Origin: Pirellula staleyi DSM 6068
GTDB lineage: Bacteria > Planctomycetota > Planctomycetia > Pirellulales > Pirellulaceae
NCBI GenBank assembly: GCA_000025185.1
Contig: CP001848.1
Span: forward strand, 6,060,001 to 6,092,000
Reading direction: 5' to 3'
DNA length: 32,000 bases
This document shows, one piece after another, positions 1 to 32,000 of the stretch. A program made the position numbers and the translations under genes. Every line of letters begins with the position of its first letter. Within the stretch, counting starts at the first letter, position 1. The notes beneath the pieces were generated by a model. It ran no database searches. It had not been told where the DNA came from and saw only the letters and a list, made by a program, of their open reading frames with translations.

Positions 1-435
1 GAAGTCGATCAAGTGCTGCTGTGCGATATGATCGGCCGCGCGATCGTGCTGGTCCGCGAAGATCAGCTGTCGCTGGCAATTGGCCGTAAAGGTCAGAACG
101 TTCGACTCGCCAGCAAGCTTTGCGGCTGGGACATCGAAATCATGACCAACGACGAGCTCGAACAGCAAATCGACCGCGCTGTGGGTGGCTTCTCGAAGAT
201 CGAAGGGGTGACGGAAGAACTGGCTCAGCGACTCGTGGAGCAAGGCTATCTGTCGTACGACGATCTTTCGGTGATCGAACCCGACGCCCTGATGGAAATG
301 GGTGGACTGACCGAAGAGCAGGTCGAAGAGATCGTGAACCAGGCGGAAACCCTGGCAACCGACGCTGAACGGGCTGCTGACGAAGAACGCCGCCGCAAAC
401 GCGAAGAGCGTGCCAGCGAAGGGGCTAGCGAATAG
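1..435 (+). CDS. nusA: Transcription termination/antitermination factor NusA, C-terminal part (5' end lies upstream of the window)
   Basis: Frame 1 is open from base 1 ([10 protein letters not shown]...) to TAG at 433-435. It contains the KH-domain signature [25 protein letters not shown] followed by an acidic helix-hairpin-helix-like tail. It lies upstream of infB as in the conserved nusA-infB-rbfA cluster. Confidence 0.88.
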
Positions 436-684
436 CTTTCGCTCCGTCGACTTGCTGGGTGAAAAATGCACTGCTGGCTCAATCCAGCGGTGCCGAATGA
501 TGCCCAATCAAGCGACAAAATCCAACTGCCAGTTGCTGGCGTGCTGTTAAGCACAGCTGTTTCGACAAGAAACCTTGCCAGAAGCGATAAAACTTCGCGC
601 CGCGACGCTGGTATTTTGGCTCTTGAGGCGTTACATTACTGAATCACTCCCCACCGGGCGTGCCAAGCGCAATTTGATTTCTCG

Positions 685-732
685 CTCAAGCCTTCGCGAT
701 CGGACTAATTTCCGGCAGCTAGCAGGCTTGAG
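685..732 (+). other. 9-bp inverted repeat (CTCAAGCCT / AGGCTTGAG) enclosing a smaller TCGG...CCGG stem, inside the ORF-free nusA-infB spacer
   Basis: Read directly: 685-693 ctcaagcct and 724-732 aggcttgag are exact reverse complements with a 30-nt loop. Function unknown. Confidence 0.3.
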
Positions 733-1212
733 AGGGGGCTGACTTATGTTTCGGTCCTGCGGCTACTTTCTAGGGAATTGCTTGTTCCTGTGATTGCTCA
801 GCTCGCGGCCGGCTAGCGGCCCTCTTCTGCGAGCGATCGAGCGATTCTTTTCCTGTCGAACTTTACGAAGCTCGCGAGGTCTTAAAACCTCTTGTAGCTC
901 GAGCCATTTATGGCCGTAAATCCTTTGACAGTAAGGCTCTAGTCGAGCGGCACCCTGGGTGTTTGACCCCCATGTATTGCAGTATGCAATGCACGAGACA
1001 ACTCAAACCAAGGGCCGGGGAGCTGTTCGGGTGGAACTTCTGCTGGCACATGGTGTGGCATGTGGCAATTGCCTTTTCGGTTGCAAGGGCGATGCGTGCA
1101 GAGGAGATCGATTACATGAGTTAACTAGCCAGGCAACCCCGATCGATCAGGCTTACCCCACAACGTACCAGGGGCGGGTCCTGATGGCAGATCGCGGCAT
1201 AGGAGGGCGCAC

Positions 1213-4200
1213 GTGCCCATTCGGATTTACGCGTTAGCAAAAGATCTCAAGATCGACAGCAAAGACCTCGTAGATCTCTGCACCAAAGCAGGGATTACCG
1301 GGAAGGGCTCGGCGCTGGCCAGCCTCGAAGATGATGAAGTAACGAAGCTCAAGTCGTATCTCGATGGCGCGTCGAAACGATCGGCTCCTGCTCCTGCCGC
1401 TCCGCTGGTTGACATGAAGGCGGTACTGGCTTCGCCAGTTGGCTCAACAGCCACACTTCCACCTCCGCCTCCCCCACCACCGAAGACTCCCCCGAAGCGC
1501 TCGGCCCCCGTCGTGGAAGAACCGACGCCAGCTGTTGCTGAAGAGGCTGCGCCGACTCCGCCCCCTGAGCCTGTCGCAGAACCAACTCCACCTCCCGTGG
1601 TCGTGGCCGAAACGCCCGTCCCCGTCGAGCCGAAGGTCGAGGAAGCTCCCGCAGCTCCAGCTGTGAAAGTACCGCCACCGGCTCCTACCGTTCGCGTTGC
1701 TCCTGCAGCTCCCAAGACCACCCCTCCTCGCAAAGAGCAAGCCCCTCCCGCTGCTCCTGCGGCCAGCAATCCGTCGGCAACTCCGACGCCTCCTCCTGGC
1801 AATGCTCCGTCGACACCTCCACCGTCGAGCTCCCCAAACGCTCCCCAACGTCGTCAGCCAGGGCCTTTGGCCCCGCGTCCTGCCGATATGGCCCCGGTAC
1901 GTGGTGACTCGCTTAGCCCAGGTCGCCGCCCCGGCATCATCAAGGTGCTGGATGCTGGCAAACGAAACGTCGAAACCAAGGGGAAAGAAGGGGGCGCACC
2001 TGGTGCGCCTGCTGGCGATCCTCCACGTGATCCCCAGCGCGGACAAGCCCGACGTCCGGTCATTCGCCTCGGCGAAATGCCCAAGTCGAATCAGCCACCA
2101 CCTCCACCACCCAAGTCGAACGAACCGGCTCCACAAAAGCCGATCATGCGACTCCCCACCGACGCTATCGCCGGTGGCAAGCGTGGTGTGAAGCCACCGC
2201 TGGGCGAGCTCACCGCATCGATGAATCGCGACCGTCGAGGTCCCGGTGACGTTGCTGGTAAAAAGCCCGCCATGCGTGGCCCACTTCCGATCGAGCCCGA
2301 TCTGACCACACCTGGCAAGGGTGGCGCTCTGGCACGCGGTAAGAAGGGTGTGAAAGGTGCGCCAGGCACCGATGCAGGTCTGGCCGACATGGCATCGGTT
2401 CGCGCCGATCGCAACAAAGCACGCGGTCCGCAGCAAGCGGGGCGTCGCTCGAATCACTTCTCGCACGATGATGATGGTGGACGCCGCCGCAAGAACACGC
2501 TCACGCGTCTCAAATCGCATCAGCGAACAGCAGCTGCTCCGCGTAAAGACAAACTCGAAGTCGAGGTCCCTTGCACCGTCCGCACGTTCTCCGAACAAGC
2601 GGGAATTGGTGCCGGTAAAGTCGTTGCGAAGCTGATGGTCCTGGGCATCATGGCTCGGATCAACGATCCGATTCCCAACGAATACGTCGAACTGCTCATT
2701 GGCGAACTCGGCCTCGATGTCACAGTCAAACAGCCGCTGACACTCGAAGAAGAGTTGACCAAGGAGTTTGAGGGTACGGAAGACGCGCCCGAGTCGCTCG
2801 TCGCTCGTCCGCCAATCGTCACCTTCCTGGGTCACGTCGATCACGGTAAGACGTCGCTCCTCGACCGCATCATTGGCACGAACGTGGTCTCGGGTGAAGC
2901 GGGTGGTATCACCCAGCACATCCGCGCCTACACGATCAAAACCAAAGATGGTCGCGTGGTGGCATTCGTCGATACGCCTGGTCACGAAGCATTCACGGAA
3001 ATGCGTGCTCGTGGTGCCAACGTCACCGACATTGCGGTACTCGTGGTGGCCGCCGACGACGGTGTGATGCCACAAACGGAAGAAGCGATCAGCCACGCCA
3101 AAGCGGCTGGGGTTCCGATCGTGGTCGCCATGAACAAGTGCGATCTCCCGGGTGCCGATCAGCAGCGAGTGCTCCAGCAGCTCGCCACCGCTGGTTTGCT
3201 GCCGAGCGAATGGGGTGGTGAAGTGGAAGTGGTTCGTACCTCGGCCATCACAGGCGAAGGTATGGACACGCTGCTCGAAACCCTGCTCGTCACCGCCGAA
3301 CTTCACGAGTACAAGGCCAACCCAACACGCGAAGCGTCGGGCATGTGCCTCGAAAGCGAACAAGAGGCTGGTCGCGGTGTGATTGCCAAGCTGATGGTGC
3401 AGAACGGAACGTTGCGTGAAGGTGATATCGTCGTCTGCGGTTCCGCTCATGGCCGCGTGAAGGCGATGTACGACACCCTTCGTCCACGCGTTCGCCTCAA
3501 AGAGGCTCCCCCATCTACTCCCATCAACGTCACTGGTCTCGACGTCGCTCCCGGTGCTGGCGAGAAGTTCTACGTACTCGACGACATCGGTCGCGCTCGT
3601 GAACTGGCTGTTGGCCGCGCTGATAAATCGCGCCACCAGAGCCTCTCGGGCACTACCACCAAGGTGTCGTTCGAAGAGTTCCAAAAGCAGTTGTCGGAAG
3701 GACGCGTCGGCAAGACCGAAGAAGCGACTTACCTCAACTTGATCATCCGCGCCGACGTGCGTGGTTCGATCGAAGCGATCCTGAAGGAACTCAGCAAGTT
3801 CGATCACCCGGAAGTGAAGATCAAGGTGCTGCAAGCTTCGGTGGGTGGTGTTTCGGTGGCCGACGTCACCCTGGCCCACGCATCGAACGCGGTGATCATT
3901 GCCTTCAACGTCATCCCCGACGAAGCAGCCCGTGCATTGTCCGACGATCGTCACGTGGAAATTCGCCGCTACGACATCATCTACAAGGTGACCGACGACA
4001 TTAAGGCCTTGCTCGAAGGGAAACTCAAACCCGAAGAGCGCGTGGTCGACATGGGTCGAGCACTCGTCAAACAGGCGTTTGTCATCAGCCGCGTAGGTAC
4101 TGTCGCTGGTTCGCAAGTGATCCAGGGTACGATCGATCGCTCCTGCCGCGTTCGTGTGAATCGCGAGAATCGCACCATCGGCGATTACGCCATCGATTCG

Positions 4201-4338
4201 CTCCGTCGCGACAAGGATGACGTGAAGGAAGTCAGCCGCGGCATGGAATGCGGCATCAAGCTGGCCAACTTCAATGACATCAAGGAAGGGGACTTGCTCG
4301 AAGCTTACAAGATCGAGGAAGTGGCCCGTACGCTGTAG
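1213..4338 (+). CDS. infB: Translation initiation factor IF-2 with a very long proline-rich N-terminal linker
   Basis: GTG start preceded by AGGAGGG (1201-1207). The N-terminal IF2_N motif is [23 protein letters not shown]. The GTPase has a G1 motif [20 protein letters not shown] and NKCD. The C-terminal domains are conserved through ...[12 protein letters not shown]. 1041 aa. Confidence 0.97.
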
Positions 4339-4603
4339 GACGCACAACCAGCAGGCCACGCGGCGAAGATTGCCACCGAAGGTCGAATGGAAATTGCCAC
4401 TCGATCTTCGTTTCGGTGTTCAGCCGGCGTTGCCTATCGCCACCAGCCAGCATCGACGTGCCTTGCGCGGCGACAGCATGCGTTGGTCGCTTGTGGCAGC
4501 CCTTGGCCTTTCGTGACGAGTTGCCACTTGCTGATGTAGCAAAACGCGCAGTGACTTCAAAAAAACAGAGCAGCTTTTTGGCCGAGGAAATTAGGGAATC
4601 ACG

Positions 4604-5101
4604 ATGACATCGAGGCGGATACTCAAAGCACAGGAAGCGATTCGCGAGGTGGTCAGCATGGCCATCCTGACGGAGATTCGCGATCCGCGCGTGCGCGATG
4701 TCACGGTGGTCAAGGTCGAGATGACTCCCGACATGCGTGCCGCCAAGATCATGGTTTCGGTCATGGGTGACGAGCAGCGCGAAAAGCTCACCGTGCTCGG
4801 CCTGCAGAATTCTGCCGGTTTTTTGCAGAAGCGCATCGCCGACGAAATCGACACGCGTTATACCCCCAAACTCACATTTGAAATCGACCGCGGCGTGAAG
4901 AACTCGCTCGAGGTCCTGCGCATCCTCAAGGAAGTTCTCCCTTCGACCAGCAGCATGGCTCCTGGTGCTTCTCCTCCTCCGCCACCAGTACCGACCGATG
5001 AACTGGACGAGGAATACGAAGACGAAGTAGAGGAAACCGAGGATGACGAAGTCGATAGCGACGTCGAAAATAGCGACGACGAGAACAACGATCAGAAGTG
5101 A
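4604..5101 (+). CDS. rbfA: Ribosome-binding factor A with an extra Pro-rich and strongly acidic C-terminal tail
   Basis: RbfA core motifs are present: RRILKAQEAIREVVSMAILTEIRDPRV, VTVVKVEMTPDMRAAKIMVSV and TPKLTFEIDRG. It sits downstream of infB. The last ~40 aa are D/E-rich (DELDEEYEDEVEETEDDEVDSDVENSDDENN). Confidence 0.93.
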   Translation: MTSRRILKAQEAIREVVSMAILTEIRDPRVRDVTVVKVEMTPDMRAAKIMVSVMGDEQREKLTVLGLQNSAGFLQKRIADEIDTRYTPKLTFEIDRGVKNSLEVLRILKEVLPSTSSMAPGASPPPPPVPTDELDEEYEDEVEETEDDEVDSDVENSDDENNDQK

Positions 5102-5203
5102 GGCGCACCGCCTGCGGCATGCTTAGCTGACAAGCACTCCACGCTTCTCCACGAACTAGCACTACTCAACGAATTGCCCGACAACTGACCCTGCGGGACC
5201 GAC

Positions 5204-6271
5204 ATGACAAGCCCCAATCGAGCCGCGATTCTCGCCAAAGTTCACAAGGTACTCAAAAAGTACTACAAGCCGATCATCGTGCCCACCGAACGCACAGTCC
5301 TCGAGCATTTGCTCTATGCCTGCTGTCTGGAAAGCGCACGCTACGAAGCGGCTGACGAAGCCTTTGCCAAACTCAAGGAACTCTTCTTCGACTGGAATGA
5401 AGTTCGCGTGACCACCGTCACCGAACTCGCCGAAGTGATGTCGGGAGTGGCTGATCCGCAAGCTGCTGGCAACCGCATCAAGAAGGTCTTGCAGTCGGTC
5501 TTTGAAGCGAACTATTCGTTCGACCTCGAGCCCCTCAAAAAGCAGAACCTGGGCAAAGCCGAAAAGGACCTGGAAAAGATCGCCGGGAGCACCGGCTTTG
5601 TGCGGGCCTTTGTGACACAGCAGGCGCTCGGCGGGCATGCGATTCCGGTGACGGAAGAAGCTGTCACGCTGCTCTACGCCGTCGGCGTGATCAACGATGC
5701 AGAAGCCGACAAACATCAAATTCCTGGCATGGAACGGGCCATTCCCAAGAACAAGGGGGCGGAATTCGGTTCGCTGATGCATCAGCTCGCAGCCGATTTC
5801 AAAGCGTCGCCTGGATCGTCGAAACTACGAGGCATTCTGGCCGAAATCGACCCTGACTACAAAGAACGCCTCGGCAAACGTGTGGTGCGTGTCGAAGAGA
5901 CCAACCGTGCGATCGAAGAGGCAGCCCGACTCGAACGATTGGCCCCTAAGCCGATCGTGCCACCCCAAATGCCGAATGCAACAGCCGGCAAATCGGGAGG
6001 CAAACCCGGGGGAAAGCCCTCTGAAAAAGGTGGCGACAAAGCCGCTGAAAAGGCCGCCGCCAAGGAGCCTGGCCCCAAAGATGCCAGCAAAGGAGCCCCC
6101 AAAGCTCCACCTAAGCCTGCAGGCAAAGAGCCCGCGAAGCCCGTGATTAAGGTCGACGACAAAAAGGGTGACAAGAAGCCTAAGCCACCAGCTCCGAAAT
6201 CGGATGGTGCCGGAAAAAAGTCCGAACCGAAGCAATCGAATAAAGGGCTTACCAAAAAAAAGCCTAAGTAG
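5204..6271 (+). CDS. Endonuclease III-fold (HhH-GPD-like) protein lacking catalytic and Fe-S residues, fused to a ~100-aa Lys/Pro/Gly-rich basic tail
   Basis: By eye, residues ~20-200 align with E. coli Nth along its length (LEHLLYACCLES.., ..VTELAEVM.., IAGSTGFVRAFV at the HhH hairpin, IPVTEEAVTL at the VDTH position). The tail is GKSGGKPGGKPSEKGGDKAAEKAAAKEPGPKD...KKGDKKPKPPAPK...TKKKPK. The antisense ORF 5162-5782 looks like a shadow. Confidence 0.55.
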   Translation: MTSPNRAAILAKVHKVLKKYYKPIIVPTERTVLEHLLYACCLESARYEAADEAFAKLKELFFDWNEVRVTTVTELAEVMSGVADPQAAGNRIKKVLQSVFEANYSFDLEPLKKQNLGKAEKDLEKIAGSTGFVRAFVTQQALGGHAIPVTEEAVTLLYAVGVINDAEADKHQIPGMERAIPKNKGAEFGSLMHQLAADFKASPGSSKLRGILAEIDPDYKERLGKRVVRVEETNRAIEEAARLERLAPKPIVPPQMPNATAGKSGGKPGGKPSEKGGDKAAEKAAAKEPGPKDASKGAPKAPPKPAGKEPAKPVIKVDDKKGDKKPKPPAPKSDGAGKKSEPKQSNKGLTKKKPK

Positions 6272-6520
6272 CGGGACGAGCGACATCGATTAACGGCGCA
6301 GCTTCAGCCGCCACGATGTTCTTGTTCTTCCCGCGCGATCTCCTTCTAGCACAAGGAATCGCAAACCCCGCCCTGCAGCTTGGGGACGTCGCTACGTCCA
6401 CTCCTCATCTGTCGCTGCGCCATCTGCTCAGCCCGCCTGCGATGCATGGCTCAAGCACACACGGAGCCCATTCGCTCGCCCCATTTGCCAAAGAAAAATC
6501 GAGCGTGAGCCCTGCGCGCC

Positions 6521-8293
6521 TTAATCTTTGCCGATGTGCTCGACCTGCTTCCAGTACTTCTCAAACGCCCCCTTCACGTGGAAATCGGGGCTGTTATCGA
6601 TGTCGTGGCATTCCATGCAGCGGCGTTCGGCAACACCTCCAGCCAAGGGAAGCTTCATCTCTTCGCGACGCTGCAGGATGTCAGCCATGCTGGGCGAACC
6701 ATCTCCATTTTCAGCCGCGACATGCGCCGAGCCTGGACCGTGGCAATTCTCGCACCCACTGTGGGCCATGACCGGGGTTTTCTCGAGCGATTCATAGCCC
6801 GAAGCAAAGGGGAAAAACTTCTGCGGCTCCCAGCCAGTCACGTGACAGCTGAGACATTCGGGATCGAAATGTCGAGCAATGTCGCCTCGTGAATTCGGTG
6901 GCGTGACGAGCGAATCGGTGGCATGAGCATGCTTGGAGTTGGCCCAAACTTCTCCCGCCTTGGTATGGCAATCGACGCAGGTGGAAGTTCCCACGAAGGT
7001 GCGTCCCGAAGGATGTGGCTGGGGACGAAGTCCCAGTTCGCCGAGTCCCAGTTGCTGAAGTTGGTTTTGATACTCCGCGAGCAGATCGAGCATCGCTTTG
7101 GAGTCGGAAAGTCGGCTGTCGAGAGGGACTCGTTCGTAGCGCAGCGGTTCTTTCGCGTCGTCGTAAACCCCGATGATGCCGACATACATCCCCTTGGTAC
7201 CGACCTGGGCCATGCGCGATTTCGTCCCTTCGATCGGAACGAGTTCGCGCGTCGGTTCACCAACGCCACCGGAAGTGACGACGAGGTCGAATTCAGGGAC
7301 CGCCGTGGCAAGTTTTTTGGTGGCGTCCATCGAAGCGTGCGCGAGCAAAACCAATAGATCGCAGCCGGCCTGCTTCATTTCAGCAGCCCCTGCCTTGAGA
7401 GCCTCGACAGCTCCTTCGTGCACAATTTCGTCGCTTTGGAGCTGTTGTTCGTAGTCATCGGCCAGCGCGCCGATCACGCCAATTTTTCGTCCCCCTGCTT
7501 CGATGATCCGAAATCGTGGCTGCAATTCGCGGGCGAGCAGCGCCACATTGGCCGACGTGAAGATACTTTCGCGATCGGTGTCGGGATTGGTGGCAGCGAG
7601 CAGTTCCCCTGCATTGAGGCGGAGATCATCTTTCCCGAGTGTCACCGCTTGATAGCCGAGCAAACGGAGCGCGTTGGCTGTTTGGGTGAACTTGATTTCA
7701 GACTGACGGCCGTAACGACGAACCTGACTGCCAACATCAATCGGCACCACTTCCCAGCCAGAAGTTTGCTTCAGCTGCGTCAGGAGCGAATGCCGTCGAG
7801 CGAGCCCCCCCTTCTGATTTTCGAGACCCGTGCAACCGCAGGGCTCGATGTAGCCCATCTGCTGGCCCGTCACAAAGAAGGCGAACTGCGGCTTAGGCCA
7901 CTTCGGCCACGCGTACGGTTCAGGAGGAGCTTTGCTCGGTTTTTCGGTTTCCCCGTCGACTGCAGCAGTCGCAGCTGGCGCACGGAGCGGATTCTCTGCG
8001 GTAGGAATCGGGGATGGCGTTTCTGCGGCAGGCTCCGTGGGTGGCTCTGCTGCAGGAACTTCCGGCGCAGGCTGTACACGCGGTGGTGGCTCAACTTCGG
8101 GACCTGGAAGCGGGTCGGTCGTAGGGAGCACGACTTCCGGAGGAGCAAGCTCGGAGGCAGGTTCCTGAGCAGGAGTCTCCTGGGGATCGCTGCCGCAACC
8201 CACCACGATTGCCAAGGCGATCAAGCAGATCGAAAGGATCGCGAGGATCGCGAGATTGGCCCACACATATCCGTCGCAGCGTCGAAATCGCAT
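6521..8293 (-). CDS. Lipoprotein: Pro-rich linker + degenerate 5'-nucleotidase/metallophosphoesterase-like domain + C-terminal tetraheme cytochrome c module
   Basis: Signal peptide with lipobox ..LAIVVGC. Proline-rich segment of ~110 aa. An ..YIEPCGCTGL..GGLARR.. block typical of 5'-nucleotidase-like proteins. Four CXXCH motifs: CVDCH, CLSCH, CENCH (CENCHGPGSAH) and CMECH. Confidence 0.8.
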   Translation of the reverse strand: MRFRRCDGYVWANLAILAILSICLIALAIVVGCGSDPQETPAQEPASELAPPEVVLPTTDPLPGPEVEPPPRVQPAPEVPAAEPPTEPAAETPSPIPTAENPLRAPAATAAVDGETEKPSKAPPEPYAWPKWPKPQFAFFVTGQQMGYIEPCGCTGLENQKGGLARRHSLLTQLKQTSGWEVVPIDVGSQVRRYGRQSEIKFTQTANALRLLGYQAVTLGKDDLRLNAGELLAATNPDTDRESIFTSANVALLARELQPRFRIIEAGGRKIGVIGALADDYEQQLQSDEIVHEGAVEALKAGAAEMKQAGCDLLVLLAHASMDATKKLATAVPEFDLVVTSGGVGEPTRELVPIEGTKSRMAQVGTKGMYVGIIGVYDDAKEPLRYERVPLDSRLSDSKAMLDLLAEYQNQLQQLGLGELGLRPQPHPSGRTFVGTSTCVDCHTKAGEVWANSKHAHATDSLVTPPNSRGDIARHFDPECLSCHVTGWEPQKFFPFASGYESLEKTPVMAHSGCENCHGPGSAHVAAENGDGSPSMADILQRREEMKLPLAGGVAERRCMECHDIDNSPDFHVKGAFEKYWKQVEHIGKD

Positions 8294-8396
8294 TGCCCGT
8301 CGTCCTTGATCTACGTGCTCGCAGGCGCTAGTTACACCTGCTTCGTCGAACTCCTATCTTCTCAAAAATGATGATGGCGGGGAATCGCAAACTCGG

Positions 8397-9536
8397 CTAC
8401 TCGCTGACCGCAAAATTCACAAAGACTTTGAATTCCTTGGTTTCGGGATGCGTGGTTTTGAATTTAATTTGACCAAACCCGCCTCCACTCACGCGCTGCA
8501 CGGGAGTGGCATCCGCTGGCACGATGATTTCGAGCGGATAGCGAACGATTTTGGGGTTGTCGCGTGAAGGCTCCCCAAGTTTGGCCTGCAAGCTCGTCGA
8601 GGGATCCACGGAATCGATGGTCAACTGCACATCGTCGCGATAGGGTCCTTTCACGAGCACAAACACCGTGTGCTTCAGTTCCTTGCCGCGTGGTAAGACG
8701 CCCAGCGATACGAGCCCCTTCTCCTGGTTGACCTTAGGCCCCGAAAGGGACAAATCACTCACCACAGTGGCCATGATCGGTAGTTCGATCATCGGCAGGT
8801 TCTCGGCCGTAGTCTTCATTTTGATCGTTTGCGAGAGAGCGCCGAGTGGCAATCCTGAATCGAGGCTGATGCGAATCTCGAGCCCTGCCGTGGCACCATC
8901 CGACTCGGTTAATTCCTCCGCTGTAAGGGGGCGCGACTCGAGCTTGAACTTCTCCTTGGCTCGCTCCTGCGAGAATTCATGCGTCGCCAGTTCGAGCGTT
9001 TTGTTCTCGAAAGCAAGCAAACGAAAAACTCCGGAGACCGGTTCACTCCCGACGATCGTACCGAAGTTCACCTCCCGACGATCGGCCTTCAGAGGCTCGA
9101 AAATCTTCCCCTCGATCACCAGTCGAATCACCTGTCGATCAGGATCGTTGGTCCGAAGTTCGGCTGATTGCGAGAATTCTTCGTCCCCCGTTTTGGCAGT
9201 CCACTCCAGCTTCACCTTGGTCGACTCACCTGGAGCCAGGGTTCCGCTTCCAGCTTTAAACAGGGTGCATTTGCAAGTGGTGTCCCCGGTGGTGAGCGAA
9301 AGGGGTTCTGTTCCATCGTTACGCACGATGAATTCGTGCGACGACTTTCCATTGCGCTGCATCTTGCCGAAGTTGTGGTGATCGCCGTTGACGACAATCG
9401 CAATCGGTCGCCCTTGCGTCACACGCTCGGCAAGTGGAACGGGAAGATAGTCGTCTCCCAGTTCAAAACTCGTACTCAAAATGCCAAGCCCCACACCCAC
9501 GGCGAGTGCCACAAGCGATGCTAGAACTAATTTCAT
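8397..9536 (-). CDS. DUF1573 (PapD/ASPM-type Ig-like) domain protein, N-terminally membrane-anchored or secreted
   Basis: N-terminal hydrophobic segment MKLVLASLVALAVGVGLGIL. DUF1573 signature HNFGKMQRNGKSSHEFIVRNDGTEPLSLTTGDTTCKCT...LAPGESTKVKLEWTAK, followed by further beta-rich repeats. The start ATG overlaps the upstream gene's stop (ATGA at 9533-9536). Confidence 0.8.
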   Translation of the reverse strand: MKLVLASLVALAVGVGLGILSTSFELGDDYLPVPLAERVTQGRPIAIVVNGDHHNFGKMQRNGKSSHEFIVRNDGTEPLSLTTGDTTCKCTLFKAGSGTLAPGESTKVKLEWTAKTGDEEFSQSAELRTNDPDRQVIRLVIEGKIFEPLKADRREVNFGTIVGSEPVSGVFRLLAFENKTLELATHEFSQERAKEKFKLESRPLTAEELTESDGATAGLEIRISLDSGLPLGALSQTIKMKTTAENLPMIELPIMATVVSDLSLSGPKVNQEKGLVSLGVLPRGKELKHTVFVLVKGPYRDDVQLTIDSVDPSTSLQAKLGEPSRDNPKIVRYPLEIIVPADATPVQRVSGGGFGQIKFKTTHPETKEFKVFVNFAVSE

Positions 9537-11929
9537 GGGTTGACTCCTCCTGACGGTGGTGCCGAAGCACCGACGATTTTTTGCATCAACTCGAGCGCCG
9601 ACTGCTCAAACTCTTCCGTCGAAAATACCACGCGAGGAAGTGGCGTATCAAATAGTCGGAGCGAAGCGAGTTTCTGTTCGGTGTGATTATGCATGGTATC
9701 GAGCTGAAGAGCCTGGTCGGCCATTTCAGTCGCACGGGCGCTGTCGTTTTGCAGCCGCGCAATCCAAGCGGCCTGAGCATGCATGCGAGAACTTGCGGGG
9801 TAGTGCGTGATCCCGTCAGCAAGTGATTTACGAGCCCGCTCGAGATAGCGTTTGTCGCGCGTAGTGTCGTACAAACGAATCGCCGTTTCCGCCAGTAGCT
9901 GATACGCAATCGCATCGCCGGGGTTCGTTTTTACAAGCAATTGGCTGTAATCATCGTAGGAATCAAGCGCCCGCACTCGAACTTCCTCGGGCAACTCCAC
10001 TTGCGACGCAATTTGAGTCCACATCTGCACGAGCGATCGATAGTGCGACGAGGACCAAGGATCGGCGGCGGCGGCAGCTTGGTACTCGCTGGAGGCCCGC
10101 TCGACCTGTCCGAGGCGGTAGCTCGCTTCGGCATCGAGTTCGAGCGTGCGAGCTGTCAGGACCGGCTTATAGAGAGTGAAATAGCAGGCCACAACCAGGG
10201 CCAAGCCGATGGCACAAATGCCAGCCGCTTTCCCTTGCGAAACATCCCCGCTGGAGAGTGCCACTGGCTGCTGCGTCATGGCGACGGCCAGCAAAACGAC
10301 TCCCGGTAACAGAACGCCCGGAAAGGTAGTGGCACCAGCCGCCAGTAGATTGATGCCGAGGGCCAAGAGGGCCGTGATGATCGTGGCGCTGGAAAGTTCG
10401 CCATCCACCGTCCATTTCCCAAAGGCGACGAAGGTCAGCAGCAATGCAGGGAGTCCAACGATCCAGACTTCGGGAAGCCCTGTGAGGGGATCGAACGAAA
10501 GCGGATAGCCGGCAATCAGTGCTAGAGGCAATGCTGCCACAAGCGAGGTCAAAGCCCCCCCTACGATCCAGCGAGCCGTGGATGTTTCGGAACTGCTCGC
10601 TGTCGAAGCGACTGATGTCGAAGCGTTAGCAGCTGTCGGCTCCACACGCGTACAGAGCACTTTTTGAAGCGACAAAGCGATGAACAGGACCGAAAGTAAC
10701 ATCGCCGGAAGTCCGGCTGTGGAGGCGAGTTCGAAGAGCCAGTTGTGAGGATCGGCGATCATTTCACTCGCCTGCGGCAGCTTGTACGCCGCATACGTCT
10801 GCTGGAAGTTTCCAGGCCCACAACCGACAAGTGGCGAGTCGGCGATCATACGCGAAGTTGCCTGCCAGTACTCCAGGCGAAAGGCAATCGACTTGGGAGC
10901 TTCGCTGAGCACTTTGGCATCGAGTCCACCAAGCCAGAGCATCGCCACGCTGAGGAGCACAAGGGTCGCAGCAGCGCCACCCATCAGGTACCAATTACGG
11001 CGTGAAGGCGCAGCTGTGGTCGTGGGCGTTTCGCTCGGAAACTTTGCCGAAGTGCAACGCCCCGCAATCCAGTGCACGAGAAAATAGAGAGGGAGGCTAG
11101 CGGCTAACGCTAAGTAGGCTGTGCGACTTTTGGTAAGGAGCAAGCAGGCTGCGATGGTGATGACCACCAGGGCGGTAAGCACCATCGCAAGTGGCGACGA
11201 TCGCCGAACTTGCTGAGCAGCAATCGCCGCAGCGATCACCAGCATCGGCAAGAGGAGCCCCGCCAGCGAGTTGGTGAGAGCAAAGCTCCCCAGCGGTTCG
11301 ACGCTATAGACTCGGTTTTCAAAGAGCTTTCGCTGCGGCGAATTCTTATCGGTGCTGATGCCACTATCGACAAGCACTTGCTCGGGGTTCTTCTCATACA
11401 TCGCGCGCTCGCGCGGCATGCTCACTAAGAACTGCCACTCTCCGAGCCCACTCTGAAGCACAGCGCTCGCCATTAAGACACCCACCAGCATTCGCCCTGC
11501 TCGAGGAGTCGCGAACCATTGCCGCACGAGAAAATACGCGGCTGCATAACTGAAGTAGATCCAAAGCGCGTTCAGCGATTGCCGAGCGTCGCCCGCCAAA
11601 CCTGCAGCGACTGTGCTTAGGGTGAGCCAGCCCAGGAGTGCCACGCCAACAAGTTCGATGCGGCTGACGCGAATCACTTGTCGCGGGTCGACCAGCAGCG
11701 AGACGCCAAACAGAATCACCAGCACCAGCCAAAACATCGCCAGCGGCGCATAGCTTCCAAACGGCATGGCCGCTTCGCTGGGGACGAGCGGCGTTAAGCA
11801 GATCGACAGCACCACCATAGCGCGCAGCAGATCGGTCAGCTGCGGCTTGGCCCACGAACTGCTCGCTGGCGCTGCGGCTGGTTGCACAGGCTCGCTGGTT
11901 ATTTTTCGAGGCGAATTTCGCGATTTCAT
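9533..11929 (-). CDS. O-antigen-ligase-family (Wzy_C) polytopic membrane protein with C-terminal TPR domain
   Basis: Many TM helices. Wzy_C-type motifs are LLTKSRTAYLALAASL, GCGPGNFQQTY and DPHNWLFELASTAGLP. The C-terminal ~200 aa are TPR-like (EASYRLGQVERASSEYQAAAAADP..., ARKSLADGITHYPASSRMHAQAAWI...). Confidence 0.85.
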   Translation of the reverse strand: MKSRNSPRKITSEPVQPAAAPASSSWAKPQLTDLLRAMVVLSICLTPLVPSEAAMPFGSYAPLAMFWLVLVILFGVSLLVDPRQVIRVSRIELVGVALLGWLTLSTVAAGLAGDARQSLNALWIYFSYAAAYFLVRQWFATPRAGRMLVGVLMASAVLQSGLGEWQFLVSMPRERAMYEKNPEQVLVDSGISTDKNSPQRKLFENRVYSVEPLGSFALTNSLAGLLLPMLVIAAAIAAQQVRRSSPLAMVLTALVVITIAACLLLTKSRTAYLALAASLPLYFLVHWIAGRCTSAKFPSETPTTTAAPSRRNWYLMGGAAATLVLLSVAMLWLGGLDAKVLSEAPKSIAFRLEYWQATSRMIADSPLVGCGPGNFQQTYAAYKLPQASEMIADPHNWLFELASTAGLPAMLLSVLFIALSLQKVLCTRVEPTAANASTSVASTASSSETSTARWIVGGALTSLVAALPLALIAGYPLSFDPLTGLPEVWIVGLPALLLTFVAFGKWTVDGELSSATIITALLALGINLLAAGATTFPGVLLPGVVLLAVAMTQQPVALSSGDVSQGKAAGICAIGLALVVACYFTLYKPVLTARTLELDAEASYRLGQVERASSEYQAAAAADPWSSSHYRSLVQMWTQIASQVELPEEVRVRALDSYDDYSQLLVKTNPGDAIAYQLLAETAIRLYDTTRDKRYLERARKSLADGITHYPASSRMHAQAAWIARLQNDSARATEMADQALQLDTMHNHTEQKLASLRLFDTPLPRVVFSTEEFEQSALELMQKIVGASAPPSGGVNP

Positions 11930-11933
11930 CCGA

Positions 11934-13127
11934 TTAATCCTGAGCGATCGTGCGTCGCGCTACCCACTCGAGAAGTCCCACCAGCACCAGCAGCGATGCT
12001 TCGAGAAGAAGGACGATTGCAGCCCCCACTTCATCCACGCGCGGCAACAGCAGTGCGCCGAGACCACACGTGAACGATACCAGATAGACCATCAAAACCG
12101 CTTGAGGTTTGGTGAAACCGAGTTCGACCAACCGATGCGAAAAGTGATTCTTGTCGGGATGAAACGGCGAGAGTCCACGACGCAAGCGAATCAGAATAAC
12201 GGTCGACATGTCGTAGAGCGGGACGGCCATCACACACAGTGGCGCAAAAATCGCGTGAGCTTTTTCACCTTTGTAACCCGCGTAACTGGCGAGCAATGTT
12301 GCCGCTGCAATCACGAAGCCGAGGAAGTAGCTCCCGGCATCTCCCATAAAGATTTTGGCGGGAGGCCGGTTGTGCAAAAGAAAACCAATCAGCGCGCCGG
12401 CGAGTACCAGCAGCAGTCCCGAGACAAACAGCTGCGGACCTTGTGATCCCACATCGGGTGCAAAGAGGAGCACTGCTGCGAGCATCAGCGAGGCAATCGT
12501 TCCGACACCTGCCGACAGACCATCCATGTTGTCGAGCATGTTAAAAGAGTTCACGAGCGCCACGATCCAGAGAACACTCAGCGCGATGGTGAGCGGTGGA
12601 AGCTCGAGAAAAGCGGTGATTCGAAGTTCGGGGACCAAGGTCACCACCGTGACGGCGACGACAAACTGAATAGCAAGGCGAAGTTGCCAGGCGAGTCCGC
12701 GTAAGTCGTCCGCCAGCCCGAGAGCTGCGAGGATCGTGGCGGCTGTCAGCAGCAGCCACAAATCCTTGATCTGCGAGGAAATCCCCGCGAGATGTGCCTT
12801 GGCAAAATCGGGCACAAACGTTGGTGGCGATTGAGGGTCGATCGCCAGCAGCACAAGGGTCCCTAGCAGGAACACGCCTATCACACCGGCCCACACGGCA
12901 ACGCCACCTCCCATCGGTGTGGGAGTCGTGTGCACTTTGCGATGATTGGGTTTATCGATGAGCCCCATGCGCGGCGCGAGGGATCGCATCAAATAGGTTG
13001 CCAACCACGCCACGACGAGACTGGGCACAATCGAAGCGACAATGAACATTCCGAGCGACGACAAATCTTGCATCGATGGCCCGGTTGGTTTCGAAAAGAG
13101 GTCGAGGGACAGAATCGCTAGAGACAA
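11934..13127 (-). CDS. Polyprenyl-phosphate sugar-1-phosphate transferase, MraY/WecA family (glycosyltransferase family 4)
   Basis: Motifs: IDKPNHRKVHTTPTPMGGGVAVW, NSFNMLDNMDGLSAG, IFMGDAGSYFLGF and HPDKNHFSHRL. About 10 TM helices. An alternative start is at M19 (13073). Confidence 0.9.
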   Translation of the reverse strand: MSLAILSLDLFSKPTGPSMQDLSSLGMFIVASIVPSLVVAWLATYLMRSLAPRMGLIDKPNHRKVHTTPTPMGGGVAVWAGVIGVFLLGTLVLLAIDPQSPPTFVPDFAKAHLAGISSQIKDLWLLLTAATILAALGLADDLRGLAWQLRLAIQFVVAVTVVTLVPELRITAFLELPPLTIALSVLWIVALVNSFNMLDNMDGLSAGVGTIASLMLAAVLLFAPDVGSQGPQLFVSGLLLVLAGALIGFLLHNRPPAKIFMGDAGSYFLGFVIAAATLLASYAGYKGEKAHAIFAPLCVMAVPLYDMSTVILIRLRRGLSPFHPDKNHFSHRLVELGFTKPQAVLMVYLVSFTCGLGALLLPRVDEVGAAIVLLLEASLLVLVGLLEWVARRTIAQD

Positions 13128-13679
13128 CTAGTCGGGCGATCGCTGGCGAATCTTCTGCGAGCGCAAGTAGTCACGACATTGGCTGAAGAATTCATGATAA
13201 TCAGCCCGCTGATAATCGGGGTAGGTCCAAGGCCGCGGCTGCCATTTTCCTGCCTGAAAATGGAGCGTCACCTCGGCGAAAATCCCCTGCGATAAGTAAA
13301 TCCGGTGGTCGCGATCCTTTGTGGTCGCCAAAACCAGCTTGGCTTCGGTGATATAGCCCGGGTCGATATTCACGGGCCGCGCGACGCCACTTGCGAGCAG
13401 CTTGGCCCCCTCCTCTTCCCACGTATTGGAAGCGATTTTACAGCTGGGAAGGGTCGCGGGATCAATCAGCCGCTCCATCGCGACAAAACACTTCTTGAGC
13501 CCTGGGCCCATCGTTTTTTCGTAGAAGCGAGTCTCTTCGTGGTCGTAGAGAGGACTCGCCAGCGCAATTGCGCCCCACTCCGAAGTGAGGCGCGCTTTGG
13601 CCCAATCGATCGCCCCTAGATCGCGGCTAAAAATCGCCGCGACGAGCAGAGCGTCGGCTGTTGGCAGAACGTTTCCCAT
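13128..13679 (-). CDS. DUF4416 family protein
   Basis: The pattern ...FYEKTMGPGLKK.F...RPVNIDPGYITEAKLVLATTKDRDHRIYLSQGIFAEVTLHF..GKW...WTYPDY matches my recollection of the DUF4416 family. Its stop abuts the next gene's start (13127/13128) and its start is 3 nt after the proS stop. Confidence 0.65.
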   Translation of the reverse strand: MGNVLPTADALLVAAIFSRDLGAIDWAKARLTSEWGAIALASPLYDHEETRFYEKTMGPGLKKCFVAMERLIDPATLPSCKIASNTWEEEGAKLLASGVARPVNIDPGYITEAKLVLATTKDRDHRIYLSQGIFAEVTLHFQAGKWQPRPWTYPDYQRADYHEFFSQCRDYLRSQKIRQRSPD

Positions 13680-13682
13680 CGC

Positions 13683-15194
13683 TTAGTACGACTTCGCCAC
13701 GACGACACGTTTGGTCACTGGCTTGCCGGTAACGATGCAAGTTCCTTCGTCGACAGCACCAGCGAGTGGAATGCAGCGGACCGTAAGGCGATGCTTTTTG
13801 AGTAGCTCATCGACAGCAGGCTCATCGACCAAGTGACACATCGCAAAGCCGCCGTGGATCTCGGCTTTGTCTTCCGCCGTGTTTTTGGGAGTGAACCAGG
13901 CAATCAGATCGTCGAGCGAATCGACATTGCGCGTGTGCTCTTCGCGATAGGCTAGAGCGCGATCAAACAGGTTCTTTTGAATCGCGTCGAGGCGATCGGC
14001 AATCGTTGCCACGAGATCTTCGCGACCAACGCCGACCTTCTCCCCCGTATCGCGACGGGCGAGGAACACGCCGTTTTTGGCGATATCCTTGGGTCCGATT
14101 TCAGCACGCAGCGGAACACCTTTTTTCACGTGCTGCCAGTTCTTCTCGCCACCACGCAGGTCACGATCGTCGATCATCACGCGAATCGATTCGCCGGAAT
14201 ACTTTTGCGATTCAAGTTCCACCTTGAGGCTTTTCACATAAGCCAGTACCGCAGTTCGCTCTTCGTCGTTGCGATAGATTGGCAGCAGCACGATGTGTTT
14301 GGGGGCGAGCTTCGGTGGAATGATGAGTCCATCGTCGTCGCTATGGGTCATGATCAGCGCGCCGATCAGACGTGTCGAAACGCCCCAGGAAGTAGTCCAA
14401 GCAAAGCATTCTTTGCCATGCTGATCCTGGAACTTGATCTCTTGCGCTTTGGCAAAATTCTGACCGAGAAAGTGCGACGTTCCGGCCTGCAGTGCCTTGC
14501 GATCTTGCATCATTGCTTCGATCGATAGGGTTTGCACCGCGCCGGGGAAACGCTCGCCTGCGGTCTTTTCGCCCTTGATGACGGGCATCGCCATGAAGTT
14601 CTCGGCGAAGTCGGCGTAGACCTCGAGCATCTTGGACGTTTCTTCGCGTGCTTCTTCTTCGGTGGCGTGCGCGGTGTGCCCTTCTTGCCACAAGAACTCC
14701 GTCGTGCGGAGGAACAAGCGCGTACGTAGTTCCCAGCGGACAACGTTGGCCCATTGGTTGATCAGGATTGGCAGATCGCGATACGACTGCACCCATTTGG
14801 CATACATCGAACCGATGATCGTTTCACTGGTGGGGCGGACGATCAGAGGCTCTTCGAGCGGACCAGCGGGAACCAGTTTGCCATCTTTGCCCGGCTCGAG
14901 ACGATGGTGCGTGACGACAGCGCACTCTTTCGCGAAACCATCGACGTGCTCAGCCTCTTTCTCGAGGAAGCTCATCGGGATAAAGAGCGGGAAGTAAGCG
15001 TTTTCGTGACCAGTGGCCTTAAACATCCCATCGAGCACTTTTTGAACGTTTTCCCAGATCGACCAGCCCCAAGGCTTGATCACCATACAGCCGCGTACTG
15101 GCGAGACTTCGGCCAGATCGGCTGCCCGGATCACTTGCTGATACCACTCGGGATAATCTTCTTCTCGCGTGGGGCTGATTGCTGTCTTGGCCAT
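13683..15194 (-). CDS. proS: Proline--tRNA ligase (archaeal/eukaryote-like type, C-terminal ...AKSY)
   Basis: DYPEWYQQVIRAADLAEVSPVRGCMVIKPWGWSIWENV.., class II motifs (FRTTEFLWQEGHTAH, SWGVSTRLIGALIMTHSDDDGL), an anticodon-binding domain and a C-terminal Zn-like domain ending in Tyr. 503 aa. Confidence 0.97.
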   Translation of the reverse strand: MAKTAISPTREEDYPEWYQQVIRAADLAEVSPVRGCMVIKPWGWSIWENVQKVLDGMFKATGHENAYFPLFIPMSFLEKEAEHVDGFAKECAVVTHHRLEPGKDGKLVPAGPLEEPLIVRPTSETIIGSMYAKWVQSYRDLPILINQWANVVRWELRTRLFLRTTEFLWQEGHTAHATEEEAREETSKMLEVYADFAENFMAMPVIKGEKTAGERFPGAVQTLSIEAMMQDRKALQAGTSHFLGQNFAKAQEIKFQDQHGKECFAWTTSWGVSTRLIGALIMTHSDDDGLIIPPKLAPKHIVLLPIYRNDEERTAVLAYVKSLKVELESQKYSGESIRVMIDDRDLRGGEKNWQHVKKGVPLRAEIGPKDIAKNGVFLARRDTGEKVGVGREDLVATIADRLDAIQKNLFDRALAYREEHTRNVDSLDDLIAWFTPKNTAEDKAEIHGGFAMCHLVDEPAVDELLKKHRLTVRCIPLAGAVDEGTCIVTGKPVTKRVVVAKSY

Positions 15195-15561
15195 GACCTG
15201 AGTCGCTTCTTCCTGAACTGGTTGCTACATCGAGACTTACCGCACAAAGCCGCGGGCACCTGTCTGCCGCCTGGCAAGCCCGCATTGTAGGTCGCCAGCC
15301 AAATTCATGACAAGGCAGCGTGCCGCGGGAAGTTCAGCGCGGGACTGGCTGTTGGCAACTGGCGAACCGATCTCACTCAAGATGACCGCGCGAAGAAATT
15401 CAGTGACCGTTTCGGTTCCCGTCCACCGATGCGGCCTCTTCACAAGACTGCTGTCCAATCATGTTGATTGTGTGAAGATTGCGGTTTGACGAGTAGGGGC
15501 GGCGTGGTTTACATTTGTAATTCTCATCTTTTTTTCTTTTCTCTTGACTGGAGCACCTCTC

Positions 15562-16503
15562 ATGTTTTCATCGTCTATGCGCCGAGGTCGATCGGCGTTT
15601 ACGCTGGTCGAACTCCTAGTAGTCATCGCAATCATCGGCGTCCTTGTAGCCCTACTCTTGCCAGCCGTCCAAGCTGCCCGTGAAGCCGCTCGCCGGATGC
15701 AGTGCGTTAACAACCTCAAGCAAATCGTGTTGGCTTCGCACAACCATCACGACACGTTTGGCTTTTTTCCCGCTGGGCGCTTTGGCTGCGACGGTTCCGG
15801 CACCCCCTGCAACGGGATGTCGGCAACGAGCGTCAACCGTGGTGGGGCCAGTGGATTCGTTTATCTGCTCCCCTATCTCGAGCAAGACAATATCTACAAG
15901 TCGCTCGGTACGGCTGAAGCAAACGTACCTTGGCCGACCACCGACAACGCAACTTGGCGAACCTTCAACAAGGTCGGCCTGGAGTCGCGGCAGAATGCTT
16001 TCTCTTGCCCGTCGAATACGGCCCAGCCATTTTTGGCGAACACCGGATCGGGTGTTACGCTCAACGCGAGTGTTGGCAGTTACGCTCTGGTCAGTGGCTC
16101 CAACGGGCCGAGCCAAGGGATTGGCAACTCCGTGAAGTTCGACAACAACGGTCTCTTCGTCTACTTCAACAAAAGGACGATGGGGGATATCACCGATGGC
16201 ACCAGCAACACACTGGCTGTTGGGGAAGTTCGTGACGGCCACTTGGGAAACAACCCTAACATTTGGAGTGTCGCCGGTCGCCATTCGCACAGCTTGCGAA
16301 CGACAGAAAACCCCATCAACACGCCACCAGGGACCGGAATTCTGTACACGACCCTCAACGGTGCGTTCCTGAGCCGACACCCCAATGGAGCCAACTTCGG
16401 TCTGGCCGACGGTAGCGTTCGCTTCATCCAGCAGAACATTAACATCACGGCGTACCGGAATCTCTCAACCATCCGAGGTGGTGAACCCACCTCCCTCGAG
16501 TAA
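15562..16503 (+). CDS. DUF1559 protein (type IV pilin-like N-terminal cleavage/methylation motif + C-terminal H-X9-DG motif)
   Basis: [48 protein letters not shown], and a C-terminal HPNGANFGLADGSVRFI (exact H-X9-DG). I prefer ATG 15562, with GGAG 8-11 nt upstream, over the TTG at 15544 used by the ORF track. Confidence 0.9.
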   Translation: MFSSSMRRGRSAFTLVELLVVIAIIGVLVALLLPAVQAAREAARRMQCVNNLKQIVLASHNHHDTFGFFPAGRFGCDGSGTPCNGMSATSVNRGGASGFVYLLPYLEQDNIYKSLGTAEANVPWPTTDNATWRTFNKVGLESRQNAFSCPSNTAQPFLANTGSGVTLNASVGSYALVSGSNGPSQGIGNSVKFDNNGLFVYFNKRTMGDITDGTSNTLAVGEVRDGHLGNNPNIWSVAGRHSHSLRTTENPINTPPGTGILYTTLNGAFLSRHPNGANFGLADGSVRFIQQNINITAYRNLSTIRGGEPTSLE

Positions 16504-16520
16504 GAGAGGAAGGCTGCACG

Positions 16521-17021
16521 ATGACTATCACAGTTACACACAGCTACCGCGCTTTGCTGGGCGCGGCCTTGGCGGTCGGCATCCTCAGTCTCGCAGGCTG
16601 CGGAGATGGGGGGCCGAATATGGTCCCCGTCTCGGGCGTCGTCCTCCTCGATGGCCAGCCGCTGGACTATGGTCACATTCAAGTGATCCCTGCCGACTGG
16701 CGGCCTGCCTCCGGCCAGATAGGAAAGGATGGTCGTTTTACACTAACGACCACCGAGCCTAACGATGGCTGCGCTGTCGGTACGCATAAGGTCGCAATCC
16801 TGGCGGGCGAATCGATCACCGCAGAGACCACTAGGTGGCACGCTCCGGCAAAATATGCTGATATCCAGACGTCGAATCTGACGGTGAACATCACCGGCCC
16901 AACCGACGATCTGAAGATTGAGCTGCAATCCGACGGAACCCAGCTGTATCGGGGTCCGAAACTCGAGAGCCAAATCCCTGAAGGCGGAACCGAGAATTCG
17001 GGTTTCCAGTTCAGCGAGTAA
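16521..17021 (+). CDS. Small lipoprotein with carboxypeptidase-regulatory-like (transthyretin-fold) domain, the usual downstream partner of DUF1559 genes
   Basis: Lipobox LSLAGC. VSGVVLLDGQPLDYGHIQVIP...GQIGKDGRFTLTT...DGCAVGTHKVAI. GAGAGGAAGG Shine-Dalgarno sequence 7 nt upstream. It starts 17 nt after the DUF1559 stop. Confidence 0.72.
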   Translation: MTITVTHSYRALLGAALAVGILSLAGCGDGGPNMVPVSGVVLLDGQPLDYGHIQVIPADWRPASGQIGKDGRFTLTTTEPNDGCAVGTHKVAILAGESITAETTRWHAPAKYADIQTSNLTVNITGPTDDLKIELQSDGTQLYRGPKLESQIPEGGTENSGFQFSE

Positions 17022-17044
17022 CCCAGTCAGCCAAGAATTCCCCG

Positions 17045-17069
17045 AGGTCGGCTACGCTATAGCCGACCT
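17045..17069. terminator. Perfect 10-bp stem / 5-nt loop hairpin between convergent genes (candidate bidirectional terminator)
   Basis: aggtcggcta-cgcta-tagccgacct, read directly. It lies in the 69-bp gap between the + lipoprotein gene (end 17021) and the - methyltransferase gene (end 17091). It is followed by TTCTC on the + strand, so the U-tract is weak. Confidence 0.45.
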
Positions 17070-17090
17070 TCTCACCAGCCCTCTGTAACC

Positions 17091-17756
17091 CTACCGACAT
17101 TGGGTGATGCGTAGCAGATAGAACTGATGCTCCGCAGGATTGGTGAGGGGTTGGGAGTGGCGATTGACGTAGGCGACTTCGAGGCCACAGGCACGGGCTT
17201 TCTCGGTGAAGCCGAGCGAAGTGATACGGCCAGGGTCGGCGATCCAGCAAACACCATCCGGTGCGAGCATTTGGCGAATGGTTTGGGCCAAGATGCTGTG
17301 GAGCGAGGGATCGTAAAGAATCTCGCACCCGAGAAGGAGTGGAAAGGTTTCTGCTGGAGGCTTGTTCCAGTCGATTACCAGGGTGCGCGGAGCGGGAAAA
17401 CCACTGTCGATGGCACTGGTGGCGGCGAGTTCGAGCGCTAGCGGCTGATAGTCGGAAAGTGTGACATCGAGCCCTGCTGCCATGGCGGCAATGCCGACCA
17501 GTCCGAGACCACTCCCCAGTTCGAGCATGCGTGTTTGAGGCGCAAAGTTTTGCTCGAAAACCCAAGCCGACATCGTGCGGGCACTCGGCCAGATCTGAGC
17601 CCAGAAAGGATCGTACGCAGGCTGCTGATCGGCTGGTAGCGAAGCGACCTGATCGAGCACCGCAGCGGGGTCGGCTGGTACCGTGATGCGAAGGGTGCGA
17701 CCAGCAATTTCGAGGGAAAGCTGCCGGAGTCCTCCCGGCACATCAAGCACGTCCAT
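17091..17756 (-). CDS. Class I SAM-dependent methyltransferase (Methyltransf_16 / protein-lysine-MTase-like)
   Basis: FWAQIWPSARTMSAWV...RMLELGSGLGLVGIAAMAAGLDVTLSDY (motif I E-x-G-x-G-x-G with an acidic residue at the end of beta2), and ...LLGCEILYD (motif post-II). Confidence 0.72.
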   Translation of the reverse strand: MDVLDVPGGLRQLSLEIAGRTLRITVPADPAAVLDQVASLPADQQPAYDPFWAQIWPSARTMSAWVFEQNFAPQTRMLELGSGLGLVGIAAMAAGLDVTLSDYQPLALELAATSAIDSGFPAPRTLVIDWNKPPAETFPLLLGCEILYDPSLHSILAQTIRQMLAPDGVCWIADPGRITSLGFTEKARACGLEVAYVNRHSQPLTNPAEHQFYLLRITQCR

Positions 17757-17829
17757 GCCATGGTTCTCGAAAGCGAAAATTGAAATGCGGTGCGCTAATA
17801 AATGGGAGAGTTAAACGACGCGAAATAAT

Positions 17830-18579
17830 CTAGCGGCGAGCGAGCCAATCGGAACAGCCGAACTTGCTGGCGGCAATCGATTCGGCACCACTTTTTTCAG
17901 CAGCTGTGATTTCGCCTGGCACCAATTCGACTTTTAAGTATTCGGTTAGTCGTGGGAGCCAGCGAGCGATCAATTCCTCGGAAGTAATCTGCTGCGAATG
18001 GGTTGTGCCCGTATTTCGTGCGAGTTCGGCGATGCCAGGAAGTTCAGGAGCGAACTCTGAACGAGCAAGCAAAATGCTACCGTGCTGCAGCACCGCCCCA
18101 CGGTTGCGGCGCTGAGCGCTTCCCACGATTTTTTTGCGATCAAGGATCACATCGCCACTTGCGCGGCGCTCGAAACACAAAAACGGCTGGGGATGCGAAT
18201 CGTCAGGAATCAGGCACTTTTCGGCCGAGATTTGCCACTCGGCGAGCGTGTCGACGAGCGTATCGTGAGCCGCATCATAGAGATGCGTCGCGTAGGTCGA
18301 AAAGCGGTTACGCACGGGGACCGCGATGCTGTAAGTGAGTTCGCGGTCGTGCAAGATGGCTCCCCCGCCACTAGCCCGACGAACGATCGCGCAGTGGCGT
18401 GAAGCGGTGTGCATGTCGCGCTCAGCGAGCGACTGAAAATAGCCGAGCGACAGTGTCGGCTCGCTCCATTGGTAGAGCCGAACCGTAGCCACCCCTTCAG
18501 CCGCCGACACAAGCAATTGCTCGTCAAGCGACATGTTCCAACGGCCCGACTGCGGTGGATCGATGAGGAGGCGGAACAT
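17830..18579 (-). CDS. Lipoate-protein ligase / octanoyltransferase family protein (BPL/LPL catalytic domain only, LplA/LipM-like)
   Basis: WNMSLDEQLL...VRLYQWSEPTLSLGYFQ, RRASGGGAILHDRELTYS and the catalytic-lysine block RKKIVGSAQRR. 249 aa with no LplA C-terminal domain. It sits immediately downstream of the gcv genes. Confidence 0.85.
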   Translation of the reverse strand: MFRLLIDPPQSGRWNMSLDEQLLVSAAEGVATVRLYQWSEPTLSLGYFQSLAERDMHTASRHCAIVRRASGGGAILHDRELTYSIAVPVRNRFSTYATHLYDAAHDTLVDTLAEWQISAEKCLIPDDSHPQPFLCFERRASGDVILDRKKIVGSAQRRNRGAVLQHGSILLARSEFAPELPGIAELARNTGTTHSQQITSEELIARWLPRLTEYLKVELVPGEITAAEKSGAESIAASKFGCSDWLARR

Positions 18580-18645
18580 GGGGAGAAAGAGAAGGGGCTA
18601 GGAACGAAGAACTAAAGACTAGCGAGAGAGCAACTTGGTATGTTA

Positions 18646-18707
18646 GCCATACTCCTTAGTGCTGGGTGCCATGCTCATCCTGCTTCGCGATACTAGTATG
18701 GCACCCA
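18646..18707 (-). other. Mutually exclusive stem-loops in the gcvPB-lipoate ligase intergenic region
   Basis: AGTATGGCACCCA (18695-18707) can pair either with TGGGTGCCAT (18663-18672, 10 bp) or with GCCATACT (18646-18653, 8 bp). It also contains the perfect 10-bp palindrome ATACTAGTAT (18690-18699). There is no U-tract. Confidence 0.3.
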
Positions 18708-18755
18708 TTACGAGAAACAAATCACTACCAATCTGGTGTTGCTCACCCCAGCAAT

Positions 18756-20222
18756 TTACTTGGCAGCGGGCTCGAGTTTCCACTGCATTTGCGGCGAGCG
18801 AGCGGCTTGCACTTCGTTCGGGCGGCTCACCAAAGTGGTGTGCGGCGCTTCGTGCAGCAGATCGGCTGGCTCTTCCGTAATGCGGAACAGCACCTCTGCA
18901 AAATAGTCGAGCGTCTCTTTGCTTTCGCTTTCGGTCGGCTCGATCATCATCGCTTCAGGCACCACCAGCGGAAAGTAAACCGTGGGGGCATGCATGCCAT
19001 AGTCGAGCAGACGTTTGGCAATATCCATCGCGGAAATACCGGTCTTCTTTTTCAGATCGGCTGCTGAAGCAACGAACTCGTGCATGCAGCGATCTCCCTG
19101 CGGAACCGGGAAGATGTGCTTGATCTTGCTGAGCAAGTAGTTGGCGTTGAGGACTGCATTTTCCGAAGCCGATTTCAGACCATCGGGGCCATGCGTGCGG
19201 ATGTACGAGTAAGCACGCACCAGCACGCCGACGTTTCCGAAGAAGCTGCGGACGCGGCCAATCGAGCGAGGATTGTCGTAGACCAGCGTGTATTTGCCAT
19301 CGACCTTCTCGACCGTCGGGACAGGCAAGAACGGGCGGAGCTTTTCCGCCACGCAGATCGGACCAGCGCCAGGGCCACCACCACCGTGAGGACCGCTGAA
19401 GGTCTTGTGGGGGTTGTAGTGCATCATGTCGGCGCCGAAATCACCGGGACGCGTGATGCCGAGAATGGCGTTCATATTCGCGCCGTCGAGGTAGATCAGA
19501 CCACCACGTTCGTGCACCAGACGTGCAATTTCAGGAACCTGGGAATCGAACATGCCCAGCGTGTTCGGGTTGGTGATCATGAACACGGCAATCTCGTCGT
19601 CGAGCTTGCTCTTCAGATCTTCCATATCGACATAGCCACTGGCGTTGCTCTTCACCGTCACCGACTCAAAGCCGGCCATTTTGGCGCTCGCCGGATTGGT
19701 GCCGTGGGCACTATCGGGGGCGAGAACCTTGGTGCGGTTCATCTTGTTTTCACGGAAATAGGCGGCAGCAACCATCAAAGCGGTGAGTTCGCCGTGAGCG
19801 CCCGCAGCTGGCTGGAGCGAAACAGCGGGGAGCCCCGAAATCTCGCCGAACATGTGCTGCAGTTCGTGCAGCAGTTCGAGGTAGCCCTGAATGGTCTCTT
19901 CGCTCTGGTGCGGATGAACATCGGCAAAGCCAGGGAGCGAGGCAAAACGCTCATTGCGCTTCGGGTTGTGCTTCATCGTGCAACTGCCGAGCGGATAGAA
20001 GTGCGTATCGACACTCATGTTGAGGGTCGACAAGTTGGTGAAGTGACGAATCACTTCAGGCTCGGCTACTTCGGGAAGTGGTGGCGGAGTTGTGGCCAGC
20101 TGAGCGGCGGGAAGCCACTCACGCGCGGGTGCAACAGGAACATCAGCGGCGGGAAAACGGGCCGCGCGACGCCCCTTCTTCGAGAGATCGAAAATCAGTT
20201 GAGTTGATTTAGTGTTACGCAT
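18756..20222 (-). CDS. gcvPB: Glycine dehydrogenase (aminomethyl-transferring) subunit 2
   Basis: LIFDLSKKGRRAARFP..., SCTMKHNPK, and the PLP-lysine region HYNPHKTFSGPHGGGGPGAGP. 488 aa, the typical GcvPB length. Confidence 0.97.
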   Translation of the reverse strand: MRNTKSTQLIFDLSKKGRRAARFPAADVPVAPAREWLPAAQLATTPPPLPEVAEPEVIRHFTNLSTLNMSVDTHFYPLGSCTMKHNPKRNERFASLPGFADVHPHQSEETIQGYLELLHELQHMFGEISGLPAVSLQPAAGAHGELTALMVAAAYFRENKMNRTKVLAPDSAHGTNPASAKMAGFESVTVKSNASGYVDMEDLKSKLDDEIAVFMITNPNTLGMFDSQVPEIARLVHERGGLIYLDGANMNAILGITRPGDFGADMMHYNPHKTFSGPHGGGGPGAGPICVAEKLRPFLPVPTVEKVDGKYTLVYDNPRSIGRVRSFFGNVGVLVRAYSYIRTHGPDGLKSASENAVLNANYLLSKIKHIFPVPQGDRCMHEFVASAADLKKKTGISAMDIAKRLLDYGMHAPTVYFPLVVPEAMMIEPTESESKETLDYFAEVLFRITEEPADLLHEAPHTTLVSRPNEVQAARSPQMQWKLEPAAK

Positions 20223-20273
20223 CGGAGTCTTCGCGAATGGGTGTTTTGTGAATTAGTGATGGTCGCGATCGGC

Positions 20274-21668
20274 TTAGCGCGGAGCGCCGACCAGCGAAGT
20301 GTGTGCGTGAGGAACAATCGACGAGCCAGTGCCACCCTTCAAAGCGGCTGCCAGGGCATCGATTTCCGCACGAGTTCGTTTTTCCGTCACGGCAACGAGC
20401 ATGCAATCGTCGAGTTCGGGATACCACTTTCCGAGTGGCAAGCCAGCGAGAATGCCAGCGTCGGAGGCTGCTGCAATCAACTCGCTGACGTGACCGTCGC
20501 GATCGCGGACCACGAATTCCTTGAAGACCGGAGCGCTGAAGGCTGCCGAGAGGCGCGAGCCGCTGAAAATTTGCTGACGGGCGTACTCGGTTTTACGGGC
20601 ACAAAGATCAGCCACTTCAGCGAGCCCTTGCGGACCAACTTCGGTGAGGTAGATCGCTGCACGCAGGGCGAACAAACCTTGGTTTGTGCAGATGTTGCTG
20701 GTTGCTTTTTCGCGGCGGATATGCTGCTCGCGCGTTTGCAGCGTCAGCACCCAGCAGCGGCGTCCACGACGGTCGGTCGTCTGACCGGCGATACGACCTG
20801 GCATGCGACGGACAAACGATTCTTTGCAAGCCATGATCCCCAGATAAGGACCACCGTAGAGGAGCGGCGTGCCGAGCGATTGTCCTTCGGCAACCACCAC
20901 GTCGGCACCCATGTCGCCCGGACGCTTCAGAATGCCGAGGCTAATCGGATCGAACGATTGAACGAGGAGTGCACCGGTAGCATGGGCTACATCGGCGAGG
21001 GCTGGGACATCTTCGAGACAGCCGAAGAAATTCGGATGCTGTACGAGGACACAAGCGGTTTCGCTGTCGACCACCGCAGCCACTTCCGATGGAGTCGCTA
21101 CGCCGTTGGGCGTTGGGACCGTGATGAGCGTGGCGCCGATGCAGGTGAAATAGGTCTCGAGAATCTGGCGATATTCGGGATTCACGCTGCCGACCACGAC
21201 CACTTTGCTGCGGCCGGTGACACTCATGGCCAGGAGCACTGCTTCAGCGGCGGCGCTGCCACCGTCGTAGAGGCTGGCATTCGAAACGTCCATGCCGGTC
21301 AGCTGGCAAATGAGTGTTTGATACTCAAACATCACCTGCAAATTGCCCTGGCTCACTTCCGGCTGATAAGGGGTGTAGGAAGTGTAGAACTCGCCGCGTG
21401 AAGCGAGGGCATCGACTACAGCAGGGACAAAGTGATCGTAGGCGCCACCACCCAGGAAGCAGGTTTTCTGTCCCACGTTCACGTTCTTGGCCGCGAGTGC
21501 CATCATGTGCTGGGTGAGTTCGAGCTCGCCCATGGCCGGTGGGAGATCGAGAAGCGATTTGCGCCGCAGTTCCGCGGGTACACAGTCGAACAATTGATCG
21601 ATCGAAGCGGCGCCAATGGCCTCAAGCATTGCCTGCTGGTCTTCAGGCGTGTTGTACAAATACGGCAT
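20274..21668 (-). CDS. gcvPA: Glycine dehydrogenase (aminomethyl-transferring) subunit 1
   Basis: MPYLYNTPEDQQAMLEAIG..., FLGGGAYDHFVPAVVD, YTSYTPYQPEVSQGNLQ and REQHIRREKATSNICTNQ. I place the start at ATG 21668 (MPYLYN), which gives 464 aa. The ORF-track start at 21782 adds 38 non-conserved residues. Confidence 0.93.
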   Translation of the reverse strand: MPYLYNTPEDQQAMLEAIGAASIDQLFDCVPAELRRKSLLDLPPAMGELELTQHMMALAAKNVNVGQKTCFLGGGAYDHFVPAVVDALASRGEFYTSYTPYQPEVSQGNLQVMFEYQTLICQLTGMDVSNASLYDGGSAAAEAVLLAMSVTGRSKVVVVGSVNPEYRQILETYFTCIGATLITVPTPNGVATPSEVAAVVDSETACVLVQHPNFFGCLEDVPALADVAHATGALLVQSFDPISLGILKRPGDMGADVVVAEGQSLGTPLLYGGPYLGIMACKESFVRRMPGRIAGQTTDRRGRRCWVLTLQTREQHIRREKATSNICTNQGLFALRAAIYLTEVGPQGLAEVADLCARKTEYARQQIFSGSRLSAAFSAPVFKEFVVRDRDGHVSELIAAASDAGILAGLPLGKWYPELDDCMLVAVTEKRTRAEIDALAAALKGGTGSSIVPHAHTSLVGAPR

Positions 21669-21813
21669 GGAACGAGCACCCAGCGGTGTGTAAGTGAAGG
21701 GACAGAGTTTTTCAAAGAGCGAGTGTTGCGCGAGTGGTAAGCCAGCGCTCATGGAGCAAGAACCGCAGTTCGAGCTCACCAATTCACAATTCTAGGCGAG
21801 CACTTTCGGCGGA

Positions 21814-21832
21814 CTAGTCTCGTGGAGACTAG
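21814..21832 (-). other. 8-bp stem / 3-nt loop hairpin overlapping the gcvH stop codon
   Basis: ctagtctc-gtg-gagactag, read directly and flanked by a TTCGGC direct repeat. It lies in the 160-nt gcvH-gcvPA spacer. Confidence 0.3.
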
Positions 21833-22224
21833 CCTTCGGCAGCGCACTGTTTTTCGTAGGCTGCAAGATCCATCAGTTTGCCAGCAGGAACAGCACCCGA
21901 AAGTGCCACCTTGATCATCCAGCCGGCGGTGTAGGGATCGGTGCTGAGGGTCTCGAGCTTTCCGACGAGGGGAGCGTTGACTTCAATCACTTCGCCATCG
22001 ACCGGGCTATACAGGCTGCTGACAGCCTTGACCGATTCCACTTCGCCGAACTCTTTGCCAGCCGATACTTTTGCGCCGACTTTAGGGAGCACCATGTGCA
22101 CCAAGTCGGTGAGTTGATGCACGGCAAAGGCGGTGATGCCAATGGTGCCAACTTTGCGTCCGTCGACATCGGCTACATGCACCCACTCGTGCGATTCGGC
22201 GTACAGCAATTCCTCAGGTTTCAT
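21829..22224 (-). CDS. gcvH: Glycine cleavage system H protein (lipoyl carrier)
   Basis: YAESHEWV..., and the lipoyl-lysine motif GEVESVKAVSSLYSPVDGEVIEVN. 131 aa. Confidence 0.97.
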   Translation of the reverse strand: MKPEELLYAESHEWVHVADVDGRKVGTIGITAFAVHQLTDLVHMVLPKVGAKVSAGKEFGEVESVKAVSSLYSPVDGEVIEVNAPLVGKLETLSTDPYTAGWMIKVALSGAVPAGKLMDLAAYEKQCAAEG

Positions 22225-22319
22225 ACCAGCCTCGAGATTAAACGAAGAGAGTCAGTTGCAGTGAAATCTTATGCCTGTCGTCTGCCCAGATCTTCCGGCC
22301 GACGAGCTTGAACAAGCCA

Positions 22320-23453
22320 TTACGAAGTTTTGGGCCGTTTGTAAAACGGAAGGGAAACAACGCGAGCCGTTTCCATAGTGCCGCGAATATCGACGGCCAG
22401 TTCGGTTCCGACAGCGGCCAGTTGTGGCTCAACGTAAGCCATGGCGATTGCTTTTTGAACCGTGGGTGCAAAAGCGCCGCTGGTGACTTCCCCTACTCGC
22501 TTGTCGCCGGAGTAGACCGCATAGTGCTCGCGGGCAGCGCGACGGCCAGCCAGTTCGAGACCGACACGGACAGGTCGCTCTTTGTCGGCGCGACGATTCA
22601 GAATCGCTTGACGCCCCAGAAACTCGCGACCTTCGAGGGTCACTGCGAAATCGAGCCCCGCCTGCAGCGGATCGAGCGATTCAGAGAGTTCGTGGCCATA
22701 AAGGGGCATCGCGGCTTCAAGACGCAGCGTATCGCGTGCGCCAAGTCCGGCCGGCGCGGCACCGACACTCACCCCATGCTCGAGGCATTTGTCGCAGAAA
22801 TCTTTCGCTGCCTCAGCTGGCAGGATCACTTCGCAGCCATCTTCACCCGTGTAACCCGTGCGGCTGACAATGCCTGGCTTGCCGCAGATGGTGGTTTCTG
22901 TGCCGGTGTAGTACGAGAGTCCGCCGACATCCACACCCACCAGCGGTTCGACCACAGCCAAAGCCTTAGGACCTTGCACGGCGATCATCGCGGTTTCGAG
23001 AGTTCGGTCGTCGAGCGTCACGTCGCCGGAGGCTGGAAGATGTGCCTGGAAATGGCTCACAATCTTGTCGCGGTTGCTCGCATTCACCACGACGAGGGCA
23101 TAGAGTCCGCCCCCATGCTGCTGCAAATGGTAGACGAGAATATCGTCGAGAATTCCGCCTGCTTCGTTGCAAACGAGGCCGTAGCGAATCTTTCCAGGAC
23201 CCATGCCAGCCACTTTACGAGTGACAAGCGAATCGAGGTATGCGAGAGCGCCTGGTCCTTCGACACGAAGTCGACCCATGTGCGAGACATCGAAGAGACC
23301 GGCCTTGTTGCGGACGGTGTTATGCTCTTCGACGATCGAGCCGTATTGAACCGGCATACTCCAGCCGGCGAAATCCACCATGCGACCACCGCGGGCAACG
23401 TGCCAATCGTGAAGCGGCGTTTGACGAAGCGACGCGGTCATCGAGCTTTCCAT
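22320..23453 (-). CDS. gcvT: Glycine cleavage system aminomethyltransferase T
   Basis: LRQTPLHDWHVARGGRMVDFAGWSMPVQYGSIVEEH..VRNKAGLFDVSHMG. The start is taken at ATG 23453 (MESSMTAS...). ATG 23441 is equally possible. The ORF-track start at 23597 adds an implausible N-terminus. Confidence 0.93.
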   Translation of the reverse strand: MESSMTASLRQTPLHDWHVARGGRMVDFAGWSMPVQYGSIVEEHNTVRNKAGLFDVSHMGRLRVEGPGALAYLDSLVTRKVAGMGPGKIRYGLVCNEAGGILDDILVYHLQQHGGGLYALVVVNASNRDKIVSHFQAHLPASGDVTLDDRTLETAMIAVQGPKALAVVEPLVGVDVGGLSYYTGTETTICGKPGIVSRTGYTGEDGCEVILPAEAAKDFCDKCLEHGVSVGAAPAGLGARDTLRLEAAMPLYGHELSESLDPLQAGLDFAVTLEGREFLGRQAILNRRADKERPVRVGLELAGRRAAREHYAVYSGDKRVGEVTSGAFAPTVQKAIAMAYVEPQLAAVGTELAVDIRGTMETARVVSLPFYKRPKTS

Positions 23454-23738
23454 GAAGCGAGGCCCAAGGTTCAAGGAAGGCGGAGAGTCGGACAACCTCG
23501 TGAAGAGAAGTGCGAACGCACGTTCCCCACGGGTGGATGCCGACAACGCTTCCCAAGACGGGCGGTCGCGGTGGTAATAGGATGTTAAAGAGCACAAATC
23601 AGAGAACTTCGTGCATTCTAACGCTCGGGCGGACGCTTGCTAGGGGCAACGGGGGACAGAAATTCGGTCGTCCAGTGATAGGCCAATAAACCTTGTCCGA
23701 GGCTTGACTTCGCCACGAAATCTGCCGACAATCTAAAT

Positions 23739-23778
23739 AGTTTTGACTGCCCAAAACTTGTTTTTCTACAAACAAAAC
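23739..23778. promoter_or_regulatory. Tandem palindromes GTTTTG-N6-CAAAAC and GTTTTT-N7-CAAAAC (candidate metalloregulator operators)
   Basis: Read directly: AGTTTTGactgccCAAAACT (23739-23758, 7-bp arms), then GTTTTTctacaaaCAAAAC (23760-23778). They lie 52-91 bp upstream of the ATG of the metal-binding lipoprotein gene, in an AT-rich patch of the 376-bp divergent region. Confidence 0.3.
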
Positions 23779-23829
23779 CACTGCCGCTGCGGCGTTTCTA
23801 CGCCTAGCAACTGAACGTTAGTCATTACT

Positions 23830-24828
23830 ATGATTCGAGTTATGGGAAGTGCGGCTCATCCGCTGGTGTCCTTTGTCTCGCTCGCAATCCTGCTGCTGGC
23901 CCTGACAGCAGGATGTGAGAAATCAGCGAGTTCGTCGATTTCAGCCATACCGCCAGCAGATAGCATCGACTTTACCTTTCGCCGTAAATCGGCCCCTCAG
24001 CCGATCAAAATCGTTTGCACGACCGGCATGGTGGCCGACCTGGTCCGTAACGTCGGCGGCGACGAGGTGGAAGTGACGCAGCTGATGGGAGCTGGCGTCG
24101 ATCCGCATCTCTACAAAGCTTCGCCGGGGGATGTCGCCAAACTCTCGTCGGCCGATATGGTTTTCTTCTCCGGCTGGCATCTCGAGGGGAAGATGTCGGA
24201 GTTTCTCGCGCGGCTATCAGCCTCGCGCCCCAGTGTGGCTGTGGCCGAGGGGATCAAGAGCGAAAAACTTTTGAGCGACGAGCAAGGTCTGCACGATCCC
24301 CATTTGTGGTTCGATGTGCAGCTTTGGTCGCTCGCGGCAGCTCGTGTGAAAGAGGCGCTCGCTCGATTCGATCCCGAGCGCGCCGAGGGGTACGAGCAGC
24401 GACTGGCCGATTATCAAAAGCGACTCGAAGAACTCGACCAATACGCCCGCGAAAAACTTGCGACGATCCCTCCGCAGTATCGTGTAATGGTGACTGCCCA
24501 CGATGCGTTTCGCTACTTCGGCCGGGCCTACGATTTGGAAGTTCGCGGCATTCAAGGACTCTCAACCGACAGTGAAGCGGGAGTGCGGCAGATCAACGAA
24601 CTCGTCGATTTTCTCGTCGCGAGAAAGATCAAAGCCGTGTTTGTCGAATCGAGTGTGTCGGATCAAAATATGCGTTCGCTGCTCGAAGGTTGCGCTGCAC
24701 AGAATCATCCTGTCGTGATAGGTGGCGAACTCTACAGCGACGCGCTCGGTAGCGAAGCAAGTGGCGCATCGACTTATGAGGGGATGGTTCGCCATAATGT
24801 CGACACGATTGTGAAAGCTCTCGAGTAA
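23830..24828 (+). CDS. Metal ABC transporter substrate-binding lipoprotein, cluster A-I (TroA/ZnuA/MntC/YtgA family)
   Basis: Lipobox LALTAGC. IKIVCTTGMVADLVRNVGGD, GVDPHLYKASPGD, LHDPHLWFD, VTAHDAFRYFGRAY, VFVESSVS and ELYSDALG. The putative ligand set is His/His/His/Asp (TroA-like), and there is no His-rich ZnuA loop. Confidence 0.92.
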   Translation: MIRVMGSAAHPLVSFVSLAILLLALTAGCEKSASSSISAIPPADSIDFTFRRKSAPQPIKIVCTTGMVADLVRNVGGDEVEVTQLMGAGVDPHLYKASPGDVAKLSSADMVFFSGWHLEGKMSEFLARLSASRPSVAVAEGIKSEKLLSDEQGLHDPHLWFDVQLWSLAAARVKEALARFDPERAEGYEQRLADYQKRLEELDQYAREKLATIPPQYRVMVTAHDAFRYFGRAYDLEVRGIQGLSTDSEAGVRQINELVDFLVARKIKAVFVESSVSDQNMRSLLEGCAAQNHPVVIGGELYSDALGSEASGASTYEGMVRHNVDTIVKALE

Positions 24829-24875
24829 GCATGTTTCCAGCCAGCCACGTCTCCCCTGCCCGCTAGTTGCTCCCC

Positions 24876-25652
24876 ATGTCACCCGCCAAGCCTCCGGTTC
24901 TCGACATTCACGACGTCACGGTTGCCTATCATCGCAAGCCGGTGCTCTGGAACGTCGACCTTGTGATGCCCGAGCCACAATTGGCGGCAATTGTCGGCCC
25001 TAATGGAGCGGGCAAAAGCACGCTGATCAAAGCAGTGCTGGGACTCGTGCCGATGGCAGGTGGCAATGTGAAAGTGCTGGGTGAAGATGTGTCGCGCGTG
25101 CGTCAGCGCATCGGCTATGTGCCACAGCGAGAAAGTGTCGACTGGGACTTTCCGGTCACCGTGCTCGATGTCGTGCTGATGGGAACCTACGGCCGCTTAG
25201 GATGGCTCCGCCGCCCCGGAAATGCCGAGAAATCGTGGGCTCGCGAGTGCCTGGCTCGCGTGGGGCTGGCAAGTCTCGAGCAGCAGCAAATCGGGCAACT
25301 CTCGGGGGGACAACAGCAGCGAGTGTTTCTCGCACGTGCTCTGGCGCAGCGGGCTGATGTCTACTTTATGGACGAGCCGATGGCAGGGGTCGACGCCGCG
25401 ACCGAGCGCATTATTTTCGAACTCCTGAGTGAACTGCGCCGCGAGGGTCGCACCATCATTGCTGTCCATCACGACCTACGCAGTGTGCCACGCTATTTCG
25501 ATTACGTCGTGCTGCTGAACGTTCGCAAAGTCGCCTCGGGACCGATGAAAGAAACCTTCACCGACGACAACTTACGCAAGACTTATGGTGGCCGACTCGC
25601 GGTGCTCGATGCCGCCGCTGAAGCAATTGAGTCGCACGAGGCGCAGCGGTGA
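24876..25652 (+). CDS. Metal ABC transporter ATP-binding protein
   Basis: Walker [10 protein letters not shown], signature [15 protein letters not shown], Walker [14 protein letters not shown]-loop VHHDL. ATG 24876 is preferred over TTG 24867. The stop TGA overlaps the next start (TGATG). Confidence 0.93.
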
Positions 25653-26965
25653 TGTTCTACTACAACACCATCGTCGTACTTGCGGGGGTCGGTTTGCTCG
25701 GAGCAGGGAGCGGACTAGTTGGCGCTCTCGGTGTCTTGCGGCGGCGCTCGCTGCTCGGAGATGCCCTCGCCCACGCTTCGCTCCCGGGAATCTGTCTCGG
25801 ATTTCTCGTCGCTGGCTCGCGCAACATTCCGCTGATGATGCTTGGAGCACTCGCAAGTGGCGTGCTGGGAATCGTTGCCATCGGCGCTTTGTCGCGCTAC
25901 ACACGCATCCGCGAAGATTCTTCCATCGGCATCGTTTTGAGCGTCTTTTTTGGGCTCGGCGTGGTCATGAGCCAAATGATTCGCAACCACACGCAGCATG
26001 GCAGCACTGCGGGGCTCGAGTCATATATCCTTGGCAAAACCGCAGGCATGACACGCGGCGATGTCTATGGAATTCTCGCGATCGCGATCGCTTGTGTCGT
26101 GCTGGTGGTGCTGCTGCACAAAGAGCTGAAACTTGTCGCCTTCGATGCCGATTTCGCCAAGTCGCTCGGCTGGCCGGTCTATGCCATCGACCTGGCGCTC
26201 ATGACACTCATCGCGCTGGCGGTCGTCGTGGGACTGCATGCTGTGGGTGTGGTGCTGATTGCCGCCATGCTCATCATGCCGGGTGTGAGTAGCCGCTTCT
26301 GGACCGATCGTTTCTCGACACTCCTTCTGCTCTCGGGCATTTTGGGCCTGTTTATTGGCGTGATCGGAACGATGATCAGTGCCGAATATCAGTTGATGCC
26401 TGCCGGGCCACTGATCGTGCTGACAGGAAGCACGGTGTTTATGTTTTCGCTTTTGTTTGGAACGCGACGTGGACTCATCGCGCGCGGCATTGCAGCGTAT
26501 CGCTATCAGCAGCATTACGCCCGGCGACAGCTACTCGTTAAGCTCTTCGATTTTCTCGAGAAAACGAATTTCCAGTCGACAGAGATTTCGCTCGACGACT
26601 TGGCGATTGCCAGCCAATCGACCGCACGCAGTATTCGCCAAGCGCGCGATCAGATGGTGGTAGCCGGACTGGCCAACTTCACGGCGTCTAAAAAGTTCGA
26701 ACTCACCACCGATGGACTCGTGGCTGCACGCGATGCCGCGCGCGACGAGCGACTCTGGTTTGAGTATCTCGTGGTCTACCCGGAACTCTCGTCGCAAGTC
26801 GACCTCAGCGTGAGCTCGATTCGCGATCTGGTTGACGATTCCATCGTGGTCAAACTCGAACGATCACTCAAGACAGCCGCGATTTGGCCCGAGATTCCCT
26901 CGCGACTTCCGACACCTGTGCTAGAGAAGAATCAAGACATTTCCTCGACCACGGGGAGACCTTGA
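25652..26965 (+). CDS. ABC-3 family metal permease fused to a C-terminal DtxR-like winged-helix/dimerisation module with non-conserved metal ligands
   Basis: The permease core (LLGDALAHASLPGI..., ~275 aa) is followed from ~26490 by ~155 aa. By eye these align to the DtxR N-terminal and dimerisation domains (..ISLDDLAIASQSTARSIRQARDQMVVAGL..FELTTDGLVAARDAARDERLWFEYL..). The start overlaps the upstream stop (GTGATG). Confidence 0.85.
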   Translation: MFYYNTIVVLAGVGLLGAGSGLVGALGVLRRRSLLGDALAHASLPGICLGFLVAGSRNIPLMMLGALASGVLGIVAIGALSRYTRIREDSSIGIVLSVFFGLGVVMSQMIRNHTQHGSTAGLESYILGKTAGMTRGDVYGILAIAIACVVLVVLLHKELKLVAFDADFAKSLGWPVYAIDLALMTLIALAVVVGLHAVGVVLIAAMLIMPGVSSRFWTDRFSTLLLLSGILGLFIGVIGTMISAEYQLMPAGPLIVLTGSTVFMFSLLFGTRRGLIARGIAAYRYQQHYARRQLLVKLFDFLEKTNFQSTEISLDDLAIASQSTARSIRQARDQMVVAGLANFTASKKFELTTDGLVAARDAARDERLWFEYLVVYPELSSQVDLSVSSIRDLVDDSIVVKLERSLKTAAIWPEIPSRLPTPVLEKNQDISSTTGRP

Positions 26966-28410
26966 TGCACGACCCAGCAAACGAGAACCGCGTCACGACA
27001 GCCTGGTCGCGCAACCGTAGCGATGCTGTTTGGTTGATGCTCTACCTCACCTGTGCTGCGATTGTCGCCGCGCTGGCGAGCTATAGAACCATCGACGACA
27101 CGAATCGCCTCCTCGCGCTACGCACCATGGCGATCGGTGTTTGCTGCGGTGCGAGCTGCGCGCTAGTGGGATGCTATCTCGTCCTTCGCAAAATGAGCCT
27201 GCTTGGAGACGCAATCAGCCACTCGGTGCTGCCTGGCATCGCCATCGCCTATTTTCTCACAGGCCAAGTCACTGGCTGGCCACTCCTGGCGGGAGCGATG
27301 GTGGTGGGTGTGCTGACGAGCTTTCTCACGCAAACAATTCACTGGATCGGTCGGGTCGCGGAAGATGCCAGCATGGGGGTCGTCTACACCACGCTGTTCG
27401 CGGTCGGCGTGATCATGATGCAGACCTGGGCTCCGCGTGCGCATCTCGATGCTGACTGCGTGCTGTATGGGCAAATCGACTATGCGGCCGCTGATCTAGC
27501 CTCCCTAGCAGGCTACGATATCCCCCGCTCCCTTTCGCTTTTGGTCCCTGTGCTTGGCGTCGTGCTGCTCCTGGTCGTAATACTCTGGAAGCAGCTGAAA
27601 GTGACTGCTTTCGACCCCGCCCATGCCACTGCCATGGGAATTCCAACGGCGGCGATTCACTACATTCTGATGGCAGCCGTGGCTGTTGTGTGCGTGGCGT
27701 CCTTCGAGTCGGTCGGCTCGATTCTCGTCGTCGCCATGCTGATTGTTCCCGCCGCCACGGCTCAGCTGATCGCCGACCGCTTGGTGTGGATGATGGTATG
27801 GGCAACAGCAATCAGCTGCGTGAGCGCGGTGCTTGGCACACTGGTCGCATTTTCGCTCGACACCACGGTGGCAGGTGTAATTGCGGTGGTGAGCGGACTA
27901 CAGTTCGCGATTGCGGTGTTCATTGCGCCACGCCAAGGGCTAGCGAGCAAATGGCTTCGAAATTTGTCACTTGCCATCCGCATTCGGACCGAGGATTTCC
28001 TCGCGAAGCTCTACCGCCATGAAGAAACGCCGCTGACTTCGCCCATGGCCACCACCACCTCCCTGCTCGACCACATTGCAGTGTACGTGGCCTGGCGACG
28101 CGATTTGATTGCACGTGGCGCGCGAGGTGTCTGGAAGCTGACCGACTCGGGTCTGGAATCGGCACAGCGTGTTGTGCGAGCCCACCGGCTGTGGGAAGCG
28201 TATCTCGACACGCACTTCGACTTGCCGCGAGACCACTTGCACGAACCGGCCGAGTACATGGAACACTACTTAAGCGAACCGCTACAGCAGGAAATCGATG
28301 CGGAACTCGCAGGTCGTAGCATCGATCCCCACGGCAAACAGATTCCCGCCCTTGCCCCTCGCAAACCGGCCGAGAGCGCGAGTGAAATCCGCGACAACCA
28401 GAAACGCTAA
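26965..28410 (+). CDS. ABC-3 family metal permease fused to a C-terminal DtxR/MntR-family metalloregulator module with intact ligand positions
   Basis: The permease core (LLGDAISHSVLPGIAIAY...) is followed from ~27946 by ..WKLTDSGLESAQRVVRAHRLWEAYLDTHFDLPRDHLHEPAEYMEHYLSEPLQQEIDAELAGRSIDPHGKQIP (Fe_dep_repr_C-like). ATG 26965 overlaps the upstream TGA (TGATG). The ORF-track start at 26884 would overlap the previous gene by 82 nt. Confidence 0.88.
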   Translation: MHDPANENRVTTAWSRNRSDAVWLMLYLTCAAIVAALASYRTIDDTNRLLALRTMAIGVCCGASCALVGCYLVLRKMSLLGDAISHSVLPGIAIAYFLTGQVTGWPLLAGAMVVGVLTSFLTQTIHWIGRVAEDASMGVVYTTLFAVGVIMMQTWAPRAHLDADCVLYGQIDYAAADLASLAGYDIPRSLSLLVPVLGVVLLLVVILWKQLKVTAFDPAHATAMGIPTAAIHYILMAAVAVVCVASFESVGSILVVAMLIVPAATAQLIADRLVWMMVWATAISCVSAVLGTLVAFSLDTTVAGVIAVVSGLQFAIAVFIAPRQGLASKWLRNLSLAIRIRTEDFLAKLYRHEETPLTSPMATTTSLLDHIAVYVAWRRDLIARGARGVWKLTDSGLESAQRVVRAHRLWEAYLDTHFDLPRDHLHEPAEYMEHYLSEPLQQEIDAELAGRSIDPHGKQIPALAPRKPAESASEIRDNQKR

Positions 28411-28443
28411 CAAGCCTTGCGGAAAATGTGTTGCGCTTTGGCC

Positions 28444-29568
28444 TTAGCCAATCAACGGCTCGCTGACGGTGCTGCTGCGAGCGATCAACTCACCCGGCAC
28501 CACCACTTTCATCGGCGGCGCGCCGACACTTTTGCGACGCCAGCGCATCACATCCAGCGCTCGTGCCGCTACGGTTTTGGCAGGGTAGGTATAGGCGGTA
28601 ATCCCAATCGAGAAACTCTCGCCCAGCCCCAGGCTATAGAACGCCGCTACAGCCGTATCGGTGGGAACCGACTTTCCTCGACGCAGCAGCTCCATCACCA
28701 CCCCGATCGCGGCGTGCTCATGAAAACAGATCACACTGTCGGCCTTCCAGGCGATAAGTTGATCGGTGAAATCGGTGTAAGTGGCCCCCACGGTTTTCGC
28801 GGTCGATTGGCCAATCACTAGCGAGTCGCTGATCCCCGCCGAATGCAGCGCCGAAAGATAGCCGGCGAGTCGTTCCACGTGGCTGCTGGTGGGTGATCCA
28901 GTCAGAAATGCAATCCGTTTACGCCCCAGCTCCAGCAAGTGACGCGTGAGCAGACGTCCCCCCTCGAAGTCGTGAAAGCTCACCAAATCGTGCTCGAGCG
29001 GGCGATCTTCGCCACGCAGGTTCCGTTCGATCAGCACGACCGGAAGCCCCAGCTCATCGCAGGTGGCGATCAACGTCTCATCGAGTCGCATCGCCTCATC
29101 GCTAACGCGCGAAGGGAGCAGAAAAATTCCTTTGGCCCCCTGCTCTTTCGCGGCGAGAACCCCCGCGCGAATCTTTTCAGCGCTCGCCTCGGGTGCCATC
29201 CGCAAACTATCGAAATCAAACGTCACACTCTGCTCGCGGGCCAGCTTGCGGAATCCCTCTGCTGTCAACTCAGCCGCCGCATGCTGATGCGGCCCTGGCG
29301 AAACGTGCAAGCAAACCGCCATCCGCTCGGCTACGGCGTTTGACCTCGATCCATCGCTCCCCGTCATTTCACTCTGGCCACCCAGTTCATTGCGAAACAA
29401 CTGCAGGGCTCGCGAGGCAGTGACACTCGAAACCCCAAACTGACTCGCCACCTTCCGCACGCTCGGAGCAGGATCGCTCGCCGTGGCCCGGCGCGATCGC
29501 ACTAAAAGTTGCTCAGCAATCTGCACGTACATCGGTCGCGTATCGGTCGTCATGGGACTGGCCTGCAC
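28444..29568 (-). CDS. AraR-like transcriptional regulator: GntR-type winged-HTH + LacI/PBP1-type sugar-binding sensor domain
   Basis: N-terminal YVQIAEQL...PSVRKVASQFGVSSVTASRAL (GntR HTH). The C-terminal part has periplasmic-binding-protein-like blocks (GIFLLPS.., LPVVLIER.., RIAFLTGSPTSSHVERLAGY.., ADSVICFHEHAAIGV.., ITAYTYPAKTVAARA). Alternative starts are at M6 and M13. Confidence 0.8.
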   Translation of the reverse strand: MQASPMTTDTRPMYVQIAEQLLVRSRRATASDPAPSVRKVASQFGVSSVTASRALQLFRNELGGQSEMTGSDGSRSNAVAERMAVCLHVSPGPHQHAAAELTAEGFRKLAREQSVTFDFDSLRMAPEASAEKIRAGVLAAKEQGAKGIFLLPSRVSDEAMRLDETLIATCDELGLPVVLIERNLRGEDRPLEHDLVSFHDFEGGRLLTRHLLELGRKRIAFLTGSPTSSHVERLAGYLSALHSAGISDSLVIGQSTAKTVGATYTDFTDQLIAWKADSVICFHEHAAIGVVMELLRRGKSVPTDTAVAAFYSLGLGESFSIGITAYTYPAKTVAARALDVMRWRRKSVGAPPMKVVVPGELIARSSTVSEPLIG

Positions 29569-29604
29569 AAAGTGAGTTACATGCTAGTCGTCTAGCACAT
29601 GAAT

Positions 29605-29614
29605 TGTATAGCAC
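29605..29614. promoter_or_regulatory. First copy of the 10-mer TGTATAGCAC (repeated at 29776-29785)
   Basis: Exact 10-nt direct repeat within the 226-bp divergent intergenic region. This copy lies 37-46 nt upstream of the regulator's ATG (29568). A related CTAGCAC lies at 29592-29598. Confidence 0.3.
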
Positions 29615-29703
29615 GGAGCCATTTCGCATGCAATACGCTGAAAACCAAGCTTTCCACTCTATTAAATTCTAGTAAATACTGCTGTTTGCTTCGATTTTAC
29701 TTG

Positions 29704-29731
29704 TTGACTCACCCTGCTCGATCTGTAGAGT
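29704..29731 (+). promoter_or_regulatory. Sigma70-like promoter candidate for the second DUF1559 gene
   Basis: TTGACT (29704-29709), a 16-nt spacer, then TAGAGT (29726-29731), in an AT-rich stretch ~64 nt upstream of ATG 29795. Planctomycete promoter consensus is poorly defined, so this is tentative. Confidence 0.3.
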
Positions 29732-29773
29732 ACATCACAGCCGAGCAACACGGCCGTACCATACGAAACACTA

Positions 29774-29788
29774 TGTGTATAGCACACA
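29774..29788. promoter_or_regulatory. Inverted repeat TGTGT-ATAGC-ACACA containing the second TGTATAGCAC copy (candidate operator of the adjacent GntR-type regulator)
   Basis: Read directly. It lies between the candidate -10 and the ATG of the DUF1559 gene. The GT-N-AC core resembles the general shape of GntR-family operators. Confidence 0.3.
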
Positions 29789-29794
29789 ATAGTA

Positions 29795-30811
29795 ATGTCT
29801 TCAAGCCAATCACTCGAGGCTACTATGCTCTCCAGGCCGATCCGCTCAGCACGCCGCCACCGTCTCTGCGGGTTTACGCTCGTGGAACTCCTGGTGGTGA
29901 TCGCCATCATCGGCATCCTGGTCGGACTCCTGCTGCCAGCGGTTCAGATGGCCCGCGACGCTGCCCGGCGCTCGCAAAGCCAAAACAACCTCAAGCAAAT
30001 CTGCCTCGCCACCCAAAACTTCGAACTGGCTCGGCGTTTCTACCCACCGGGCTTCGTCTGGAGCAACAGTCACTACAACTCCCCAGGCTTTACCGACGGC
30101 TCTCTCTTCCTACAGATCCTGCCGTATGTCGAAGAGGTGAATCGCCTACAGAAGGCGGAAGATAACAACAGTGCTTTCTACGCCATCACGTACGAAAGCC
30201 TTCCGCCGAAGGTGATGATGAACCCTTGCGATCCAACGCTCCCTAGCAATGGCTCGCAGTACCACCCCGGCACAAAGATCAACTATGCCGTTGGCTGCTA
30301 TGCCGCCAATGCCCAGGTGTTTGGCTGCATCACGAAGAACAACGCCAATAGAGCGTTCCCGGCGACCGTGCGAACGCATGTTCCTGCTTACGTGCTCGAC
30401 GGACTTTCAAACACCATCGGATTCGCCGAGAAGCAGTCGATTTTGCGGAGCACCACCAGCTATAGCGAAGTGACCTATTTCGCTTACTCCAACACCAACT
30501 ATGTCGGTCACATACCTGTCTTCGCGATGAAGCAGTCCGACATCATCACCCCGATTCGCTACGCCGGTTCGGGCAGTCTCGCGGTCCCCGCGAACGCCGT
30601 GGGACCTGAGTCAAAGTTTCAAATCACTCCGAAAGTGAGTGGCACCGTGAATCTTGCTGATTGGCAGCGGTGCCACGCCCCACGTTCTTCCGGCATCATG
30701 GTCGCACTGCTGGATGGCAGTGTCCGCATGGTCAGCAGCAGTGTGGATAAGAACGTCTGGTGGGGTGCTGTTACACCGCAAGGGAAAGAGATACTTGCGA
30801 GCAACTGGTAA
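29795..30811 (+). CDS. DUF1559 protein (pilin-like N-terminus, divergent C-terminal motif)
   Basis: [45 protein letters not shown]. The C-terminal ...[14 protein letters not shown] keeps the DG(S)VR core, but there is no His nine residues before the DG; the nearest is 12 residues before it (H-X12-DG). An alternative start is ATG 29825. Confidence 0.88.
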
Positions 30812-30874
30812 GCGATATCCGGGGCTTACCGGAAGCTTGCAAGCTATTTCTATCCCTTGTTTTTTCCACGATGT

Positions 30875-30917
30875 GCGGGCGCTTTCACGATCGCAAAACG
30901 GTGGTGGAAGCGCCCGC
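30875..30917. other. 10-bp inverted repeat GCGGGCGCTT / AAGCGCCCGC (23-nt loop) between convergent genes
   Basis: Read directly. It follows the 12-bp palindrome AGCTTGCAAGCT (30834-30845) and a T6 run (30860-30865). It may be a terminator for either convergent gene. Confidence 0.3.
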
Positions 30918-30945
30918 CTCGAGGCGTTTCTTCGATTCCGCTCTG

Positions 30946-31437
30946 CTATTTCCCCAAATCAACAGCGGGGACTGGCACCGGCGTTGGCACGTCGGAGATC
31001 GGTGCCACAGGAGCCGTTTGACAGGTGCCACAAGGAATCACGCGGCAAACCTTAAACGCTTGTCGCTCGATGACCTCTTCGACTTCGCACTTGGTGCCAC
31101 ATGGTTCTTCGCACGTCACTTCCTTCTTGACCAGCACCTTTTTCGTGCGAGCACACGCCTGGCACTCGCGGCAGCAATCGCAGCCGAAGGGAAGCGATGC
31201 TTTATGGAGACAGAAGGGAACTTCCTTCACCTCGTAGACGGTTTTCTTCGTCACCTTTTTGGCTGGCACCATCTTGCAGCGGTGCACCACGACGTCGCGA
31301 TACTCGATCACTTCTTCAGTACGGCAATTGGCGCAGCGATGCCCAGTGCCTAGCGCCTCACCGGCAAGCGTCAGACCAGCAGCGGTGAGTGAAACGATGG
31401 CGACGATCGCCGACGTGGTGAACGACAAATCGCGCAT
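30946..31437 (-). CDS. Secreted cysteine-rich hypothetical protein (15 Cys in ~135 mature residues)
   Basis: GAGGAG Shine-Dalgarno sequence ~9 nt upstream of the ATG. Signal-peptide-like N-terminus (AIVAIVSLTAAGLTLAGEA). Cys clusters are CANC, GCDCCRECQAC, CEEPCGTKC and PCGTC, interleaved with K/V/E-rich strands, then a Pro-rich tail. I recognise no family. Confidence 0.6.
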   Translation of the reverse strand: MRDLSFTTSAIVAIVSLTAAGLTLAGEALGTGHRCANCRTEEVIEYRDVVVHRCKMVPAKKVTKKTVYEVKEVPFCLHKASLPFGCDCCRECQACARTKKVLVKKEVTCEEPCGTKCEVEEVIERQAFKVCRVIPCGTCQTAPVAPISDVPTPVPVPAVDLGK

Positions 31438-31653
31438 GACGAAGTTCTCCTCGAGCTAGGGCGGATAGGCACGACGATGATCCCAGCGTGTCGCACGCCG
31501 TCCTATGGAGATCACTTCGTCAGGGAAAGAGCCCTGGGAACATAGCCTGCCGGCCTCTTAACGCGGATTTACCGATTGTAATGATCGGCGATTCCGCATT
31601 TTTGGCAGAGCTTCGCTAGACGGCAAAGTTTACCACGCGCTGTCAGGACTTCG

Positions 31654-32000
31654 TTAAGCCTGCGGACGAGGACGGGTTCGCTGCCAGCGCGAAAGAACAT
31701 CCTCAATGACCAGCGGCATCGTGCGGTTAGGGGGACCGGGAGCTGAGCTGTAGTGGGCTGCGCGAATCTTCTGGTTCATTTCGTCGACAGCATCGCGCAC
31801 CGCTTGCTCGGTCGCTAGGCGATCGAGCGCAAGCCAAAACCGTTCCACTTCGCGCGCGATGGCCAGTGCCGGTGGCAGTAGCTCGAGTTGTTCGCGCCGC
31901 AACTTCTCGCGAATCCACCACTGCTCATCGTGCACATTATCGATCCCTGGAATCGGCTTTCCAAAACCAGGAAGCGATTGAAACTTTCCCTCTTGCTGAG
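31654..32000 (-). CDS. DUF1992 (DnaJ-homolog subfamily C member 28-like) protein, 3' part (5' end beyond the window)
   Basis: The frame stays open upstream of the track's GVG/GTG start to the window edge and reads ..QQEGKFQSLPGFGKPIPGIDNVHDEQWWIREKL... This matches the DUF1992 G-x-F-x-x-L-P-G-x-GKP-(L/I) motif. Confidence 0.6.
   Translation of the reverse strand, partial: QQEGKFQSLPGFGKPIPGIDNVHDEQWWIREKLRREQLELLPPALAIAREVERFWLALDRLATEQAVRDAVDEMNQKIRAAHYSSAPGPPNRTMPLVIEDVLSRWQRTRPRPQA

Follow-up and report, generated by a model that had tools for sequence, protein, structure and literature searches.

Both membrane subunits of a TroA-type metal importer in Pirellula staleyi carry paralogous DtxR/MntR-like modules

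Permease-repressor fusions are understood from one system, chlamydial YtgC-YtgR, and have been assumed to be repressors that are made with the transporter and then cut loose. In Chlamydia, YtgC bears the YtgR domain and forms the permease together with YtgD (PMC5599777). YtgC-YtgR, the only characterised relative of the proteins described here, undergoes cleavage and represses its own operon in an Fe-dependent manner (PMC5599777; PMC6504234). An initial annotation of the Pirellula staleyi DSM 6068 locus described fusions of this kind as characterised essentially only for YtgC-YtgR. Their occurrence is not essentially chlamydial: a review reported them in 11 phyla (PMC5599777), and the module on the second P. 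staleyi permease belongs to a type with at least 458 representatives (50% clustering, E≤1e-10). There is thus a much larger family in free-living bacteria, with the module on both membrane subunits. We conclude that the P. staleyi double fusion is a novel form of the known permease-repressor fusion.

Operon, promoter and importer type

We analysed a stretch of 32,000 nucleotides of the P. staleyi genome (the window), in which the operon lies on the plus strand in the order SBP, ATPase, permease 1, permease 2. Its features, in window coordinates, are:

23704-23732, plus strand: sigma-70-like promoter, TTGACT-17-GACAAT (sequence scan)
23740-23778, no strand assigned: pair of interrupted, AT-rich palindromes immediately after the -10, likely operator
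23830-24828, plus strand: TroA-like periplasmic metal-binding protein (cluster A-I SBP; PF01297, E=3.5e-81)
24867-25652, plus strand: ABC ATPase subunit (PF00005, E=8e-29), its stop codon overlapping the permease 1 ATG
25652-26461, plus strand: permease 1, ABC-3 membrane domain, residues 1-270 (PF00950, E=1e-60, match residues 8-270)
26462-26965, plus strand: tail 1, residues 271-437 of permease 1 (family profile against the PDB DtxR family, E=6e-11)
26965-27927, plus strand: permease 2, N-terminal extension and ABC-3 membrane domain, residues ~46-321 (PF00950, E=4e-51, match 53-319)
27928-28410, plus strand: tail 2, residues 322-481 of permease 2 (PF02742, E=1e-19)

The ATPase has 261 aa, of which Pfam matched only the core ABC domain. 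Permease 1 (25652-26965) has 437 aa counted from the ATG, and permease 2 (26965-28410) has 481 aa, with an extra hydrophobic helix in its N-terminal extension (residues 21-39, by hydropathy). The TGATG overlaps described in the initial annotation are present at both permease junctions (tgATG at 25650-25654 and 26963-26967), and the C-terminal extensions that it had put at about 150 aa measure ~167 aa in permease 1 and ~160 aa in permease 2 beyond the ABC-3 (PF00950) domain. The importer had also been called TroA-type. Consistent with this, the operon has the make-up of a cluster A-I importer, with a TroA-like SBP, PF00950 twice and PF00005 once, and the SBP matches Treponema pallidum TroA (1TOA) with E=2.7e-81. 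We take the metal ligands of TroA to be three His and one Asp; all four are identical in the SBP/1TOA alignment.

The sigma-70-like promoter is conserved in a close relative, L068 (related loci are given by our locus numbers), and L001-L005 have TTGAC-type -35 boxes in the corresponding position. The first palindrome, GTTTTGACTGCCCAAAAC, has the core TTTTGA-N4-nCAAAA at 23741-23756; the second, GTTTTTCTACAAACAAAAC, occupies 23760-23778. A TTTGA-N4-TCAAA core is found at the same position in L068, L001-L005, L009/L088, L069, L075, L079, L080, L083 and L085. The palindromes at 23740-23778 are likely to be the operator.

The two permease tails

Both membrane subunits of this importer carry paralogous two-domain DtxR/MntR-like modules that lack an SH3 domain, each joined to the last membrane helix by a continuous helix. 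The module is clearest in tail 2, whose PF02742 match exceeds the curated cut-off. In phmmer searches of solved chains in the PDB, tail 2 matched DtxR, IdeR, MntR, SloR and ScaR, with Mycobacterium tuberculosis MntR (5zr4, 2e-12) and DR2539 (4e-12) among the best matches. The initial annotation had placed the motif AHRLWE-x14-H-x3-E-x2-EH on the DtxR ligand columns, and the alignment agrees: columns M10, H79, E83, H98, C102, E105 and H106 are occupied by D344, H407, E411, H426, E430, E433 and H434 (nt 28183-28266 for H407 to H434), and the six ligand residues, as well as D344, are invariant in 95/95 homologues. Glu at the C102 column together with Asp at the M10 column is a pattern that we take to mark Mn-responsive members. 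We conclude that the ligand set of tail 2 is of the Mn type, complete and very strongly constrained. D344 sits on the linker helix plus H1, and a DPHG motif lies within the metal-binding and dimerisation domain. Foldseek matched the AF2 model of tail 2 (pLDDT 86.9) to DR2539, MntR, SloR and IdeR (E=4e-8 to 1e-5, rmsd 2.4-3.5 Å), with an rmsd of 2.4 Å to IdeR and DtxR. Helix 2 is absent from the model; a Pro/Thr-rich coil or loop, variable and of low complexity, takes its place and is followed by an Arg-rich H3 and the wing.

Taken as a single sequence, tail 1 gave no Pfam match and no PDB match, and BLASTP related it to tail 2 at E=0.039 only. At the profile level, its homology to the DtxR family is solid: a 43-sequence profile matched DtxR, IdeR and MntR structures over DtxR residues 11-127 (E=6e-11 to 1e-8), 34 of the 43 family members matched PF02742, and hhalign joined the tail 1 and tail 2 families over 143 columns (98.7%, E=2.8e-16). 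The ligand columns of tail 1 hold E366, F370, D384, S388, R391 and D392, with Q293 at the M10 column. The claim that tail 1 is ligand-dead therefore stands, since no His or Cys is present and Phe and Arg fill two of the positions, but the column letters first assigned (E, F, L, S, D, L) do not, because, compared with the rest of its family, P. staleyi tail 1 has lost one residue. With these residues, tail 1 is predicted to be unable to form DtxR-type metal sites. Its AF2 model (pLDDT 91.4) contains a complete winged helix-turn-helix (H1-b-H2-H3-wing), with the long linker helix running continuously into DtxR helix 1, after which come a dimerisation-type domain, here reduced, and a C-terminal extension that is not conserved. 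IdeR and DtxR were the top Foldseek matches of this model, and Gln is kept at the DtxR Q43 position. We conclude that tail 1 is a decayed paralogue that has an intact winged-helix fold and lacks a DtxR-type metal site.

Distribution of the double fusion and constraint on the tails

P. staleyi is not alone in having the double fusion: both permeases are tailed in 21 of the 22 related loci in which both could be checked. Besides the window, the loci in which a tail 2 permease comes immediately after a tail 1 permease are L068, L001, L003-L009, L069-L072, L074, L077, L080, L082, L083, L085, L086, L088 and L089. Dozens of independent loci share this architecture, so that a chance origin need not be considered. 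The double fusion is the usual arrangement in Planctomycetota and their relatives. Two ligand-rich tails are present in Phycisphaerae-type loci, and the tail 1 ligands there (H, E, D, D, E, H) are nearly invariant among 120 sequences. Decay of tail 1 is seen in Planctomycetia and in L008, a Chthoniobacterales locus, and took place independently in L072; tail 1 is lost in fused permeases of roughly 800 aa and in L091. These loci form a clear evolutionary series from two ligand-rich tails, through one decayed tail, to one lost tail, and the dead tail 1 is a derived state. A stand-alone DtxR-family gene adjoins the double-fusion operon in three distinct relatives, represented by four loci of which two are near-identical (L009/L088, L071 and L072). 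In L071 and L072 the product has PF01325, PF02742 and FeoA, and the 222-aa ORF of L009/L088 was assigned to the DtxR family by tail-profile matches alone. No stand-alone DtxR gene was found in the 32-kb window or beside any Pirellulales-type locus examined.

Pfam placed PF00950 in both permeases and PF02742 in tail 2, but PF02742 was not matched by the single tail 1 sequence, and PF01325 was matched by neither tail nor by any of ~360 homologues. The linker helix, H1 and metal domain of tail 2 carry 3.4-4.0 bits per column, compared with 3.3 for the membrane core, 2.45 for H3 and 1.9 for the wing; in tail 1, H3 and the wing carry 1.7. H3 and the wing are thus the least conserved segments of both tails, whereas H2-H3 ('IAPASVTEML') is nearly invariant in stand-alone repressors from the same scan. 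Constraint on the tails is inverted relative to true repressors, falling on the metal site and linker and not on the DNA-reading surface. The promoter and operator of P. staleyi and L068 are almost identical, yet dN between the two is 0.82 for the tail 1 H2-H3-wing segment (0.44 for tail 1 overall, 0.80 for its C-terminal extension, 0.089 for the permease 1 membrane domain). Similarly, MAGs sharing the P. staleyi operator differ from P. staleyi at charged positions of tail 2 H3. Across loci sharing the operator, the recognition helices of both tails neither co-vary with the promoter palindrome nor stay conserved alongside it.

Possible roles of the tails and comparison with known systems

We tentatively favour, at somewhat less than an even chance, a transporter-attached metal-sensor pair over a classical or a YtgR-like released repressor. 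The permease heterodimer would present the tails 1:1, forming one pseudo-symmetric DtxR-like pair on the cytoplasmic side. In a metal-replete cytoplasm, tail 2 would bind the imported metal (Mn2+/Fe2+ type), and the change would be relayed through the rigid, highly conserved linker helix bearing D344 to the transporter, or alternatively to a partner protein, and not to an operator. Tail 1 would serve as a structural partner, a pseudo-sensor that some lineages can dispense with, and transcription of the operon via the palindrome at 23740-23778 would more likely be under a separate regulator. The comparative data are consistent with the 'sensor plus pseudo-sensor' idea of the initial annotation. 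They do not favour its DNA-binding regulator acting on the palindromes, given the missing PF01325, the tail 2 model without helix 2, the unconserved H3 and wing, and the stand-alone DtxR genes beside the operons of L009/L088, L071 and L072. A more specific proposal is that the tails switch transport off directly at sufficient cytoplasmic Mn/Fe, by trans-inhibition via the membrane subunits, leaving transcription to a canonical repressor; we regard this as possible but doubtful.

Several observations count for the sensor pair. Pairing of the tails is conserved, and a single fusion would be enough for a repressor that is released and homodimerises. Only tail 1 shows decay or loss; the ligands of tail 2 are invariant. 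The inverted constraint, with H3 and the wing least conserved, the failure of the recognition helix to follow the operator, the lack of PF01325, the coil at helix 2 of tail 2 and the adjacent stand-alone DtxR genes point the same way. Against it count the cleaved, Fe-dependent autorepressor YtgC-YtgR and the retention of a winged-helix domain in every tail, with Gln at the Q43 position in tail 1 and an Arg-rich H3 in tail 2. Moreover, tail 2 may be the sole DtxR-type protein near Pirellulales-type loci, where no stand-alone gene was seen, and tail 2 stands without tail 1 in the ~800-aa proteins and L091, which means that it can work outside an obligate heterodimer. We also know of no ABC importer with a substrate sensor on its membrane subunits, and we counted this against the sensor pair.

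The experimental precedent in Chlamydia, together with the report of such fusions from 11 phyla (PMC5599777), argues for YtgR-like release. Tail 2 would be cut off, self-dimerise and act in its Mn2+/Fe2+-bound form on the palindromes downstream of the -10 to repress the operon, with tail 1 a vestige or a weak modulator. The complete, invariant ligands of tail 2 and its DtxR fold (rmsd 2.4 Å to IdeR and DtxR) fit this reading, as do the AT-rich palindromic candidate operator that overlaps or follows the -10 across loci, the lineages that dispense with tail 1, and the Pirellulales-type loci without a nearby stand-alone DtxR gene. We nevertheless consider it unlikely, since PF01325 is missing, a variable low-complexity loop replaces helix 2 of tail 2, H3 and the wing are least conserved, and H3 is not the same in P. 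staleyi as in MAGs sharing its operator. Release would also leave unexplained the tails on both permeases in 21/22 checkable loci, the two ligand-rich tails of Phycisphaerae-type loci, and the canonical DtxR genes beside the L071 and L072 operons. In a heterodimeric transcription regulator, tethered as in the initial annotation or released, the winged helix-turn-helix of tail 1 and the metal sensing of tail 2 would combine in a pair that binds DNA. Such a division of labour would suit the complementary degeneracy in Planctomycetia (in the models, tail 1 has a full winged helix-turn-helix without ligands, and tail 2 has ligands without helix 2), the 1:1 stoichiometry in which the tails are made, and the Gln at the Q43 position of tail 1. 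However, a symmetric palindrome would be expected to be read by two equivalent heads, there is essentially no constraint on the tail 1 recognition helix (1.7 bits per column, dN=0.82 despite a near-identical operator) and tail 1 is lost in some lineages, which makes this regulator improbable. The tethered tails might instead use the shared dimerisation domain to form heterodimers with a soluble DtxR-family repressor, tying repressor availability to transporter abundance or state. Stand-alone DtxR genes do adjoin the L009/L088, L071 and L072 operons, and conservation of the tails peaks in the dimerisation and metal-binding domain; but no stand-alone partner was seen near Pirellulales-type loci and the AF2 model of tail 1 shows a reduced dimerisation domain, so we judge sequestration very improbable.

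If the tails regulate the importer directly, this would be a new mode of control for cluster A-I metal importers, which matter in pathogens, and a clear case of a repurposed transcription factor. Should trans-inhibition hold, chlamydial YtgR would be one particular instance of a sensor module that is older and widespread. If the tails are released repressors, the role of a ligand-free DtxR paralogue would still have to be explained. Under either reading, the culturable P. staleyi offers a model outside obligate intracellular bacteria.

The locus resembles Chlamydia trachomatis ytgABCD in its layout (SBP, ATPase, permease, permease), in joining an ABC-3 permease and a C-terminal DtxR-like domain in a single ORF, and in conserving the DtxR metal-ligand columns in the fused domain. 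P. staleyi and C. trachomatis are both members of the PVC group, as the initial annotation had stated for Planctomycetes and Chlamydiae. Whereas YtgC-YtgR has its tail on the first permease, with YtgD presumably untailed, P. staleyi has both permeases fused and the ligand-complete module on the second. DNA binding and release by cleavage have been shown experimentally for YtgR, whereas the P. staleyi tails have a helix-turn-helix that is degenerate or unconstrained.

Treponema troABCD-troR is similar in that the SBP is ~50% identical to TroA, with the presumed ligand residues conserved, and in that the operator is a dyad-symmetry region at the promoter. A DtxR-like unit directly follows the second permease, as in the order troD-troR (PMC2628430), and tail 2 has the domain make-up of T. 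pallidum TroR, with two domains and no SH3-like domain. However, TroR is a separate soluble Mn/Fe repressor with a functional DNA-binding domain, whereas the P. staleyi unit is fused in frame and a second copy lies on the first permease. In sequence and fold, tail 2 is best matched by two-domain, Mn-sensing DtxR/MntR regulators: D. radiodurans DR2539, M. tuberculosis MntR, SloR and ScaR. These are free dimeric repressors whose recognition helices are conserved, whereas tail 2 is anchored in the membrane, has a variable H3 and is modelled without helix 2. The MetN C2 domain and the ModC regulatory domain are substrate-sensing domains of ABC importers that mediate trans-inhibition. The proposed logic, at the level of inferred function, is the same: a cytoplasmic domain of the transporter would bind the transported substrate and shut import. 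Unlike these domains, which sit on ATPase subunits and have unrelated folds, the candidate sensor of P. staleyi is a transcription-factor fold on the membrane subunits.

The importer operon and its surroundings

The metal importer of Pirellula staleyi DSM 6068, a planctomycete (Planctomycetota) of the PVC group, is encoded by four genes on the forward strand, with a promoter and a pair of palindromes, the putative operator, ahead of the first gene:

23704-23732, sigma-70-like promoter upstream of the SBP gene
23740-23778, two AT-rich interrupted palindromes upstream of the SBP gene
23830-24828, + strand, operon gene 1, TroA-like binding protein (SBP)
24867-25652, + strand, operon gene 2, ATPase
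25652-26965, + strand, operon gene 3, permease 1
26965-28410, + strand, operon gene 4, permease 2

The overlaps that the initial annotation had placed at the two permease junctions both read TGATG in the sequence. The deposited counterparts of the permeases (ADB19318.1 and ADB19319.1; identity at or near 100%) are annotated merely as 'ABC-3 protein' or 'metal ABC transporter permease'. The SBP is ~50% identical to Treponema pallidum TroA (1TOA; E = 2.7e-81), and the alignment keeps all four of the residues, three His and one Asp, that we take to be the TroA metal ligands. No riboswitch or other RNA family in Rfam matched the leader upstream of the SBP gene, and the operator pattern has one weak additional match elsewhere in the window, which is not above chance.

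In permease 1 the ABC-3 domain extends to residue 270, and in permease 2 to residue 319. Permease 2 also has an N-terminal extension whose one additional hydrophobic helix is not part of the ABC-3 domain (residues 21-39; 27025-27081), a feature relevant to the fusion's topology; this helix is absent from the orthologous permease 2 of a Phycisphaerae locus (L006; 425 aa). The operon lies between a divergent gene for the glycine-cleavage T-protein (22320-23597, - strand) and one for a LacI/periplasmic-binding-type regulator (28444-29568, - strand), neither of which has an apparent connection to the importer. A close relative (L068) keeps this flanking synteny, with gcvH and gcvP following the T-protein gene. 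Further downstream, an ORF at 29795-30811 (+ strand) begins with a prepilin-type methylation motif, and its counterpart in the close relative matches N_methyl and SBP_bac_10; proteins of this type are frequent in Planctomycetes and have no bearing on the importer tails.

Two homologous tails with different ligand states

The C-terminal tail of permease 2 (tail 2; residues 322-481) matches PF02742, the DtxR dimerisation and metal-binding domain (E = 1e-19), and solved chains of DtxR-family regulators that sense Mn or Fe, among them Mycobacterium tuberculosis MntR (2e-12) and DR2539 (4e-12), as well as SloR, ScaR, IdeR and DtxR. Its AF2 model (pLDDT 86.9) retrieves DR2539, MntR, SloR, IdeR and DtxR with Foldseek, at rmsd values of 2.4-3.5 Å and E-values down to 4e-8. 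The DtxR ligand motif reported for this tail in the initial annotation proved exact: H407, E411, H426, E430, E433 and H434 occupy the columns of DtxR H79, E83, H98, C102, E105 and H106. All 95 homologues compared keep these six ligands and also D344, which stands in the column of an additional ligand position (M10). Tail 2 thus has both the Glu at the C102 column and the Asp at the M10 column, presumably the pattern of Mn-responsive family members.

Taken as a single sequence, the tail of permease 1 (tail 1; residues 271-437) has no Pfam match and no PDB match, and BLASTP aligns it with tail 2 at E = 0.039. A profile of 43 orthologous tail 1 sequences, however, matches DtxR-family structures at E = 6e-11 to 1e-8, with the DNA-binding domain and the dimerisation domain both covered. 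Of the 43 family members, 34 match PF02742, and hhalign places the tail 1 family against the tail 2 family at 98.7% (E = 2.8e-16) in an alignment of 143 columns, linker included. The DtxR-family HMM match anticipated for both extensions is therefore found directly for tail 2 and through the family profile only for tail 1. In the AF2 model of tail 1 (pLDDT 91.4) the linker and H1 form a single long helix, the H2-turn-H3-wing is complete and domain 2 is reduced; the top Foldseek matches are IdeR and DtxR (E about 1e-3). At the six ligand columns tail 1 carries E366, F370, D384, S388, R391 and D392. It had been claimed that this tail is unable to form DtxR-type sites, and that stands; the letters previously assigned to the last four columns were one column off, because P. 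staleyi tail 1 has a one-residue deletion relative to its family. We conclude that the two tails are homologous and that their ligand states differ. The profile results rule out a generic MarR-like winged helix for tail 1, and conservation of length in >100 homologues rules out a mis-called ORF or frameshift as the origin of the fusion.

Distribution of the double fusion and decay of tail 1

Homologues of tailed permease 1 (~420-440 aa) and of tailed permease 2 (~460-490 aa) are abundant in Planctomycetota. Scanning with a narrow alignment of 10 tail 1 sequences gave 9 genome and 16 metagenome loci; it also picked up numerous ordinary Firmicutes DtxR genes, which served as controls. The locus sample is modest, and the search patterns bias it. 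A tail 2 permease directly follows the tail 1 permease in the close relative, in Pirellulaceae/Planctomycetaceae MAGs (L001, L003-L005), in Phycisphaerae (L006, L009), in a Chthoniobacterales MAG (L008), in L069-L072, which include one MAG labelled Deltaproteobacteria, in eight metagenome contigs and in a distant representative (L089). With tail 2 as the query, at least 458 representatives (50% clusters) were matched at E ≤ 1e-10; among the best 150 of these, the full-length proteins (~415-495 aa) have the match at the C-terminus, and most of the others resemble gene fragments. In one locus (L069:5825-7207) the tail 2 region is split across two frames, which may be a long-read assembly frameshift or a pseudogene.

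Tail 1 is ligand-rich in L006, L009, L069-L071 and L089 and in 120 homologues of L006 permease 1: the six columns hold H, E, D, D, E and H, and these residues and one further His are nearly invariant. The ligand residues of tail 1 are gone in Planctomycetia and L008, and independently in L072, whereas no compared tail 2 has lost them. In a metagenome locus (L091:1-330) permease 1 stops ~25 residues past the PKRG linker and lacks a DtxR-like module, and the next permease bears a complete tail 2, so that only the second permease is fused in this variant. In proteins of ~800 aa (P0123-P0135), which have no tail 1, a low-complexity linker connects the permease 1 core to permease 2 and its tail 2. 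In these single polypeptides a direct covalent link between the permeases takes the place of tail 1, with the extra hydrophobic helix of permease 2 as the connector joining the two membrane domains. The pairing of tailed permeases is conserved and the decay is one-sided. This series from ligand-rich through decayed to lost indicates that the 'dead' tail 1 of P. staleyi is a derived, decaying paralogue and that the double fusion is old.

Readout of the tails and known systems

A TTTGA-N4-TCAAA core lies directly after the -10 element in P. staleyi, the close relative and many other loci (L001-L005, the near-identical pair L009/L088, L069, L075, L079, L080, L083 and L085). Upstream of the SBP gene in L006 (about 2300-2345) and L086 its place is taken by GTAGC-N4-GCTAC, which we take to be similar to the E. 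coli MntR box (ATAGC-N4-GCTAT). The PF01325 model of the DtxR N-terminal HTH matches none of the tails; it does match the adjacent stand-alone regulators of L071 and L072, which also carry PF02742 and FeoA/SH3-like domains in precomputed annotation. In the tail 2 model a Pro/Thr-rich coil occupies the position of helix 2, a segment that is a variable low-complexity loop in homologues, although L006 tail 2, judged by sequence, seems to retain an H2-like segment. The recognition helix H3 and the wing show the weakest conservation of all segments in both tails: tail 1 has 1.7 bits per column in H3 and 1.65 in the wing, and tail 2 has 2.45 and 1.9, respectively. The corresponding values are 3.4-4.0 for the tail 2 linker, H1 and metal domain and 3.3 for the membrane core. 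H2-H3 is nearly invariant in stand-alone Firmicutes repressors from the same scan, a qualitative control given that those sequences are more alike one another overall. Constraint on the tails is thus inverted relative to true repressors. Across loci with the common operator, the tail 1 H3 sequences bear no relation to one another, and charged positions of tail 2 H3 differ between P. staleyi and MAGs with the same operator. P. staleyi and its close relative have nearly identical promoters and operators, yet dN between them puts tail 1 H2-H3-wing (0.82) level with the unconserved C-terminal extension (0.80) and far above the membrane domain (0.089). Because dS is saturated at >1.5, these dN values were read by rank only.

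Stand-alone DtxR-family genes also adjoin double-fusion operons, as the first gene of the operon in L071 (1987-2667), in L072 (7221-7901), and in L009 (1243-1908). In L009/L088 the ORF, which the tail profiles alone recognise, is divergent from the operon and shares with it the palindrome-bearing intergenic region. Together, the absence of PF01325, the coil at helix 2, the variable H3 and wing, the high dN and the adjacent stand-alone genes argue against the tails as operator readers. A heterodimeric DNA binder formed by the tails is quite improbable. The main rival to the reading favoured below is a repressor released from the permease as in the YtgR model. That model draws on chlamydial experiments (PMC5599777, PMC6504234), on the winged-helix fold retained in the tails and on the fact that Pirellulales-type loci have no stand-alone regulator close by; for P. 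staleyi we consider it rather unlikely, if a serious contender. Sequestration of a soluble repressor by the tails is very unlikely. We tentatively favour, at somewhat less than an even chance, tails that sense metal on the transporter with an output that does not go to DNA. In favour of this reading, the ligand D344 sits on a helix that continues from the membrane without a break and whose conservation equals that of the membrane core. Tails 1 and 2 would then form one pseudo-symmetric pair on the transporter, in which tail 2 would sense a cytoplasmic Mn/Fe-type metal and signal to the transporter or a partner protein.

We found no description in the open-access literature of the double fusion, of its asymmetric decay or of evidence against DNA reading by the tails. 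The kind of fusion is itself already known, since chlamydial YtgC-YtgR is a characterised ABC-3 permease fused to a DtxR-like domain. Permease-DtxR fusions were reported in 11 phyla in a 2017 review (PMC5599777), and JGI already labels some such proteins 'permease subunit/Mn-dependent DtxR family transcriptional regulator'. In Treponema troABCDR the repressor gene comes directly after the second permease gene (PMC2628430), a gene order from which the permease 2 fusion could plausibly have arisen.
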